Program-made: the position numbers and the translations under genes
Shown here: positions 1-64,000 of the stretch, piece by piece
Layout: the number at the start of each line of letters is the position of its first letter
Position numbering within the stretch: the stretch's first letter is position 1
The notes under the pieces: model-generated
The model's input: only the letters and a program-made list of their open reading frames with translations
Told to the model about the DNA's origin: nothing
The model's database searches: none
IMG/VR virus record: IMGVR_UViG_3300048839_000188
Span: 5,990 to 69,989 of that record
Strand: one strand, 5' to 3'
Source: a virus
DNA: 64,000 nucleotides

Positions 1-7
1 GGCATCA

Positions 8-784
8 TTGCCAGCAGGAATGTTTGGTTCGAATCCACAACAACTGCAATCTTTGGGACGCGATCAATGGGCACAGAACATTCAAAACGGTGGGCCGCTG
101 ATGGGGCTTAATGTGGATACTACTTTACCAAGTGCGCTTAGGATTAACAGAACACAACCGGCGGGGCCTCCACGAGGCTTGATGAGTGGTCTAGGTGGTT
201 CAGCAAATGCCGTGGCTGGCGCTCAAGCTGGAAACATGCTGCCCACTACTCGTGAAGGAATGCAGAGAGCGGCGAATTCTGGCCAAGTTTTGAGTCCTCA
301 ACAATTGCAACAGGCATTTGGGCCAGCATCAGGGGCATATACGGATTACTATCATCCAGACCCACAACAAGCTATTGGCGGTGCTCTATTGTCCGCACCG
401 ATGTTGCTACGTTTAAGAGGGGCATTAGCCAGTGCGCCAATTAGTGGGGAAGCAGTAGCGCCAGTTGCAGCCCCAGCAGCCACAGCACGCGCTTTACCAC
501 CCATGGCTGGATATCGTCCTCCTGTTCTACCACGGCAAATGCCAAATCCTAGAATGGCATCGGAGAATGAGTTGGCTCAATTGATGCAAAAGATTGGGCA
601 ATTTCCGAATACATCAACGGGTCAATCACAGGCACAAACGATAGCTCAACAAATTACACAATTGAGCCAAGGGGTGCCAGGGCGTGTGACGCAGCAAAAT
701 CCACAATTGATGCAACAAATTTTGGGTGAACTTCGAAAACGTGCCACTAATCCTTCGTGGGGCGTTGGGATGGGAGTGAAGTAA
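8..784 (+). CDS. Q/G/A-rich putative internal virion (ejection) protein, probably 5'-truncated by the window edge
   Basis: Low-complexity Q/G/A/P-rich ORF abutting the next genes. Position matches a podovirus ejection cluster. Confidence 0.5.
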   Translation: MPAGMFGSNPQQLQSLGRDQWAQNIQNGGPLMGLNVDTTLPSALRINRTQPAGPPRGLMSGLGGSANAVAGAQAGNMLPTTREGMQRAANSGQVLSPQQLQQAFGPASGAYTDYYHPDPQQAIGGALLSAPMLLRLRGALASAPISGEAVAPVAAPAATARALPPMAGYRPPVLPRQMPNPRMASENELAQLMQKIGQFPNTSTGQSQAQTIAQQITQLSQGVPGRVTQQNPQLMQQILGELRKRATNPSWGVGMGVK

Positions 785-785
785 G

Positions 786-1634
786 ATGAGTTGGACAGAT
801 GTTATCTCAGCAGCACTGGGGGCAACTCAGCAAGGGATTGCCCAACAACAACAAGTTGACCAAAGAAGAAAGCAATTGGCTATCGATGCGTGGGAGCAAC
901 AGAGACGAGATGATGCTTTGGAGCAAGAGATGTTGATGCGGACCATTAATCCTGGTGCGCCCATCGATCAGACTGTTGCGGATAAAGCTTTGAAGTATGG
1001 TTTGAAATCGAGAATGACTACGAACAAAGATGGCCAATTGGTGTGGGCTGACACTTTGGAAGACACTCTTCAGAGAAAAAGAATTGACCAAGCTGTGTTC
1101 ATGACTCAAGAAGCTGAAAATAAAGCTACGATGAGTGCAGCAGAAATGAAGGCTCGGGATTGGATTACTCAAAATCAAGATACTTTCTTGCAACAGCCAT
1201 TGGAAAAACGTGGTTTATTGTGGCGTTCGGCTGGATTACAGGGCAATGTGCCGCAATCCATGGAAGAAATAGTCGAGATTGCGAAAGCTAATGATTTACT
1301 ACCTTATACCGCTGCGATGGCCCGAGTGCAAACAGTGGGGCAGAACAAAGCCTTGGACCCATTAGAACAAGCGCGTCTCAAACAATTGGAAATGGACCAA
1401 TTGATTCCTCGATTTGGTGGCAATCCTAAATATGGTGCTATCAGCATTCCTAAAGAAAACAGGGAAGCTTACCAAAAAGCACTACAACAATTATTTGCTA
1501 ATCAACCACAGACATCAGCATCGCAATTAGCGAGTCCAGCTAATAGTTCAGGCCCATCTATTGGCACCATCCGCGAATTACCAGATGGGAGAAGAGTCAA
1601 ATGGGATGGGCAAGGTTGGGAGGTTATTCCATAA
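786..1634 (+). CDS. putative internal virion/ejection protein
   Basis: Helical Q-rich protein starting 1 nt after the upstream stop. C-terminal GTIRELPDGRRVKWDGQGW motif of the kind seen in phage ejection proteins. Confidence 0.55.
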   Translation: MSWTDVISAALGATQQGIAQQQQVDQRRKQLAIDAWEQQRRDDALEQEMLMRTINPGAPIDQTVADKALKYGLKSRMTTNKDGQLVWADTLEDTLQRKRIDQAVFMTQEAENKATMSAAEMKARDWITQNQDTFLQQPLEKRGLLWRSAGLQGNVPQSMEEIVEIAKANDLLPYTAAMARVQTVGQNKALDPLEQARLKQLEMDQLIPRFGGNPKYGAISIPKENREAYQKALQQLFANQPQTSASQLASPANSSGPSIGTIRELPDGRRVKWDGQGWEVIP

Positions 1635-4600
1635 ATGCCACAATATATATCGAATGACCCTAATTTCGGGCTCCCTAAGAAACAATATGCTTCTATGGAC
1701 CCGAATTTTGGTTTAGAATCCGCCCCAGACGCAACTGTTAGTTCGACTGATGTAATGGAAGAGCCCCCACCACTGACAGGCAAGATGGGGAACTTTCTTA
1801 GCCGTGTGGGGCGCACATTGGGAGCCACAGGAGAAGGCACCGCTACATTTTTTGATCAGATTGGTAACAAAAACGCATCCTTTGGAGATGCTTTGCAAAG
1901 TGGTTTGAATGCTGCTCAAAAGAACATAGCAAACTTGGGTAGTTCTACTGACGAAGTTATGGACTTTGACAAGGTCTTAGAAAATGCTGACTTGACAATC
2001 GGTGGCCACAGATTGAATGAGTATCCTACTGCTCGTGCGGTTGCTGGCTTTGCTGGCGACGTGGTTGTTGACCCACTCAATCTAGTAGGCGGTCTGCCAG
2101 TGAAAATGCTCAGCAAGGCAGGAGTGAAATTGCCTTCGTTGGTGGCAAAAGCTGCTGGTGGTTCCAGCGAATTAAGTGGCGCAGTCGGCAGAATGCTGAA
2201 AACGGCCGGGACCAAATTAGAAGAAGCACCAATCGTCGGGGACGTGTTGGAGAAATTTGTCCAATTTTCCAAACTTGGTAACGAGATGAGCAAGATTGAC
2301 CCATCCTTGTCGTATAGAGACATGCGCCGCCTTGCAGCATCACGTGATAGGCACGCCGGTGAAATCTCCGCTGATTGGGCTGAACAGCTAACAAAAGGCA
2401 TCGACAGAGCGGGGAGAAGAGAGATTGCTTTGGCTTTAGACGAGGGTCGCCAATTGAGTGATCCCAAACTGCAAAAAGCTGCGCAGAGAATTCGCCAGAT
2501 TCTTGATAATCAGGTAGCTGAAGATGTTGCAGCGGGCTCATTACAGGCTTCCAAAGTAGTGCCTAATTATGTGCCTCGGTATCCTACAAAATTCGATGAC
2601 AGTAATCCCAAACTGCGCACTGTTTTGGCTGGCAAGACTAAGATGGATTCTTTGAGGAAGGAAAAGGGTCTTCTTACTCCCAAGACTCTGGCTGAAGCCG
2701 AAAAACGCCAGGGCGCACTCACAGACATTGCTGAAATCACAGGCCGTCGTTTGGCTGAAGGTATGAGGGCCAATCGCAGTATTGAATTCATGAAACAGAC
2801 TGTTGAACACTTTGGCGAAAAAGGTGTGGCCAAGCCCGGTTATCGCACGCTTTCATTTAAGCACTTAAAGGACTCATTCCACCCGGATGCGATTAAGGGT
2901 TTGGATAATGTTTATTTTCCCGAGAAAATCGCACAGGATTTGGAAAAAGTCGCATTGTTTTCATCGAAGGAGACTGAGTTTTCTAAATTGGCAAATTCAG
3001 TCAGCAAGATGTGGCGTGGTTATGCGCTGAGCAGTCCTGGACACCAGTTCACGAACTTTGTGGGCAACGTGGCAAATATGCATCTTGGCGGGATGAGCAT
3101 GAAGGAGATTGCTGAAAAATACAGTCGCGCACGCGGATTGGCCAAAATTCTCAACAATGAGCCAATGACCGCGCTTGCTTTACCATATGGTAGAGATAAG
3201 GTCAGGGGCACATATGGTATTGGCAAATATACAAATTACGATATCGACAAGGCGATTAAGGAATATGAAATTGTTGGCACGGCAACACAGCTAGGTGAAT
3301 TGAAAGCAGCTAGGAACGCGCAAGTATTATTCAGAGGTCAATATAATCCTTTGAATGCTGACAATGTGGTCTTGGAGACAACTCGCAAATGGGGCCAGAA
3401 AAACGTCGAAGAACCAGCCAGAATTGCTTTCTTCTTGCACAGATTGGAGAAGGGTGATTCGCTGGAAAAAGCAGCACTCAAGACAAAGGAGATATTGTTT
3501 GACTATGGTGAACTGACTGAGACTGAGAAAAAACTGAAATTGGGTCTAGTGCCTTTCTACTGTGTGCCTGATGATGGACAAATCTTGACCAAAACTGGAT
3601 GGAAGTATTATTGGGAACTTACAACAGGTGCGGATGAAGTGTTAGTTTACGACCACGAGAAAGACCACTCTTATTGGGAAACACTGAACAAATATGCAAC
3701 GTTTGACTACGAAGGTGAGTTATTAACATTAGAGGATTCCCGTAACGGTAAGTTCTCTTTCACCCCTAATCACGGTTGGCCAGTTGTTGATCATAATGGT
3801 AATCGCTCACTGGTCAAAGGGTATGAGTTGAGAACGAACCACAAAATTCCTTTGGTCAGTGCCTCGACTGAGTGGCCGGAAGAATCTACATTATCGCCTC
3901 TAGAGGCGGAAGTTCTAGGATGGGTGTTGACAGATGGATATGTTGATGCCACAAAAAGACGTGTCAACATCTACCAGTCGAAGCCGCATTTTGTTCAGCA
4001 CCTGTTGAAGTTGCTGGAAAATGATGCGTCATATTATGTATCAGCACGTAATGAACAACAATGGGATATGTATACTTGGACACTACGAGGCGCTCTTAAG
4101 GACAAGATTTTGTCTTTGATTCCCAACAAACATAAGGATGCTTTCAACATTCTACCTCATTTGAATAAAGAAACTGCTCAAATTCTGTGGACAGCCATGT
4201 ATAACGGAGATGGCACAACGACGAAACGCTTGGATGGCCAAAAGCAATGTGAGTTCTTTGCTCAACATGAAGGGATTATTTTCGATTTTTTCCAGATACT
4301 CACACTTATGTTGGGTCGAGTTGCGCAAAGGAATAAACGTGGAGCATATATTAGGCAAACACGTTACTTCAAGGTTGCTGGCAAACAGGGCGTTGAATGG
4401 TATAAAGGTAAAATCTGGTGCCCAGAACTCAACGGAAAGTGCTGGTATCTGCGGAGAAATGGCAAAGTTATCTTGAGCCAGAATACATGGACTCGCAAAA
4501 ATGTCCCACTTCAATTGAAGGCAATTGCCGAAAGCCCAGAGAGACTGGAGAAGCATAAGGACTTTCTGGAAATGTTTCAGAACATGGGAGATGGCCAAGA

Positions 4601-5192
4601 TTTTGCACAGCCTGAGTATTTGACTGAATCTGGTTACGTGCCATTGCCGTTGAAGGGCGAAAAGGGTACTCCGACAATGGGGCGTATGGCTCTACCGGCC
4701 CATGACTTGGGGCTGATTCCCAATGCGTTGAATTGGGATGCACTGGAAAATACAGGTCGCAGACTCGCGGGTATGGCTGCTCCTTGGGCCAAGATTATTC
4801 CCGAACTAACACTTAATCAAGAATTGCAATCTGGTGTTCCCATCTTCAGAAGCAGTGGGTTGAGCAACCCATCACCATTGGGTAACCTGATGAATGCCAT
4901 CGGTGCTGGCTCATGGTTGGGTGTGCGCGATACTCCAGATGGCCCCAAACAACATGATGTGATGTCTTATTTGACGAGAATGGCACCAGGATTTTCGTGG
5001 ATGGCCAATACCATTCCCGGTGTCCGCGAAGATGACCCCATTACAGGGGACAGATTGAATGTGATGGCGCAGATTCTAGGTGGATTAGCTGGTTTGAACC
5101 CACGGCTAATTAATCTGCAACAGCAAGCAAGCGAGCAGGATTACAGGATGGAAGAATACGATAAACGTATTAGAAGGTCGTTGGAACCATAA
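1635..5192 (+). CDS. large internal virion / polyvalent protein containing an intein
   Basis: 1185 aa. Motifs YVPRY, SPGHQFTNFVGN and LFDYGELT..EK..K..LVPFY/TWTRKN resemble C-terminal regions of large ejection proteins. Intein interrupts PFY|TW. Confidence 0.7.
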   Translation: MPQYISNDPNFGLPKKQYASMDPNFGLESAPDATVSSTDVMEEPPPLTGKMGNFLSRVGRTLGATGEGTATFFDQIGNKNASFGDALQSGLNAAQKNIANLGSSTDEVMDFDKVLENADLTIGGHRLNEYPTARAVAGFAGDVVVDPLNLVGGLPVKMLSKAGVKLPSLVAKAAGGSSELSGAVGRMLKTAGTKLEEAPIVGDVLEKFVQFSKLGNEMSKIDPSLSYRDMRRLAASRDRHAGEISADWAEQLTKGIDRAGRREIALALDEGRQLSDPKLQKAAQRIRQILDNQVAEDVAAGSLQASKVVPNYVPRYPTKFDDSNPKLRTVLAGKTKMDSLRKEKGLLTPKTLAEAEKRQGALTDIAEITGRRLAEGMRANRSIEFMKQTVEHFGEKGVAKPGYRTLSFKHLKDSFHPDAIKGLDNVYFPEKIAQDLEKVALFSSKETEFSKLANSVSKMWRGYALSSPGHQFTNFVGNVANMHLGGMSMKEIAEKYSRARGLAKILNNEPMTALALPYGRDKVRGTYGIGKYTNYDIDKAIKEYEIVGTATQLGELKAARNAQVLFRGQYNPLNADNVVLETTRKWGQKNVEEPARIAFFLHRLEKGDSLEKAALKTKEILFDYGELTETEKKLKLGLVPFYCVPDDGQILTKTGWKYYWELTTGADEVLVYDHEKDHSYWETLNKYATFDYEGELLTLEDSRNGKFSFTPNHGWPVVDHNGNRSLVKGYELRTNHKIPLVSASTEWPEESTLSPLEAEVLGWVLTDGYVDATKRRVNIYQSKPHFVQHLLKLLENDASYYVSARNEQQWDMYTWTLRGALKDKILSLIPNKHKDAFNILPHLNKETAQILWTAMYNGDGTTTKRLDGQKQCEFFAQHEGIIFDFFQILTLMLGRVAQRNKRGAYIRQTRYFKVAGKQGVEWYKGKIWCPELNGKCWYLRRNGKVILSQNTWTRKNVPLQLKAIAESPERLEKHKDFLEMFQNMGDGQDFAQPEYLTESGYVPLPLKGEKGTPTMGRMALPAHDLGLIPNALNWDALENTGRRLAGMAAPWAKIIPELTLNQELQSGVPIFRSSGLSNPSPLGNLMNAIGAGSWLGVRDTPDGPKQHDVMSYLTRMAPGFSWMANTIPGVREDDPITGDRLNVMAQILGGLAGLNPRLINLQQQASEQDYRMEEYDKRIRRSLEP
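3561..4484 (+). mobile_element. intein (308 aa) with LAGLIDADG-type endonuclease region
   Basis: Starts CVPDDGQILTKTGW, block B FTPNHGW, LGWVLTDG and MYNGDG motifs, ends GKVILSQN followed by Thr. Confidence 0.9.
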
Positions 5193-6109
5193 TGCCCACG
5201 ACCAATAAAAAATCAAATCCTGCCGTCAACGTGGCTATGGATATCTATCGCAAAGCACAGGAGATGGCGAGAAAGATGCAACAACCCAAGGAGGGCGACT
5301 CCAGGTTGAAGGCTCAAATCATGGGCGGCATTGGAGGAATCGCAGAGCAGTTCATCCCCGCTAGTGAGGAAGACATGATGATGAATGCCATCATGGGCCA
5401 AGTGAATCCTACTGCTGCGATGGTCAAGATGCCCGCGCACTTGGTTGAACAGTTTGCGAAAAATTTCCGCAATCGTGTCCCACAACAATTAGAAGACGAA
5501 GGGCAACAGACACTGGCGTATTATTTTGACCGGATGGCACAAGATAAACCAGAATGGATGGGGCAACTTGAAGATGTTGTGATTACGCCCAAAATAAATG
5601 CAGCGGGGCTTTACACTTCCACTGCCAGCATGAATCCGTTCAAAATGTTTCGTTCACATGAAGCCGCTGCAAATGCTGGCATGACTGCCAGAGCAAACAA
5701 TAGAATCACCATAAATCCACGTCGTGTGATGGAGAACACTTCGATTGATGAGTTTAGTGGTATTCCGGCTAACCAATTAGTGCGTCATGAGTCCAAACAT
5801 TTGGACCAGGACTTGCGCGGACTGATTATGAACAACCGAGATGTGCCTTATTATCTTGAACCAAATGAAGTCGAAGCTAGAATTTTCGAGCGAGAAAAAG
5901 AATTTGATCTGGAAAACATCCTCAATCAACTTCATTATGGGAAGAGATTGGAACAATATAGCAAAAAAACCCCCCTAGATCAAATTAGGGAAGGACTTAT
6001 CAGGTCTTTGACAGAATTAGAAAGAAGAAGACAAGGATTGACAAGTGAGCAGATGCCTTCTATCAGCCCCGATATCATGCGTAGATTATTAGCAGGTCTA
6101 GAGCCCTAA
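5192..6109 (+). CDS. zincin-like metallopeptidase-domain protein (polyvalent-protein type)
   Basis: RHESKH (HExxH) followed by YYLEPNEVEAR. Confidence 0.6.
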   Translation: MPTTNKKSNPAVNVAMDIYRKAQEMARKMQQPKEGDSRLKAQIMGGIGGIAEQFIPASEEDMMMNAIMGQVNPTAAMVKMPAHLVEQFAKNFRNRVPQQLEDEGQQTLAYYFDRMAQDKPEWMGQLEDVVITPKINAAGLYTSTASMNPFKMFRSHEAAANAGMTARANNRITINPRRVMENTSIDEFSGIPANQLVRHESKHLDQDLRGLIMNNRDVPYYLEPNEVEARIFEREKEFDLENILNQLHYGKRLEQYSKKTPLDQIREGLIRSLTELERRRQGLTSEQMPSISPDIMRRLLAGLEP

Positions 6110-6114
6110 AAGTA

Positions 6115-6123
6115 TGCTATAAT
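6115..6123 (+). promoter_or_regulatory. extended -10 promoter element
   Basis: TGCTATAAT upstream of the GAGGAGG RBS of the 6149 gene. Confidence 0.55.
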
Positions 6124-6148
6124 TCTTAGAGGAGGATTTAATAAAAGA

Positions 6149-6919
6149 ATGACAAAATTCATAGCAGCTTTCGACATGCATGTTGGTTTTGAGAACAAGA
6201 ACAAACATAAAGTCCCATTGCATGATGAGAAAGCTATCAATGCGATGCTCAAATTTGCATCCGACTTTAAACCAGACACATTTGTTTGCGGTGGGGACCA
6301 TCTAGACTGTGGCCCCGTGAGTCATTGGTTACAGAATTCGAAAAAGTCCAGCGAAGGTTTGGATTTGGGCGAGGATATTGAACTCTATACCAAGATGGTC
6401 ATGGACCCAATCAACAAAGAATTGAAGCCCAAGAACAAAATCTGGATGGTCGGGAATCATGAGAATTGGATTAACGATGCGATTGAAAAAAACCCTGGAT
6501 TGTCTTCTGTGCTGGATTTAAAAAAACTCCTACCTCTGAGCGGCTGGAAATTCATCCAGCAAGGCGGGCATCATAATATTGGCCAATACCTCTACTTCAT
6601 CCACGGAGACACACTTCCGAACCAACGAAATATCGCTGCCGCAGCCGTCGAAAGATACAATAAGTCTATTATCTTTGGCCACTTCCATACCTACCAAGCG
6701 GCGACGAAACATTCTATGCTTACTGCCAAGGAAGTCAAAATCGGTGTGGCTGTGCCGGGATTGTGCAAAAAAAATCCGAACTATCTTGAAGGAAGACCAA
6801 ATCAGTGGCTGACGGGATTCTGTTATGGATATGTAGAGTCCAATGGACATTTCACATCCTATGTGCCGATTATCATTGATGGCAAATTCATGACAGAGGG
6901 TAAGAAATATAGCGGCTAA
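6149..6919 (+). CDS. calcineurin-like metallophosphoesterase
   Basis: DMH, GGDHLD, GNHE, HGD and GHFH motifs. Confidence 0.9.
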   Translation: MTKFIAAFDMHVGFENKNKHKVPLHDEKAINAMLKFASDFKPDTFVCGGDHLDCGPVSHWLQNSKKSSEGLDLGEDIELYTKMVMDPINKELKPKNKIWMVGNHENWINDAIEKNPGLSSVLDLKKLLPLSGWKFIQQGGHHNIGQYLYFIHGDTLPNQRNIAAAAVERYNKSIIFGHFHTYQAATKHSMLTAKEVKIGVAVPGLCKKNPNYLEGRPNQWLTGFCYGYVESNGHFTSYVPIIIDGKFMTEGKKYSG

Positions 6920-6939
6920 CACTATCGAGGGAGTCAACT

Positions 6940-7518
6940 ATGCGCATTTTACTATTATTATGTCTATTGCTGGGTGGGTGCGCTACGACTATTGATATGA
7001 GCATGGTCGGACAGATTGAGAAAGATGCTTATGAGGGGATGTATCCCAAAGAGAACGCATACAAGCCACCACAGACAAGTAATCTGCGCCAAGAATTGAT
7101 GAGGTTAGAAGAAATCGCCCAATCAATGGGTATTGCTGTTTACAGGAATAATGATATCGAATCCAACAACGCATGGGGATTGTCGAGCCGGACTCTGAAA
7201 ATCATCAAGCTACCATCATTTGATGATGTTTCTGTCGATGGCCAATGGGAGATTCTCGCGCATGAGTTGGGGCACTTTTTTCACCCGCCTGAAATGTCAG
7301 TTGCGGCTAGGGAAGCATATTGTGAATTCATCGTAGCAGAGATGGCACAGCTGTTGGAACACCCTTATCCATATGCGGGTGCATATCTGATTCAATACAA
7401 AGAAGGCATCGCAGCAGCTAAGCTTTATAGTAGAGAGATCAAGGAGGCTGCATCCATACTATTGGGCAGGAAAAAGATACCACACTACATGTTAGTCAAG
7501 GATGATAGCGCACAATGA
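6940..7518 (+). CDS. lipoprotein with ImmA/IrrE-like HExxH metallopeptidase motif
   Basis: Lipobox LLGGC after a hydrophobic N-terminus. LAHELGH motif and downstream EAYCE. Confidence 0.65.
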   Translation: MRILLLLCLLLGGCATTIDMSMVGQIEKDAYEGMYPKENAYKPPQTSNLRQELMRLEEIAQSMGIAVYRNNDIESNNAWGLSSRTLKIIKLPSFDDVSVDGQWEILAHELGHFFHPPEMSVAAREAYCEFIVAEMAQLLEHPYPYAGAYLIQYKEGIAAAKLYSREIKEAASILLGRKKIPHYMLVKDDSAQ

Positions 7519-7871
7519 ATGTGAAAACAGAAATCCCACTCAAAGGCTTGGAAATCTGGGCCTGTGAGTGGGAAGATGCGCATTACAATACTGATGAAAC
7601 TTCGATTGAGGATATGGTCCACAGAGCGTGGAATTACATCTCAGTAGGTATTCTGTTGAAGGATGATGATGTAGGATTCGCAGTGGCTACTGACATTGGC
7701 GAAGATGGTAAATTCAGAGGCATCAATTTTGTCCCCGCTAAGATGGTTATCAGAAAGTGGCGCATAGGATTGTTGAAGCCCAAAGTGGTCAGGAAAACTC
7801 AATTACTGGGACAGCACCCACTAGTGGTTGATACTGAAGATCAACCTGGGAACAATTCACAACAGTCTTAG
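7515..7871 (+). CDS. hypothetical phage protein
   Basis: ATGA overlap with the upstream gene. WEDA and SVGILL motifs common in small phage proteins. Confidence 0.6.
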   Translation: MNVKTEIPLKGLEIWACEWEDAHYNTDETSIEDMVHRAWNYISVGILLKDDDVGFAVATDIGEDGKFRGINFVPAKMVIRKWRIGLLKPKVVRKTQLLGQHPLVVDTEDQPGNNSQQS

Positions 7872-8436
7872 AATCATCTACTTTGTATGTGCCTTTAGCT
7901 TCATGAATATGGCCGCAGATGATATGTGAGCATTTTTTAAGGCCGCTGAAGCGTCCAATTAGGGATTGTGAACCTACATTTTGATGCCAGTAATAATACG
8001 TGAAGTCCCCATATCCAAGTGGCGGTCCATGACTGACAATGATATCAACATCATCAGGAATAACAGCATAGAGTTGTGCTAATTTGTCCTCCGGTGCCAT
8101 GAAAGCCCAATCGCCAAATTGATTAGACCAGGGAGAGAACCACACTTTTTTATTCCCCACCCAGCACCACTCATCGACACACAGTAAAACATTATGCGGT
8201 AGGAATTCCTGCTGGATGATTTGTTTCTTCATTCGCTCACCTATGAAGTCATGATTACCCCAAGTCATGAAGGTGAGCTTTTTGTGTTTAGAAGCCCATT
8301 CTGAGAATGGACCTTTGAGCCAATCACTGCAATTACGGTCAGGCCCCACATCACCGGCATGAATTACATAATCGCAATCTTCTGGAATCTCCGGCAGGAA
8401 CAATCCGTGCGTGTCACTTATGCAAGCTATTTTCAT
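7789..8436 (-). CDS. metallophosphoesterase (Icc/239FB-like)
   Basis: ISDTHG, HAGD, GNHD, SHGPP and GHIHE motifs. Confidence 0.9.
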   Translation of the reverse strand: MKIACISDTHGLFLPEIPEDCDYVIHAGDVGPDRNCSDWLKGPFSEWASKHKKLTFMTWGNHDFIGERMKKQIIQQEFLPHNVLLCVDEWCWVGNKKVWFSPWSNQFGDWAFMAPEDKLAQLYAVIPDDVDIIVSHGPPLGYGDFTYYYWHQNVGSQSLIGRFSGLKKCSHIICGHIHEAKGTYKVDDSKTVVNCSQVDLQYQPLVGAVPVIEFS

Positions 8437-8845
8437 TTTCGAACAACTCCATTGTGCGAGGGAAATTCACAGTCAACAATTTTTGGACAGCTTGTGCATA
8501 TTGGCGTCTATGGATCTATCATGTAACATTTAACCTCCTATGTGAGTATTATAACATAAGAAGTTAAATGTCATCAAACATTTAACGGTGCCATTCACGG
8601 AATACAAAAATAGGCGCTTTGATTTCAAATGTCGCTCCAGCCATCTCGAATGGGCTCATATGTTTATGCGTATAAAGGTAACGCAGCAATTTAATGTCGC
8701 CCTCTGAGCCGTCTTCTTTGGTCCATCCCCGAAATGCTCCATCAGTTGACTGCCGGGCTGCCCTGATGATGTCTTCGTCAGAACCCCATGACTGAGTCAA
8801 TCGAACAAAGCCATTATCGAGGACACTGATTGATTCTTGATTCAT
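8414..8845 (-). pseudogene. thyX: disrupted flavin-dependent thymidylate synthase
   Basis: N-terminal part 8845-8582 (AARQS, HMSPFE, KAPIFVFREWHR then stop). C-terminal part 8506-8414 (RQYAQAVQKLLTVNFPRTMELF). The catalytic middle is absent. Confidence 0.8.
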
Positions 8846-9207
8846 ACCAGATTATCCTCCACTCGAATATTGGACTCCACAAATCTGTCATCAGTGCCCT
8901 TCTTGCGCATAATGAATGTCAACAAGGCTAAACAATGCCATGCTGCATGAGCTAGATGGCTCAATCCACTTTCTGAGTCATCATCTTCGCCAGCCCACCA
9001 CGCATTCAGATGTCTTTGGAGAGCATCATAGGATAAGCTCCACTTATACCCACGAGCATAATTATAACGCGCATATTTGGATGCACCGAAACCACCTACT
9101 TTGGCAACCTCCATCACGGACAAAGGGTCAATAGTCGATAGTTGTGCACTCTTTTGTTCTTTCTGCCCACCACTTTTGGGGTCTGTGATTCTGATTGCTG
9201 ATTCCAC
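8842..9207 (-). CDS. dATP/dGTP diphosphohydrolase-domain protein (DUF5664-like)
   Basis: GASKYARYNY..G, YDALQRHL, GEDDDSESGLSHLAHAAW signature. Confidence 0.85.
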   Translation of the reverse strand: MESAIRITDPKSGGQKEQKSAQLSTIDPLSVMEVAKVGGFGASKYARYNYARGYKWSLSYDALQRHLNAWWAGEDDDSESGLSHLAHAAWHCLALLTFIMRKKGTDDRFVESNIRVEDNLV

Positions 9208-9210
9208 TTC

Positions 9211-9834
9211 TTATCCTCCTAACGCATCATTTTCAACAAACTTATCACTCAACATATCTCGTGGGTCAGTGATGCGCTCTACTCGGGGATGTTGATAGTG
9301 GCGATTCCAAGGGCCATCCAGCAACCATTGATTACAATCCTCATTTGCTGCCGCAACCTCATCGTGATTCTCTGGTTTATCGTCAAGGAAGTCAGTGCAC
9401 TTTTCAGCCTTGACCACGGGGGCCTTTTTGCCCGCAATAACCACATGTGGATTAGAGGCTCCGAGAATTAAGAGCGCATCCTCAGTAGCTCTCTGGCAAT
9501 GTTTACCACAACGCGATGTAATGAAAACCAGAGAAGCAGATTGTTGGGCTTGAAGTAGGAAATCCCTGGACCATTCAAATGCTGGCAGAAATCGCCAGAA
9601 ATTATAACTCTGCGAGTTGCAAATCTCATCCCACGCTTGGCGGTATTGTTTTTTGCTGATATGTTTCAGCGGATAATGCCACTCATCAGGATAATGATGC
9701 GAGACAGGTGGAATGTTCACATTGAACGCTTTGTTGCAGAGTTCAATAAATCTGGAATTGAAATCGAACAACACCCCATCGCAATCAACTGCGATTCTTC
9801 TTGACATGTTTCTTTGACTCCTTTGGAAAAACAT
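9211..9834 (-). CDS. HAD-family 5'(3')-deoxyribonucleotidase
   Basis: IAVDCDGVL, FITSR, FLDDK and PWN motifs. True start probably MSRRIAVD. Confidence 0.8.
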   Translation of the reverse strand: MFFQRSQRNMSRRIAVDCDGVLFDFNSRFIELCNKAFNVNIPPVSHHYPDEWHYPLKHISKKQYRQAWDEICNSQSYNFWRFLPAFEWSRDFLLQAQQSASLVFITSRCGKHCQRATEDALLILGASNPHVVIAGKKAPVVKAEKCTDFLDDKPENHDEVAAANEDCNQWLLDGPWNRHYQHPRVERITDPRDMLSDKFVENDALGG

Positions 9835-10207
9835 TCAACAATGTCAGGAACAACCAAGATGCCCAATAGCAGAATGCTTCTTCACTACTCTTGGAATATT
9901 CAACCCCACGAATCTGCAAGGCATGGAATGAAGCATGGTGGATTTCGTGTGCCAAAGCGGCTAAAATGTCATTCTCAGTCCCACCTGAATTATTGGATAC
10001 AAACAACATCATATCTTTGTTGTTCATCAGTGGAATGAACATACAATCCATGCCTGATTCGAACCATTTTTCACACTCGTTCATGGGAATTGAAAATTCA
10101 TTCTTAGCCCAGAAGGTGAATTGTCCTTTATCGCCATACCAGAACCAAATGTTCCAGTTATACATTGAATCTTCGATGCGGAATATCTCATTTGTCTTGA
10201 TCATCAT
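9785..10207 (-). CDS. small HExxH metallopeptidase-like protein
   Basis: LAHEIHH followed by EEAFCY. Confidence 0.6.
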   Translation of the reverse strand: MMIKTNEIFRIEDSMYNWNIWFWYGDKGQFTFWAKNEFSIPMNECEKWFESGMDCMFIPLMNNKDMMLFVSNNSGGTENDILAALAHEIHHASFHALQIRGVEYSKSSEEAFCYWASWLFLTLLNVFPKESKKHVKKNRS

Positions 10208-10385
10208 CCTCCTGGTCTGTTAATTCATCTAGTGTGTCTTGTCTGCCATCATTATAAGCTTCCTTATACATTTTTTCGTAACAATCCATCAAATCCAGCA
10301 GCACATCAGGGTCAGAGCCATTCTTCCTCAATTGCTCCAGGAGTTGTTCAAACTTTAAAATCATTCGTCCCATTGTTTCTCTCAA
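10188..10385 (-). CDS. hypothetical protein
   Basis: Fits the tightly packed minus-strand operon. Confidence 0.45.
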   Translation of the reverse strand: MRETMGRMILKFEQLLEQLRKNGSDPDVLLDLMDCYEKMYKEAYNDGRQDTLDELTDQEDDDQDK

Positions 10386-10578
10386 TCACCACGCATACAG
10401 AATCAGCGCGAAGACGAGGTAATTGACGGCGTGCGTCCTTGATTGCTCTCTGTGCTGCTGCGGGAAAATTACTACCTTCTACCACGCCACGAATGGATTG
10501 TGGGGCATCATTTGTGTGTTCAAATGTGACCACATAATTCCATTTCTTAGGAATATTATTAGGATTCTTCTTAGGCAT
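10348..10578 (-). CDS. hypothetical protein
   Basis: Fits operon packing. Confidence 0.55.
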   Translation of the reverse strand: MPKKNPNNIPKKWNYVVTFEHTNDAPQSIRGVVEGSNFPAAAQRAIKDARRQLPRLRADSVCVVIERNNGTNDFKV

Positions 10579-10580
10579 TT

Positions 10581-10796
10581 TTATTCAAACCTCACTCGAC
10601 CATCCATGATGGCCTTGAAAATCGGATAATAAGTCCCAGAAGCCGTTGCGAGGTCATTGCTGACTCGTGTTCTGGGGAACCAATATGGATTGCCAAAAAC
10701 ATCTTGTGACTTCTCATAGATGTCAAATCCGTGTTCTTTTTCTACAATTACATAGTCTACTTTTTCGTTGTTCATTATACTTCTACTTTCTGCCAA
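10581..10796 (-). CDS. hypothetical protein
   Basis: Fits operon packing downstream of polA. Start probably MNNEK. Confidence 0.5.
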   Translation of the reverse strand: MAESRSIMNNEKVDYVIVEKEHGFDIYEKSQDVFGNPYWFPRTRVSNDLATASGTYYPIFKAIMDGRVRFE

Positions 10797-13700
10797 GTTT
10801 TCTGGCCTTGTGGATTGCCGTCTTCAAATACTATCTTCTTGGAATCTTGGTCAGCCCAATTGTAACCGAATTCAACCTCACAACCAATGCGGAGTCCATC
10901 TAGTTGCGGAATAGGGCGCGTCAAAATCTTGATTAGAAATTCAGCAGCTTCTAATTTTCTAGATTCTGGAACTTCTAAACAGTAACTATCATGAGTGAAG
11001 CAATTAGCCGGCATCATTTGGCCCCATTCACTATTGCCAATTATCCTCAGCGAGTCACGACCAAATTTGGCCGCAATATGTTGAGGCATGAAGGCCAGTG
11101 CCTTCTTGGAATCTTGGCCCATCTTCAATTTAGGTGAACCATCTTCATTATACATGAAATTCCCGTTTTTATCTTTCTTAAATGTGTGCACATCGTAGAA
11201 GTAATGTCTGTGGCCCCATGGACCGACCAAGTAGGATTCTTTCTTGGCCCTTGCTCGGGTGTCTTCTTGCCACTTTTTCAATGCTGGTAGAAGGTGGAAG
11301 ATTTTATCTTGAATCAACTGAGCAGCTTCCTTGGTGGGGAACAGTTCTGGATTCTCCATGAACATCAAATAAGGGTCGCCTCCATACAGCAACAGGTAGA
11401 CTGCTGTCTTGAACTGGCTGTAGAGTTTCTTATGGGCTGTTTTTGCCAGTTCGATGTTGGAATCTGTAAATGGTAGCCCTAGTTCTGCACAGACCAGGTA
11501 AGCGTGAATGGATTTTTTAGCAATCGCAATAAAGTTATCATCTTGGATAAGCCAACCAGTAATGATTGCTTCGATTGATGTGGAATCTGCTTGAACAAAT
11601 ATGTGGCCATCACGGGCGACAATTTGCCTTCTGGCTTTGACGGCCCATGGATTTGATTGTCTCTTGCCCACATTGGTTAGGTTCTCGTTCCTCGCAGCCA
11701 GACGCCATGTAGATGGACTGTTTAGATAAGTAGAATGAATGAGTCCATTGGAGTCCATTCTGTCGCAATATACATAAGTGCCCAGAACTTTCGACAGCTT
11801 GGCCTCCTTCAATTTCAGATGATACAAAGGATGTTTGTCGCCGTATTTTGATGCCAGTTTTTCAATATGCTTGGCATTAGCAGAGTCTTTTTTGGTCTTC
11901 CTATCCTGGCCCATTGGGTGACCATGATAGCGGATATAATCCTTAATTTGGTCACTGCTGCCAATATTGAATGGCTCAATAATATCCCACTCGACAACAT
12001 CCACGATTTTACTGACCTTGGTCGCGTCAGCAGCCTTACAGGGATTACTCTTTTTACCACCCTTCAGGTGCTCGGTCCAATTGCCCACAATTTGGCCACA
12101 ATGTGAACATGTGTTTTTCTCCTGCGGGACGATGATTTCCACAACTGGATGATCAGATTGCGGCTTGTCGCGTTTGTAATGTGTGCGCGGCCTGATTTCC
12201 AATGGCACCATTGTTGATGCGCTCTCGATGATTTTGCGTTTCTCCTCCAACATTTCGGCTTTCAAAGCTCTGCTGTAATCAACATCGATAGCATTACCCC
12301 GTTCACCGGCGCGCACCAAAATGGGCATCAACTCCACTGAGTCTTCAACAAATGTTTCCCATTGATTGTTGTTTTCCAAGTCTTCTTTGATGCCGATTGC
12401 ATTTTGTAGTGCCACATCTGCGTCTATGCATGAATAGAGTCCGGGGTTGCTATTGTTGAGATGCTTCCAAGGCATCTGACGAGTATAGACAGATGATACA
12501 AATTCCAATCCTCGTGGCAAGTCAGACTGTAACATGTGCCACCCATCCTGATAATCATACGCTACAGACTTGGTAATGTAACCTTCTTGCTTGAGTCGAG
12601 GAAGGTCGAATAAGCAATTATGCGCGCCAAAACCCTCTAGCATATATGTATGTGTCGATGTGGCGAATCGGACAATTTTTTGCCGCCCCAAATCATTCAC
12701 AGCCACGATCTGCACCCATTGGCCTTCTGGCTCCCGTAATTCCAAAGAGCCTAACATTTCAGGAGTCCACTTACTCAGCAGACGCATGGGACGAACCTGC
12801 CCCAAAAATCTAGCTGCCTGATTTCTACCATGGAGATTAGTCTTCACCAGCTTATGATTTTTGCTTGCGACATTATTAGTAGCTTTATACTGACTGGTTT
12901 TGTAACCTAATTGAGTAAAAACAGAATTAGCATACTCGCAAGTGGGGCCGGCATTCTGATGGAATGATACTGTTCCTTGAGAGAGCGCACCCTCTCCATC
13001 CATGAAACCCTTCAGATAACCAGCTTCGTGAGATAAATTTGTTTCCCAAGGCAAAAAGTAACGCGGCACCTTCCAACCTACTTGTAGATTGTCAGTGGTC
13101 ACCCATTTCATATTATGTGCATATTGTTTAGTTTGCTGAACAGGTATGAGCCATGGATGTTCTTTACTGACTTTAACTTTGGAGCCATCGGAAAATACCA
13201 CTTCCCTGACATCCTCATAAGTATGCTCCAACGCAGTGATGTAGGCAGTTTTATATTTCCGTCTCTTCCTGACCCCTGGAATATTTTCGTCAAAGCCAAC
13301 TAAGGAATCTCCAATTACCAAGTCATCGGCCCTAACCCATCTCAAGTCACTAGTTAAGATGCGTTGCTCTGGCGTAGGACAGCCGTTCCACCACATTGAA
13401 GAGTGACACTCTTCAATGAGTCTGCGAATGCCTTTTAAATATTGTGGGCTCCACGCGACTGAGATAGCATGATGTGATTTGTAGGCAAACGATATCCTAA
13501 GCATCGCGCCGATTTGTAATTCATCTTCCTCATAATCCTCTTCGCTTTCGACCTTCATCTTATACGCGGTTTCAATGTCAGTTGACAATGGCAAGAGTGA
13601 GTCGAGTGCTTCTTGGACCCACTTATCCCACAAACTCTGGGGTGGATCAACCACATACGATGGTGATGGTGGTTCTGTCCACTCACACAAGCCATGTTGT

Positions 13701-14098
13701 AAGTGACGAGTCCAGATACCCTGGAACCTAGTTGGCCGATGATATAATTGTGAGCGCGAACGGTCTGGTTCGTCATCATCTGACCACTGTGGTAACAACA
13801 AAGATGGCGATTGGAGTGGCACAACCTGCATCAGTTGGCCATAGCGAGTGGATTTGACTCTTCTCCCGAACCACCTGAATAAATCATATCCACCAGTGAT
13901 ATCAGTAAGCGCTGATTCGCCCAATGTGAAAACAGCTTTAGTGCGGGGAGTCAGATGCTTGACAATATCTGATGTTGCTGAGAATCGCACTCTCTGAGGA
14001 TCTAATCCACTTCTTTGGAACATCTTCATCCACATTGGGCGTAGATGCTCTTGTGGTGGACCTACGACTAAGAATCCATCATAGTCAAGATTCATCAT
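10775..14098 (-). CDS. polA: family A DNA polymerase with 3'-5' exonuclease, degenerate UDG-like N-terminal region and an intein
   Basis: ExoI DIET, ExoIII YSCIDAD, motif A ADSTSIE, motif B KTAVYLLLYG, motif C THDS. Confidence 0.92.
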   Translation of the reverse strand: MMNLDYDGFLVVGPPQEHLRPMWMKMFQRSGLDPQRVRFSATSDIVKHLTPRTKAVFTLGESALTDITGGYDLFRWFGRRVKSTRYGQLMQVVPLQSPSLLLPQWSDDDEPDRSRSQLYHRPTRFQGIWTRHLQHGLCEWTEPPSPSYVVDPPQSLWDKWVQEALDSLLPLSTDIETAYKMKVESEEDYEEDELQIGAMLRISFAYKSHHAISVAWSPQYLKGIRRLIEECHSSMWWNGCPTPEQRILTSDLRWVRADDLVIGDSLVGFDENIPGVRKRRKYKTAYITALEHTYEDVREVVFSDGSKVKVSKEHPWLIPVQQTKQYAHNMKWVTTDNLQVGWKVPRYFLPWETNLSHEAGYLKGFMDGEGALSQGTVSFHQNAGPTCEYANSVFTQLGYKTSQYKATNNVASKNHKLVKTNLHGRNQAARFLGQVRPMRLLSKWTPEMLGSLELREPEGQWVQIVAVNDLGRQKIVRFATSTHTYMLEGFGAHNCLFDLPRLKQEGYITKSVAYDYQDGWHMLQSDLPRGLEFVSSVYTRQMPWKHLNNSNPGLYSCIDADVALQNAIGIKEDLENNNQWETFVEDSVELMPILVRAGERGNAIDVDYSRALKAEMLEEKRKIIESASTMVPLEIRPRTHYKRDKPQSDHPVVEIIVPQEKNTCSHCGQIVGNWTEHLKGGKKSNPCKAADATKVSKIVDVVEWDIIEPFNIGSSDQIKDYIRYHGHPMGQDRKTKKDSANAKHIEKLASKYGDKHPLYHLKLKEAKLSKVLGTYVYCDRMDSNGLIHSTYLNSPSTWRLAARNENLTNVGKRQSNPWAVKARRQIVARDGHIFVQADSTSIEAIITGWLIQDDNFIAIAKKSIHAYLVCAELGLPFTDSNIELAKTAHKKLYSQFKTAVYLLLYGGDPYLMFMENPELFPTKEAAQLIQDKIFHLLPALKKWQEDTRARAKKESYLVGPWGHRHYFYDVHTFKKDKNGNFMYNEDGSPKLKMGQDSKKALAFMPQHIAAKFGRDSLRIIGNSEWGQMMPANCFTHDSYCLEVPESRKLEAAEFLIKILTRPIPQLDGLRIGCEVEFGYNWADQDSKKIVFEDGNPQGQKTWQKVEV
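12617..13381 (-). mobile_element. intein (255 aa) in the ExoII motif of the DNA polymerase
   Basis: WWNG|CPTPEQRILTSDLRW ... SKEHPW ... GFMDGEG ... GFGAHN|CLFD. Confidence 0.92.
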
Positions 14099-14801
14099 CC
14101 TCCTTCGCTATGACATATGGGAGTGCTAGCTTATAATTCTGGCCCAAGTCCATAACAACACACCATTTATCATTAGTATACTGAATAGAAACTGCTGCTG
14201 TCATAAAATGATCTAATGGTGTCGCAGTATCTAGGTGGATTTTAAGCCCAGCTTTCTTCACTCTCTCGCAGAATGAAAAGTCCTCAGCCATCTGGTCAGC
14301 GTGGATATGGCCTACTGTGAACCATGGGTATGGCACAGTCTCCCACACTTTACGCCTGATGAGCATCCCTGATGTGCCAATGGCGCCCACTTCGATTAAC
14401 TTTGGAGGGCCACTTTCGGGGATATTGATAATCTCATATTTATCATCACCTAATGTGCGTGCTGTCGGGTCGAATGGATAGCCTCTGATGCAATAGAGAG
14501 GGCCAACTAAGTCAACATTATGCACTAACAATCTGTTAATGATATCCCCCTCGAACCAGTGGTCATCATCGATAAACCACAACCAGTCCGCATTCAATTT
14601 GATGGCGTTCTGAATAGCATCATTGCGAGCCTTGCACAGTTGATTGCCAACGTGCCACAAAATGCCAACATTAGGCATCTTTGCGCATACTTTGGAGAAT
14701 GATGTCCAGAATTTCGTATACCTGGATTGCTCCTGGGCAACGATGGCAATTAGACCTTTTTCCTCCTTCACAACAGGTTTAATAGATTTGAATTGTTTCA
14801 T
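14085..14801 (-). CDS. GT-A fold (family 2-like) glycosyltransferase
   Basis: ARN, WFIDDD, GTSGMLIRR and EDFSFC motifs. Confidence 0.8.
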   Translation of the reverse strand: MKQFKSIKPVVKEEKGLIAIVAQEQSRYTKFWTSFSKVCAKMPNVGILWHVGNQLCKARNDAIQNAIKLNADWLWFIDDDHWFEGDIINRLLVHNVDLVGPLYCIRGYPFDPTARTLGDDKYEIINIPESGPPKLIEVGAIGTSGMLIRRKVWETVPYPWFTVGHIHADQMAEDFSFCERVKKAGLKIHLDTATPLDHFMTAAVSIQYTNDKWCVVMDLGQNYKLALPYVIAKEDDES

Positions 14802-14850
14802 TTTCTATATGCAACTTTCAATGTTAAATGTGGGTCGTATTGGTTAAAAT

Positions 14851-15360
14851 TCACAATGACCTCCTAAAATAAGTAATCAATTTTTCAGCTTCTTCTAGTG
14901 TCATATTATTTTTCAATATGTTAGCTCGTAATGATATTACTTGAATATTCTCAGGTGTATAACCTTTTGTTGAGTCAATTCTATCAATTGATGGCCTATT
15001 ATCGGCACGAGTCTCAATTAAATCTCGTTGGAGTTTAATACCCAAAATAGGGCAAACATCAGGAATTTTAATATTCTTTAATGTGATAGTAAATTCACGG
15101 TTCTTTAATTTGGCTCGTGATTTAGCTGTGTGAAATAATCTATACTCTAATGACCAATTTGCATATTGCCGCTTACTTAAAGACTTACGACAATCTTTGC
15201 AGATTGAATTAATGCCAAACAAAGATTTAGTATTATAATGAAATTCACTCCACGATTTAACTGCTAAACAAGAACGGCATGGGCGAGTTTTAGTACTTTC
15301 CCACACCTGCCGTTCTGCTTTATTCCATATTACTCCCAAACGCACATTCCTCCTAAACAA
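14851..15360 (-). CDS. free-standing HNH-type homing endonuclease
   Basis: CPILG, PSIDRIDSTKGYTPENIQVISLRAN. AT-rich and overlaps the RNR stop. Confidence 0.85.
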   Translation of the reverse strand: MFRRNVRLGVIWNKAERQVWESTKTRPCRSCLAVKSWSEFHYNTKSLFGINSICKDCRKSLSKRQYANWSLEYRLFHTAKSRAKLKNREFTITLKNIKIPDVCPILGIKLQRDLIETRADNRPSIDRIDSTKGYTPENIQVISLRANILKNNMTLEEAEKLITYFRRSL

Positions 15361-17207
15361 GCAGCATCGCGGGATAAGGTGGTATCGTCAACCACTTCCA
15401 CCATCTTACCCAAATCGATTGTGACATTCTCAATAGCTTTTTCTCGCGCAAGAAAATCCTCCTCACTGATTGACTCATAGGGTGCGTTTTCATATTTGTG
15501 GTCATCTTTTGGCAAGAATGATAATCCGCCGACAATTGGCCACCATACTGATAACCATGATAGCACACTCTCCCACTCGTCTGGTTTGACATAGATGGTT
15601 GATGATGGATTATGATCGCACCACCACAGTTTCCATGCTCTCCAGTATTCTAATTGCTCTAATGCGCTCATGTCGTCTTTGCTCAATGGCGATGGGCTCT
15701 TGACAGGAATCTCCACAATCGCATTAGTGCCCTCGTAAACATGTGGGACTCCTTGGGCAATCAGTGTGTTTGCTAGTTCAGAACCAGAATCGAGCCGTAG
15801 TCGGCGCAGATAATAAGGTGCCCATCGAGCGTGGATTCCACTAGAGCAATCCAATAGTTGTGAGCTATTACCAGAGGGTTTGTTACATGTGATCGCAGCG
15901 CTCTGATTGATGCCCAGTTTGTGCGCATATTTTCTATTGGTCTCATGTGCGACCCGACTTAAGTCCTCTAAAATAGTGGGCAAGTCATTCAGATTACTAC
16001 TACTAAGTAGTGGACAATCCTGCGTGCCTGTGATATCGACTCCTAATAGTCTCTCGCGCTCGCAGTTCTTTGACCACTCCGGTCGCAGATTGGGAAAATA
16101 TGTCATGCATGATTGAATGGTGCCCCACACTGTTGCTAGATGGACTTTTTCTTTCAGCGAACCAAAATCATCATCGGGCCTCGCCACTGCGATTGACAAA
16201 TTGCAGAATTGATGTGGCTCTAGGATGATTTCACCACATGGATTAGTCCCATATTCGACACCAAGAACTCTCATACCATCCTGATGGCGATTGAAGATTC
16301 CTGGTTCACCGTAGCCATCCTTTGCTAATGTGTCGATGATTGTATTCAAATCACTATGCGATGCAACCATGCTATTGTTAGCCTTAGCCAGTTCAGGATA
16401 CTTCGAAAACCAATCTCCTGTTTTGCAATTTAGCATATCGCCATCTTCTGCTGAAAATAATGCAATCAGTGCTGCTCTGCGGACGCCGCCCACATCTACG
16501 ATTGAACCTGCTAAGCAAGCAAGACGATGGATATCGATTGACCGCAGTGCCTCACCTTTGCGATCACTAATGATGTCCCATGTTCCATCCAATAGTTTGC
16601 GCAGAGGTTCAGGTCCAGATGCACGACCGCCCTTAGTGGCCAATGGAGAGCCGTATGGTCTAATCCTGCTATAATCAAACTTTGGCTTAACGGCATCTAA
16701 TGACATATCAATTGCACGATAGAAAGCATCAGCCCACCCTAATGATGAGTCTTCGATAATATAAGGAATGTGATCTTTATCATCAACTGTTCCACTGTGT
16801 GTGTAGTGCTTAGGCGAGCGCCACTCTATGACATGCTGCAATTCCACCGAGTAACCCACGCCTGTGCCGCACATCAGAATATACAATAGTTCTCGGAGTG
16901 CCTCTGGCCCATCCAACGGTAGATATGAACAGTTGTAAAGATGCGTGTGGTCTCGTGCTGCTGCTGGTCCTGCCATCTGAACAGCACGCATCGAAGGCAA
17001 TACCTGTTTGTCGAGCATAGCTTTGCGAAGCCTCTTCCACACTTGTTCATCTAGCTTTCTGTTTTGCTTATTCAACTCATCGGTGAAGAACTCAATGACT
17101 CTATCAGTGGTCTCTTCCCATGTCTCTCTTCTATTAGCATGCGGTAGATATCTCGCATATTTATCGTAACGAACTATCTCTTTAAGTAACTCATTTCCTG
17201 TCATCAT
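15330..17207 (-). CDS. nrdJ: class II (B12-dependent) ribonucleotide reductase
   Basis: KYARY, LPSMR, YNCSY, GTGVG, VGGVRRAA, TNPCGEI, KPSG and C-terminal ACLGGMC. Confidence 0.92.
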   Translation of the reverse strand: MMTGNELLKEIVRYDKYARYLPHANRRETWEETTDRVIEFFTDELNKQNRKLDEQVWKRLRKAMLDKQVLPSMRAVQMAGPAAARDHTHLYNCSYLPLDGPEALRELLYILMCGTGVGYSVELQHVIEWRSPKHYTHSGTVDDKDHIPYIIEDSSLGWADAFYRAIDMSLDAVKPKFDYSRIRPYGSPLATKGGRASGPEPLRKLLDGTWDIISDRKGEALRSIDIHRLACLAGSIVDVGGVRRAALIALFSAEDGDMLNCKTGDWFSKYPELAKANNSMVASHSDLNTIIDTLAKDGYGEPGIFNRHQDGMRVLGVEYGTNPCGEIILEPHQFCNLSIAVARPDDDFGSLKEKVHLATVWGTIQSCMTYFPNLRPEWSKNCERERLLGVDITGTQDCPLLSSSNLNDLPTILEDLSRVAHETNRKYAHKLGINQSAAITCNKPSGNSSQLLDCSSGIHARWAPYYLRRLRLDSGSELANTLIAQGVPHVYEGTNAIVEIPVKSPSPLSKDDMSALEQLEYWRAWKLWWCDHNPSSTIYVKPDEWESVLSWLSVWWPIVGGLSFLPKDDHKYENAPYESISEEDFLAREKAIENVTIDLGKMVEVVDDTTLSRDAACLGGMCVWE

Positions 17208-17649
17208 TAAAATTCTCCAAATACTTAATCGCTGATTCTAATAATCTTAGGCTGTCTTTAAAGTTACCAATGCCAGCGTTGCACCGGGTGCACAATAAGC
17301 CCCTTACTTTCTTAGTTTTGTGATCATGATCAATACAAAGATAATTACGATCTGGAGAACCATGACAAATCATACATTGATTATTACAATCTTGTTCTAG
17401 TTTAACATAATCAACTTCACTTAATTTATATTTGTTTTTAACATGGCGTAAACGAGCTTTCTTAACACCATTTTGTAAATGCCATTTATTAGCTTGTTGG
17501 CGTATATGCTCCCGTTTATTATGATAACGAATATTAGATAATTCATTTCTACAAGGCTTACAATAGCTATAAACTTTATTTTGTCGTTTGTCTAAATATC
17601 TACCTCTCTTTATTTTTCCGCATTTTTTGCAGTTGCCTGTCACTATCAC
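17191..17649 (-). CDS. endonuclease VII-type (His-Me) homing endonuclease
   Basis: CMIC ... IDHDHKTKKVRGLLCTRCNAGIG. Confidence 0.88.
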   Translation of the reverse strand: MIVTGNCKKCGKIKRGRYLDKRQNKVYSYCKPCRNELSNIRYHNKREHIRQQANKWHLQNGVKKARLRHVKNKYKLSEVDYVKLEQDCNNQCMICHGSPDRNYLCIDHDHKTKKVRGLLCTRCNAGIGNFKDSLRLLESAIKYLENFNDDRK

Positions 17650-17818
17650 TCTCGCTTTCCTTCAAATAATCATCTATGTGCGCATTAAAGCACTCAGAAC
17701 ATGTTGTCCAGTGTGATATCCACTCGCAATCACTGATGACTTTACCACACTTGGCGCATGTTTGTTCGATGCCACCACATTTACATTCCCTGTCCCAATT
17801 AGAATAGCAATATTTCAT
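17600..17818 (-). CDS. small Cys-rich hypothetical protein
   Basis: CxC, CAKC and CSEC motifs. Confidence 0.5.
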   Translation of the reverse strand: MKYCYSNWDRECKCGGIEQTCAKCGKVISDCEWISHWTTCSECFNAHIDDYLKESESDSDRQLQKMRKNKER

Positions 17819-17838
17819 ATCTTTGTCCTTAGAGACAC

Positions 17839-17865
17839 AAAAAGCACTCCCATCTAGGAAGTGCC
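17839..17865 (-). terminator. intrinsic terminator
   Basis: GGCACUUCC-UAGAU-GGGAGUGCU followed by a U tract. Confidence 0.75.
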
Positions 17866-17878
17866 TTTGTTGGAAATT

Positions 17879-17934
17879 CAGAACGATTCTTTATCAATTA
17901 ACAGTTGATTGGTTTAAAATGCTGTCTCGTTCTG
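17879..17934 (-). ncRNA. CAGCA-motif structured element D (putative)
   Basis: CAGAACGA/UCGUUCUG stem, GACAGCA, inner AUCAA-CUGUUAA-UUGAU hairpin. Confidence 0.65.
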
Positions 17935-17945
17935 CTATCAAATTT

Positions 17946-17998
17946 ACACACCAGCTTGGTTTACATAGCAATTGTAATTTAAATGCTGATTGGTGTGT
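17946..17998 (-). ncRNA. CAGCA-motif structured element C (putative)
   Basis: ACACACCA/UGGUGUGU stem, AUCAGCA, inner UUACA-AUUGCUA-UGUAA hairpin. Confidence 0.65.
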
Positions 17999-18018
17999 CT
18001 TTTCAAATCATAATACTA

Positions 18019-18447
18019 TTATACTTTCAAAGTCCTTAGCGTGTCAAGCTTTTTTAAATCTTGCAGCCAAAATTTATACTCTCGACGCTTGGCAAATTCT
18101 TCAGGTGTTAGTTTCCTATCGCGTATTGGTTTACCACTATTCATGTTAAGCCAGTTTTGAAACTCTATAGCTGCCTCTGCTTGTTTATGTTTTACTAGTA
18201 AATAAGGTAAAAGCAGCTGCAATAATTTCTGCGCGTTCTTTGACCCAAATTGTAAAGTAAAACATTTATTTGTCACTTCTGGAATAGAACTACTTATGCC
18301 ATGCTGTGTTTTGAGATAGTCCTGTATTAAACCTAAAATAGTCCTAAACTTTTGAGTAATGGTCACATTTAAGCCATAACTTTTAACTCCATTTATGGCT
18401 ATGCAACCTTCACCATCTAGAAATCCAGCTATGTATTCTAAAGTCAT
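18019..18447 (-). CDS. free-standing single-motif LAGLIDADG homing endonuclease
   Basis: YIAGFLDGEGC and LLPYLLVKHKQA. Confidence 0.9.
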   Translation of the reverse strand: MTLEYIAGFLDGEGCIAINGVKSYGLNVTITQKFRTILGLIQDYLKTQHGISSSIPEVTNKCFTLQFGSKNAQKLLQLLLPYLLVKHKQAEAAIEFQNWLNMNSGKPIRDRKLTPEEFAKRREYKFWLQDLKKLDTLRTLKV

Positions 18448-19856
18448 AGTGTGATAGCTGAATACCTATCACCATTGAGAGTGTCAAGCACTAATTCAAT
18501 TGGGTTCACTGCCTTGCCAGAAACAACAGACTTCATAATCGATGGACTGTAACCGCTGACTAGGAAGACGCCCTTCTCGTCAAACTTCGCCGGGACACCT
18601 GTTGAAGTGCGCACGTTCCAGAAGACAATCTGTGGCATCTCATACCCTGACTCTTCATACTCCTTGCGAATCATCTTCAAAGCATTAGCATTCGGATATC
18701 TAGTAGCTCGGTTGAACTGCATGTCGCTGATGATTAGGATCTTAGAAGGCATATCCTCAGCAGCCACATCATTCTCTTGTGCTCTCTGTAAAATAACGCG
18801 GAATGTCTTCTCCAAGTCTGTTGACATACCCCAATCTGCGTGCATGATGCTCTCGACCTTACTGTAGAGACTCCTGCCTGATACCTTATGGAAAGCAGGC
18901 TCATTTGAGAATGTCACAATTACATTCTTGAATGCGGATGTATTACGTTCGCTCAGATATAATCCGAGTGCCACTGATACTGCCATTGGCTCACCGTTCA
19001 TGGAACCTGAGACATCACATACAGGGAGAATCTTTTGGTCGTTTAACCCAATATCTGCTAAATTAGCCCAAGCATTCTCATTCGCAACTTTCTCCGACTC
19101 AAAAAAGTCTACCATCACAGCCTTGACAACATCAGACGGAAACAATGCCTTGGCGTTCATCTTGGCTTTACCACTAGCTACTGCCTGCTGATATGTATTA
19201 TATCTATCAGTGTCCCTCTTGGCAAATGCCTTTCTATACATATGGAGTGCTTTTGATGGCAGCTTTTCGTAATCAACATCAGCCCACCTGTTTGTGCTCA
19301 TCAACTGCTCAACAGTCGTAGACCACTGAACGAGACCCTTCCTCAATGTCTTCCTGTCAGTCTTCAACTGTCTGCGAGCGAATCCGAACCACTTTCCATC
19401 ACGCGGAAACCACTTTGCCGCCAGTGAGTGCTTGTTACCCTTCTCGCTATCGTCATTAAGTTGGTCCAGCCACAGATTAAATGCATCCTTGGCAACAGGA
19501 GTATCGAGAGTCTCAACAAGGTCATCCCATCTTCCATAAATCGGCACATAATGGACAATCTTCCTAGCAATCTCGCTTTCTTGTTTCGCTAACCACTTCA
19601 AGCAGATGCGGAAAAATCTCCTCTCGCCCATTCCGCCACGGATATCACGGATATAAAACAAGCACCTGATAGCCCATAGACGATCTTCGTCATACGCGCT
19701 CCTAAAGATGTCGATGATCTGTGATTCAGTCATCTTTCGTGACCCGCCTGATTTAAAGAACAAATCTACTAGCTTCGATCCTGCTGTTGAGTGAGTTGGC
19801 ATTCCATTTTCACCAACCACATCATTAGTCTGCATTGCATCAATAAACGTTGTCAT
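18444..19856 (-). CDS. Ro60/TROVE-related DUF2828 + vWA domain protein
   Basis: RDIRGGMGERRFF, YGRWDDL, AAKWFPR, DVSGSM (MIDAS), ISDMQF and IVFWNV. Start MTTFIDAM follows a GGAGG RBS. Confidence 0.85.
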   Translation of the reverse strand: MTTFIDAMQTNDVVGENGMPTHSTAGSKLVDLFFKSGGSRKMTESQIIDIFRSAYDEDRLWAIRCLFYIRDIRGGMGERRFFRICLKWLAKQESEIARKIVHYVPIYGRWDDLVETLDTPVAKDAFNLWLDQLNDDSEKGNKHSLAAKWFPRDGKWFGFARRQLKTDRKTLRKGLVQWSTTVEQLMSTNRWADVDYEKLPSKALHMYRKAFAKRDTDRYNTYQQAVASGKAKMNAKALFPSDVVKAVMVDFFESEKVANENAWANLADIGLNDQKILPVCDVSGSMNGEPMAVSVALGLYLSERNTSAFKNVIVTFSNEPAFHKVSGRSLYSKVESIMHADWGMSTDLEKTFRVILQRAQENDVAAEDMPSKILIISDMQFNRATRYPNANALKMIRKEYEESGYEMPQIVFWNVRTSTGVPAKFDEKGVFLVSGYSPSIMKSVVSGKAVNPIELVLDTLNGDRYSAITL

Positions 19857-19860
19857 TTGT

Positions 19861-19932
19861 AAGAACCTCCCTTTTTGGTCAAATTCGGACGAACCGAACA
19901 TTTGACTTGAAATTGTATGCTGCGAGCTTCTT
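19861..19932 (-). ncRNA. CAGCA-motif structured element B overlapping the RBS of the Ro-like gene (putative)
   Basis: AAGAAGCUC/GAGGUUCUU stem (one mismatch), GCAGCA, inner GUCAAAU..UUCG..AUUUGAC hairpin. Confidence 0.6.
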
Positions 19933-19945
19933 CTTTCTCAAAAAT

Positions 19946-19995
19946 ACATTCCAATAATAATTAGCCATTTATTGTGTGTGTGCTGTATGGAATGT
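19946..19995 (-). ncRNA. CAGCA-motif structured element A (putative)
   Basis: ACAUUCCA/UGGAAUGU stem, UACAGCA, inner AAUAA-AUGGCUAA-UUAUU hairpin. Confidence 0.65.
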
Positions 19996-20013
19996 CTGTT
20001 CCTGCTCCATGTG

Positions 20014-20241
20014 TCACATCTTCACAACTGGTTGCGCCAAAAGCACCTGTGGTTGTTCAAAATCAATCATCACACCTTCAGTGATTCTAGTCATGAACAA
20101 TGGCGCACCCAATGCAGAGTGGAGGATGAATGAGCCATCGGGAGTGAATCCCGGTGGCCCACATTGTTCAAATTTCCTCTCAATGTAGCCGCCATCCTTC
20201 GCGGGGATATTGACAGTCACATTGTAGATTTTCTCAGCCAT
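20014..20241 (-). CDS. hypothetical protein
   Basis: Overlaps the upstream stop and fits the operon. Confidence 0.55.
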   Translation of the reverse strand: MAEKIYNVTVNIPAKDGGYIERKFEQCGPPGFTPDGSFILHSALGAPLFMTRITEGVMIDFEQPQVLLAQPVVKM

Positions 20242-20917
20242 TCACCTGCTGAGGGCCTAGTTCAACCTCATCGCGCTTATCGCTTGACACGAAACGCGAC
20301 AGTGTGGGACGAGCACTCAGAGTTGCGCCTGAAGGACCAGTGGCCACAAACCGATAAGTCCCGTCCGGATTCCTGAAATCCTTCGTAGTCAATGTGGCTT
20401 CGTTGAAGATTTTGTTCTTTGTCTCCTGCGACGCGTCCTGACCGGCCTCTGCCATCTTCGCCTTGATATAGGCAGAGTCACGCGCTGTCAGGCCCACGTA
20501 GGAGATAAATGAATCGCCACTCTGGAGCCTGTTTTCGAGAGTCTGATACACTTCCTCAAAGTTGGACTGACTCTTGGCATCCTCCACATCAATTGCACGG
20601 AGCACATCAGCGGCCTGTGATGCCCACTTTTTCGTGTTGCCCGGAGCAGGTCGCTGTGATGGCTTTGTCCGCACATCCTGGAATACGGCAAACTTGGATG
20701 TCTGCCCATCTGGGAGATCAATCTGGACCCTATTGATGCGCAGAATTGGCCAACCATCGACCTTGCGCTCATTGCCTTCCTTGTCTTTTGCGCGACCCAC
20801 TGAGAGGGGCTTCACATTGTAGAATCCAGGATATGGGCAAACATCTGTGCCCGATTCCACATAATCATTGCCATCATATGTATACTGGTCATCGCTCTGT
20901 GTGTGATTCATGCTCAT
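20234..20917 (-). CDS. putative ssDNA-binding protein
   Basis: Position after the AAA ATPase and a PYPGFYNV start similar to phage SSB-like proteins. Function inferred. Confidence 0.45.
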   Translation of the reverse strand: MSMNHTQSDDQYTYDGNDYVESGTDVCPYPGFYNVKPLSVGRAKDKEGNERKVDGWPILRINRVQIDLPDGQTSKFAVFQDVRTKPSQRPAPGNTKKWASQAADVLRAIDVEDAKSQSNFEEVYQTLENRLQSGDSFISYVGLTARDSAYIKAKMAEAGQDASQETKNKIFNEATLTTKDFRNPDGTYRFVATGPSGATLSARPTLSRFVSSDKRDEVELGPQQVNG

Positions 20918-20989
20918 TTTTATTTAATCCTTTCGTTTGTTGGGTTGATTCTTCTATTCTACTTCTATAGCTGTGGGGAGTCAAGCTCC

Positions 20990-21208
20990 TTAAATTTGCC
21001 CCCGGAGTGCGATTGCCGCATTTGCTGTCATGACACATTCACGGAGCTTCCTGAGTGCAGCCTGTTGGTCGGCACACACTTGGACACGCATTGTAATCGT
21101 ATACGCTAGACGCTTCGCATCCTCTCTAATGAGTTCGTAACTTGTTTGTTGCTCCTGATCTGGTGCATGATATGTGAATACATCTTCAATCTTCTCTGTT
21201 GTCAGCAT
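20990..21208 (-). CDS. Acb2/Tad1-like cyclic-nucleotide sponge-domain protein
   Basis: FTYHAP...Y..IRE.AK.LA ... ALRKLRECVMTANAAIA pattern. Confidence 0.65.
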   Translation of the reverse strand: MLTTEKIEDVFTYHAPDQEQQTSYELIREDAKRLAYTITMRVQVCADQQAALRKLRECVMTANAAIALRGQI

Positions 21209-22237
21209 TTAATCCTCCTTTGTTGTCAGTTGTGCAGTGCGCTTCGATTTTGCCTCCTGTAGAGAGTGGTAGAGGTCCAAAATAGCCATACCGGGTTCGT
21301 TGTTTTCAAAAAATGCCGGAAATGTCGCTGGTGTGCTTCTAGTGCAAGCCACATATCGTAACTGTGATTGGCCATCCACTGCGAAATGGTCCCTGGTCCA
21401 GATACGATAGCTTAAGTCCAAATCAGAAGCTCCAGCGATTGCCATCTCATCTGTGGTGGCGAGTTTGATTTTTTTACTCAAGGTCTGAAAGTGGAACATG
21501 TTGCCAAAACATCTCTGAATCACTGGTGTAAGTGCCTTGCCTGCGACTTCTGGACCCACGATGATTTCGCCAGTTTTCAACTTAACAGGATTCTTCAAAT
21601 CTCCAATATTAGTCTGCTGTTCAGCGACGGCCTCGTGTGCCGTCCATACCACATAGGGGCTGATGAGACCACGCGATGTTTGGACAATTTCCACCAACAT
21701 TTGTTGGGCTGCCATATAATGTGCAGTTCCATTTGTGCCAAACGCGGAATCATCCTCCTTGGGTTTCCCTACATTGTCCAATGGCCCATCAATCCACCTT
21801 GTTGCGGCTTCTGGTCCCATTTTTTCACCCTGTGCGGCCCTCCATGCAAGACCGCCTTTGTTCATACCCAAGATATACTTGCCGCCAACTGATAGACCCT
21901 CGAATGCATAGAAAACAATATCAGTGATATCTGATTGCTTGTCAGGTGGAATCAATTCACTGTTTGGATCATTGCAATTCGAGGGCCACCAGCCTTCCGA
22001 TAGTCGGCGTAGCGTCTTTGTCGGATACTCACGGTGGTAGAATTCCGCCAATTCCACTCTACCAGTGTCAAGTAGATGCTCATATGTAGTAGATGAACCA
22101 TCGCCCACTACGATGCGTGCTTTCTTGGTAGGATTCTGCCTTAGAACCTCCTCAATCAGTCGTGCGATTGATTCTGATTTTCCAGATGCGGGCTTTCCTG
22201 TGTATAGGTCGAAAATTCTCTTTGGTAATTTAAACAT
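21209..22237 (-). CDS. AAA_24/Sak4-like P-loop ATPase
   Basis: GKPASGKS, AFEGLS, VVWTAHE and GPEVAGKAL. Confidence 0.7.
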   Translation of the reverse strand: MFKLPKRIFDLYTGKPASGKSESIARLIEEVLRQNPTKKARIVVGDGSSTTYEHLLDTGRVELAEFYHREYPTKTLRRLSEGWWPSNCNDPNSELIPPDKQSDITDIVFYAFEGLSVGGKYILGMNKGGLAWRAAQGEKMGPEAATRWIDGPLDNVGKPKEDDSAFGTNGTAHYMAAQQMLVEIVQTSRGLISPYVVWTAHEAVAEQQTNIGDLKNPVKLKTGEIIVGPEVAGKALTPVIQRCFGNMFHFQTLSKKIKLATTDEMAIAGASDLDLSYRIWTRDHFAVDGQSQLRYVACTRSTPATFPAFFENNEPGMAILDLYHSLQEAKSKRTAQLTTKED

Positions 22238-22383
22238 TCTCTTTCATAAACTCCTTCAAGTGGTTGATTCTATGTTTCATTTTACGCTCTTTCTTCTTCA
22301 AGGTCAACTGGAATGGCTCGCTTCTCTTCACAATACGTGGGATGCGAGGCTTCAACCACTTTTTGACAATCTTTAAATGCGCA

Positions 22384-22725
22384 TCAGACTCCTGCGCCAT
22401 AGCCATCGCTCTTTGCTGGCCGATTGAACCTGTTCTCATATGCTAGTCTGACAGCATTGCGGAAATCCCTATCATATCCCAGAGCCTTCAACTGATAGCT
22501 GAGCTTCCTCATGGCAACAGTGCGACCCACTTCCTTGATAAACTGATCATCAGGGTGCAGCCTTGCCTGTGCTCGTGCGACTTCTCCGACTGAGGATTCC
22601 AGAATCGCATCAGTGGCTACTGGCCCATAAATGAGCCGTCCTCTTTTATTTGCTGCGAAATCTTCGATGTGTTTGAAAGAAAGCCATGTGGGGCCGAAAC
22701 CCTCATGTTCTACTCTGAGTCCCAT
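22384..22725 (-). CDS. hypothetical phage protein
   Basis: GGAG RBS. HPDDQF.K..GR..A motif common in phages. Confidence 0.6.
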   Translation of the reverse strand: MGLRVEHEGFGPTWLSFKHIEDFAANKRGRLIYGPVATDAILESSVGEVARAQARLHPDDQFIKEVGRTVAMRKLSYQLKALGYDRDFRNAVRLAYENRFNRPAKSDGYGAGV

Positions 22726-22759
22726 TTTTTATTTGCTCCTTCTCAAAATAATATGATTG

Positions 22760-23389
22760 TTACTTTTTACCAAACGGGTGATTCTGACTGCCATTAGTAT
22801 GGTGATCTTCTACTAATGCATTGTGTGTGCGAAACATGTCTGCGATCTCATCCATGCTCCATGGGCCACAGACGCCTAAGTGAGCCAAATTATCAACGCC
22901 TACATCCATGCTCTTGTTAGTCAGTTGGGGAAGATTACCGTGTGAGTGCCCATACAGGTGCCATGAGCCCCTAGCTTGATTGTTCCACACCCTCAAACCA
23001 TAATGAAACAACACAATCTCTTGCTTGTTTATGACGATTTCCCGATAATGACCAATCGAATCAAACGTCGTAAATCCTGCGCCTTTCATGAATTTCTCTG
23101 GTGCCTTATGCTGATAGTGGTCATGGTTACCGAGAACAAGGTGGATATTAGCACAATTGAGGCGAGCGCGAAAAGCCGAGATTGACTCCACTCCTCCAAA
23201 GGACCAATCACCCAAGTGATACAAGGTGTCATTGAGGCCCACCACCATGTTAATCTTACGAACCAAAGCCTCATTCATAGCCTCCAGACTAGGGTAGTTG
23301 CGGCACTTACTTTTGTCAGCCCACTCAGATGTTGACGAACAGATGTTTTTGTGTCCATAGTGTGTATCGGACGTGAAAAAGACAGCCAT
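22760..23389 (-). CDS. calcineurin-like metallophosphoesterase
   Basis: FTSDTHYGH, LGD, GNHD, HY, GHSHG and DVGVD. Confidence 0.9.
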   Translation of the reverse strand: MAVFFTSDTHYGHKNICSSTSEWADKSKCRNYPSLEAMNEALVRKINMVVGLNDTLYHLGDWSFGGVESISAFRARLNCANIHLVLGNHDHYQHKAPEKFMKGAGFTTFDSIGHYREIVINKQEIVLFHYGLRVWNNQARGSWHLYGHSHGNLPQLTNKSMDVGVDNLAHLGVCGPWSMDEIADMFRTHNALVEDHHTNGSQNHPFGKK

Positions 23390-23397
23390 CTTCAGTA

Positions 23398-23583
23398 TCA
23401 GTAGGATTCACTTTCATGTTCATTCTCGACTTCTAATTCGTCCTCAACTGCCTGTTCCAATTCAACCAACAAAGCATAAGCGTCTTCCCACAACGATTTC
23501 AATTGCGTAGAGCATTCGACCTTGTTGATTCTCGGTCCATAATATGCCATCCCCTCACCCATCAGTCCACCCCTCATAATCAA
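23398..23583 (-). CDS. small acidic hypothetical protein
   Basis: Fits operon packing. Confidence 0.45.
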   Translation of the reverse strand: MIMRGGLMGEGMAYYGPRINKVECSTQLKSLWEDAYALLVELEQAVEDELEVENEHESESY

Positions 23584-23588
23584 TCTTA

Positions 23589-23873
23589 TCAGCGAATTCC
23601 CTTAGTGTCATTATATACTCCTGCTCGCAGTAATTCAATCATATGAATAGCAACGGCTGCTGTTTGAATTAATTCTTTTTCCAATGCTTTTTTATTGGCC
23701 TCATTAGAAATAAGTCTATAATCGAGAATTGCCTCGCAGACTTCTCCAAATTCTTCTCCTAAAATAACAGGCCACAATTCAAGTGGATGATCTTGTTGCG
23801 GTCCCCATTTGTCATCCTGAATCCCACGCTCATAAATAACGTCATCCACAGCCCCACGTAAAAAACTTCTCAT
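23589..23873 (-). CDS. MazG-like nucleotide pyrophosphohydrolase
   Basis: ERGIQDDKWG, ILGEEFGEVCEA and ELIQTAAVA. Confidence 0.8.
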   Translation of the reverse strand: MRSFLRGAVDDVIYERGIQDDKWGPQQDHPLELWPVILGEEFGEVCEAILDYRLISNEANKKALEKELIQTAAVAIHMIELLRAGVYNDTKGIR

Positions 23874-23896
23874 TTTTGGTTCTCCTTATTTGAAAA

Positions 23897-23970
23897 TGGC
23901 TACCGGGGAGCGAGTTGAACGCCCATTCTGAGAGTCAAAGTCTCTTGTCCTGCCATTGAACGACCCGGCA
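23897..23970 (-). tRNA. tRNA-Gln(UUG)
   Basis: Cloverleaf UGCCGGG...CUUUGAC...UUCAAC...CCCGGUAG-CCA. Confidence 0.88.
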
Positions 23971-23988
23971 ATAATATACGCATTAAAA

Positions 23989-24065
23989 TGGTCTTCCCGG
24001 CCAGACTCGAACTGGCATCGTCCACTTACGGTTGCTAACTTAGGAGGTTAGACCGATACGGGAAG
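23989..24065 (-). tRNA. atypical D-arm-less tRNA-like RNA with CCU (Arg) anticodon loop
   Basis: CUUCCCG/CGGGAAG acceptor + ACCA, CUAAC-CUCCUAA-GUUAG arm, GCCAG-UUCGAGU-CUGGC T arm. No D arm. Confidence 0.7.
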
Positions 24066-24067
24066 AT

Positions 24068-24178
24068 ACAACGACGCATTTCGCCCCCTGTATAAAAGAA
24101 TGTTCCAAGTCAGCTTGGACTATTAAGGGAGCCACCCTGCTTCGTTGTTCGTGCTCTGTCCAGTTGAGCTATAGGAAT
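24068..24178 (-). ncRNA. tRNA 5'-half (D arm) fused to a long stem-loop
   Basis: AUUCCUA-UA-GCUCAACUGGACAGAGC followed by an ACAACGA...UCGUUGU-closed structure. Confidence 0.45.
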
Positions 24179-24183
24179 AAAAA

Positions 24184-24254
24184 ACACAGACCCCAGAGAG
24201 GTAGAATCGAACTACCAAGTCTAGGAGATCACCGCATACTCCGGTGGTCTGCGC
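24184..24254 (-). ncRNA. T-arm-containing small RNA with long bulged terminal helix
   Basis: GCGCAGACC-A-CCGGAG / CUCUGG-GGUCUGUGU helix and GGUAG-UUCGAUU-CUACC T arm. Confidence 0.55.
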
Positions 24255-24260
24255 TCAAAA

Positions 24261-24332
24261 TTGCAGTGGACAGGAATTGAACCTGCTTTGTGAACCTTAT
24301 GAGAGTCCTTAGATACCAACCTTCCCCCTGCT
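24261..24332 (-). tRNA. tRNA-Met(CAU), initiator-like, no encoded CCA
   Basis: GGACU-CUCAUAA-GGUUC arm, GCAGG-UUCAAUU-CCUGU T arm, unpaired 1:72. Confidence 0.7.
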
Positions 24333-24352
24333 TCAACATAATGCCTAATTGT

Positions 24353-25369
24353 TCACCGAGTCAGCGCCAACTGTGTGCCCCTGACTAGCTTTCTATTGTC
24401 AGCCGTTGACTGCACGAAGATATCAAAATTAGAATGATTCCCCGGAACAACCTTTCCTGTTTTGTATGGCTGCAATCCTAGTAGCTTCCTAGCCTGTGGA
24501 CCACCCCACAGCATTGACGATGTCTTCTCCTTGATTAACACATCCTTATGACCCTGGATTTCTTCTGGTTTCGTTAACTGATAAAAAGCTGTGCCCCTGA
24601 TGTAAGGCTGTCCGGTTTGTGTGCGCACAAACTCATCAATCCTCTGTTCTGCTGGAACCTTCAATAGTTTGAAGTGCGTTGTCAGATTATCACATTTCTG
24701 AAGGTCATTTGTTTTGACTTCGCTCAAATCCGTAACAACACTGTAGAAATTGCTAACTTTCTTCGTCCCTAAAGAACGACTCTTCGTATACTCTCTATAT
24801 GCGCTTTCAGTTGCAATCTGTGTCTCATGGGTGCCAATTTCAGTGGCTTCCCACTCTCTAACATTGCCAGCAGGGACTCCATATTTTGTGATCCATCCAC
24901 TGGAACCTGGTGGCATATTGAAAACCATAGTCACATTCTCTTTGGACTGAAACTGCTTGATGAGTTCAGGAAACTTTCCAACCTCATCATCAGGTGAATT
25001 ATTCTCCTTTCCATCTGTAATGGCAATCATCAAATGCGCCACATCATCCATCAAATTATGTGACTGTCTAGCGTGCGCATTCAATGTGGCTGTGATTGCG
25101 CTGACTAGTGCAGTCTGGCCATGAGGATCGTAATTTGAAATTACCAAATTCTCATTATAAGCATTAATGGAATCGAATACCACATCGAGTTTTTTATGCG
25201 AGCCGAATTTACAAATTGTAAAATACGTCTCCTGATTGTCCTCTTTGGCGCGATTCTTGATATCTGCGATAGTTTGTGCCAGAAGTTCGCGGACCTTGAA
25301 CAGAATACTCTGCATCGAACCCGATTCATCGAGAACCAACGATACATAATTGATTTTCTTTCCACTCAT
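24353..25369 (-). CDS. vWA domain protein
   Basis: VLDESGSM, GQTAL and ITDGKENNS. Start MSGKK after a GGAG RBS. Confidence 0.85.
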   Translation of the reverse strand: MSGKKINYVSLVLDESGSMQSILFKVRELLAQTIADIKNRAKEDNQETYFTICKFGSHKKLDVVFDSINAYNENLVISNYDPHGQTALVSAITATLNAHARQSHNLMDDVAHLMIAITDGKENNSPDDEVGKFPELIKQFQSKENVTMVFNMPPGSSGWITKYGVPAGNVREWEATEIGTHETQIATESAYREYTKSRSLGTKKVSNFYSVVTDLSEVKTNDLQKCDNLTTHFKLLKVPAEQRIDEFVRTQTGQPYIRGTAFYQLTKPEEIQGHKDVLIKEKTSSMLWGGPQARKLLGLQPYKTGKVVPGNHSNFDIFVQSTADNRKLVRGTQLALTR

Positions 25370-25382
25370 TCTTATGTTCTCC

Positions 25383-25757
25383 TTAATGTTTACCAGTCCT
25401 AAATCGCCATTTAGCTTTTCGTAAAGCACTAGCTTTTTTACAATCTTTACAACGACAACCTTTAGAATACGCCAAATTCGTGCCATGCATAAAAGGTTTT
25501 AACAAACTTGCATTACTTTTCTTTTGATGGCATGCAGCACATAAAACTTGACACTTTGATAACTCTTGTTCTCGTCTTTCTTTTGTCCAACTCCATACAC
25601 AATGTGATAATTTAGATTCTGGAAAAATATGATCTAATTCTAATTGCGAGTTATCTCCACATTTTACACAGATTTTACCGTGAAAATAATCTGCACGTCT
25701 CCTAGCCATCCATTCTCGTTGATAAGCTCGTTGTTGTGCTATATTTTTATAGGGCAT
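25383..25757 (-). CDS. HNH homing endonuclease
   Basis: CVKC..LELDH..KCQVLCAACH and HGT..Y..GCRC. Starts 3 nt after the tRNA-Leu CCA. Confidence 0.85.
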   Translation of the reverse strand: MPYKNIAQQRAYQREWMARRRADYFHGKICVKCGDNSQLELDHIFPESKLSHCVWSWTKERREQELSKCQVLCAACHQKKSNASLLKPFMHGTNLAYSKGCRCKDCKKASALRKAKWRFRTGKH

Positions 25758-25760
25758 AAA

Positions 25761-25837
25761 TGGTCGGCGCGGTGGGATTTGAACCCACAAACAATCGCTT
25801 TTGAGGCGACCGGATAAGCCAGTTCTCCTACGCGCCG
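25761..25837 (-). tRNA. tRNA-Leu(CAA) with short variable region
   Basis: CGGCGCG acceptor, GUCGC-CUCAAAA-GCGAU arm, GUGGG-UUCAAAU-CCCAC T arm, ACCA end. Confidence 0.85.
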
Positions 25838-26020
25838 ACATTCAACTCCTTTCGTCACTCATGGAACTACGTTGCAGGAAATTATCGAGTCTTCTTCTTC
25901 ACAACTTGTTGCTTTGGAATCTTCTTAAATTCTGGTGTGCTGTAATATTCCTCCTCAACCTTGTCCCATGAACGCTTATTAGTGCGCTCCCACTTTGGCC
26001 CACGACCGCTTTTTTGATCT

Positions 26021-26260
26021 TTATACGTTTTCCCGATGGCTTCCTCCAGTCCATGTGCGCCCGTTGACTATTTTACTGATCTGATTTACTGTTGCATTGA
26101 ATTGGCGCATAATATCTTTATTACGAACGCCGTCAGTATGAAGTTGTCGGACACAATTGACTGCCTCCTGTGTTAATTTGGCTCGTCCATGATTTTCACC
26201 CTTGGCATTCAATTTTTGAAAATATTCTGTCAATAGCCTCCACTCTTCACCCCTACGCAC
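26021..26260 (-). CDS. HTH DNA-binding module like the C-terminus of HNH endonucleases (possible remnant)
   Basis: GENHGRAKLT...ISKIVNGRTW with no nuclease domain. Confidence 0.55.
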   Translation of the reverse strand: MRRGEEWRLLTEYFQKLNAKGENHGRAKLTQEAVNCVRQLHTDGVRNKDIMRQFNATVNQISKIVNGRTWTGGSHRENV

Positions 26261-26454
26261 TCAACACGGTCAACTGATGGCCACATCACATTGGTGTCAA
26301 TTGACGACATTAATTCTCTCTGCGCATCCAACATATTCATAGCTTCATCCTCTGTTTCTGCCTCGATTTCAATAGTCTTCCTCAACGGTATGTAACCTTC
26401 GATTTCAATCACATAAATGGGCACCTTTATTCCACCTTCTCCACATTGAAACAC
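26230..26454 (-). CDS. hypothetical protein
   Basis: IEIEAETEDEA motif typical of small phage proteins. Confidence 0.5.
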   Translation of the reverse strand: MFQCGEGGIKVPIYVIEIEGYIPLRKTIEIEAETEDEAMNMLDAQRELMSSIDTNVMWPSVDRVECVGVKSGGY

Positions 26455-26669
26455 CTGACACTGTAATCGCGTAGAATCTGATATTCCCTATATCCTTTCG
26501 AACTACACAACTGTGTGCCAATTTGCTGCTCGACATAATGCGCACCGAAGGCTGCACCCATCAGCCATAATCCCGCCCCGATTAGAAACTTCATCATAAC
26601 CAATGTCTCCTTACATAGTTGAATCCTTAAATAATCGATGAGGCCCACCCAAATGGAGTCGTGAACCAC
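26427..26669 (-). CDS. small membrane/secreted hypothetical protein
   Basis: Hydrophobic MKFLIGAGLWLMGAAFGA segment. True start probably internal. Confidence 0.45.
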   Translation of the reverse strand: MVHDSIWVGLIDYLRIQLCKETLVMMKFLIGAGLWLMGAAFGAHYVEQQIGTQLCSSKGYREYQILRDYSVRCFNVEKVE

Positions 26670-27076
26670 ACATTACGACAATTGCTGATTGCCAACCACG
26701 AAGCGCACAAATGACATGGGGCACTCATCCTCCACTCACCCTGGCGGTTCAATCTCACGTTCACAATCGACCATTCCCTAGTGACATCCATTATACCACG
26801 ACCGCGCTTGAACGCCAAGACTTCAGCATGTAGTTTGTTACGTTGTGGGTCATAACCCAACTCGACTGGGCCTGATCCAGTTCGATTCGTTGCCCACTCG
26901 ACAATCTTCCCATCCTGGACAATGAATGACCAATGCATGAAGTTCAACCACTCGGGGTGACTTTTATGCTGCTGCTGACAAATCTGCATTGCTTGCTGGA
27001 GGAGGCGTTTCTTCAATGAATACACTCCGATTGTCGCTGTTGAGGACCACACACCGCGAGCTATTATATGACCCAT
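26627..27076 (-). CDS. cytidine/deoxycytidylate deaminase-like protein
   Basis: HAE and SAPCHLC zinc motifs. Confidence 0.75.
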   Translation of the reverse strand: MGHIIARGVWSSTATIGVYSLKKRLLQQAMQICQQQHKSHPEWLNFMHWSFIVQDGKIVEWATNRTGSGPVELGYDPQRNKLHAEVLAFKRGRGIMDVTREWSIVNVRLNRQGEWRMSAPCHLCASWLAISNCRNVWFTTPFGWASSII

Positions 27077-27263
27077 ACTGTACAGTCGTAGTAAAAACTC
27101 TGCGTTCTGTGAATTTATTCTGAGTCCAATCCCATCGTTTCTTCAGCGTCTGACGGTGCTGGATGGGGATACAATCCACCAGTTGGCGGTTGAAGATAAT
27201 CTTGCACGCCTCACCGACTGGAACATCCCACAGATTGACGATATGATACAGTTTCATACTCAC
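26964..27263 (-). CDS. hypothetical protein
   Basis: Fits operon packing. Confidence 0.45.
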   Translation of the reverse strand: MSMKLYHIVNLWDVPVGEACKIIFNRQLVDCIPIQHRQTLKKRWDWTQNKFTERRVFTTTVQYGSYNSSRCVVLNSDNRSVFIEETPPPASNADLSAAA

Positions 27264-27264
27264 C

Positions 27265-27561
27265 TTAGATGTCCCTCACTTTTTGAGCCAGATAAAAACC
27301 ATTCCCCTTGACAATTCTTTCTTGGGATGTGGAGAGATTATAAGGCACTTCTCTAACATCACTCACAGCCTTGTAATGCATCTTCTTAGCTGACCAATAG
27401 CCACTGGAGCCAAAATCCACACACCAACCCTCAGTTGGATTCAAATAAGCAACAATTCCAGTCATCGCCTTCGCTGCGCACAGTTCAAAGTCATCTTCAT
27501 CTGTTGTAATAACCACCACCCTTTTACCATCAATCTCCTTCAACTGTTTGGGGGTCAACAT
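27265..27561 (-). CDS. hypothetical protein
   Basis: Fits operon packing, with GGAGG upstream. Confidence 0.55.
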   Translation of the reverse strand: MLTPKQLKEIDGKRVVVITTDEDDFELCAAKAMTGIVAYLNPTEGWCVDFGSSGYWSAKKMHYKAVSDVREVPYNLSTSQERIVKGNGFYLAQKVRDI

Positions 27562-28300
27562 CTGCGAAAATCCTCCTCAATGATTGTTTACTCCACTCAT
27601 CCACGTAGGTATCCGCTAGCCACTCACTGACAAACTCAGTATCCACTTCCTCAGGCATATTATCGAGTTTCAACAATCTCTCGATTTCCTTCTCATGATT
27701 CATCGCTAGCTGGAGAACCTCTTCTTTCTTCCATCTACCAGCACGAATTGCTCCACAAATAGCCCTGTGCTTTGTGGTCATCGGCAACATCAACTGCTGA
27801 TTACGTGCCAATTGTGTGCCCATCACAGCTAAGCGGATAATATGCATCGCATACTTTGTATCATATCCGAACTGTTCAATCAGCTTGGAACGTTTGATAT
27901 CCATCTGCCCGCGTTTGCCTTCTAGCCTCTCGCGTTGGTCATGCAAATAGTGCATATAACTCCTCACCATTCTTTTGGTGACAAACTTTGATCGCATCTC
28001 GCATAATTGATGCGACCATTCACAACTTTTAACCTGCGCTCTTGAAGGTGCCCACAGCAATTCATTCACAGTGGGATTACCCTTCACTAAAAGGCGCACA
28101 AACTTGCGCAATGAATGAATAACAGTATTCGATTCCTTGTTAGTATGCGTATCGAATTCACTCAGCCCAACACAATGTGATGGCGGCTCAACAACTACTC
28201 CTGAATAGTCATAATCACTGTCATCAGTGTGTAATCCATACAATCGTGAGCCTGTGAGAACAACGAATTGTGCGCCAGAAGCAATCTCCTTTGAAGTCAT
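27530..28300 (-). CDS. Pol-beta superfamily nucleotidyltransferase (YcgL/RlaP-like)
   Basis: GSRLYGL...SDYD, GNP...ELLW and GYDTKYAMHIIRL. Confidence 0.85.
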   Translation of the reverse strand: MTSKEIASGAQFVVLTGSRLYGLHTDDSDYDYSGVVVEPPSHCVGLSEFDTHTNKESNTVIHSLRKFVRLLVKGNPTVNELLWAPSRAQVKSCEWSHQLCEMRSKFVTKRMVRSYMHYLHDQRERLEGKRGQMDIKRSKLIEQFGYDTKYAMHIIRLAVMGTQLARNQQLMLPMTTKHRAICGAIRAGRWKKEEVLQLAMNHEKEIERLLKLDNMPEEVDTEFVSEWLADTYVDEWSKQSLRRIFADVDPQTVEGD

Positions 28301-28309
28301 CTTTTTTTT

Positions 28310-29170
28310 CTATGCCTTAATTTCAGAGATAAATCGCAACGCATTCTTATAACTAGCATCCAAATTCGTCAAACCATCTCCAGCATGATTCACTTGGAAA
28401 ACTCCAATGGCAAATGTCTGTGGGTGATCCAGAATCGCTGGATACCACACACGATTAATATTGAATGGGGCCGCATATGTCTGAGCTAACTCCCACACTG
28501 AATGTGGTCCTGCGCCTTTTTCCCTGAACACTGGCAGAACAGGCATAATGGGCAAACTTGTAAATGCCCATGCTTGACGATAAACATCCTGCACAACAGA
28601 ACGGCTCACGTAAAGTGGATGATGATAAATGTTCAAACCCCACCATTCTTGGCCATCAAACTGCGGTGGAGCTACACCGCCACTCTCGGCCACTCCAATA
28701 CGCGGACATTCCCCACCAATTACTTCTGTCCACATCTTGCGGAGTTCATTGGCTCTCTTGGCCATCTCAGTAGCTAGCTGGAATCTGCTATTCCAACACT
28801 CATGGACGGTTTTATTCTTGAACATGGGCCAAAAAGGAGAATGTGGACTTCCAGCGTGCCCCAATCCAGGCAATCTGGACCAAAACTCATCATCGAACTG
28901 AATCAACTCACATTGCTCATGAATCTTGACTTCCTTGAGCCACTGAATCGCAATGCGCATATTGTCCCATGCGCCATCCTTATTGAACAGTCTATCCTCT
29001 GTGAGAAAAATAAACAAAGAAAACTTTGTCCCAGGATTCGCACACCAATGTATGACTTCCGCTGCATAGTCTGGCCGGCCAATCAGGTCTACGCTGACCC
29101 AACGACCCTTGATTCCAGCTTCCAGTGCCTCTTTCTGCGCATCCTCTACGAAGTGTCCATATAAAATCAT
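28310..29170 (-). CDS. hypothetical protein
   Basis: 286 aa aromatic-rich ORF in the operon. No recognised family. Confidence 0.6.
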   Translation of the reverse strand: MILYGHFVEDAQKEALEAGIKGRWVSVDLIGRPDYAAEVIHWCANPGTKFSLFIFLTEDRLFNKDGAWDNMRIAIQWLKEVKIHEQCELIQFDDEFWSRLPGLGHAGSPHSPFWPMFKNKTVHECWNSRFQLATEMAKRANELRKMWTEVIGGECPRIGVAESGGVAPPQFDGQEWWGLNIYHHPLYVSRSVVQDVYRQAWAFTSLPIMPVLPVFREKGAGPHSVWELAQTYAAPFNINRVWYPAILDHPQTFAIGVFQVNHAGDGLTNLDASYKNALRFISEIKA

Positions 29171-29176
29171 CTCTTA

Positions 29177-30250
29177 TTACTCCTCTTGCTTTTGTTGATG
29201 ATGATCTTTCCTTGGCTCATAGCCGCTAAGATCATCAGGATTCACCCAACATGCTTGATAATGTTCGCATTTCTTCTCCCACCCATACTGGAGACAAGCA
29301 TCTGGATTCTTCTCTACAGTGGATTCAAACAATTGATGGTATTCTTCTGAATCGTAGCCGTATTTATTACCGCACTCATCCAGCTTATAGATGAGCAAAT
29401 CCCACTCGCGCTCAGCGACGATTGTGGATTCTTTGGTCGCCAGCAAAATGCGAGATGTGGGCAGCAACAATCCAGATGTCAAATACAATTCATCCAGGAC
29501 ATTCGTCGAGATGGCCCAATTCATCCACCTTTTGTCATCCCACTCAACGATTGATACGAGTTCTTTTTTAGCCACATATGTGGGGCTGTAATCATCTGCA
29601 TCCACGCCGCTATTACCTATTTTGTAAGCTGCGACGAATGGACTTTTTTGTATCATCTTCTCGGAATTCCATTGACCTACGATGATAGCATCATAAATCA
29701 TACCCTCCACTAACTCATTGCTTCTCTCTTTTAGCCCCTGTATATAGAGTTGAGTCTGGTCCGAATGTGAATGACGTTCGCGCCAATTTAAATCCATAGA
29801 GCCGATGAATTTGAAATCAAAAATCGCCAGCCCACCTGAGGATTTTGAACGTAACACCCTGTCTAATCTGAACGGTAGTTCAACATCTGGGGCCATCTTC
29901 CACACCCAAGATTGTTCAGCACTCATCACATCGTATTCCTGGACAATCAGGGGCCATCTCTTGCGATACCAACCCAACATGGCGCGCTCACATAACTTCT
30001 GCTGCATAAATCTGACTGATTCAGGAATACTCTTGAACAACTCACCAACTAATGTGCGCCACTTTTCTAGCTGCCCATTGGATGCGAGTTCCATCAATTT
30101 GTGACCCGCTGTCCCACGGATGGCATCCAATTTGCCAAGCGACTCTCTTGGCACCATCCCGGTTTTGTTCTGATGATAAGTGCGGAACCTCTTCATCGGA
30201 CACGTCTTGCGCGCTACGATGGCGCTGCGACTTCTGTTTTGTCTGCTCAT
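29177..30250 (-). CDS. PD-(D/E)XK Cas4-like exonuclease
   Basis: CP, GTAGH, RLD...IFDFK, QTQLY and C-terminal Cys cluster. Confidence 0.8.
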   Translation of the reverse strand: MSRQNRSRSAIVARKTCPMKRFRTYHQNKTGMVPRESLGKLDAIRGTAGHKLMELASNGQLEKWRTLVGELFKSIPESVRFMQQKLCERAMLGWYRKRWPLIVQEYDVMSAEQSWVWKMAPDVELPFRLDRVLRSKSSGGLAIFDFKFIGSMDLNWRERHSHSDQTQLYIQGLKERSNELVEGMIYDAIIVGQWNSEKMIQKSPFVAAYKIGNSGVDADDYSPTYVAKKELVSIVEWDDKRWMNWAISTNVLDELYLTSGLLLPTSRILLATKESTIVAEREWDLLIYKLDECGNKYGYDSEEYHQLFESTVEKNPDACLQYGWEKKCEHYQACWVNPDDLSGYEPRKDHHQQKQEE

Positions 30251-30323
30251 CTTTTGTTATTTAGCCATTCCTTGTAGAAAAAGAACCCCAGTAGAAATGC
30301 GATGATGAAAAATGTGCCCCTAC

Positions 30324-30575
30324 TCAATGTTGAATCTCCACATCATCACTGTTGATGACGAATCTGAAACCATTCCCCAAAGACATCGTGTAATATTTGT
30401 GCTTATAGTATTCAGTCCACCTTCGACTCATTTCGTCTTCTTCCATCTCCAAAATGAGTCCAGCTTCTATTTTGTAGGGGAATTGTCCCAATTGGGCTTT
30501 CTTAATCCTTCCCTTCATCCTCACCCCGCACGAAGACATGAATCTTGCGCACATTCTTTTTATTAGTAGCCACAT
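30324..30575 (-). CDS. hypothetical protein
   Basis: Fits the operon. Start probably MKGRIK. Confidence 0.45.
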   Translation of the reverse strand: MWLLIKRMCARFMSSCGVRMKGRIKKAQLGQFPYKIEAGLILEMEEDEMSRRWTEYYKHKYYTMSLGNGFRFVINSDDVEIQH

Positions 30576-30696
30576 AATTCATGGAACCGTCCAAATCCTG
30601 CCAATGAAGGCCGAATGCCACATCATTCTCCACAAGCGCAGAGATATTGTCGAACTGTTCTACAGTGCCATTTTGCATTACAAATTTGATAGTCAC
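30502..30696 (-). CDS. hypothetical protein
   Basis: GGAGG RBS. Confidence 0.5.
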   Translation of the reverse strand: MTIKFVMQNGTVEQFDNISALVENDVAFGLHWQDLDGSMNYVATNKKNVRKIHVFVRGEDEGKD

Positions 30697-30850
30697 TATT
30701 CCTCCACCTTACGAATCACCTTATGAATTTTATAAAAGTCCATCATCTCTTCGCACTGATGATCGTAATCACATTCTGGACATATTTCGCATTTGCAATA
30801 TTCGCACAGAAAAATCCTCTGCGAAGTAGGATGTTCATGACATTCTTTAG

Positions 30851-31114
30851 TCACTGCTCACCCACTGGCTTCATACTGATGAAAATTTCAGACTGCTTGA
30901 CAGGATCGCGCCACATGACTTTAAGTGGCACTTTCAGGATATACTGTCCCTGCACATTATAAAAACAATCATCATGTGTTCTAATCCACAAATCATTATT
31001 GCCACGAAGAAGCGTCATTGGACCTCTTGATGTAAACCATGTGCTATATGGAAAAGTGTCTACTAATTTCTGAATATCATTATCATTTGTTGGTTTAACA
31101 GTTATTTTTGTCAT
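30851..31114 (-). CDS. hypothetical protein
   Basis: AGGAG RBS. Confidence 0.55.
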   Translation of the reverse strand: MTKITVKPTNDNDIQKLVDTFPYSTWFTSRGPMTLLRGNNDLWIRTHDDCFYNVQGQYILKVPLKVMWRDPVKQSEIFISMKPVGEQ

Positions 31115-31323
31115 TTCGCTCCTAATCCTTGGGCTCCCAATATTTGCCCTTTGGCCCGCACTCAGGCTGATAATTTAGGTCCATCTTCACAGTCGAACAA
31201 TATTTACCACCACGGCCATTTACAGGATTCACAAACTCTGGATGACAACATTTAGCATATTCTATTGCCGATTCATCCGGTAAGAAAGGATGAGGTTCTA
31301 TCCATTTACAATCCTTGCACAAC

Positions 31324-33327
31324 CTAATGTTTGGCGACCTTGGAGGCCCACTCGTCGATTCTCCTGATGGCCGTTGACTGGCTGACTCCATGTTTTGCAG
31401 CGAGGCGTTTTCCCAAATCGTTCTTGCTAATGCCGGGATGTTGGTCACTGATTGCCACAATATCCTTAGTCCACTCATCATCTTCTACTCCTTCTTGTTT
31501 ATGGCCCACGACCTTAATCAGATGCGTATGGGGGTCCTGTTCAATTTCCACGAACTCCTGCCCAATGGCACGGCCCTTATATGTGAGGCGTTTTTTTGTC
31601 AACCTCAAAATAGTGTCCATCTTTCCCGCAATATACGAAGCACCACGGTTCTGGTCCATCATATCGTCATGGCCCTCGATTGCGGCTAGACCATCTTTTC
31701 TTTGGTGACTAATGAGCACGATTGCTGTTGGGCTCCCCACTTCACCACGACATGCTTGAATGAGTCGCGCCACAACATTCCTCATGACACTGTTGTCGTT
31801 TTCATCACCCGAATGAACTTCTCTAAGAGTATCAATCACCACCAGAATAGGTTTGATCTTGTCCAGTTCATTCTTGAGCCACATCAATTCCGTATTATCA
31901 GGATTAACGATGTTGAATGGGAACTGTGGAATATTCCACATGTCAGCCATCCAGAACATCTCTGCGGCATTCTTATTTTTGAGCCTCTGAAGCATGGCCT
32001 TCGCACGGGACATCCACTCTTCTCGTGGCGTGTCAATTTGCAAATATGCTATTGGGCCATACTTGCATATTTCGAATCCCTCCCATGTCGATTTGCCATC
32101 AAGCATCGATTCGATGATAGATAACATCATATAGGAATTATGTGTAAGAACATTATTTTGTCCAACTACAAACAGTCCATCCTCAGCATCCACACTCAAA
32201 CACTTTGTTGTTTGCTGCTGAGGATGACATTGAATATTTGTAATCATCCTGTAACGTTCATTGATATTTAATTTGAATTTGTCAGCTTTTCGCTTCAAAT
32301 TGAATATTTGTTCATGTGCTCTCACACAAACAGTGTAGACAGTCCCACAATCTTTCCCATATAAGGTAGCTTTTTTCTCCCTCATATGTGCCTTGAACCC
32401 TAATCCATTAGCTAACTCCAGAACTTGATGCGCAAGAACCTGATTAGTATTGTAGAACTCAGCACTCTCACCACCCAAAGCATATCCATCAGTATCCATC
32501 AATCCCCGCAACAATTGCAATCTTTGCTGCTTGGAAGCAATCATGTATTCCAATGGAATATGCTTATTGTTCAATAATTGCATATCTTTCAACAGCATAC
32601 GGAGTCCTTTGACCCCATATGCGTATGGCGCTTTCCATTTCTTCACAGTCCATCCACTATTTGTCCATGCATCAACAATTTCTCGATCTGCTGATGTGAT
32701 GGCTCCTGTTGAAGATGTGCCATCACCTAACCATACACCTAAAAGGTATGGGTCTAATGACAAATCCTGTTCAGGAAACTCCAATGATTCCACAAGTGAG
32801 ACAGAATACTTTGGCCTCTCATATGGACCATCCTTTACAGTGATTCCTTTTTCCCACAATTCACTAGTTGACAACGTAACAGATGGCCCAATAGGTCTGT
32901 GTTGATTCACAGTCCATTCGTGCTCTTTATCACAATCCACATGTGTGCCATCATCGAATGTCACACGCATGATTGGTCTTTGTGTCCATGAGTATGTGCC
33001 TATGACTTCCACTGGTTTTCCGTCAGAGCCAAAGACACAATCACCCACTTGAATATCTGCTATTGTTTTCCATCCATCTGGTGTGAACAATTCAGTATTC
33101 AATGCCAGTGCTTTGCCCAGCTTCGGTTTTGCGTATAAGTTGACCATCCCACCGACTGGGATTAATTTTTTGACAATCCACTTCTGCGGGTCAGCGGGCA
33201 GTGAACAGTATTCCTCCAATGTCACAAAACGATAGGGATTATCATCACTTAGAGGCTGCGTTTGTGGTGGTGACTCAGTAGCATCAACGGCACCAACAAT
33301 ATCAGTGGCATCAACTGTGGTCATCAA
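31324..33327 (-). CDS. RepA/AAA_25-type replicative helicase with intein and C-terminal HTH
   Basis: Walker A AKPKLGK|S, Walker B VVIDT, DEND, ISHQRK and RGAS. Confidence 0.85.
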   Translation of the reverse strand: MMTTVDATDIVGAVDATESPPQTQPLSDDNPYRFVTLEEYCSLPADPQKWIVKKLIPVGGMVNLYAKPKLGKALALNTELFTPDGWKTIADIQVGDCVFGSDGKPVEVIGTYSWTQRPIMRVTFDDGTHVDCDKEHEWTVNQHRPIGPSVTLSTSELWEKGITVKDGPYERPKYSVSLVESLEFPEQDLSLDPYLLGVWLGDGTSSTGAITSADREIVDAWTNSGWTVKKWKAPYAYGVKGLRMLLKDMQLLNNKHIPLEYMIASKQQRLQLLRGLMDTDGYALGGESAEFYNTNQVLAHQVLELANGLGFKAHMREKKATLYGKDCGTVYTVCVRAHEQIFNLKRKADKFKLNINERYRMITNIQCHPQQQTTKCLSVDAEDGLFVVGQNNVLTHNSYMMLSIIESMLDGKSTWEGFEICKYGPIAYLQIDTPREEWMSRAKAMLQRLKNKNAAEMFWMADMWNIPQFPFNIVNPDNTELMWLKNELDKIKPILVVIDTLREVHSGDENDNSVMRNVVARLIQACRGEVGSPTAIVLISHQRKDGLAAIEGHDDMMDQNRGASYIAGKMDTILRLTKKRLTYKGRAIGQEFVEIEQDPHTHLIKVVGHKQEGVEDDEWTKDIVAISDQHPGISKNDLGKRLAAKHGVSQSTAIRRIDEWASKVAKH
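32137..33111 (-). mobile_element. Ala-initiated (class 3-like) intein, 325 aa, in the helicase Walker A motif
   Basis: GK|ALALNTELFTPDGW, HEW, LGVWLGDG, LRGLMDTDG, TKCLSV and VLTHN|S. Confidence 0.93.
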
Positions 33328-33468
33328 TATTCAACCACCACATCGATTAGACCATCAGGCCACTCAGTCGCATTGCCAGTGAAATACTGATACTTCGGCC
33401 CCTTCAAACTAATACTTTTCACTTTACTATTCTGTGCGCTCATTTGTGCTCCTTTGTGGAATCAACCA

Positions 33469-33867
33469 TTATACCACATCACGCGAAGGGAGATTTGTGA
33501 CGATTAGAAAATTTTTGAGCCCCTCTTTGGGGAACCCCTCTTTGGGTGGGAACTTTTTTCTATCGCAATATGATTTCTTATAAGGCCCATACATACAGGC
33601 CCCTAAGAATCTATCCCGGTCGAACCGAGGATTGGTTTTAGTGAATCTATCTGCCATAACTGAGGCAAACTGCACCATCAGTTCAATGGCGTCTATTTTC
33701 TGCTCAATAGTCAATGAGGGGCGATTGCGAAGAGCAATAATCTGGGTATGAAAATCCTCAGCAATCATCTCATAGTGTCTGCGCGAGAATGGTTTATTGA
33801 ACACTTCAATGGGCCTTTCTATTGGTGGTGAAAATCTGCGTCCGTCGTTGTCAATGTCATCCTCCAC
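33469..33867 (-). CDS. hypothetical phage protein
   Basis: R.HYE.IA ... NPRFDRDRFLGAC motif common in phages. Confidence 0.6.
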   Translation of the reverse strand: MEDDIDNDGRRFSPPIERPIEVFNKPFSRRHYEMIAEDFHTQIIALRNRPSLTIEQKIDAIELMVQFASVMADRFTKTNPRFDRDRFLGACMYGPYKKSYCDRKKFPPKEGFPKEGLKNFLIVTNLPSRDVV

Positions 33868-33874
33868 TGTTAAC

Positions 33875-33978
33875 TATGTCATCACATACATATTAAGTAT
33901 GCCTGACATAGTGGTGATTGACATAGGTAAAAGTCAATGTTTGCAACAACTTAACTATGTCACACCGATTTTGACACA
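33875..33978. repeat. cluster of five TGACAYA heptamers
   Basis: Copies at 33875, 33904, 33919, 33956 and 33972 in both orientations, intergenic. Confidence 0.7.
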
Positions 33979-34015
33979 GTTCATTGGATTTTGATTAGTC
34001 AAAATCACCCCACCA

Positions 34016-34276
34016 TCAATCAGTCTCCCAAGTCACATCAAATCTTACATCCATAAAAAGACATTGAGAGCATGGAGTCCACGATTCTCTGAGTTCCATT
34101 GTCTGTGGGTCAAAACATGTCGCTGAACTCCCATCGTTGACGATGCCCACTACTCTTTCATCACTCCATAAAAATGAGAACCACTTTCCTGTGGGAATAT
34201 CCTTACCCCGCATGTCCGCAACTTCGTTTGAACTAATCTTCAATCTCGCCATATCACACCATCCTTTCGTTGTCAA
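34016..34276 (-). CDS. hypothetical protein
   Basis: Fits the operon. Confidence 0.45.
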   Translation of the reverse strand: MTTKGWCDMARLKISSNEVADMRGKDIPTGKWFSFLWSDERVVGIVNDGSSATCFDPQTMELRESWTPCSQCLFMDVRFDVTWETD

Positions 34277-34733
34277 TTGAATATCGCCGCTTCATAATCT
34301 GGGACTGCATTTTGGCAATTGTCTCAACAGGCACATTGTGGACATTCCTCAATGATAGCTGCGATGGGCTCCAATGGTTATTGTAATCCATCTCGATGCG
34401 GACAACTTCATATTTCCACAACTGAGCCATCTCCTCATAGGGTTCAATGCTCCAGTTAGTGCAAAATGTGTTGCTAACAATCACAACAGGTGTGTCTGCC
34501 GCTAGAGCGCTTTGAACTACCTGCTGGCACCACTCGTGACTCTTTTTCACATTCTCCGCACGCCACTCATACTCTCCTTCTTCGTTGATGTGGAAATCAT
34601 CAGCTTCCACATGACACACATGGTCGCCTTCTCGGTCGTGGCCATCTGCAATCAAGTTGGCCAGTGAAGTCTTACCTGTTCCGGGGATACCGCTGATGAT
34701 GTAGAGTCTGCGCAGTTCATTATTCATAGTCAA
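34254..34733 (-). CDS. AAA_33 P-loop kinase (polynucleotide kinase-like)
   Basis: GIPGTGKTS, EADDF, VIVSNTF and RNVHNVP. Confidence 0.85.
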   Translation of the reverse strand: MTMNNELRRLYIISGIPGTGKTSLANLIADGHDREGDHVCHVEADDFHINEEGEYEWRAENVKKSHEWCQQVVQSALAADTPVVIVSNTFCTNWSIEPYEEMAQLWKYEVVRIEMDYNNHWSPSQLSLRNVHNVPVETIAKMQSQIMKRRYSIDNERMV

Positions 34734-35170
34734 TTGTCTCCTTTTGGAACAAACTCCTGGACATTCCCCAACTGTTGGGGATACTTGTTAATCGCCCCTG
34801 TGCTCAGGATGCGCATGTTGGGATCATCCGTGATATGTCTAATCGTATTGCACGTTGAACAGCCAACAAACAATGGCCCATCATAAAACTCAGGCCACGT
34901 CCATTCGAAAAAATTCCTCACACTCGGATGACATTTGCAGAATGAATTATCATCCCTAGATGGTCTGCGGTCCACATAGTTTGTTACATACTGCTGTGCT
35001 GCTGGTGGAAGGAAATCCAAATCACCCTCCTCATACCAGTGTGCTAGCTCACGATGGGATTCACGCTCCACATAAGCAATAATGCTTTCGATATTTTCCA
35101 TCTCCTTTGTGGTATCGCCCCAGTCTTCGTGCTGGACGAAATCTAATGGGGTTGATTCTGCTGTTGTCAT
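34730..35170 (-). CDS. hypothetical protein
   Basis: Fits the operon. CKC and CSTC motifs. Confidence 0.55.
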   Translation of the reverse strand: MTTAESTPLDFVQHEDWGDTTKEMENIESIIAYVERESHRELAHWYEEGDLDFLPPAAQQYVTNYVDRRPSRDDNSFCKCHPSVRNFFEWTWPEFYDGPLFVGCSTCNTIRHITDDPNMRILSTGAINKYPQQLGNVQEFVPKGDN

Positions 35171-35176
35171 CTCTAG

Positions 35177-35389
35177 TCAATCTCCCTTCCTGCTGTTGTG
35201 TTCGTCTTCGCAATTGGACCACCTTGAGGGCCAATCGTCTTCACCTGTTTGAGCCCACCACTCGGATTCTTCATCATCTACAACACGTTGCTTGTGCTCA
35301 TCCTCGCAATGTGGACAACGATACCAGTTCAAGTCAGTCCCATGGCCACATAGAAAGGGCCAATAGTAGCGTGAATCATCTGACCACAT
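35177..35389 (-). CDS. small acidic hypothetical protein
   Basis: Fits the operon. Confidence 0.45.
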   Translation of the reverse strand: MWSDDSRYYWPFLCGHGTDLNWYRCPHCEDEHKQRVVDDEESEWWAQTGEDDWPSRWSNCEDEHNSRKGD

Positions 35390-35392
35390 CTC

Positions 35393-35719
35393 TCAAGCAT
35401 CCTTGTTCTTCGTAGTGAGTTCCTTAATCTGCTGGTTGAGCTTGTAAATCGTCATCTGAGCCTCATTAAGCTTCATCTGGGATTCCTGATAGCTCTTGAC
35501 CCATGTCTTCTGATCTGGCGCATCCGGCAACGAAATAGAATCTTCTGGGACAATTACTACTGTGATATCCCCATCAGTGGCAGGGACATACTTCTTCTCC
35601 TGACCCCATCCATCCTCGCGCACGACAATCGCACCATCCAGCATCTTCAGAGCCTCATTGGCATACTTCGACTGGACCAGAATCCCACCATACATGTCAG
35701 TCTTGATATAAACGCGCAT
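35393..35719 (-). CDS. hypothetical protein with coiled-coil C-terminus
   Basis: GGGAG RBS. Confidence 0.6.
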   Translation of the reverse strand: MRVYIKTDMYGGILVQSKYANEALKMLDGAIVVREDGWGQEKKYVPATDGDITVVIVPEDSISLPDAPDQKTWVKSYQESQMKLNEAQMTIYKLNQQIKELTTKNKDA

Positions 35720-35756
35720 TTTCAGTCTCCCTTATTTGACAATCTACGTTGTTGAC

Positions 35757-36779
35757 CTACACTGTCACTAGCTGATTGATTTCCTTATGTGGCTTCTTCA
35801 AAAGAGCCATGACATAGTTCTTCGTCTGATTGTTGGCCCCAAACAACGCTGAATGGAGCGCAGATGCCTTTGCGGATTCCCTCTTCGCCTCCCTCACTCG
35901 ATGGTGATCGAAGTATTCTGTGAAGCCGTTCAGAATCGCCCACCCGGTTGCCATACCACGACCAATGTCAGCAAACTGTCCCTGCCCCTTGCCGTGGAAG
36001 ATTAGTTCCGCTACAGTGATTCTGCGTTCCTGGAGCTTCTTGCTCACATCACTGTCTGTAGATGGCAATGCGGCCTGGATGATATTACGAATCTGCGCAG
36101 TGTCATATTCCGTCGATGCCATCTGCTTGAATGTCTTACCCGATTCATGCATGGCAGTCATCATCTGCTCCAATGTGTCTTTTGCCACACGTAGCAGTTC
36201 CTTAGCTCCCTTCGTGTGGCGGATGCTCACATATGTCCTCTTGGAGGATGCCTCAGCCAATTCCATCGTGTTCGCGCACACAATACGCACAGCAGTTGCG
36301 AATGCAGTCAACGCAGCACTCCGGTCATGTGCATTGCGGATGCACATGAAACCATCAACAGGGTCACCATTGATGTCGAGAGCAGCATTGGGCATTGACA
36401 TGAGTGCCCATACCTGACGGCCATGCTTGATGGAGCCCATCACATTAATCCGACACCCTAGATCGATGAGATACTGCGCCAACTCGAATGTCTCGGACTG
36501 TTGGATTTCCTGATATCCATCACCCACCACTGAAAGTGGGAACTTCGAATCCGTCCTGATAATCCCCTTCCATTCATCGAATGGGATCACAGTGCCATCC
36601 TTCATCTGCCCATACAGTTTGATACCTTCTACGAGAAAATCCGTCCTGCTGTGCTGCATGGCAAGCTGGACATTCTTCTGCTGTTCTGGGGTCATTGGTT
36701 GGCCCAATCGATGCCACGCTGGTGAACCTGCAAAACTGAATGCTGCCATACCCGTTTCGAAATCGATTTGATGTGCCAT
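35757..36779 (-). CDS. DUF932 family protein
   Basis: MAHQI...PAWHRLG, NAHD.S, VRIVCANT, IRHT and GWAILNGFTEYFDH. Confidence 0.85.
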   Translation of the reverse strand: MAHQIDFETGMAAFSFAGSPAWHRLGQPMTPEQQKNVQLAMQHSRTDFLVEGIKLYGQMKDGTVIPFDEWKGIIRTDSKFPLSVVGDGYQEIQQSETFELAQYLIDLGCRINVMGSIKHGRQVWALMSMPNAALDINGDPVDGFMCIRNAHDRSAALTAFATAVRIVCANTMELAEASSKRTYVSIRHTKGAKELLRVAKDTLEQMMTAMHESGKTFKQMASTEYDTAQIRNIIQAALPSTDSDVSKKLQERRITVAELIFHGKGQGQFADIGRGMATGWAILNGFTEYFDHHRVREAKRESAKASALHSALFGANNQTKNYVMALLKKPHKEINQLVTV

Positions 36780-36942
36780 TTTCTTATACTCCTTCAGGAC
36801 GGTTGATGAAACGAACACTATTGCTGAACACAGAATACGTTGCTGGTTTAACATTCAATCGTGTCAATGCCTCATAGATAGCCTTCTCCAAGTGCTTCTC
36901 TGTAACTTCAACGGTGATTGTCTGTGGGATCATCTTATGCTC

Positions 36943-37128
36943 CTATGAACACGTCTTGATCTTACCATTAGGAGTGTATTCTACTGTGACTCCTGATGGA
37001 AACTGTAAATACGAGACACCATCTACACACGAACGTGAATATCCTGTGAATTTGGCAACCTCCCTGTTAAGATTACCACAACCTACGCACAGAATACTGA
37101 CTACTGCAACAAACAGAATCTTGTTCAT
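36943..37128 (-). CDS. small lipoprotein
   Basis: Lipobox CVGC, CVDGVSYLQF. Confidence 0.65.
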   Translation of the reverse strand: MNKILFVAVVSILCVGCGNLNREVAKFTGYSRSCVDGVSYLQFPSGVTVEYTPNGKIKTCS

Positions 37129-38453
37129 GAAAATTCCTCCATATCTGCTACTGAATCATCCAATTTGATGATGCCTTCGAGCACTTTGAATGCAAAACTC
37201 TTGTGCTTGAGCGCATACTGTTTGCCGTCTGGTGTCAGAACATGGACAATCACACCCTCCCGCAGATGGCTACTGTCTAAAGTCGATGGTCCCTCAACAA
37301 TAACCTCCAATCCCTTCTTCAGCAATTGGCGACAATTATCATTGTAGATGACAACAGGTCCGTCGTCTGCATATGAGGGTCCGTGATGCCATTGCCAAAA
37401 TTCTTGCGTCAACGACGGAACACATTCTATCTGGAGTTGGTGGCACCTTTTCCTAACCTGTGGGGGTGTTAATTCCACACATTGACCATCCTCGTTGAAC
37501 TGTAGGATGCGGTAACAATAGAACTTGCATTGTCCTGGTGATTGGCCATAGCTGTATGTAATCTTTGCTCCATAACGTTTGCTGATGTCGCTCAGTTCTT
37601 TGGGCACATCCACAGGGGGCATGATTGGTTGCTGTGGCGCGTGGAATCCGACGATTTCGCCATACAACACTTCGCCTTTTCGTGGTTCTACTCCCATAAG
37701 TGCTTTGAATCTGAATGCATCAGAGCCATAATATCCGGTTCCACTGGTGGCACCCAATATAACGTTGCGGGTCCCATGTTCCAAGGAGTATTGAATCCTC
37801 TGTGTGTGGCCCAATAGCCTGAGAAACCAATTCGTCGGCACAATCTGAGCCACGCAACCAAATCTGTGTGATGTGCCATGGAGTTTTTCTGTGATCCATA
37901 CCAGTGAGCCAAGCGGGATATCGTCTGAGCCGTAACGGAATTGTTCTGTGTCATAGTGTTTGGGGAATCCCTTCAATTCGCCCTTCTTAACAGTGCGCTG
38001 ATTCTGTTGGGCGACCATGAAAGTTTTGGTGGTGATATACTTATTGCAGATTGGAACCCCACCAGCCTCAGTGAACCTATCGCCCACACTCGACAGCAAA
38101 GGTGAATTTACATTGATGGCAAAACTTAATGCTGTGCGAGGAATCCAAAATCCCTCACTTTTTGCACCCCTGAATGTCTGTGCCCTCACTCGTCTGTTTG
38201 TGTCGAAGAATCCAACCTTATCGGACTCCGCTAATCCCAACTGCTGTCTGGCACTCTTCGAATACAATCCATTAGCTACAGCGAACTCGTGACTCAGTTG
38301 GCCATCGCAAGGAAAATAGATGCCAACATCACCCTCCTTTTGGTCGAGTCCTACAATTACTTGGTCGCCCCAACAATCCGCGATTTGTAGTCTGTCAGCA
38401 TTGGGATGCGGTCTAACGTTTCTCAACCCAGTCACAATCGCTGAGTAACTCAC
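37125..38453 (-). CDS. RNA ligase (DRB0094/Rnl-like family)
   Basis: HPNADRL N-terminus, TEKLHGTS, YGEIVG, REGVIV and ALKHKS. Confidence 0.85.
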   Translation of the reverse strand: MSYSAIVTGLRNVRPHPNADRLQIADCWGDQVIVGLDQKEGDVGIYFPCDGQLSHEFAVANGLYSKSARQQLGLAESDKVGFFDTNRRVRAQTFRGAKSEGFWIPRTALSFAINVNSPLLSSVGDRFTEAGGVPICNKYITTKTFMVAQQNQRTVKKGELKGFPKHYDTEQFRYGSDDIPLGSLVWITEKLHGTSHRFGCVAQIVPTNWFLRLLGHTQRIQYSLEHGTRNVILGATSGTGYYGSDAFRFKALMGVEPRKGEVLYGEIVGFHAPQQPIMPPVDVPKELSDISKRYGAKITYSYGQSPGQCKFYCYRILQFNEDGQCVELTPPQVRKRCHQLQIECVPSLTQEFWQWHHGPSYADDGPVVIYNDNCRQLLKKGLEVIVEGPSTLDSSHLREGVIVHVLTPDGKQYALKHKSFAFKVLEGIIKLDDSVADMEEFS

Positions 38454-38578
38454 CTTTTGTTCTCCTTCAATTGCTGCTTGGATTCTTTGGATTGTGTCTT
38501 CGTGATTCCATCCCTGTAGATGATTTTCTTGCCGCCCTTTTTCAGAATCCTATCCATTCCTTGGGTCCTCCTATGGGT

Positions 38579-39022
38579 TTAGAGAAATCTCTGTTTCTTA
38601 CCCGTTATGCGCAGTGAGTAGCATTTACCACCCATCCCATCGTGGGAGCAACTAATGGCATCATTCGCATATTCAACTAACGAATCTGTTTTATGATGGA
38701 TGCTACGCGCAGTATCTCCAACACACGCACAACGATTGACTCCACAGATGCGCAGTTTAGAGGGCCACTTCTTGGGCCACACTTTCTTACGCAGCGCACC
38801 GAATCCGTCATCTGTGAACTTTTCGATCCACTTGACATTCTTATAGTTCTTCAAGCTGAGGTGGATTTCCCTGTAAGTGGGATCGCTATTGGTGTATTCA
38901 ACCACAACAATCTGCGCCTTGCGACGTTTGGCCAGACGGATTTGCTTGAGGACACCCTTTAGTGCTTTGGATGCTGCGCTGAACTCATACTGCATGTCGA
39001 TGATGACTAATGGTGTGGACAT
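38579..39022 (-). CDS. isochorismatase-family cysteine hydrolase
   Basis: LVIIDMQ, K..DDG and GVNRCACV. Confidence 0.75.
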   Translation of the reverse strand: MSTPLVIIDMQYEFSAASKALKGVLKQIRLAKRRKAQIVVVEYTNSDPTYREIHLSLKNYKNVKWIEKFTDDGFGALRKKVWPKKWPSKLRICGVNRCACVGDTARSIHHKTDSLVEYANDAISCSHDGMGGKCYSLRITGKKQRFL

Positions 39023-39447
39023 TAAATTTCCTCCTCATCATCGGGTGGGTCTTCCAACAAACTCACCATCTCATGAAAACCTTTAATACCCCAGCACGAT
39101 GTTGACTCTGGTATACCAAACCACACTTGATTCAACACATTCATGATTACATCAACATGACCTGAATCAATGGCAGCGGACAATTTCTGTAATGGATCAT
39201 CGTCCTGTGCTTTAATCTGCCGCCTAACTTGTTCGCAAGCAAATTCAGCATCCGGTGCAGTAATGTTCAATGCTAGTTCCTCATCCATCAAAGCCTGAGT
39301 TACTGGCCTCTGTATAGGATGATAATTATATGTGATGCCAAGTAGTATTTCTTTGCTGTCTCGGGCCTTTTGCAGCCATTCATCCTGTGTCATGCTATCA
39401 ATCCCCCTTCTTGGATGTTGAACAATCGCGGTTGTGTCCCAGTCCAC
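39022..39447 (-). CDS. hypothetical protein
   Basis: Fits the operon. Confidence 0.55.
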   Translation of the reverse strand: MDWDTTAIVQHPRRGIDSMTQDEWLQKARDSKEILLGITYNYHPIQRPVTQALMDEELALNITAPDAEFACEQVRRQIKAQDDDPLQKLSAAIDSGHVDVIMNVLNQVWFGIPESTSCWGIKGFHEMVSLLEDPPDDEEEI

Positions 39448-40003
39448 TTTATCAGGCTGTGGACATCAGTCACAGGCTTACCGGATTCGATGAGTTGTGC
39501 GCCCCAAATTGCAGCTTGGCACTCAGCAGGCTCGCATTGAAGTTCATCAGCCAAACGGCGAATATGGAGGGCGATAGTTGAATACGTCTGTATGGAAGAG
39601 GGATTGCTTTTCAGCCCCCATGCGCGTGCAATCCACCTATCGATTGTGATGCATTCCAATTGCTGGTGAAGATTGCAGTAGAAATTCTTCACCTTGAATC
39701 CCGCTGATGGGTCAATTTCACCGTGCTCTTTCCAGTGATTGAGAGCATTGGTCACTGTTTTCATGTATCCCACAAATGGCTGTTGGGATTTGTATTGTTC
39801 CAATGCTTTTGTGGCTAGAGAAGCATTCGCAGCAACTGTGGCATTTGGAGATGTGAGAGCAAAGAATGTCAACCACTCATCAGCATCCTTGTCGAATCTC
39901 TTGATGGCCGCATTCCGAGTGTGCGAATACCACTTGCGATGTTCCCACCCCTTGAGTGCTAACTGTCGCAGCTTATCCTGTTTGTCATGCTTGATTAGTG
40001 TCA
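39390..40003 (-). CDS. HhH-GPD glycosylase-like phage protein
   Basis: WY, ALTSP, KVKNFY.NL, ITIDRW and QAAIW motifs. Start probably MTLIK after GGAG. Confidence 0.6.
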
Positions 40004-40191
40004 TGCTTTTTGTTACTCCTCCTCCATATATCGCCATTGGGTTTACGAATCTCCAAGACATTCTGCGACATAAACCACGAGCCGCCACCATAAGGCATCT
40101 TCTCGCCATCAACCCGCGTCAAAGTCCGTGCCTTCAACTTCGCATAAACGATTATCGTCTAACAAAACCCAATCGCCTACTTCAATCGGTA

Positions 40192-40572
40192 TCATTTGTC
40201 ATTCCTCCACTGAGAGCGCTCGATTGTCTGGAGCGCTCTCCATGCTGAACCACAGTGCGTTGCGTAGTGAAATGGAATCCGATCATTATGTAGAGCATCA
40301 ACCAAATGCAACTTCATAGTCTCAGCATCCGGCATCTCTTCTTGTGGTGTAAAGAAAGCTCCTATCTGATTCCTATTAGGATGGATGAAACCAAACGCAG
40401 CAGTCCTAATTGGTGCAGTCAGTCTCATCTTCAAATCATGCTTATCGGGGACATTATTGTGGTCACACCCACGAAGCCCCGTCAGGATGTTCCACAAATG
40501 ACGGGAATCTGCAGTGTCAGCGCGCAGAACATCCTCGATTGCGCCCAGAATCTCATTTATTCTTGTGCTCAT
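40192..40572 (-). CDS. hypothetical protein
   Basis: AGGAG RBS. Confidence 0.6.
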   Translation of the reverse strand: MSTRINEILGAIEDVLRADTADSRHLWNILTGLRGCDHNNVPDKHDLKMRLTAPIRTAAFGFIHPNRNQIGAFFTPQEEMPDAETMKLHLVDALHNDRIPFHYATHCGSAWRALQTIERSQWRNDK

Positions 40573-40826
40573 CTTTTAATCTCCTATGAGGTTATCGACG
40601 ATTCTGTTGAGTCATCCTCTGCCACAATGCTTCTGCGATGACCTTATCTGAGAAACCCTGCTCTCGCCATTGCGCAATTAGTTGCTCAATTGTCATTAGC
40701 GCCACCATTGCTCTCTCCTGTCCATCTTCCACTCTCTTTTCACACTCAATGGTTTCTGGTTGATCTCATTGAGTATGCGTATATCCTGATGCGTGATCCT
40801 GCCAATGAGGAGGAGTATGAATGACA

Positions 40827-41078
40827 TCATGCTTTCGTAATCTTGGGTTCGCAGATGATTTCTGCGATTGTGAAAAGTGGACGGCCTGTGCCGAATTCAC
40901 CAGACCTCAATGCATACATGGCGAGAGTTTCCAGATCCATATATCGGGTCTCACTCAATATCAAAAAGCGAGGCTCATTTTCGAATGTGCCAACAATTGT
41001 TCCTGCTGGCAGATCTTTATTGTCCCAATACATTTTCTGCGGTGGCTGCGGCTTGGGTTGTCTGACTGTGATTTTCAT
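40827..41078 (-). CDS. hypothetical protein
   Basis: AGGAG RBS. Confidence 0.55.
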   Translation of the reverse strand: MKITVRQPKPQPPQKMYWDNKDLPAGTIVGTFENEPRFLILSETRYMDLETLAMYALRSGEFGTGRPLFTIAEIICEPKITKA

Positions 41079-41298
41079 TTCTTAATTCTCCTTCTTGAAC
41101 GTGATAACAAACTCCGTGTTGCCATCAATCAGTGCTTCGACCAAATCCTTGGCGTCCTTTGTTGTCTTGAGGTTCACGAACGATCACTAATGGCAGTCAT
41201 CAGCCAATCAGAACGCACGAATGGCAAACGTGCATCCCAATAACAGATACGCCAATTACGTGCTCTTGCCGTGTTGTGGAGTGTGAGCCAATCCACAA

Positions 41299-41529
41299 TC
41301 ATGGCAGTTCGTTGCGACTCTTCACACATCCGACAACCTTGCCGTCAGCGTCGATGATCGAATAGCCCTTGAAGACTCCATTGCCCTGGACAATGGGCCT
41401 CGCAGTCATGCCCGTGGAGATGTGCTTGTAAATCGCATATCCCCTTGGCAGTGTCAGACGGTGGAAAATCCAACCGTCTGTTTTGTGGTCGACGTGGATG
41501 TTCTGGAATGCGTATGCGAGTGTCTTCAT
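41299..41529 (-). CDS. hypothetical early protein
   Basis: GGAGG RBS. Confidence 0.55.
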   Translation of the reverse strand: MKTLAYAFQNIHVDHKTDGWIFHRLTLPRGYAIYKHISTGMTARPIVQGNGVFKGYSIIDADGKVVGCVKSRNELP

Positions 41530-41592
41530 GATGGGCTCCCTCCAATTAACTGCGTCTGTGGGCGTGTGGTGGCAGGATTGTGGCTACAGAGC

Positions 41593-41619
41593 AAAAAAGG
41601 GGAATGCGTCTCCCTTTTA
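41593..41619 (-). terminator. intrinsic terminator
   Basis: GGGGA/UCCCC hairpin followed by U6. Confidence 0.6.
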
Positions 41620-41883
41620 TCATTCTGTGCTTGCTAGGTGTGTGTAGTAGTATCTTTCGAATGCCTTGTCGCCTATTTCGATGCGCGACTCTGACGTTGA
41701 ACGATACTTGAATGATGTTCTGCGATTGCGGGCAGAGTTCTTGTAGTCCTGAGATTGTGTCACCGCGAGAGATGGACCCTCGCAATTGTTATCTCGTGTT
41801 GGCACCACTGGAGGGCCGAGTGGTTTCTTGTTGGCTTCCGCGATGATCGCATCGCACCATGCGCGGAATTCGTCGTTTTTCAC
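41620..41883 (-). CDS. hypothetical early protein
   Basis: GTGA overlap with the upstream gene and GGAG RBS. Confidence 0.55.
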   Translation of the reverse strand: MKNDEFRAWCDAIIAEANKKPLGPPVVPTRDNNCEGPSLAVTQSQDYKNSARNRRTSFKYRSTSESRIEIGDKAFERYYYTHLASTE

Positions 41884-42086
41884 AAGAACTCCACCTTGTT
41901 AGCGCACAATTGCCAGCACTCGTAACCACGGTAGATGAAACGCCCTCCCTTGTGGGGCTGCGTGATCAAGCGCAGACACCCATATGAGGGTGAGTAGTGG
42001 ACGTGCATCGGGCCTTCGACAGTCACATAGTTTGTGATCCCATCGAGAGTGATACGGATTTCGCGTTGCTTTTTCATCGTTGCCAC
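41880..42086 (-). CDS. hypothetical early protein
   Basis: GGAGG RBS. Confidence 0.55.
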   Translation of the reverse strand: MATMKKQREIRITLDGITNYVTVEGPMHVHYSPSYGCLRLITQPHKGGRFIYRGYECWQLCANKVEFL

Positions 42087-42313
42087 ACCTCCACAATGCC
42101 GATCCAGTCCTTCTGTGCGAATCGAAACGCGCAGGTCTGCATCTGACGTCTGCCGTTACTGGCTACTGCGATCATAGCCAGTGCTTGCGTGTGTGAGTCT
42201 GTCGCGCCTTGGAGATAACGATTTCTCCCCATATGCGCAGACTGTCTCTTCCACGAAGCACGCATCTTGTCTTCGATGCGTGGAAGTCCGAAGTTGATTC
42301 CGTAAGCGTTCAT
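42074..42313 (-). CDS. hypothetical early protein
   Basis: GAGG RBS. Confidence 0.55.
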   Translation of the reverse strand: MNAYGINFGLPRIEDKMRASWKRQSAHMGRNRYLQGATDSHTQALAMIAVASNGRRQMQTCAFRFAQKDWIGIVEVWQR

Positions 42314-42385
42314 CGTCTACCTCTTCAGATAGTTATCTACGTGGTGTGTGGCGTGGGGCAGGATTTTGGCTAGAGCAGAAAGGCA

Positions 42386-42421
42386 AAAAAAAAATGGATG
42401 GGAACCGAAGTTCCCATCCAT
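42386..42421 (-). terminator. strong intrinsic terminator with cUUCGg loop
   Basis: AUGGAUGGGAAC-UUCG-GUUCCCAUCCAU followed by a long U tract. Confidence 0.85.
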
Positions 42422-42445
42422 CACCGGAGCCGAAGCCGAGATGTG

Positions 42446-42901
42446 CTACTTGGGGCCCTTGACGCCCCAAGCCTTGCGGGCCTCGGCCGCGGCCTTGGCC
42501 GCACGCGCCTTTGCCTGAAGTGCGCTCACCTTCGCCATGGCCGTGGCGCGCTTCTGCCGTGCGGCCAGTGTCTCCGCTCCGAGTTCAGCGGCGCGTTCCG
42601 GAGTCGCGAAGCCACGAACGCCAAACGAGTGCAGGATGGGCGGGTTGGCCGCGTGGCCGTGTTCGATACCCTGCAAGATGTCGTCAAACGTGAGCTTGAT
42701 GCCAGCGGCCGCAGCTTCCGCCATGACCAGCGCGAGCAGTGCTCCCGGCTGAGCGTCACCCGTGTCCTTGTCCAGCCGGATGAAGTAACGGCCGAAGCAC
42801 TGACCCGCGACAGGCTTTCCGGTCTTGTTGTCGGTCACGCGAAGCTCCGAAGCGTAGTGTGCGAGACGGCGAGCAATCGTGTTCAGTCGGTTCGTATCCA
42901 T
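42446..42901 (-). CDS. GC-rich early protein with Ala/Lys-rich basic tail
   Basis: Start MDTNRL. AKARAAKAAAEARK tail. Visibly GC-rich codon usage. Confidence 0.65.
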   Translation of the reverse strand: MDTNRLNTIARRLAHYASELRVTDNKTGKPVAGQCFGRYFIRLDKDTGDAQPGALLALVMAEAAAAGIKLTFDDILQGIEHGHAANPPILHSFGVRGFATPERAAELGAETLAARQKRATAMAKVSALQAKARAAKAAAEARKAWGVKGPK

Positions 42902-42905
42902 TGTC

Positions 42906-43382
42906 CTATGCCTTTCGTTTGTTGACCCTGATAGCCGCCTGTTGTGCGTTGTGGTCCTCGACCAGCGGCCGGATGTCGAGAAACCTGTCAACAGTCTTGG
43001 CGCGCTTGGCCTTGACTGTCGAAAGCTGTGTCAGTTCGTCATCAATGCGAGTCTCCCGCGTGATAACGCCTTGGATGCGTATCTGTCTGTCGTCCATGCT
43101 GACCCGTGCGGTCTGCAATTTGATGTCTGCCGCGCTGGATGACGGTCCGTTGATGTCACGTCCAGCCGCGCTGTGATGCGCCACGTCTGCCCATTGACTA
43201 ACGGAGCCGCCTATGCGACCAATCTGCTTGATGCCGCGACTGATTGCTTGGCGTGGTGACGAAGCCCAAACTCCCGCGCTGTGGCCGTCCTGTGTGACGA
43301 CGTATCGCCACTGTTCACCCTGCGTTGGATGAATGCGGGACTGGCGAGTCTTGACTAACTTAACGGTGTTAACCATTTTCAT
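42906..43382 (-). CDS. hypothetical early protein
   Basis: First ORF of the leftward operon. Confidence 0.55.
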   Translation of the reverse strand: MKMVNTVKLVKTRQSRIHPTQGEQWRYVVTQDGHSAGVWASSPRQAISRGIKQIGRIGGSVSQWADVAHHSAAGRDINGPSSSAADIKLQTARVSMDDRQIRIQGVITRETRIDDELTQLSTVKAKRAKTVDRFLDIRPLVEDHNAQQAAIRVNKRKA

Positions 43383-43964
43383 TCTCTATCGAAGGTGCCT
43401 CCGGCCGGTGTCCATGTTAGTGGCCTAGTCAATATACCCCAAGTGGGTGTGAATAGTATCCGCCCGACCCATACAATAAACTCATAGGTTGCGCCAACTA
43501 CCATAATCGACGATGCTTAGTCAAATATAAAATGCTTATGCTATCCATAACCCAAGTGGGATGATCAATGCGCATACAATCACCTCCACTCATGCGATAT
43601 CGACATATGCGGATATGTGGATGTCTCTAACCTATTGACTCGTAAGGACTTATCATCCATGACCATTGTGCATGATATCCATCTCCGTATGACATCCTTC
43701 TCCCCCCACCCCTCCCCGGCTACTGCGAAGCACCTGAGAGAAAATTTCCAGACCCCCTAGCTTGAGGGCTATATCAATATTTGTCAACACACAACGCACA
43801 CCATATACCACAACATTTAGTGATAGTAGTTAATGCAAAATAAGCAACTAGTGGAGGTGAACGGTGGGGGATAAATGTTGGTGGGGCGGCCAAAGAACGG
43901 CCGCCCCAATCAATCCATTATTTACTATCGACGATAATAACCCCCATCATCAAGCTGTGGTGGG

Positions 43965-44320
43965 TATGTCAGGCCAAACTGTGTCAACTCACAGTAGTAT
44001 AGCTGACACAACAATGGAGGTTGCCAATTAAGCACTTTATTTTCAACACTTTATCTGTGTCATCCTAGCTTGACACACCTCAATGACTAATAACTAATTC
44101 CAGTAAGTGACGACAGGGGGAGGGCTTTCTAAGCCTCCCCTGTGTCACGTCTGTTATATAAGGGTGCCCTGACATACCCCCATAGAGGGCAGTTAAGTGC
44201 CCTAGAATCAACACTTTAGTTGTGTCACAACCATCTTGACATAGTGGGGCACTTTTTTGTGTCCATTTCCCATAAGTAGTTGATTCCATTGAACTTAAAG
44301 GTGTGTCACGATGTGTGTCA
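43965..44320. repeat. array of 11 TGACAYA heptamers with IHF-like sites (candidate origin or packaging region)
   Basis: Copies at 43965, 43980, 44004, 44056, 44071, 44141, 44170, 44221, 44237, 44302 and 44314. AATCAACACTTTA at 44206. Confidence 0.75.
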
Positions 44321-44424
44321 CTCTCAAATATTGTAGGAATCGCAGAAAAAATGACCAATATTTGCACATCACGGAATCTCTCACGTAGTCTTCAAAATAG
44401 CTTTTTAGTAGCTCCATTAATGTG

Positions 44425-44452
44425 TTGACATTTTATAAGGAAATGTTATACT
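44425..44452 (+). promoter_or_regulatory. sigma70-type promoter for the packaging/structural operon
   Basis: TTGACA-16 nt-TATACT with an extended TG. Confidence 0.75.
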
Positions 44453-44670
44453 ATTTATACAAACACAACATCAGCGACAATAATTATTGATTATTGCTGA
44501 TTGTCATGGATCTAAAAGGGCCACCGTGCGGCGCGTCTTCCTCCTTGGCGTTTTCAGTCGCACGGAGTCGGCCCCTTCAACAACGAAGATTCCCACATCC
44601 ACTATCCACATCAACTATCCACGTAGCTTTCTTAAAAGGAGGATGCACATTTTAGTGTGCACAACCAACA

Positions 44671-45291
44671 GTGCCAATTCATGACCCAGAAATTCGTGCT
44701 CTGAGAGCCAAACAGATGTTGCAGATGAAAGTTGCTGCGAACATGACAAACAAGGAAATTGCACAAGAGATGAATGTGCATCCTGAGACTGTCAAGAGAA
44801 CATTGAGTTGGGCCAAAAAAGCCAAAATCACAGTCGAGTATGAAGATGCTGTTTTGGTGGATGTTGTGCCGATGGCCATCAAGGCATTGAAGAGTGCCCT
44901 GGAGGATGGTGATGGCGAATTGGCGATGAAGGTGTTGGACAAGACAATCTGGGCTCAACAACAACAACAAAAGCAGACTGGAAAAACAGAAAATGCGCAT
45001 CCTGATAGTTTGCATGATTTAGCAGCATACATCAATCAACTGCGTGAAAATGCTGGCGAGGAGGATGAGACGATTGATGGACACATCACAGCAGAACGCA
45101 ACACAGAACGAAGTATTGATAGGGGAGAAATCGTTGGGCTCATTGAAGGTGGAAGCAGCACAAACGACAGAGGGTATGAGTCGCCAGCAGAGGAGGGCAT
45201 TCTACAGGCAAGTTTTGATGGTGGAGATGAATCCACAATTGGACAGAAAAGCGCGTCGTCAAGCGACAAGGAAGATGGCCAAAGTAGTTGA
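44671..45291 (+). CDS. putative terminase small subunit (HTH)
   Basis: TNKEIAQEMNVHPETVKRTL HTH and acidic tail, upstream of the large terminase. Confidence 0.65.
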   Translation: MPIHDPEIRALRAKQMLQMKVAANMTNKEIAQEMNVHPETVKRTLSWAKKAKITVEYEDAVLVDVVPMAIKALKSALEDGDGELAMKVLDKTIWAQQQQQKQTGKTENAHPDSLHDLAAYINQLRENAGEEDETIDGHITAERNTERSIDRGEIVGLIEGGSSTNDRGYESPAEEGILQASFDGGDESTIGQKSASSSDKEDGQSS

Positions 45292-45318
45292 TGACGATTT
45301 GCGCATGTATAGGGGGAA

Positions 45319-45540
45319 TTGAAAATGTGGAGTCCATATCAGGATTTATTGGACGCTTTCAACGAGAGTCGATGGCAACCATCAACGCAGACATCTGAGA
45401 AGGGTGGCGAGTGGACTGTGGTGATGGAGGATTCCAACAACCATAGGATTGAGGCCAAGGATGAGTTGTTATCCGCTGCGCACACTAAGGTAGTTGAGAA
45501 AGTGCGAGAGGCCATCAACAAGGGCGAGTTTAGGCCCTAA
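45319..45540 (+). CDS. hypothetical protein
   Basis: Lies between the terminase genes. Confidence 0.55.
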   Translation: MKMWSPYQDLLDAFNESRWQPSTQTSEKGGEWTVVMEDSNNHRIEAKDELLSAAHTKVVEKVREAINKGEFRP

Positions 45541-45588
45541 CCCCCACGTCGATAACTCACGTCGATAACCCACGTAGTTTTCCTAAAT

Positions 45589-47235
45589 ATGAATGATATT
45601 TTCAAAAAGCGCACACCACTATCAGTAGTTGTGGGCGATGACAAATTAATGGGCAAACTGTGGAAACAATTGAGTGTTCCACAGCAGACGATTATTAAGG
45701 CATTGTATGGGCTCCCGTTGAACAGTGTGGATGAACAAAAAGCATGGGCTGTCCTCAACGATAATTGCAAGATTGATTCATTGGGATTTGTGGAAGAATG
45801 GTGGGCTTATCCATATGAGCCCAAGGAATACCAGGAACTAGTAGCACTCATTGGCCGTAGGAGTGGCAAGAGTTACATTACCTGTTTCATTGCGCTTTAT
45901 GAGATCATCTTCGGTGGCCATGCGGCTCATGTGAAAGATGGACAGGAATTTGTCATCCCCTACATTGCACAGGATTTGTCGACTGCTCGTGTCAATATGC
46001 GCACGATTGCACTTCTAGCAAAAGAAGTGCCATTTCTCGCAGCTACTCTAGTGGATGAGAAGCCGAATTTTTTGAAATTCGCCAACAATCTCACGGTGCA
46101 GATTGAGCCGCCACGGATTAAAACAGGCCGTGGTTGGGCAATGCCGATTATCATCATGGACGAGGTTGGATTCTGGGCCACATCAGACGAAGCTGCTGAC
46201 CCTGATTATGAAGTCCAACGCGCAGTGTCACCGAGCACATTTCAGTTCCCGCACAGAAAGATGCTCATTATCAGTTCACCATATACAGAAGTGGGATTAT
46301 TGTGGGAATATTATAAAGCTGGAACTGATGGGCGCAAACTGGCAAAGGATGACCTATCGAAGCCACAATACAAAGACTCATTAGTGCTGAGATCTTCGAC
46401 GGCTGCGATGGAAAACCCGACTATGAAGGGTTTCATGAGAAGCCAGATGGAGAAAGAACAAGCTAGGGACCCTGAAGGTTTTGTTCGGGAATATCTGGCA
46501 AGGTTTGTTAAAACAGTATCATCATTCATCTTGGGTAGTGATGTTGATAAGTGCACCCAAAAAGAGCACAAGGAACTAAGTCCGCAAGAAGTGCTCAGTG
46601 AGGGTTGGATTCCATCATTTGTCGCAACAATGGACCCTGCTTTCAAACAAGATGAATTCGCGTTCACAATCATGCACAATGATCATAAAGGCCAGATTGT
46701 TCAAGATGTGCTGAAAACGTGGACTCCGAATAAGAAGTTGGGCTTGGAAATCAATCCCGAAACTGTTATGGCTGAGATTGCCAGAGAGTGTAAAAGGTGG
46801 GATATTTCAATCATTTACAGCGACCAATATCAGTTGGAGGCACTCCAACAAATTGCTCTCAGACATGGACTTGTGGTTATCAAATATGACTTCACAGCAC
46901 GCTCAAAGGCGAGAATGTATGGGTCACTGAACACACTGTTGCGCACAGGGACGATCAAGTTGTTGAATCATCACAAAATCTATCAACAATTGACTCGATT
47001 GACGATGAAGAGGAGCGCGCAGAATACGATTCAAATCAGCGCACCAGAGGGTGAACATGATGATGTGGCGACTGTGGTAGCGATGGCCGCGGATTTGGCA
47101 ATCCAGTTCAGACCTTCACAGCAGAAGGAGTTGAAAAAGGAACCCACATTGTGGGAACAAGGTTTAGCGCAGATTGAGGCGAAGAAAATCGGTGCTAGGA
47201 GTGATTTTGAAGACCATTATGTGGCTTGGGTCTAA
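45589..47235 (+). CDS. terL: terminase large subunit
   Basis: GRRSGKS Walker A, IIMDE Walker B, ISSP, REYLARF, MDPA..QD and HDD. Confidence 0.92.
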   Translation: MNDIFKKRTPLSVVVGDDKLMGKLWKQLSVPQQTIIKALYGLPLNSVDEQKAWAVLNDNCKIDSLGFVEEWWAYPYEPKEYQELVALIGRRSGKSYITCFIALYEIIFGGHAAHVKDGQEFVIPYIAQDLSTARVNMRTIALLAKEVPFLAATLVDEKPNFLKFANNLTVQIEPPRIKTGRGWAMPIIIMDEVGFWATSDEAADPDYEVQRAVSPSTFQFPHRKMLIISSPYTEVGLLWEYYKAGTDGRKLAKDDLSKPQYKDSLVLRSSTAAMENPTMKGFMRSQMEKEQARDPEGFVREYLARFVKTVSSFILGSDVDKCTQKEHKELSPQEVLSEGWIPSFVATMDPAFKQDEFAFTIMHNDHKGQIVQDVLKTWTPNKKLGLEINPETVMAEIARECKRWDISIIYSDQYQLEALQQIALRHGLVVIKYDFTARSKARMYGSLNTLLRTGTIKLLNHHKIYQQLTRLTMKRSAQNTIQISAPEGEHDDVATVVAMAADLAIQFRPSQQKELKKEPTLWEQGLAQIEAKKIGARSDFEDHYVAWV

Positions 47236-47279
47236 CTAACGCAGCCCCTCCACGCAGCCCCCACAAAGGAGACTATTGA

Positions 47280-47597
47280 GTGCGAACTAAGAAGATGAGC
47301 GTCACCGAGCAGAACCAGCTATTAATCGATACTCTGGTGAAGCAACAAAATGCCTCGATGAAATTGATGGAGAAATTATTGGAACATGTGACTATTACAG
47401 CAAGCGCACAGAGGGAATGGTTGCAATTGTTCAAACCCCAACAACAATCTACTCCGGGTGCAGCGTCTTTTGATGCGCGTGAGGAATTGGAACATCCATT
47501 GGCAAAAAAAGCCGATGAGTGGACTGAATTGGATGCGCACAAGATGCTCAATGAATTGGGATTGATGAGCACAGCAGATGAAGATGGGATTATGTGA
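47280..47597 (+). CDS. hypothetical protein
   Basis: Lies between terL and the portal, with a GGAG RBS. Confidence 0.6.
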   Translation: MRTKKMSVTEQNQLLIDTLVKQQNASMKLMEKLLEHVTITASAQREWLQLFKPQQQSTPGAASFDAREELEHPLAKKADEWTELDAHKMLNELGLMSTADEDGIM

Positions 47598-49888
47598 TGG
47601 CGATTGACACCCAACAAGCAGGACAGGAATTGTTATATTTGGCGCCGGATGCCCAGATTGGGAATGATCCTACCCAAACTATGGATCCTGCTGTGATCGA
47701 AGCCAACCAATTATTGGCCCAACAACAAGCTGAGGCAGAAGCTGCTGAGCGCAAATTAGTAGCTGAGATTATGAACCAATATGATTATGCGCGCCAACAG
47801 AGGAGGCCGTATGAGATTAATTGGTATATCAATGCATCTGCTTTGAGGGGATTTCCTGATGTCAGGTTCAATGTGGACACTGATAGGTTGGAGGTAAAAT
47901 CAGAACCCAAGCACAGACAGCGCAAAAGAATCAATTATATTAAAACTAAATATATTGCGCGTGTGGCGAAATATACGAAGAGCCCGCCTAATCCCACTGT
48001 CCAGCCAGCGACATCAGATAGGGAGGATATCTTCAACGCAAGAGCATCTCAGAAAGCACTCGAATATATCACTCGTCGCGGCCACATCAGGCAGCGTTAT
48101 ATGCAGGTCAATCAGTGGACTCCACTGACTGGTAAGGCATTCTGGGCAATCAGGTGGGACGATAAGGCGATTGGCCATGCTCCCTCATTGGATGCTGTGA
48201 ATGGCCAGAAACTGTTGGCAATGGGCGAAATCAAGGTGGATTTTGTCTCCGCTTTTGAACTATTGCCTGCTGATCCTGGGATTGAACTCTTGGGTGATCA
48301 GCCTTTTATATTGAGAGCCAAATTGGTCAAGGTGAGCGATTTGGAGGCGAGATTCCCAGAATTTGCTGGCGAAATCAGCGGTGAGTCCAAGGATAATGAG
48401 TTGTTCTTCTATCAACGCCAGATTGCAGACTTGGGGACGAGGATGTTGGGCCCTGGTGCACGAGCAGGGACAGAAGATGATGGCGACTCGAAACCATATG
48501 TGCTCAGAATTGAAAGATTCATGAAACCATGTGAGGAATATCCTCATGGACACTATGCAGTTGTGGCATCACAGAAACTGCTCAAACAACAACCAATGTT
48601 GCCGGGATCATTCATCGCATGTAGTCCGGAGAATCCTTATCCGTTTGTAGAATTCGTAGATGACGCCGCACCAGGACAGTTTTGGCCGGATGCATTTGTT
48701 GAACGCTTAGTGCCATTACAAAGTGAATATAATGAATATCGCTCGAAGTTGGCTGAGAACTTGACGATGCACTTTTTCCCCAAACTTGTTGTCTATAAGC
48801 AATTGGGATTGGGACCAAATCAGTATACCACTGAGGCAGGTGAGAAACTGGAAATCAATGCCATCCCCGGTTTGCAGGGGAATCCGTTGCAATTCTTACA
48901 ACCACAATCTGTTGTGGGGGATGCTTGGAACATCATCCAGCATTTGAAGAAAGAATTCGATGATGTTTCATTGATTTATCCATCAACGACAGGTGGTGCG
49001 GGGACAGCTACTAGTGGCTATCAGACATCCTTATTGCAGGAAGCGGCCGACCAAGTGCATGGGCCAGCGATTCAGCGTAACGCAATGGCTCTTGAAGAAG
49101 CTTACATGAAAATTCGGCATTTGATGAAGCAATTCTATGACATTCCGAGGATGATCTCGATTACGGGTAAGAATAATATCCCAGAAGTCTATCAATTCAG
49201 CGCTGATTCAATCGATGAGAATGCCGATGTGAAGATTGAGCCAGATACGATGATGCCTCCACTGAGGAGTGCTAGGTTGGATATGATTCGTCAATGGGCC
49301 GGTGATGGATTGATGGGCGACATTAGAGACCCACAGGTTCTCAAGAGAATTAACGACATAAGCAGGATGGGCGGGTATACGGAATTCGATACCGATCAAG
49401 TCCAGAGAGACCGAGAACAGGCTCAGCATGAGAATATCATGATGATTCAGTTCCAGCCATTGCCGAAGCCTCAACCGTGGGAGAACCATGTTGAACATTG
49501 GGAATCTCATACGGATTTATTCAAGTCCCCCGAAACAAGTGCGTGGACTGAGGAACAATGGCAGCAGAATGTATGGCACGCTATTGTGCATTTGAATTAT
49601 ATCAATCCCCAACAGGCCATGATGATGGCTTCTGAGTTTAACATGCAGCAACCTTTGGCGCAATTGCAATGGCTCCACAGCCAGCAGGTGAATGCTGGTA
49701 TGGCTCAGATGGCTATGGCACAAGGTGGCCCACAACCCGGTGGGATGGGACCACAGAATCCAAATCCGCCCGGTCCACAAATGAATGGTGGTGGAGTCAG
49801 CCAACAAGGGCCGGAACAGGAAATGCAAGGTGGACCAGAAATGGGTCCACAGAATGGCATGCAACCTCAACAGGACATGCCGCAGTAA
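47594..49888 (+). CDS. portal protein (P22-like)
   Basis: 764 aa after terL. LVPLQSEYNEYRS, YDIPRMISITG and DVKIEP motifs, Q/P/G/M-rich tail. Confidence 0.88.
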   Translation: MMAIDTQQAGQELLYLAPDAQIGNDPTQTMDPAVIEANQLLAQQQAEAEAAERKLVAEIMNQYDYARQQRRPYEINWYINASALRGFPDVRFNVDTDRLEVKSEPKHRQRKRINYIKTKYIARVAKYTKSPPNPTVQPATSDREDIFNARASQKALEYITRRGHIRQRYMQVNQWTPLTGKAFWAIRWDDKAIGHAPSLDAVNGQKLLAMGEIKVDFVSAFELLPADPGIELLGDQPFILRAKLVKVSDLEARFPEFAGEISGESKDNELFFYQRQIADLGTRMLGPGARAGTEDDGDSKPYVLRIERFMKPCEEYPHGHYAVVASQKLLKQQPMLPGSFIACSPENPYPFVEFVDDAAPGQFWPDAFVERLVPLQSEYNEYRSKLAENLTMHFFPKLVVYKQLGLGPNQYTTEAGEKLEINAIPGLQGNPLQFLQPQSVVGDAWNIIQHLKKEFDDVSLIYPSTTGGAGTATSGYQTSLLQEAADQVHGPAIQRNAMALEEAYMKIRHLMKQFYDIPRMISITGKNNIPEVYQFSADSIDENADVKIEPDTMMPPLRSARLDMIRQWAGDGLMGDIRDPQVLKRINDISRMGGYTEFDTDQVQRDREQAQHENIMMIQFQPLPKPQPWENHVEHWESHTDLFKSPETSAWTEEQWQQNVWHAIVHLNYINPQQAMMMASEFNMQQPLAQLQWLHSQQVNAGMAQMAMAQGGPQPGGMGPQNPNPPGPQMNGGGVSQQGPEQEMQGGPEMGPQNGMQPQQDMPQ

Positions 49889-50038
49889 ACACTTTGATTT
49901 GCAGTGATCGGTAAATCCATAGTATCCCCACAACGCAAGGGGCTATGTTTAATTTCACATTTCTAGGAGACACACACACAACAGCAGATAATGAGAGTTG
50001 TGTGGTCCAACCAAAAAATGGTTCGAAAGGAGCGTTGA

Positions 50039-51049
50039 ATGAGCAAGGAATTAGATTATCAAGCAGGTCCGGATTTCGCAGCATTGGCCGCAAAAGCACA
50101 GCATTTTGAAGATGCAGCGATAACCAATGACAAAGTAGATTTGGAGAAATCAGAAGAAACAACACTGACTCAGGAACAATCGGATTTGTCATCCAATGAG
50201 CAGCAAGTTGAATCTCAGGGAAAGGTGCTTGAATTAACTGACGACGCACTGGTAAGGGTCAAGATTGATGGTGAGATTCAAGAAGTTCCGTATAAGGAAT
50301 TCAAGGATTCACTTCAACGCGAGGCCGCGTGGCACAAGAAGAATCAGGAATTTGCAAAAGGTCGCAAGGAGACTGAGGAGTTGTTCATTCGGCAGTATGC
50401 TGAATTGGAATCCGCAGCCCGACAGTTGAAGGCTTATGAGCAGGGATTGGCGCAGAAATATGGCCAACTCCAGACTCAACATCAGCAAGCGACTACCGTT
50501 CAGCAAAAGGAACAGATTCGAGATGAGATTGCGACACTTAGCGAAGTGCGTCAAGAAGCTGAAAGGCTTGGTCAGACGATTGAACAGAAGATCGCTGCTC
50601 GTGACCAGCAGATTAATAGACAGATTGTGGAAGCAGCAAAACAGGTCAAACAGGAATTCGAACAACAGAAGGAGATGAATCGTTTCACACAGATGCTCAA
50701 TAAGAATGTCTTGGAGAACGATCAATATCAAGTTCTGAAGGAAGTGATTCCGAATTTTGAACAAAACCTGAGATGGGCTGTGGTCCAGTTGGGGCCTCAG
50801 TCATTGGAAGAAGGTGCTGAGTATGCTGTCACAATTGCTAATGATTGGGCTTCGAAGTTCAAATCTAAAATCGCAGCGACACAACAGAGGGCCGATGACA
50901 AAAAGGCAAAGGCTCTATTGGAACCAAGTGATGGGTCCCCAATTCCGCCAAAGAATGCGCAGAAACAACAGAAACAATCATTCATTGGCAAAGATGGAAA
51001 GTGGGATCACAAGGCTTTGAGAGAAGCTGCATCACGTTTATTGGATTAG
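50039..51049 (+). CDS. capsid scaffolding protein
   Basis: VKIDGEIQEV..KE...SLQR.A.W.KK.QE motif, coiled coil, lies between portal and capsid. Confidence 0.8.
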   Translation: MSKELDYQAGPDFAALAAKAQHFEDAAITNDKVDLEKSEETTLTQEQSDLSSNEQQVESQGKVLELTDDALVRVKIDGEIQEVPYKEFKDSLQREAAWHKKNQEFAKGRKETEELFIRQYAELESAARQLKAYEQGLAQKYGQLQTQHQQATTVQQKEQIRDEIATLSEVRQEAERLGQTIEQKIAARDQQINRQIVEAAKQVKQEFEQQKEMNRFTQMLNKNVLENDQYQVLKEVIPNFEQNLRWAVVQLGPQSLEEGAEYAVTIANDWASKFKSKIAATQQRADDKKAKALLEPSDGSPIPPKNAQKQQKQSFIGKDGKWDHKALREAASRLLD

Positions 51050-51068
51050 ATGAAAGGAATTAAAAACT

Positions 51069-53604
51069 ATGGGTTTTGATTACGCAACAGCGGCAACTCC
51101 GATTCTCAAAGAGGTGTAAACGAAAGAATGCACTAGACGCTTCGGGTTTGAATAATCTGCTCTTGAAAAAGGAGAGTGGTCATGAATAGAAAGAGAAGCC
51201 AGCTTCAATCATATTTGGCTGGTGTGTTCGATGGTGAAGGCCATGTAGGCATTCACAAGCAAGAAAAAGGCTCTTATCAATTGAAGGTGTGTATGCAGAT
51301 GGACGACCCACAAGCAGTGATGCTGATGTGGAGAGAATATCCAGAAGCAATTTTATCGCATCATCACGAGAAGAAGTTTTGGAAAGTCGCCTTGAACCAA
51401 CACAAGGCTGCGAGATTTTTAGAAGAAATCATTCCATTTCTGATTGTTAAGAAAGAACAAGCCAAGGTGGCGAGGTCTTTTTTATCGCACAGAGCCCAAG
51501 AACACACTGGAAAAAGAAGTGGTGGCACGCAATGTGGTAGATGTCAGTATTTATTTGCTGCATTGTTAAAAGCACGAAGCGACAATAAAAGGGTGAATTC
51601 GGTGAATGCGTTTCTCGATTACGAGTTACGAGAATACCGAGCCAAGCGAGAAGAAGTTGAACAGGATGTGCAGCAGATAAATGCACGAATGAAAGTTCTT
51701 CTTGAAGGTGTAGAGACTAGGCATAGGGATTCAACGCCCGTTGAGGCCATAAGCGCCCTTGAGAAAGATATAGTCCAATCCGAGACGAATTGATTTACCG
51801 TCTCTTCAGGAATTGCTGCCCAATAGCACACCGCTATTGAAACAGATTGAAAAGGACATTGTTCCGACTGAGGGTGGAAGTTTTGTTATCGCTATTCACC
51901 GCACAAGGAACTCAGCAGCAGCAGTAGCTAGGGCCGAGAGTGGCACATTGCCAACAGCCGGTCAGCAGGGCTATGTGCGTGCAATCGTGCCTGTTAAGCA
52001 GCTTTACTCACGCATCAGTGTGACTGGTAAGGTTATTGCTGCAACAAAGAGCAACAAGGGCTCATTTGTGAGAGCTATTGACTCAGAAATGCAGTATGTG
52101 ATGAAGGACACCAAGAGGAGTCTCAATCGGCAGGTGAATGGTGACGGAACTGGCGCATTGTTCTATTGGACAGGCGCTGATGACACATCAGGAACAAACG
52201 TCGATGACAACTTGGGCAATAGGCCATATGAATTGCCGCCTACTATCACAGTAGATGTTGTGGACGCATCTTCAACAGATGACACTACGACATTGGGAAC
52301 AGACATTGCAGTTGTGCGCGGAACACAGGGCACAAGTTCGACGGCAATCACATGGACTGGCACTGTCACAGGCTCAGCAGATGGCGACTATGCCGTTCTG
52401 CCGGGAACAAATGGCAAGGAAATCGTTGGTTTGCAAGCAATTGTAAGCGCATCGAATCCTCCGACATTGGCAAGTGGATTGCACGGATTGCCAGTGACTA
52501 CCTATCCTGATTGGGTAGCTGTCACAATTGGTGCTGATGCAACTAGAAGGGATTTTGAATTCAAGGATCTCCAACAGTTGATCAGCAGGATCACCACAGA
52601 GAGCGATGCCGAGACAGGTGACTTGAAGTTCATTCACTCGCACACAGCGATGAGGGACACATATGTCAAGGCATGTCAGGATCAGAGGATGTTCTACAAC
52701 ACCATGAAGTTGGACGGTGGTTGGGAGGTTGTATCCTATAATGGCAAGCCATGGAACGACGACCCACAGTGCCGGAGAAACGCTGTCTATGTGTTGAGTC
52801 CATCAAGCATGAAGTTGATGCAGATGGCACCACTTGATTGGATAAACGACCTACACTCCAACACAAGTAATGTGTTGGCTGTCTAATTATCTGTCCAATC
52901 TTTAAATTTCGCTATATGCTGGAAACTCCTAAAGCCTTTTTCCCTAATGATGGAAAAGTAGAAAGGATATTTAAAATGGACAATCAGCAGGAAAGACTTT
53001 TACACTGGCTTGGTGGATTTATTGACGGAGAAGGATGTTTTGGCATCTATAGGAAGAATGAAGCAGGCAAAATTTTTCATTATCCTATTCTTGATATTGT
53101 AAATACAAATCCACTGGATATTGACAGAGCGGCTGACATCATCAAAAGGCACACTGGTTGCCACATTGATTGCAAAGCCGATGGAATTAATAGACCTAAA
53201 TGGTCACTTAGAGTGCTTGGGTTCAAGCGCATGAGGCAATTACTTCCAGTCATTATTCCTTATCTGCACGGTAAACAAGAAGAGGCGCAACTGCTATTGG
53301 AATTTTGCAGCAGTGAACCTGATGAAAGTTTACGAGAAGATATGAAAGCACAATTGAGTGTGTTGAAGAATCCTCAGAGACTTTACGCGAAACGATTCTT
53401 GCATTTGAGAATTGATGATAAAGTCCAGCAATTAATGAAAATTAATTGATGTCTTTAAGGGATAAAGACGGTTCGATCTTCTACCGCCTCTCAGGTGGTG
53501 ATATCGACGGATACGGCGCAACATTGTTTGGTTACATGGAGCTAGGTTGTTTGGCTAGGAACCAGAATGGTGTTCTACTTGGACTTAACGAAATCTGGTC
53601 TTAG
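51069..53604 (+). CDS. major capsid protein, three exons (51069-51117, 51793-52843, 53460-53604), 414 aa spliced
   Basis: Joined frame reads MGFDYATAATPILKEV-Y-LPSLQELL ... APLDW-M-DKDGSIFYRL...NEIWS-stop. Confidence 0.88.
51118..51792 (+). mobile_element. group I intron 1 in the capsid gene
   Basis: Exon ends in U with P1 GGUGU/GCACU. Core GAATTCGGTGAA, AATACCGAGCC, GTAGAGACT, GATATAGTCC. Terminal G. Confidence 0.9.
51176..51793 (+). CDS. intron-encoded LAGLIDADG homing endonuclease
   Basis: YLAGVFDGEG and IIPFLIVKKEQA. Confidence 0.88.
   Translation: MVMNRKRSQLQSYLAGVFDGEGHVGIHKQEKGSYQLKVCMQMDDPQAVMLMWREYPEAILSHHHEKKFWKVALNQHKAARFLEEIIPFLIVKKEQAKVARSFLSHRAQEHTGKRSGGTQCGRCQYLFAALLKARSDNKRVNSVNAFLDYELREYRAKREEVEQDVQQINARMKVLLEGVETRHRDSTPVEAISALEKDIVQSETN
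52844..53459 (+). mobile_element. group I intron 2 in the capsid gene
   Basis: P1 GAUUGGAU/GUCCAAUC. Core ATGCTGGAAA, AATCAGCAGG, TCAGAGACT, GATAAAGTCC. Terminal G. Confidence 0.9.
52976..53449 (+). CDS. intron-encoded LAGLIDADG homing endonuclease
   Basis: MDNQQERLLHWLGGFIDGEGCF and IIPYLHGKQEEA. Confidence 0.85.
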   Translation: MDNQQERLLHWLGGFIDGEGCFGIYRKNEAGKIFHYPILDIVNTNPLDIDRAADIIKRHTGCHIDCKADGINRPKWSLRVLGFKRMRQLLPVIIPYLHGKQEEAQLLLEFCSSEPDESLREDMKAQLSVLKNPQRLYAKRFLHLRIDDKVQQLMKIN

Positions 53605-53612
53605 GTTTGGAG

Positions 53613-53641
53613 TTGACATTTACCTTCTAATCTGAGATAAT
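53613..53641 (+). promoter_or_regulatory. promoter for the HNH gene
   Basis: TTGACA-17 nt-GATAAT. Confidence 0.65.
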
Positions 53642-53683
53642 ATACTGAGTAATATCACTCAGTTGTCCAGAAAGGAAGGAATA

Positions 53684-54259
53684 ATGCGCACCAAAGAAGA
53701 ACATGCAAAGTATATGAGGGAATATAATAAACTCCCTCATGTAAAAGAAAAAGTTAAAGCCCGAAATTTAGCCTATAAGGAAAAACGTAGGGCTGAACTT
53801 TCCCAAAAAGAACGCGAACGCTACTATGCAAATCATGAGCAGGAATTAATCAAACGGCAGCAATATAGAGAAGCTAACAGAGAAGCAATCAGAGAAAAAC
53901 ATCGTATCTATTCAAAAACATGGCGTGAGAATAATAAAGAAAAGATCAAAGCCCAACGTGACAAATGCAGAGTCAAACCCGAACAACAAATCAAGAGGCG
54001 CGAAATCAAAGCACGCAGAAGGGCAATAGAGAAAGAGACTTCTGTAGAGCGTATTGATTACAATAGAATTATTGAGCAATCTAATATGATGTGTGGAATA
54101 TGCAAACAATCTATTGGTGATAAGTGGCATTTTGACCACATTATCCCACTATCAGCAGGCGGAACTCATACTTTTGACAACATCCAGTTAGCTCATCCTG
54201 TTTGTAATTTGAGTAAGAATAAAGCATTGATTTTTCCTGCAATTGATGCTATTATATAG
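53684..54259 (+). CDS. HNH homing endonuclease
   Basis: CGIC...HFDHIIPLSAGGTHTFDNIQLAHPVCNLSK. Confidence 0.88.
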   Translation: MRTKEEHAKYMREYNKLPHVKEKVKARNLAYKEKRRAELSQKERERYYANHEQELIKRQQYREANREAIREKHRIYSKTWRENNKEKIKAQRDKCRVKPEQQIKRREIKARRRAIEKETSVERIDYNRIIEQSNMMCGICKQSIGDKWHFDHIIPLSAGGTHTFDNIQLAHPVCNLSKNKALIFPAIDAII

Positions 54260-54419
54260 ATAACTAGTCAGTTTAGATAGACAGTGCAAAACTGTCTATT
54301 CCCGCATTAATTTATCACATACCGTTCTGGTATGTTTCAGTTCAAACTTCACTCTCAAAGATGGGGCATACGCAATGTATGCGCCTGAGTGGGGGTCATA
54401 GGACGGAAAGAAGAAAAAT

Positions 54420-54812
54420 ATGGCAGACATTTCTACGAGTTTAAAGAATCCTCCGGGGATTCCATTCAAGGGCGTCAAGACACTAAGTGCGTCAGAGACA
54501 CTTACTAAGGAAGATCTTGGTAAGTTGATTGTCTTTGATTCCACTACTACTATTGTGGCGACATTGCCCAAGAGTCGTAAGGGCGCGACATTGCATTTCC
54601 AAGTCAGACAGTTGACTACTAGTGGTGGGCACACAATTACACCTGCAACTAGTGAGACTATCTACTTCAAGGGTGGTTCAACGGCATCCAATACTACAAG
54701 TGCACAGTGCAGTGCTGTGACTGACGCTATTGGAGATGGCATGACTATTGTCGGTGATGGCAATGCTGGATGGCATGCTGTGACTGTTCTTGGCACATGG
54801 GCGCGAGTCTAA
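54420..54812 (+). CDS. putative capsid decoration / minor head protein
   Basis: Beta-rich TLP..GA..F motif, lies after the capsid gene. Confidence 0.55.
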   Translation: MADISTSLKNPPGIPFKGVKTLSASETLTKEDLGKLIVFDSTTTIVATLPKSRKGATLHFQVRQLTTSGGHTITPATSETIYFKGGSTASNTTSAQCSAVTDAIGDGMTIVGDGNAGWHAVTVLGTWARV

Positions 54813-54844
54813 TTCACAATTAAGCATATCAATTAAGCATATCA

Positions 54845-54894
54845 AAAAAGCACTCTTACGACATAGAAAAAGTGTGTCCGATGGGTGCTTTTTT
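54845..54894 (+). terminator. intrinsic terminator (A tract and U tract, possibly bidirectional)
   Basis: AAAAAAGCACTC...GGGTGCTTTTTT. Confidence 0.6.
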
Positions 54895-54913
54895 ACTAAG
54901 GAGCACAAAAAGA

Positions 54914-55597
54914 ATGGAGATTCCACAGGAATTCACAGAACGATTAAACAGGGACTTCGATGGCCGATTACGAGTGAAGTGGTCTAATTTCAGCAAACGC
55001 TATCGCATTGAACAGAGAGCGGCTAGGGGTCAGATGTGGCCTGACAAACCCATCCTCGAAAACGACGATGAGCAGCAGATGATTAGGGATGGATACTTTT
55101 TTGTGATGGATATCACACCTGGGGACAAGACTCAATGCGCGAAGTGTAATACTTGGTTGAATGTTCCGATTAGGGAGGTGCGAATCATAGCGTGTCCTGT
55201 TTGCAAGATGATGGGGCGCACTTACAGGATGAATCTAGGATTCTTTCCACTCACTGATTCTCTGATTGATTATTTGAAGGGCATCGATCCCGAAAGAGGA
55301 TTACCGGCGAAAGCAATTGAGAAGATGCGCTCTAATAATGAACAACAGATGTTGAGCATGCAGAGATCGATGAGCAACAATGGCGAGGCTTATGGGAAGG
55401 AGAACTTCAATCGCATTGTGGGGATTCCTCAATTTGGCCACACGGGTAAAGAAACAAGTTGGGAAGATGCTCCTGTGAAGCAGATTAGTAACGAGCGCCA
55501 GAAGCAGGGAATAGCATATAAGGAGCAATGGGAAAAAGATGGGGAGGCATTTAAGCCCGTTCAAAGTCCGACAATTGTGGTGGCGAAAAACCACTAG
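54914..55597 (+). CDS. hypothetical protein with zinc ribbon
   Basis: Start MEIPQ after GGAG. CAKC and CPVC motifs. Confidence 0.6.
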   Translation: MEIPQEFTERLNRDFDGRLRVKWSNFSKRYRIEQRAARGQMWPDKPILENDDEQQMIRDGYFFVMDITPGDKTQCAKCNTWLNVPIREVRIIACPVCKMMGRTYRMNLGFFPLTDSLIDYLKGIDPERGLPAKAIEKMRSNNEQQMLSMQRSMSNNGEAYGKENFNRIVGIPQFGHTGKETSWEDAPVKQISNERQKQGIAYKEQWEKDGEAFKPVQSPTIVVAKNH

Positions 55598-55943
55598 AAA
55601 TCACATCGAGAGACTCAAAAAGATAGGTAAGTGGCACGGACTACCACGACTGACACTCAATGAATGGATGCAAAGGTGGGAACAATTCGATCATCGTTGC
55701 GCGTATTGTTTGGCGCAGTTCAACAATGTGCGGGAAGTCACAATCGAACATCTGGTGGGAATCCAAGAAGGTGGCACTCATAGGATTGAAAATGTTGTCC
55801 CTGCTTGTTTGAAGTGCAATCAGCAAAAAGGCACGCGAACGGTGAAGGAATTCACTGCGATGGATATCGATGATTTCATCATTGACCGTGTGGAGAAGAT
55901 TGAGAAAATGAAGGAGCAGAAAGGATCAGAAGATCATGAGTGA
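55539..55943 (+). CDS. HNH endonuclease
   Basis: CAYC...TIEHL...GGTHRIENVVPACLKCNQQK. Confidence 0.85.
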   Translation: MGRHLSPFKVRQLWWRKTTRNHIERLKKIGKWHGLPRLTLNEWMQRWEQFDHRCAYCLAQFNNVREVTIEHLVGIQEGGTHRIENVVPACLKCNQQKGTRTVKEFTAMDIDDFIIDRVEKIEKMKEQKGSEDHE

Positions 55944-56277
55944 TGTGGCGTTTTTTGGTAAACTCGACCAATATGCGCGTGAAAGAATAACGGTGTCAAC
56001 TACTGCGGTTGGATTCACAACTTCAACTTTGGAAAACTGGCAGACTCACACTGAGAACCAAGTAGCCAAGGATCACAAGGCTTCTGTGGTTCTCATTACG
56101 GTTGTGACTAATGGTATCTATTACACAACAGACGGCACAACGCCATCGGCCAGTGCTGGTAATGAACTGACAACAGGTGACCAGTTGACATTGAGCGGAT
56201 TCCAGAAGTTGAAAGACTTCAGGGCCATCAGGAATAGTGGCTCAGATGCCACTGTTGAAGTTTTCTACTACAAGTAA
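55936..56277 (+). CDS. small beta-rich virion protein
   Basis: YTTDGTTPS..G motif, ends VFYYK. Confidence 0.6.
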   Translation: MSDVAFFGKLDQYARERITVSTTAVGFTTSTLENWQTHTENQVAKDHKASVVLITVVTNGIYYTTDGTTPSASAGNELTTGDQLTLSGFQKLKDFRAIRNSGSDATVEVFYYK

Positions 56278-56289
56278 GGATTTAGGATT

Positions 56290-57624
56290 ATGAAGAGAAT
56301 ACTTTTAACTCTCATTCTTGTTCTGTGCACGGCGACATATGTCAGTGCACAGGCAACAAATCAGGCACCGGGGACAGTTAATGCAACTGTTGACACTACG
56401 GATTTGGAGGCTCTATTTGGGGCAACTCCAGCAGCAGCAGCAGATAATACTGCGAATCCCACATTTGGCTCAATTGGATCATTTCTGTTTGGCTTTGAAG
56501 GAACTACGTGGGACAGGATTACATCCACTTCTGGATCATTGAATGTCAATATCACAGGCGGTTCATCGGCTGGAACACAGTATACTGAGGGTGACACTGA
56601 TGCGACTATTGTGGGCACTGCGCTTTTGTTTGAGGGCGCTGGTAATGCATTAGTGGCCGCACCCGGAACTGCCGCAGATGGGCTTTTGGTTAATCTAGGA
56701 GCAAACAATGATGTGACGGTAACTGGAACTGTGACGGCAAATGCTGGCACTAACTTAAATACGTCTGCATTGGCTCTGGAGAGTGGTGGAAATTTAGCTG
56801 CCGCAGCAACATCATTGGCCACATTGGATAATGCAATTAGTGGCAATGAAATGCAGGTTGATTGTGTGTCGGGATGTTCTGGCGGGACTCCAGTTGATGA
56901 TGATGGTTCTGTGCCGGGTGGAACTAGTGTTCCTACACAGATTGCATTTCTACACTATTGGACAGGTTCAGCATGGGCAAGGGCTTCACAAGCTGCTGGC
57001 GGTTCTGGAACGATTGACTCTGATACTACAAGAGTAACGATTGCTACGGATGATATTGTGAATGATGCAATGGTTGAGCTAGCCGCTGCTATCAGCACTG
57101 AAGTTCAAGTGGATATCGTTGGTGCATTGCCTGCTGGAACAAACAATATTGGCGATGTAGATGTTCTTAGTATTGCTGCTGGCGATAATAATATTGGTAA
57201 TGTAGATATTGCATCGGCTATTCCTGCGGGCACAAATACAATTGGCGGAGTGACTCCAGTTGCAGCAACATCGGGTGGAGCAGATGCATACACACATATC
57301 TCAGCAGGTTCAACAGAAGATGAACATGCTGTGAAGGCAACTGCTGGGACACTTTATAGTATTACGACTACAAATACAAATGCGGCTGTTAGATATTTGA
57401 AATGTGAGAATGACACAGCGGCTAACACGGCACCCGGAACTGATACTCCTGAATTGAGGATTGCAATTCCCGGCGCAACAACTGGTGCTGGGTTCACGAC
57501 GTCATTCCCAACAGGATGGAGTTTCTCGACAGCATTGACATGTTGGTTGGTTACAGGTGCGGCTGACTCAGACGTAGCAGAAGTAGCTGCGAATGAAATC
57601 ATGGTCTTTTACACTTATAAGTAA
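56290..57624 (+). CDS. fibre/decoration-like protein with N-terminal signal peptide
   Basis: MKRILLTLILVLCTATYVSA-Q leader, repeated LPAGTNNIGDVD units, ends VFYTYK. Confidence 0.65.
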   Translation: MKRILLTLILVLCTATYVSAQATNQAPGTVNATVDTTDLEALFGATPAAAADNTANPTFGSIGSFLFGFEGTTWDRITSTSGSLNVNITGGSSAGTQYTEGDTDATIVGTALLFEGAGNALVAAPGTAADGLLVNLGANNDVTVTGTVTANAGTNLNTSALALESGGNLAAAATSLATLDNAISGNEMQVDCVSGCSGGTPVDDDGSVPGGTSVPTQIAFLHYWTGSAWARASQAAGGSGTIDSDTTRVTIATDDIVNDAMVELAAAISTEVQVDIVGALPAGTNNIGDVDVLSIAAGDNNIGNVDIASAIPAGTNTIGGVTPVAATSGGADAYTHISAGSTEDEHAVKATAGTLYSITTTNTNAAVRYLKCENDTAANTAPGTDTPELRIAIPGATTGAGFTTSFPTGWSFSTALTCWLVTGAADSDVAEVAANEIMVFYTYK

Positions 57625-57680
57625 GGATTAAAGAAATGGCATATACAACTGCGACGCAACATATCAGGCAGGATTCTTGG

Positions 57681-58454
57681 ATGCGTAAATTGTTTTTGGC
57701 CCTGCTGGCCCTGCTGGTGTGGGCGATGCCTGCGTGGGCGCAAATTACCCTTGTCTCTGGACAGACCGCCTCCAGCACGTCTGGCACGATGTGGGTTGGC
57801 GGTTCGCTCGATCAAACGCTGTCCTTTCCAGGTGCGGTGACGTCGGGCAATACCGTGGTCGCGTGGACGGGATGGACGCTGCCATCACGGACCATGAGTT
57901 GTACACACGACGGCAATGCGATGACGGCCATCACGACGGTTGGTGGGACTGGTGGCTCATACCAATCAGCCTTTCAGGTGTTTGCCATAGTAGCTACCAC
58001 GACTGGAACAGACGTGACCTGCACGATGTCTGGTACGGACCCCAATGAAGTGCAGTCCTTTGCGATTGCGGAATTTACAGGCACGGCGGCTGTGCTTAGC
58101 ACACAAGGGGTTACTGGTGTAAATACGACGACGGCCGCTGAAACGACGGCGGCCACGAGTCATGATAGCGGAGCCGATCTGACCCCGGATACCACACACA
58201 ATCTGTCTGTGATGGGCGCAGTCTGTACCGGCAATGGCGGAACGTGGGGAAACGACGGCGCTACCATGATTATCAGCGGCGCGTTTTGGCGGACCGGGTA
58301 TCTGATTCAGTCCAGCACGACGGCTCTGGATTGGGTGCCCACGACGACCAACTCCGTCGATTGCGAGATCGCCCATCAGAATCTCGATGGGGCCACCGCA
58401 GGCGCAACCTGCACGGGAGGGCTGACACTGCTTGGGGCTGGGAAGTGCGACTAG
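57681..58454 (+). CDS. Thr-rich beta protein with signal peptide (GC-rich insert)
   Basis: MRKLFLALLALLVWAMPAWA-Q leader. The frame is also open from 57636. Confidence 0.6.
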   Translation: MRKLFLALLALLVWAMPAWAQITLVSGQTASSTSGTMWVGGSLDQTLSFPGAVTSGNTVVAWTGWTLPSRTMSCTHDGNAMTAITTVGGTGGSYQSAFQVFAIVATTTGTDVTCTMSGTDPNEVQSFAIAEFTGTAAVLSTQGVTGVNTTTAAETTAATSHDSGADLTPDTTHNLSVMGAVCTGNGGTWGNDGATMIISGAFWRTGYLIQSSTTALDWVPTTTNSVDCEIAHQNLDGATAGATCTGGLTLLGAGKCD

Positions 58455-59938
58455 CGCTTCTCGTCTGCGCGCTCTGGCTGCTCGGTGTTGGTCAAGCCGA
58501 GGCGAGCTTGTGCGTGTGTGCGACGGGCGGCGATGACAGCCGCAGTAAGGCCACGGTCGCGGCCAGCTACAGCAACGGGTCCTGTTCGGCGCCGTGGGCC
58601 ACGATTGGCCGGGCTGCGTGGGGCAACGCGAACCGAGCCACGCCGAATACGAGCGAGGCGGCGGCGGCGGGCGATACCGTCTACGTCTGCGCGGGCAGCT
58701 ACACCACGACCGGCACGGCCACGCGCCACACGCCCGCCTTCAACCCGGTTAATGCCGGGAGCAGCGGCAATCCCATCACGTTCGTAGCCGCCGCCGGGGT
58801 CACGGTCAGCTACACGAGCAGCAGCGGGCCGGTCATCGGCTGCAACAGTGTCGATTACATCACCTGGCGCGGGTGGTCACTGGACGAGGCGACGACGACG
58901 GCGGCCTCTGATACGGGGCTAGTCGTGCTGTGGGACTCGAATAACTGCATCGTCGAGTACGGCACGTTCGACGGCAATGGTGATCCTGGGTTCGGGAGTG
59001 GCGAGCTACACAATGCAATCCGTATCAACGCCGGTAGCGGGCACATCGTCCGCAATAATACGATCCACGATGTCATCAACGCCAGTTCTGGCGCGAATGC
59101 CTCTGGCATCCTGATCGACCAGTCGGCCGGTGGCACAATCGAGCATAACGAGATTTACGACTCGGGCGGCGGGATCTTCATTAAACGGAACTACACCAAC
59201 GAGGGCGCGTGGACGTTTCGCTTCAACTACATCCACGACACGGACTACGGCATCCGGGCTGACCAACTTACCGACACCACGGCCCAATACGACACCCTCA
59301 TCTACCAGAACCTACTCAAGACGGTGTTCTATCCGTTCATGAGCAACCACTACGAGACGTACGAAACCTACGACCTCAAGATCGTCAACAATACGGTCAT
59401 CGGGGACGGGGCGTGCGTGGTGGTGTTCGATGGGCCAGAACTGACGGCCTCGGCGGATCACGACATCTGGAACAACGTGGCGACGGATTGCCCGCTGGCC
59501 TATCGGACGCAGCAATCATCTGGCGATTGGTCGGCGGCCATTCTCGATAGCCAGCACAACGCCTGGTATCAGGTCACGAATGCGGTGACGTGGGACTACG
59601 AGGAGGGCGGGCAGACGACGCACTCATGGGCGACGTGGGTGGCGCGGCCGATGGACGCGACCAGTCCGGCTAGCCTGACGAGCAGCGATCCGCTCTTTGC
59701 CAATGCCGCCGGGTCGGACTATCGTCTCTGTACCGGGAGCGGCACCCCGCACGCCTCCTGTTCGGGTGCCTCACCGGCCATTGCGCTCGGCGTGGACATG
59801 CTGGATCTGGATGGGGATGGCAGCACTAGCGACAATATCCCGGCCGGGGCGTATATTACGGGGAACGAGACGATTGGCGTCGGGGCCGAGACATCCGGCC
59901 AGCCCGTGCGGCTGCGGATTCGAGGGGAGGACCAGTGA
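58445..59938 (+). CDS. right-handed parallel beta-helix (pectate lyase-like) protein with signal peptide, putative depolymerase/adhesin
   Basis: PWATIGRA, AGDTVYV, G..GNPITF, repeated IVRNNTIHD / IEHNEIYD units, DPLF......DYRL. Confidence 0.75.
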   Translation: MRLALLVCALWLLGVGQAEASLCVCATGGDDSRSKATVAASYSNGSCSAPWATIGRAAWGNANRATPNTSEAAAAGDTVYVCAGSYTTTGTATRHTPAFNPVNAGSSGNPITFVAAAGVTVSYTSSSGPVIGCNSVDYITWRGWSLDEATTTAASDTGLVVLWDSNNCIVEYGTFDGNGDPGFGSGELHNAIRINAGSGHIVRNNTIHDVINASSGANASGILIDQSAGGTIEHNEIYDSGGGIFIKRNYTNEGAWTFRFNYIHDTDYGIRADQLTDTTAQYDTLIYQNLLKTVFYPFMSNHYETYETYDLKIVNNTVIGDGACVVVFDGPELTASADHDIWNNVATDCPLAYRTQQSSGDWSAAILDSQHNAWYQVTNAVTWDYEEGGQTTHSWATWVARPMDATSPASLTSSDPLFANAAGSDYRLCTGSGTPHASCSGASPAIALGVDMLDLDGDGSTSDNIPAGAYITGNETIGVGAETSGQPVRLRIRGEDQ

Positions 59939-59980
59939 GACTCAGACTGATCACGGTAACAATAACAAAGGAGAACAAAA

Positions 59981-60262
59981 ATGGTTAAGAGTTTAGTTTT
60001 AAGTTTGGTAATGTTTACAGCAGGAATTGCGTTTGCTCAGACAGTTAAACCGCAATTGGGTGTTGATCATCTAGTGAGGATCAAAATGGTCCGAGAAGTC
60101 AGAGATGCTGCACTCAAGTCATGTGAGACATTACCAATTATGCAATCTTATAGAAATTCACTAAAAGAAACAAATGAGAAGATCGAGAGTGAGTATGTTG
60201 GATGGACATTGGATTGGAACAAGATGGACCTAGTGCCAAAGCCAGCAACTAGTAAGGACTAA
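59981..60262 (+). CDS. small protein with signal peptide
   Basis: MVKSLVLSLVMFTAGIAFA-Q leader and AGGAG RBS. Confidence 0.6.
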   Translation: MVKSLVLSLVMFTAGIAFAQTVKPQLGVDHLVRIKMVREVRDAALKSCETLPIMQSYRNSLKETNEKIESEYVGWTLDWNKMDLVPKPATSKD

Positions 60263-60265
60263 TAG

Positions 60266-61210
60266 ATGAGAACATTCAAGGATTTACAGGACTCTGTTTT
60301 AAGTTGGGTCGCTGAGACTGGTGATACGGACAAGATGCTCACACTCACGAAGGATGCCATCAATCAAGCACAGAGGGCATTCTTGGCGAGAGAGCAGTAT
60401 GATTTCATGCTATCACCGACAGCGGAGACGATTTCTGTGGAAGCTGGCAGGAAGCATTACCCGTTGAATGCGTTGTTTGGTTCTATGTTGTATGTGTATA
60501 ATCCTGTCACTGATGATTGGATGGAAGAAATCTCAGCGAAGGGTTTATTAGAGCATGGTGAGAATCCCTATGATGCCACACAATCGCAGTTGAAGCATTA
60601 CATGCTGACATCTGTGTGGCCTGTTAAGAGACAACCAACAACAACAGGTTTGGTGACAATCAGCACTGGTGGAAGCCCTGAGGCGGCAGCAAACAGTGTC
60701 ATCATCAAAGGACTCAACAATAGTGGGGAATATGTGGAGGAAACATTATCATCTGGTAGCACTTGGATTGAGTTGGAGTCAACGAATTCATTCACAACTA
60801 TTACAGATGTGGTGAAGTCGTATACTAGTTGGACATATCAGATTTCCCTAGTCGATACAGCGGATGTTGTTTTATTAGTGTTGCCAGCGACTGAGTATGC
60901 CAAACAGTATCGGCAATTGGAATTCATCAAAGCACCAGAGACAGCACAGGATATTGTGTATCGTTATTATATGAAGACCAAAAAGATGGTCGAAAATTAT
61001 GACTCGTGTCATGTGCCTGAAGAGTTTGACCAAATTCTAGTCTACCGTGCTCTGATTGAGATGCAGGGTTATGTTCGCCCCACAGAGAGCGAACTAAATT
61101 ATTGGATCAAGCAAGCTGATAAGTTGGAGCATCAATGTAGCATGGCGTATACGCAGACAAGGAGCCTTGGTGGCAGACCTTCATATGTGCAGTATAGAGA
61201 GCGTTACTAG
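60266..61210 (+). CDS. head-tail adaptor / tail tubular protein A-like
   Basis: TF.DLQ..V, INQAQR and VPEEFDQILVY.A motifs. Confidence 0.75.
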   Translation: MRTFKDLQDSVLSWVAETGDTDKMLTLTKDAINQAQRAFLAREQYDFMLSPTAETISVEAGRKHYPLNALFGSMLYVYNPVTDDWMEEISAKGLLEHGENPYDATQSQLKHYMLTSVWPVKRQPTTTGLVTISTGGSPEAAANSVIIKGLNNSGEYVEETLSSGSTWIELESTNSFTTITDVVKSYTSWTYQISLVDTADVVLLVLPATEYAKQYRQLEFIKAPETAQDIVYRYYMKTKKMVENYDSCHVPEEFDQILVYRALIEMQGYVRPTESELNYWIKQADKLEHQCSMAYTQTRSLGGRPSYVQYRERY

Positions 61211-61212
61211 AA

Positions 61213-63405
61213 ATGGCTGATTTCTATGAAGAATCCAAGGATTTCTCAGGTGGTGTCCAGAGTGCGCCATTTGGGGACAGTATTGACTCAAATGCACTCA
61301 ATGAAACATGGAATACACAATTTCGATACATCAGTGAGAAAGGTGCGCAGATAGGTTCAAGACCTGGACTGACTTTGGTGAATAGCACTGCCAAGACTAC
61401 TGGTGCTGGTGTAGGCGCGACTATCCAATGGTCCAAACAATATACATTCAGCGACGGCAATGATTCAGATTATTACACAGCGCACATCACTGATGAAGGT
61501 GAGATTTTTTATAAGGACGCAGATGATACTTTAACAAGTTATTTGGCAAAACCCGCCAATTTTCCAGATGGAACAAAATGTTTTACGGCAAACCCCACGG
61601 CATTTATTGATGGGGCTGTTCTCAATGACAGGTTGTTTCTGGTGAATTCTGCTGGAGACAGAACCAGTTTACAGGACCAGGATTTTAGAGTTTTTGGACT
61701 TTCGACAATTGGGACAATCAGTGTCAGCAATGTGGCCACTGGTTCTGCCTCGATGCCTGCTGAGACATATAATGTGGGAGTTACGGCATTCAATTTGTCA
61801 ACAGGTGATGAGTCGAATATTAGTGCTTCAGTATCAGTAACATTGACAGCAAATCAAAGAATCAGGGTCCAGATTACACCATCAGCGAGTGAGACTGCCC
61901 AGTATGAATATTGGAGAGTCTACTTGCAGCGCACGACCACGCAAGCACAGAAATATAAGGTTCTGGTTCTCGAAAACAGCGGTGGAACGAATATTGTAAC
62001 GGATGGTAATATTCCAATCGCTACGACTGATGTTTACATTGACTTATCGGCTGCTGATATTGCTAATTTGATCATTGCAGAACCTTCTGAAACAGAGAAT
62101 GATACTCTACCGAGCACAGTGAAGTATTTGGCTGCTTATGGCCAAAGACTTATTGCAGCAGATGATAATAATATATATTGGTCCAAACAGAACGCCGGTG
62201 GAATGTGGCCTGCGGTTAATACAGAATCTGTCAACAGTGGAGATGGGGACACGATTAAAGGACTAGTTGTTGTTGATGATGAATTATTGTTGATTCTGAT
62301 GAATGATAATGTGTTTGGACTTTTTGGCAATGACCCGCAGAATTGGGTTCTCAGGCCAATCAGCCAGACATACGGTTGTGTGGGGCATTACAGTATTGTT
62401 CCAAAAACACCAATGGGCACAATGTGGTGGTCGCATAGTGGGCCTACTGTTTATGCAGATGGCAAAGTCCAGCTATTCGGGCTCGATAAGTTGGGTTATG
62501 ATTCTGTTATTGATAATATAGAGTCTACAAGATTAGAACGTATCTGGGGTTCTTATGATGAGAACGCCAGGAGGGTGTTGTTCGCAGTTTCAGCAACAGG
62601 TGTGACGACTAGGAATAATGTTTATTTGCCATTCAATATCCAGCTAGGCCAATGGGAAGCATCCAAGTGGACATCTATTGACGCAGCTTCTATGGTGCAT
62701 GGAATTGGCGCGAATGGTAAGCACAATCTCTATGTGGGCGGATATTATGGCCAATTGTTCTATTGGAATGATGATGTCAAGAATGACGGCGTTCCTAGTG
62801 GGACAAAAGAGGGTTCGTTCACAGCATCCGCAGCGAGTGAATCAACTATTACGGGAAGTGGATTCTACACAACAGGAAACGGCCTCAAAGGACGCAAGGT
62901 TATTATCACTGATGAATATAATAGGCCATTTGCATTCGCTACTATTGCTTCCAACACATCTACTGTGCTGACTTTTGAAACGGCAGTTGTTGGATTCACC
63001 ATTGGACAATCGTATGATTACTTCATTGGGGGGATTGATTTCAGAATCTACACAAGATGGTATGACGCTGAACAGGCTTTCTTGAGGAAGAGATTCGATA
63101 ATGTTTATGTGCATGTGGCCAGTGACTCAGATGCTGGTTTCATGTATTTCTCAACAGGATTTTCGTATTTGGGCGCATTATCGACTACTCAGAGGACTGT
63201 CACACTCAATGTTGCAGGTTGGGACTCCGCAGTGTGGGACTCATCTGTGTGGGGCGACTCGGGCACTCTCAAAAAGAGATTCAATGTGTGGCAATCCTCG
63301 TCTGCGATAAGAGTTATCTTATTGCAAACATCAGTTGACAAAGATATTGTGCTTCTGAAGATTGGCATCAAGGGACGATACTTATCTGACAGGTATCTCA
63401 CATGA
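61213..63405 (+). CDS. tail nozzle / stabilisation protein (P22 gp10 or tubular B-like)
   Basis: DFSGG start, RPG, IYWS, GD.IKGL and YGCVG..SI beta-propeller-like motifs. Confidence 0.75.
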   Translation: MADFYEESKDFSGGVQSAPFGDSIDSNALNETWNTQFRYISEKGAQIGSRPGLTLVNSTAKTTGAGVGATIQWSKQYTFSDGNDSDYYTAHITDEGEIFYKDADDTLTSYLAKPANFPDGTKCFTANPTAFIDGAVLNDRLFLVNSAGDRTSLQDQDFRVFGLSTIGTISVSNVATGSASMPAETYNVGVTAFNLSTGDESNISASVSVTLTANQRIRVQITPSASETAQYEYWRVYLQRTTTQAQKYKVLVLENSGGTNIVTDGNIPIATTDVYIDLSAADIANLIIAEPSETENDTLPSTVKYLAAYGQRLIAADDNNIYWSKQNAGGMWPAVNTESVNSGDGDTIKGLVVVDDELLLILMNDNVFGLFGNDPQNWVLRPISQTYGCVGHYSIVPKTPMGTMWWSHSGPTVYADGKVQLFGLDKLGYDSVIDNIESTRLERIWGSYDENARRVLFAVSATGVTTRNNVYLPFNIQLGQWEASKWTSIDAASMVHGIGANGKHNLYVGGYYGQLFYWNDDVKNDGVPSGTKEGSFTASAASESTITGSGFYTTGNGLKGRKVIITDEYNRPFAFATIASNTSTVLTFETAVVGFTIGQSYDYFIGGIDFRIYTRWYDAEQAFLRKRFDNVYVHVASDSDAGFMYFSTGFSYLGALSTTQRTVTLNVAGWDSAVWDSSVWGDSGTLKKRFNVWQSSSAIRVILLQTSVDKDIVLLKIGIKGRYLSDRYLT

Positions 63406-63674
63406 CACGAATGGACACGTTGGTTGAAAAAATGCTGCCTATGGGGCAGTATGAATATGTGGATGCCACTTTTGCCGCAGTGGACACGAATACGGTGATT
63501 AATTATAAACAGTTGAAAGTGGAGGACCCTAATAGTGTGAGATTCATGGATGTCTCTCAAGGAGCGGGTAGGGTTTATAAGCCTGCTCTAGTGAGTTGGG
63601 GTAGTGGTTATGTCATTCTAGCATCCACAGATGTGGGGACTACTAGATTGTTATTATTCGAGGAAAGGGCATAA
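63402..63674 (+). CDS. small tail-associated protein
   Basis: ATGA overlap with the nozzle gene. Confidence 0.55.
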   Translation: MTRMDTLVEKMLPMGQYEYVDATFAAVDTNTVINYKQLKVEDPNSVRFMDVSQGAGRVYKPALVSWGSGYVILASTDVGTTRLLLFEERA

Positions 63675-63677
63675 AAG

Positions 63678-64000
63678 ATGAAGAAGAGAATTGCAACTAT
63701 GGTTTTCATGTTGTTGCTGGCAACATTCGCGGCCGTTAGTGCGCAGATTAGCGTGACGAACACATTCACATCAGGAACAACAATCAGCAGCAGTCAGGTT
63801 AATCAGAATTTCAGTGACCTAGCTTCGAATGCCCTTAATAGGACAGCAGGGACAATGACAGGAACATTGACTGCTAGGAATATTGTTCCTGATGGCAACA
63901 ATACGCGGGATTTGGGAGGTTCTGGCACAAGATGGGCCAGTATTTACGGGGTTCTTGGAAATTTTTCAGGGGCTGTTATTGGAACTACTTTTACAGCCAC
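63678..64000 (+). CDS. tail fibre, N-terminal part, with signal peptide (runs off the window)
   Basis: MKKRIATMVFMLLLATFAAVSA-QISVTNTFTSGTTISSSQVNQNF...GTMTG...PDGNNTRDLGGSGTRWASIY, translated by hand. Confidence 0.8.
   Translation, partial: MKKRIATMVFMLLLATFAAVSAQISVTNTFTSGTTISSSQVNQNFSDLASNALNRTAGTMTGTLTARNIVPDGNNTRDLGGSGTRWASIYGVLGNFSGAVIGTTFTA

Follow-up and report, generated by a model that had tools for sequence, protein, structure and literature searches.

Three short elements of a viral DNA, designated here A, C and D, are probably members of a widespread family of phage small RNAs, encoded beside the gene of a Ro60-like protein or in the slots of tRNA arrays, and bearing a variable module that in some of them resembles a part of tRNA. 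The existence of this family, and its linkage to proteins with the DUF2828 and DUF7788 domains, were shown in both directions of search, i.e. from the protein to the RNA and from the RNA to the protein. Moreover, hairpins with anticodon-type loops were found to be enriched among the elements, this enrichment was replicated, and the anticodon stems covary. The window referred to below is the whole stretch of viral DNA analysed, 64,000 nucleotides in length; all its features for which coordinates are given lie on the minus strand.

Elements A, C and D and their surroundings

Element D (17879-17934) is delimited by an 8-bp closing stem. The 5' arm of the stem, CAGAACGA (17934-17927), is followed by GA, the motif CAGCA (17924-17920), a 10-nt linker (17919-17910), a hairpin mimicking an anticodon arm, the sequence AAAGAA, and the 3' arm, UCGUUCUG (17886-17879), after which comes A. 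The inner hairpin (17893..17909) is formed by a 5-bp stem, AUCAA (17909-17905) with UUGAU (17897-17893), and by the 7-nt loop CUGUUAA (17904-17898), whose residues correspond to C32, U33, G34, U35, U36, A37 and A38. It thus has the stem length, the loop length, the pyrimidine at position 32, the U33 and the purine at position 37 by which anticodon arms were recognised in this study. An earlier note on this DNA had pointed to the identity of this loop with that of tRNA-Asn(GUU), and the sequence confirms it: of 1135 tRNAs that ARAGORN called in the fetched phage loci, 48 have the GUU anticodon, and CUGUUAA occurs 46 times as the anticodon loop. Judging by its architecture, element D is a full member of the anticodon-arm subfamily described below, and would display GUU (Asn).

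Element C (17946-17998) has an 8-bp closing stem, composed of ACACACCA (17998-17991) and UGGUGUGU (17953-17946), followed on its 5' side by AU and CAGCA (17988-17984), and an inner hairpin in which UUACA (17977-17973) pairs with UGUAA (17965-17961) around the loop AUUGCUA (17972-17966). The proposal that this hairpin also mimics an anticodon arm holds for the 5-bp stem, but not for the loop, which, with A32 and U37, is not a canonical anticodon loop. In element A (19946-19995), located upstream of the Ro-like gene, the 8-bp closing stem consists of ACAUUCCA (19995-19988) and UGGAAUGU (19953-19946), the 5' arm precedes UA and CAGCA (19985-19981), and the 5-bp inner stem is made of AAUAA (19973-19969) and UUAUU (19960-19956). 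Its loop, AUGGCUAA (19968-19961), had been regarded as a related loop; it is, however, 8 nt long, and the hairpin looks rather like a member of a GG-containing, D-loop-like class, which was defined after the data were seen. Element A lies outside positions 17879-17998, to which the earlier note referred.

When the window was searched on both strands with the covariance model of the family (R1, see below), element D was the sole match (22.2 bits, E 0.0075). In an 11-kb search with filters off, element A, seen also in a crude scan, ranked second (14.2 bits, E 0.13), and element C, a weak member, ranked fourth (11.0 bits, E 0.78); neither of them has the AGGAU/AUCCUG consensus. The minimum-free-energy structure obtained with RNAfold for element C keeps both helices, including the inner hairpin; for element D the best structure is an alternative pairing devoid of the inner hairpin. 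In isolation, the inner hairpins are weak (about -1.1 kcal/mol).

The elements flank a gene (18444..19901) coding for a protein of 485 aa, in which Pfam recognises DUF7788 (1.2e-50) and DUF2828 (7e-32), with a vWA-type C-terminal domain. The AlphaFold2 model of this protein (mean pLDDT 84.1) was compared with the PDB using Foldseek, and the top 13 matches were all Ro60/TROVE proteins (E 1.7e-7 to 9.3e-5, over about 500-550 alignment columns), with TM-scores of 0.45-0.58 for full-length matches to the Ro60 structures 1yvr, 9kop, 2nvo and 9l5y. The predicted fold has the Ro60/TROVE architecture, namely a ring of HEAT repeats and, after it, a vWA domain containing a MIDAS site (D-x-S-x-S, T, D), and the corresponding residues D296, S298, S300, T361 and D393 are invariant among 34 homologues. 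On the other hand, Pfam TROVE did not match the protein, and a profile search against the sequences of the PDB gave no match to Ro60. According to the model, the protein is thus Ro60-like by fold alone and not by sequence, and the 'Ro-like scaffold' postulated previously stands at that level, though not at the level of the Pfam family.

The Ro-like gene is separated from elements C and D by an inserted, free-standing homing endonuclease gene of the LAGLIDADG type (18019..18447; Pfam LAGLIDADG_1, 1.8e-7). A putative sigma-70-type promoter, TTGACA-18 nt-TATAAT (18018..18047), identified by consensus match only (12 of 12 hexamer positions), is situated about 20 nt upstream of element C, and a terminator-like hairpin with a U-tract (17835..17868) closes the C-D unit. 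The latter forms a 12-bp hairpin in the minimum-free-energy fold and resembles weakly and partially the terminator portion of Rfam Ref64 (E 1.8), but was absent from the output of the consensus terminator scan. Elements C and D look, by these signals, like a separate transcription unit behind the inserted homing endonuclease gene.

Only tRNA-Gln and tRNA-Leu were called in the window. A search of the region for near-identical DNA in named phages gave no match, and single-protein scans for close relatives found 1 locus among viral contigs (33% identity) and 6 loci among metagenome contigs (at most 40% identity). Among public sequencing runs, no RNA run is listed as containing the window sequence; in one DNA run, a fraction of 0.22 of the words sampled was present.

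The scaffold and its linkage to DUF2828/DUF7788 proteins

The scaffold of the family comprises a closing stem of 7-10 bp formed by both ends of the element, with the consensus (U)AGGAU...AUCCU and then a G; an unpaired CAGCAA motif adjoining the 5' arm on its 3' side (present in 145 of 163 unique elements); and an A-rich interior with the variable module. A strict scan for the stem together with CAGCA gave 0.80-0.82 matches per kb on the strand of the gene within 700 nt of a DUF2828/DUF7788 homologue, as compared with 0.035-0.095 per kb elsewhere and on the opposite strand. RNAalifold predicted no pairs on a plain MAFFT alignment of 66 elements because the 5' arm sits in two registers; therefore, the covariance model R1 was built from a subset of 43 elements, from which the window sequence was excluded, with the closing stem supplied by hand. 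This model found 77 matches in 49 of 81 viral loci with a homologue and, at E <= 0.1, none in the remaining 32; 76 of the 77 were located within 700 nt of the gene, and 75 on its strand.

The linkage was equally evident in the reverse direction, for which 80 loci were fetched by the RNA pattern alone, 41 of them being positive and 39 negative with the model. In the stored stretches, a homologue of the protein was present in 17 of the 41 positive loci, always on the same strand, and in none of the 39 negative ones. Whole records revealed 8 further strong homologues and 1 weak one among 22 positive records, vs 1 among 26 negative records. In named phages, DUF2828 homologues were detected by tblastn in 710 of 50,697 records, and a word-based protein search yielded 4818 homologues that were scored.

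The scaffold was found in Listeria phage A511, a Felix-O1-like Salmonella phage, a cluster-L mycobacteriophage and Vibrio phage nt-1. In A511, three elements are located directly upstream of gp178, the last one ending 34 nt before the start codon, and a weaker fourth (19.8 bits, E 0.017) lies about 3.7 kb upstream; TTGACA precedes the trio, with no convincing -10 element in the region upstream of it. Four elements lie between tRNA genes of Salmonella phage SP116, Rumpelstiltskin has two strong matches and a weak third (14.3 bits, E 0.42), and phage nt-1 has one element. In the related Listeria phage CKA15, highly transcribed non-coding regions were reported (PMC12282133). We considered whether the A511 trio corresponds to these regions; the sole region provided with coordinates in the consulted text of that report matches ROOL RNA instead.

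No Rfam family matches the CAGCAA scaffold, and no Y RNA or YrlA was detected with the Rfam models in the window (E <= 10), in 15 related loci (gathering score) or in 4 named phage loci (E <= 0.1). Among the articles found on DUF2828, phage Y RNAs and anticodon-nuclease decoys, none described the CAGCAA scaffold or anticodon-arm RNAs beside a DUF2828 protein. The family is thus apparently undescribed, although widespread in phages.

Proximity to the gene raises the question of whether the elements act in cis, either as sites at which the Ro-like protein regulates its own mRNA, or as signals punctuating the processing or stability of polycistronic tRNA transcripts. Many of them are indeed placed in the 5' or 3' untranslated region of the gene, as exemplified by the A511 trio and by element A, and others are closely spaced to tRNAs. 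However, elements occur also several kb from the gene, within tRNA arrays (loci L141 and L157), and the C-D unit resembles a transcription unit of its own. A role in cis would, moreover, leave unexplained the exact anticodon loops on covarying 5-bp stems, the T-arms and the cloverleaf cores described in the next section. Hence, we consider this explanation unlikely.

tRNA-like modules inside the scaffold

The enrichment of anticodon-type hairpins was assessed in 120 cluster representatives, without the window, against 500 shuffles. A stem of at least 5 bp with a Y-U-NNN-R-N loop, the feature that the earlier note expected to be enriched in homologous elements (a 5-bp stem and a 7-nt loop with U at the second position), was present in 21 of the 120 clusters, while the shuffles gave 1.92 +/- 1.29. 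For loops CUNNNA[A/C], the observed number was 15 vs 0.34 in shuffled sequences, and for CUNNUAA 10 vs 0.06; none of the 500 shuffles reached the observed count of any loop class, the significance being overstated because shuffle controls ignore relatedness. When loop lengths from 3 to 12 were compared, a clear enrichment was seen for 7 only, and a slight one for 9. A fresh replicate set of 36 gave 9 vs 0.98, 6 vs 0.18 and 5 vs 0.03 for the three classes, respectively.

The subfamily with an anticodon arm accounts for 24% of elements (55 of 225 unique interiors), and within it the length and sequence of the loop, mostly CUNNUAA, are not random. The alignment rows used to count covariation were selected because they contain the hairpin; in these, each of the 5 anticodon-stem pairs changed on both sides, with 93.9% of cells paired. 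The loop CUUUUAA alone is carried by at least 7 different stems. Mimicry of the anticodon arm, attributed previously to the CAGCA elements in general, is therefore a property of this subfamily and not of the whole family: 98 of 163 unique elements (about 60%) belong to none of the tRNA-arm classes, and in many interiors no hairpin was predicted.

Among 37 distinct arms, the commonest anticodons are UUU (10), UGU (4), UCU (3) and GUU (3). U36 is present in 29 of these arms, compared with 200 of 515 arms of real phage tRNAs; U39 in 31, compared with 65 of 200; and 22 have UAAU at positions 36-39. The excess of U39 may be explained in part by the AT-rich character of the stems, which contain 24% G+C vs 60% in real tRNAs.

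Other parts of tRNA are represented less frequently. T-loops were found in 5 of 120 clusters, vs 0.15 in shuffled sequences, and in the folds of two elements (L146:7696-7801 and L096:1442-1547) the closing stem encloses a D-like hairpin, an anticodon arm and a T-arm. T-loops or such full cores occur in a minority of elements; T and D arms are absent from C and D, and A shows just a D-loop-like hairpin. Elements A, C and D were not called as tRNAs by ARAGORN or the Rfam tRNA model, and no cloverleaf is formed in any of them. A likeness to tRNA is also visible in genomic placement, as 85 of 171 element matches lie at most 10 nt from a tRNA gene of the same strand, with 1 of 171 overlapping a tRNA call.

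Such placement in tRNA-sized slots of the arrays may indicate that the elements are decaying tRNA genes, i.e. pseudogenes or fragments, with hairpins being functionless remnants; the full cloverleaf core kept in some elements, the loops identical to real anticodon loops, and the degenerate appearance of most interiors are all consistent with this. Decay would hardly account, however, for a closing stem and CAGCAA conserved from Listeria and Salmonella phages to those of Mycobacterium and Vibrio, nor for stems that keep pairing by compensatory changes around a fixed loop, nor for the tight linkage to one protein family. The real tRNAs of these loci contain none of the 37 distinct 17-nt arms, and anticodon usage is skewed: UUU is the commonest in the elements, and CAU, the commonest real loop, is absent. 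In addition, the C-D unit of the window has its own promoter-like and terminator-like signals. In our opinion, this origin is at least as doubtful as an action in cis.

The opposite possibility, that elements with an anticodon arm serve as minimal ('armless') tRNAs, which are aminoacylated and take part in translation, seems very improbable. The closing stem is similar to an acceptor stem, the conserved G that follows it is placed like a discriminator base, and the canonical 5-bp/7-nt anticodon arm and the position in arrays are those of tRNA. Nevertheless, the elements have neither a D nor a T arm, no encoded CCA was found in the aligned flanks, ARAGORN does not call them, and nothing in tRNA corresponds to the long conserved CAGCAA linker. 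Furthermore, canonical tRNAs with the same anticodons are encoded in the same loci (UUU and UCU in L089, UCU in L146), and some of the loops would read stop or unusual codons (UUA, AUU).

Least probable of all is a chance likeness of the window hairpins to anticodon arms in AT-rich sequence. The inner hairpins are weak, the loops of C and A are not canonical, and the window contains many hairpins with at least 5 bp and a 7-nt loop (plus strand, 569; minus strand, 551; those with CUNNNA[A/C] loops number 5 and 12, respectively). However, element D is the only CUGUUAA hairpin of the 64 kb on either strand, just about 0.34 CUNNNA[A/C] hairpins are expected per 120 interiors, dozens of independent phages have elements built in this way, and the loop enrichment, the stem covariation and the replication in a fresh set all disfavour chance.

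Comparison with known systems and possible function

The closest parallel to the family is provided by YrlA-type Y RNAs, bound by Ro60 or Rsr. These, too, are small RNAs, frequently present in several copies, and their genes lie on the strand of the gene for a Ro60-fold protein, at most a few kb from it (PMC4201824; for phage phiLo, PMC12135203). A stem formed by the ends of the Y RNA borders an internal loop in which a short single-stranded motif is conserved, and a tRNA-mimicking module protrudes from this structure; the same plan is found in the family reported here. Y RNAs of a phage are already known, namely Yrl1 and Yrl2 of Thermus phage phiLo (PMC12135203). There are also clear differences. 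Proteins of Y RNAs belong to Pfam TROVE, whereas that in the window belongs to DUF2828/DUF7788. The motif given in these articles for the vicinity of the Y RNA 5' end, GNCGAAN0-1G (CGAA), which is taken as the contact site of Ro60 (PMC4201824; PMC12135203), is absent from the elements, which have CAGCAA instead. Finally, the YrlA module, as presented there, comprises T and D arms with an acceptor-like stem, whereas the commonest recognisable module in our family is a canonical anticodon arm. With tRNA itself, the elements share the geometry of this arm and the loop sequence; they add the CAGCAA linker, and A, C and D are devoid of the cloverleaf.

By analogy with Ro60 and Y RNAs, the following mechanism may be proposed. 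The RNAs would be transcribed from the strand of the Ro60-like gene, beside it or in tRNA-sized slots of tRNA arrays, and the closing stem and CAGCAA would bind the Ro-like protein. The module would then show a part of tRNA to a tRNA-directed enzyme; in about one quarter of elements the module is an exact anticodon arm with a 5-bp stem and a 7-nt loop, and in others it is a hairpin resembling a T-arm or a D-loop, or else a full cloverleaf core, more than half having no recognised module. The resulting particle could bait or titrate host nucleases that target tRNA, or aid the repair of damage caused by them. We prefer this mechanism, while regarding it as a possibility rather than a probability, because the displayed anticodons are dominated by UUU, UGU, UCU and GUU, the U36-A37-A38-U39 signature is common, and the window contains genes for an RNA ligase, an RlaP nucleotidyltransferase and a Metallophos phosphoesterase.

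[quoted passage not shown] The overlap between the anticodons displayed by the elements and the AriB targets is circumstantial with respect to a decoy function. AriB was also reported to need contacts distal to the anticodon loop (PMC12409363), so an isolated arm may not be a substrate. The tRNA-Lys, tRNA-Thr and tRNA-Asn of phage T5, which counteract this enzyme, resemble the elements in being encoded in a tRNA array and in the prominence of UUU, UGU and GUU (PMC12409363; PMC11464382). The T5 tRNAs are complete and functional, and escape cleavage through changes such as U39A; in contrast, the anticodon-arm elements lack the D and T arms and in most cases retain U39 and UAAU, which would suit a bait rather than a replacement tRNA.

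As to repair, the Salmonella rsr-yrlBA-rtcBA operon encodes together a Ro60-type protein, tRNA-like RNAs and repair enzymes (PMC7790460), and in A511 an RtcB gene is located about 1.3 kb downstream of the DUF2828 homologue. Compared with that operon, the window has the ligase, RlaP and phosphoesterase genes; RtcB was found neither in the window nor in the viral record, and the repair-type genes are 3-18 kb away from the locus and do not form one operon with it. Their presence is likewise circumstantial for a decoy function.

Ro60 and Y RNAs are conserved from bacteria to humans, and tRNA-cleaving defence systems have recently been found to be common. Our results point to a second, much larger phage branch of the Ro60/Y RNA system, with its own RNA scaffold, in which the variable module can be recognised directly as an anticodon arm, a T-arm or a D-loop. 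They also provide a name and a search model for conserved non-coding segments that occupy spaces of tRNA size within the tRNA arrays of phages. Tentatively, phages of hosts from many phyla might carry a Ro60-like RNP whose RNAs each display one part of tRNA, the commonest recognisable one being an exact anticodon arm of Lys(UUU), Thr(UGU), Arg(UCU) or Asn(GUU) tRNA with the U36-A-A-U39 signature, as baits or reporters of anticodon nucleases such as AriB and PrrC; if true, this would constitute an RNA-based counter-defence acting alongside phage tRNA arrays and RNA repair enzymes. What the tRNA part of a Ro-type particle is directed at, and whether RNA baits operate against tRNA-cleaving defence, are questions that can now be tested in Felix-O1-like coliphages, A511 and cluster-L mycobacteriophages.

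The CAGCA-element family and its Ro60-like neighbour

The region 17879-17998 is read from the minus strand, as are the surrounding genes. In the direction of transcription, element A (19946-19995) comes first, followed by the gene of the 485-aa Ro60-like protein (18444-19901), a promoter-like site with a perfect TTGACA-18-TATAAT (18047-18018), elements C (17946-17998) and D (17879-17934), and a 12-bp hairpin with a U-tract (17835-17868), all on the minus strand. A free-standing LAGLIDADG homing endonuclease gene (18019-18447, minus strand) overlaps the stop of the Ro-like gene and sits between that gene and elements C and D, while an Endonuclease VII-family gene (17191-17649, minus strand) lies directly downstream of the C-D unit. 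Unlike many relatives, which are placed in tRNA arrays, the C-D unit has promoter-like and terminator-like signals of its own. Each of the three elements has an 8-bp closing stem. Two unpaired bases and CAGCA come next, followed by an A/T-rich segment that contains a small inner hairpin and finally by the 3' arm.

The wider family was approached through 80 viral loci fetched around homologues of the 485-aa protein (38-46% identity). A strict scan for CAGCA placed 0-3 bases after a stem of 7 bp or more gave 88 matches on the strand of the gene and no further than 700 nt from it (0.80-0.82 per kb), compared with 0.035-0.095 per kb elsewhere and on the other strand. A covariance model of the family (R1) was built from 43 elements with the closing stem alone specified and the window sequence left out. 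Over the whole window, with default filters, its sole match was element D (22.2 bits, E 0.0075). When the filters were off and 11 kb was searched, D headed the list, A took second place (14.2 bits, E 0.13) and C fourth place (11.0 bits, E 0.78). Therefore, D is a clear member of the family, and A and C are divergent ones. A crude scan found a further 8-bp stem followed by two bases and CAGCA at 60651-60704, on the plus strand and far from the Ro-like gene; it is probably a chance structure, since R1 gave no match there at E <= 10.

In 81 loci, R1 had 77 matches distributed over 49 loci, 76 of them at most 700 nt from the gene and 75 on its strand. The two on the opposite strand (L001:3578-3647 and 3686-3741) lie upstream of the gene of the most distant homologue (33% identity). 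The association was also seen in reverse. A pattern scan of IMG/VR (AGGAT, CAGCAA and ATCCTG with gaps), which mixes true elements with chance matches, yielded an R1 match in 41 of the 80 loci listed; a homologue was encoded in the stored stretch of 17 of these 41, on the same strand every time, and of none of the 39 R1-negative loci. Searches of whole records added eight strong matches and one weak among 22 R1-positive records versus one among 26 negative; the positive records that gave no match were mostly fragments, of at most 20% completeness. Among named phages, Listeria phage A511 has three tandem elements directly upstream of gp178 and a weaker fourth match about 3.7 kb upstream, Salmonella phage SP116 four between tRNA genes downstream of the gene, Rumpelstiltskin two clear matches and a weak third directly downstream of gp54, and Vibrio phage nt-1 one, upstream. 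The consensus is (U)AGGAUnnn-(0-3 nt)-CAGCAA-A-rich interior-nnnAUCCU-G, with CAGCAA in 145 of 163 unique elements. No Rfam 15 family matched any element of the window, the related loci or the named phage loci.

The 485-aa protein matches Pfam DUF2828 and DUF7788, with weak vWA matches; no Pfam TROVE match was obtained, and a profile of 34 homologues did not find Ro60 among PDB sequences. Its AlphaFold2 model (mean pLDDT 84.1) aligns with Ro60 structures over the full length, and the 13 best Foldseek matches (E 1.7e-7 to 9.3e-5) are without exception Ro60/TROVE proteins, including those of Xenopus, Deinococcus, human and Thermus phage phiLo. Within the vWA domain, the MIDAS-type residues do not vary. 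The predicted fold supports a Ro60-like neighbouring protein and, with it, the Ro-like context assumed in the earlier note. The family is large: 4818 of 8000 candidates from a word-based search scored E <= 0.001, and 710 named phage records gave a tblastn match. These include Felix-O1-like coliphages and Salmonella phages, A511/P100-like phages of Listeria, mycobacteriophages, where the annotation is 'Ro-like RNA binding protein', and phages of Vibrio, Staphylococcus, Campylobacter, Enterococcus and Bacillus. A conserved RNA scaffold is linked to a protein of predicted Ro60 fold.

Anticodon arms and other modules of the interiors

The inner hairpins described in the earlier note are present in the sequence: AUCAA-CUGUUAA-UUGAU in D, UUACA-AUUGCUA-UGUAA in C and, in A, a related 8-nt loop, AUGGCUAA, on a 4-5 bp stem (AAUAA-AUGGCUAA-UUAUU). 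Among the first 75 unique elements the signal was weak, inner hairpins being feeble or absent and loops spanning 3-17 nt, yet an excess of 7-nt loops and of Y-U-NNN-R loops could be seen even then. It became clear upon addition of a pattern-derived set picked without regard to the interior. The resulting 163 unique elements formed 123 clusters, each with one representative and the window left out, of which 120 were counted. Compared with 500 dinucleotide-preserving shuffles, which ignore relatedness, a 7-nt loop on a stem of at least 5 bp occurred in 39 of 120 clusters (shuffles 17.35 +/- 3.70), a Y-U-NNN-R-N loop on such a stem in 21 (1.92 +/- 1.29, maximum 9), a C-U-NNN-A-[A/C] loop in 15 (0.34) and a C-U-NN-U-A-A loop in 10 (0.06). 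None of the 500 shuffles attained any of these four values. Loop lengths of 3-6, 8 and 10-12 were not enriched in the same comparison, and length 9 was so slightly.

For replication, criteria were fixed beforehand and a fresh set was assembled from a second pattern (AGAAT...ATTCTG) and unsearched loci of the first scan; interiors with about 75% identity or more to an earlier one were discarded, leaving 36 clusters. The three loop types recurred in 9 (0.98 +/- 0.95 in shuffles), 6 (0.18) and 5 (0.03) of them, respectively. Stems of the anticodon type rarely depart from a length of 5 bp, and they covary while the loop stays constant; CUUUUAA, for example, is carried on UCAAA/UUUGA, UUUCA/UGAAA, UUCAA/UUGAA, UUUGA/UCAAA, UUGAA/UUCAA, UUAGA/UCUAA and others. 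In an alignment of 33 rows selected for having the hairpin, all five stem pairs change on both sides, 93.9% of cells are paired, and the covariation score is 0.559, whereas shuffles gave 0.157 and slid partners no more than 0.148. D shares the layout of this subfamily, a 17-nt 5' linker including CAGCA, the arm and a 6-nt A-rich 3' linker. There is selection for the exact geometry and sequence of an anticodon arm in a subfamily that includes D. The proposal that these hairpins mimic anticodon arms, which implied that homologous elements would be enriched in 5-bp stems with 7-nt loops having U at position 2, is supported for D and its replicated subfamily (21/120 and 9/36 clusters), but not for C, A or the family as a whole.

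A strict anticodon arm (5-bp stem, 7-nt Y-U-NNN-R-N loop) was found in 55 of 225 unique interiors, representing 37 distinct 17-nt arms. In comparison with arms of real phage tRNAs sharing this loop frame, U36 (tRNA numbering) occurs in 29/37 versus 200/515, U39 in 31/37 versus 65 of the 200 tRNA arms with U36, and stem G+C is 24% versus 60%; U36-A-A-U39 is present in 22/37. By anticodon, the arms are UUU (10), UGU (4), UCU and GUU (3 each), GCU, UGA, GAU, UUC and UAU (2 each), and seven others once each. None of the 37 is identical to a real arm of the tRNAs of these loci, and CUCAUAA (Met), the commonest real loop, is absent from the elements. Real tRNAs of the same anticodon occur in the same loci (e.g. 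L089 and L146), so the elements are not substitutes for missing tRNAs.

Other modules were also noted. T-arm-like hairpins (G+C-rich 5-bp stem, UUCRANY loop) occur in 5/120 clusters versus 0.15, and in 3/36 versus 0.06 in the fresh set. The fold of two long elements (L146:7696-7801 and L096:1442-1547) has, after the closing stem and the CAGCAA linker, a D-like hairpin, an anticodon arm, a short variable region and a T-arm; ARAGORN called no tRNA in either. Loops of 7-10 nt containing GG (AUUGGUA, AUGGAAA, UGCGGAU) occur in 19/120 clusters versus 3.32 +/- 1.77, by a pattern written after the loops were seen. UGCGGAU is common to a Salmonella phage (L084:5875-5933) and a mycobacteriophage (L085:5470-5523), on different stems, which suggests a further conserved loop class. 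The hairpin of A belongs to the GG-loop class; the C loop, AUUGCUA, is one base from AUUGGUA and fits neither class cleanly. The 163 unique elements include 32 with a strict anticodon arm, 12 with a loose one, 26 with a D-like hairpin, 5 with a T-loop and 98 with none, in overlapping classes.

Placement among tRNA genes and other RNAs

The related loci are rich in tRNA genes. Of 233 R1 matches, 171 lie in loci with same-strand tRNA genes, 85 of these 171 within 10 nt of one, and a single one overlaps a tRNA call. Many elements therefore fill tRNA-sized slots in polycistronic arrays, from which they would be freed by the enzymes processing the flanking tRNAs. Some loci also contain a tmRNA, group I intron, pistol ribozyme or freshwater-1 RNA; representatives of these kinds are found a few kb or less from the Ro-like gene at L009:3018-3083, L026:2419-2480, L057:2510-2876, L012:6158-6631 and L082:5723-5920. 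Stretches of 110-120 nt that match the Rfam tRNA model adjoin CAGCA elements at L068:5084-5195, L055:5193-5312, L075:5087-5205, L081:6798-6909 and L068:5486-5603; they may be tRNA genes with an insert or intron.

A separate observation concerns A511, where a ROOL RNA match (L083:2507-3058, record about 26196-26747; 87.5 bits, E 2e-16, below the Rfam gathering score of 99.1) is directly preceded by a promoter-like TTGACA-17-TATAGT. Its position coincides with 26,236-26,727 (CKA15_059-061) of the related phage CKA15, its most highly transcribed 'non-coding' region according to the report on that phage (PMC12282133). This unexplained CKA15 RNA is probably ROOL RNA.

Possible function of the scaffold and its mimic

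In the literature searched, there was no description of a CAGCAA scaffold or of anticodon-arm RNAs beside DUF2828 proteins. The closest statement, in the CKA15 paper, is that CKA15_055 of this Listeria phage has an HHpred resemblance to Rsr, occurs in virions and might have abundant non-coding RNAs as partners (PMC12282133).

In Ro60/Y RNA particles, the stem of the RNA ends and a short conserved motif bind Ro60, and a variable module, which in YrlA mimics tRNA, tethers a second factor (PMC4201824; PMC12135203). The elements would work alike, combining scaffold, Ro60-fold protein and module. Nevertheless, they do not qualify as Y RNA/YrlA, because CAGCAA takes the place of the CGAA-type motif, no Rfam model matches an element, and the neighbouring protein falls outside TROVE by sequence. 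By analogy, the closing stem and CAGCAA would form the protein-binding part, and the inner module would be a part of tRNA offered to a tRNA-directed enzyme.

The window carries genes of the RNA-repair type on its minus strand. They encode RlaP (27530-28300; PF10127, 2.7e-27), a nucleotidyltransferase associated with RNA repair, a phosphoesterase of the calcineurin-like type (22760-23389) and a protein with an RNA ligase domain (37125-38453; PF09414, 2.8e-11). A second vWA-domain protein (24353-25486) is encoded between the two tRNA genes of the window, likewise on the minus strand. RtcB was not found in the 69,989-bp record; in A511, RtcB and an HD phosphohydrolase lie directly downstream of the homologue.

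The best candidate for the tRNA-directed enzyme would be a tRNA-cleaving defence, since phage tRNAs are known to counteract such systems and, for AriB, the PARIS nuclease that cleaves tRNA-Lys UUU, Thr UGU and Asn GUU, UAAU at positions 36-39 is conserved beside the cut site; the resistant tRNA-Lys of T5 carries U39A (PMC12409363). The elements favour the anticodons of AriB targets and keep U39, a pattern that would fit a bait better than a resistant substitute. On the other hand, AriB is reported to require contacts away from the anticodon loop as well (same source), and this counts against the bait reading. The description of the elements as a scaffold plus mimic can be made with high confidence. 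A role as decoys or sensors for anticodon nucleases, as put forward in the earlier note, is a good hypothesis, and these phages might use the elements in counter-defence, although we hold this to be less likely than not.
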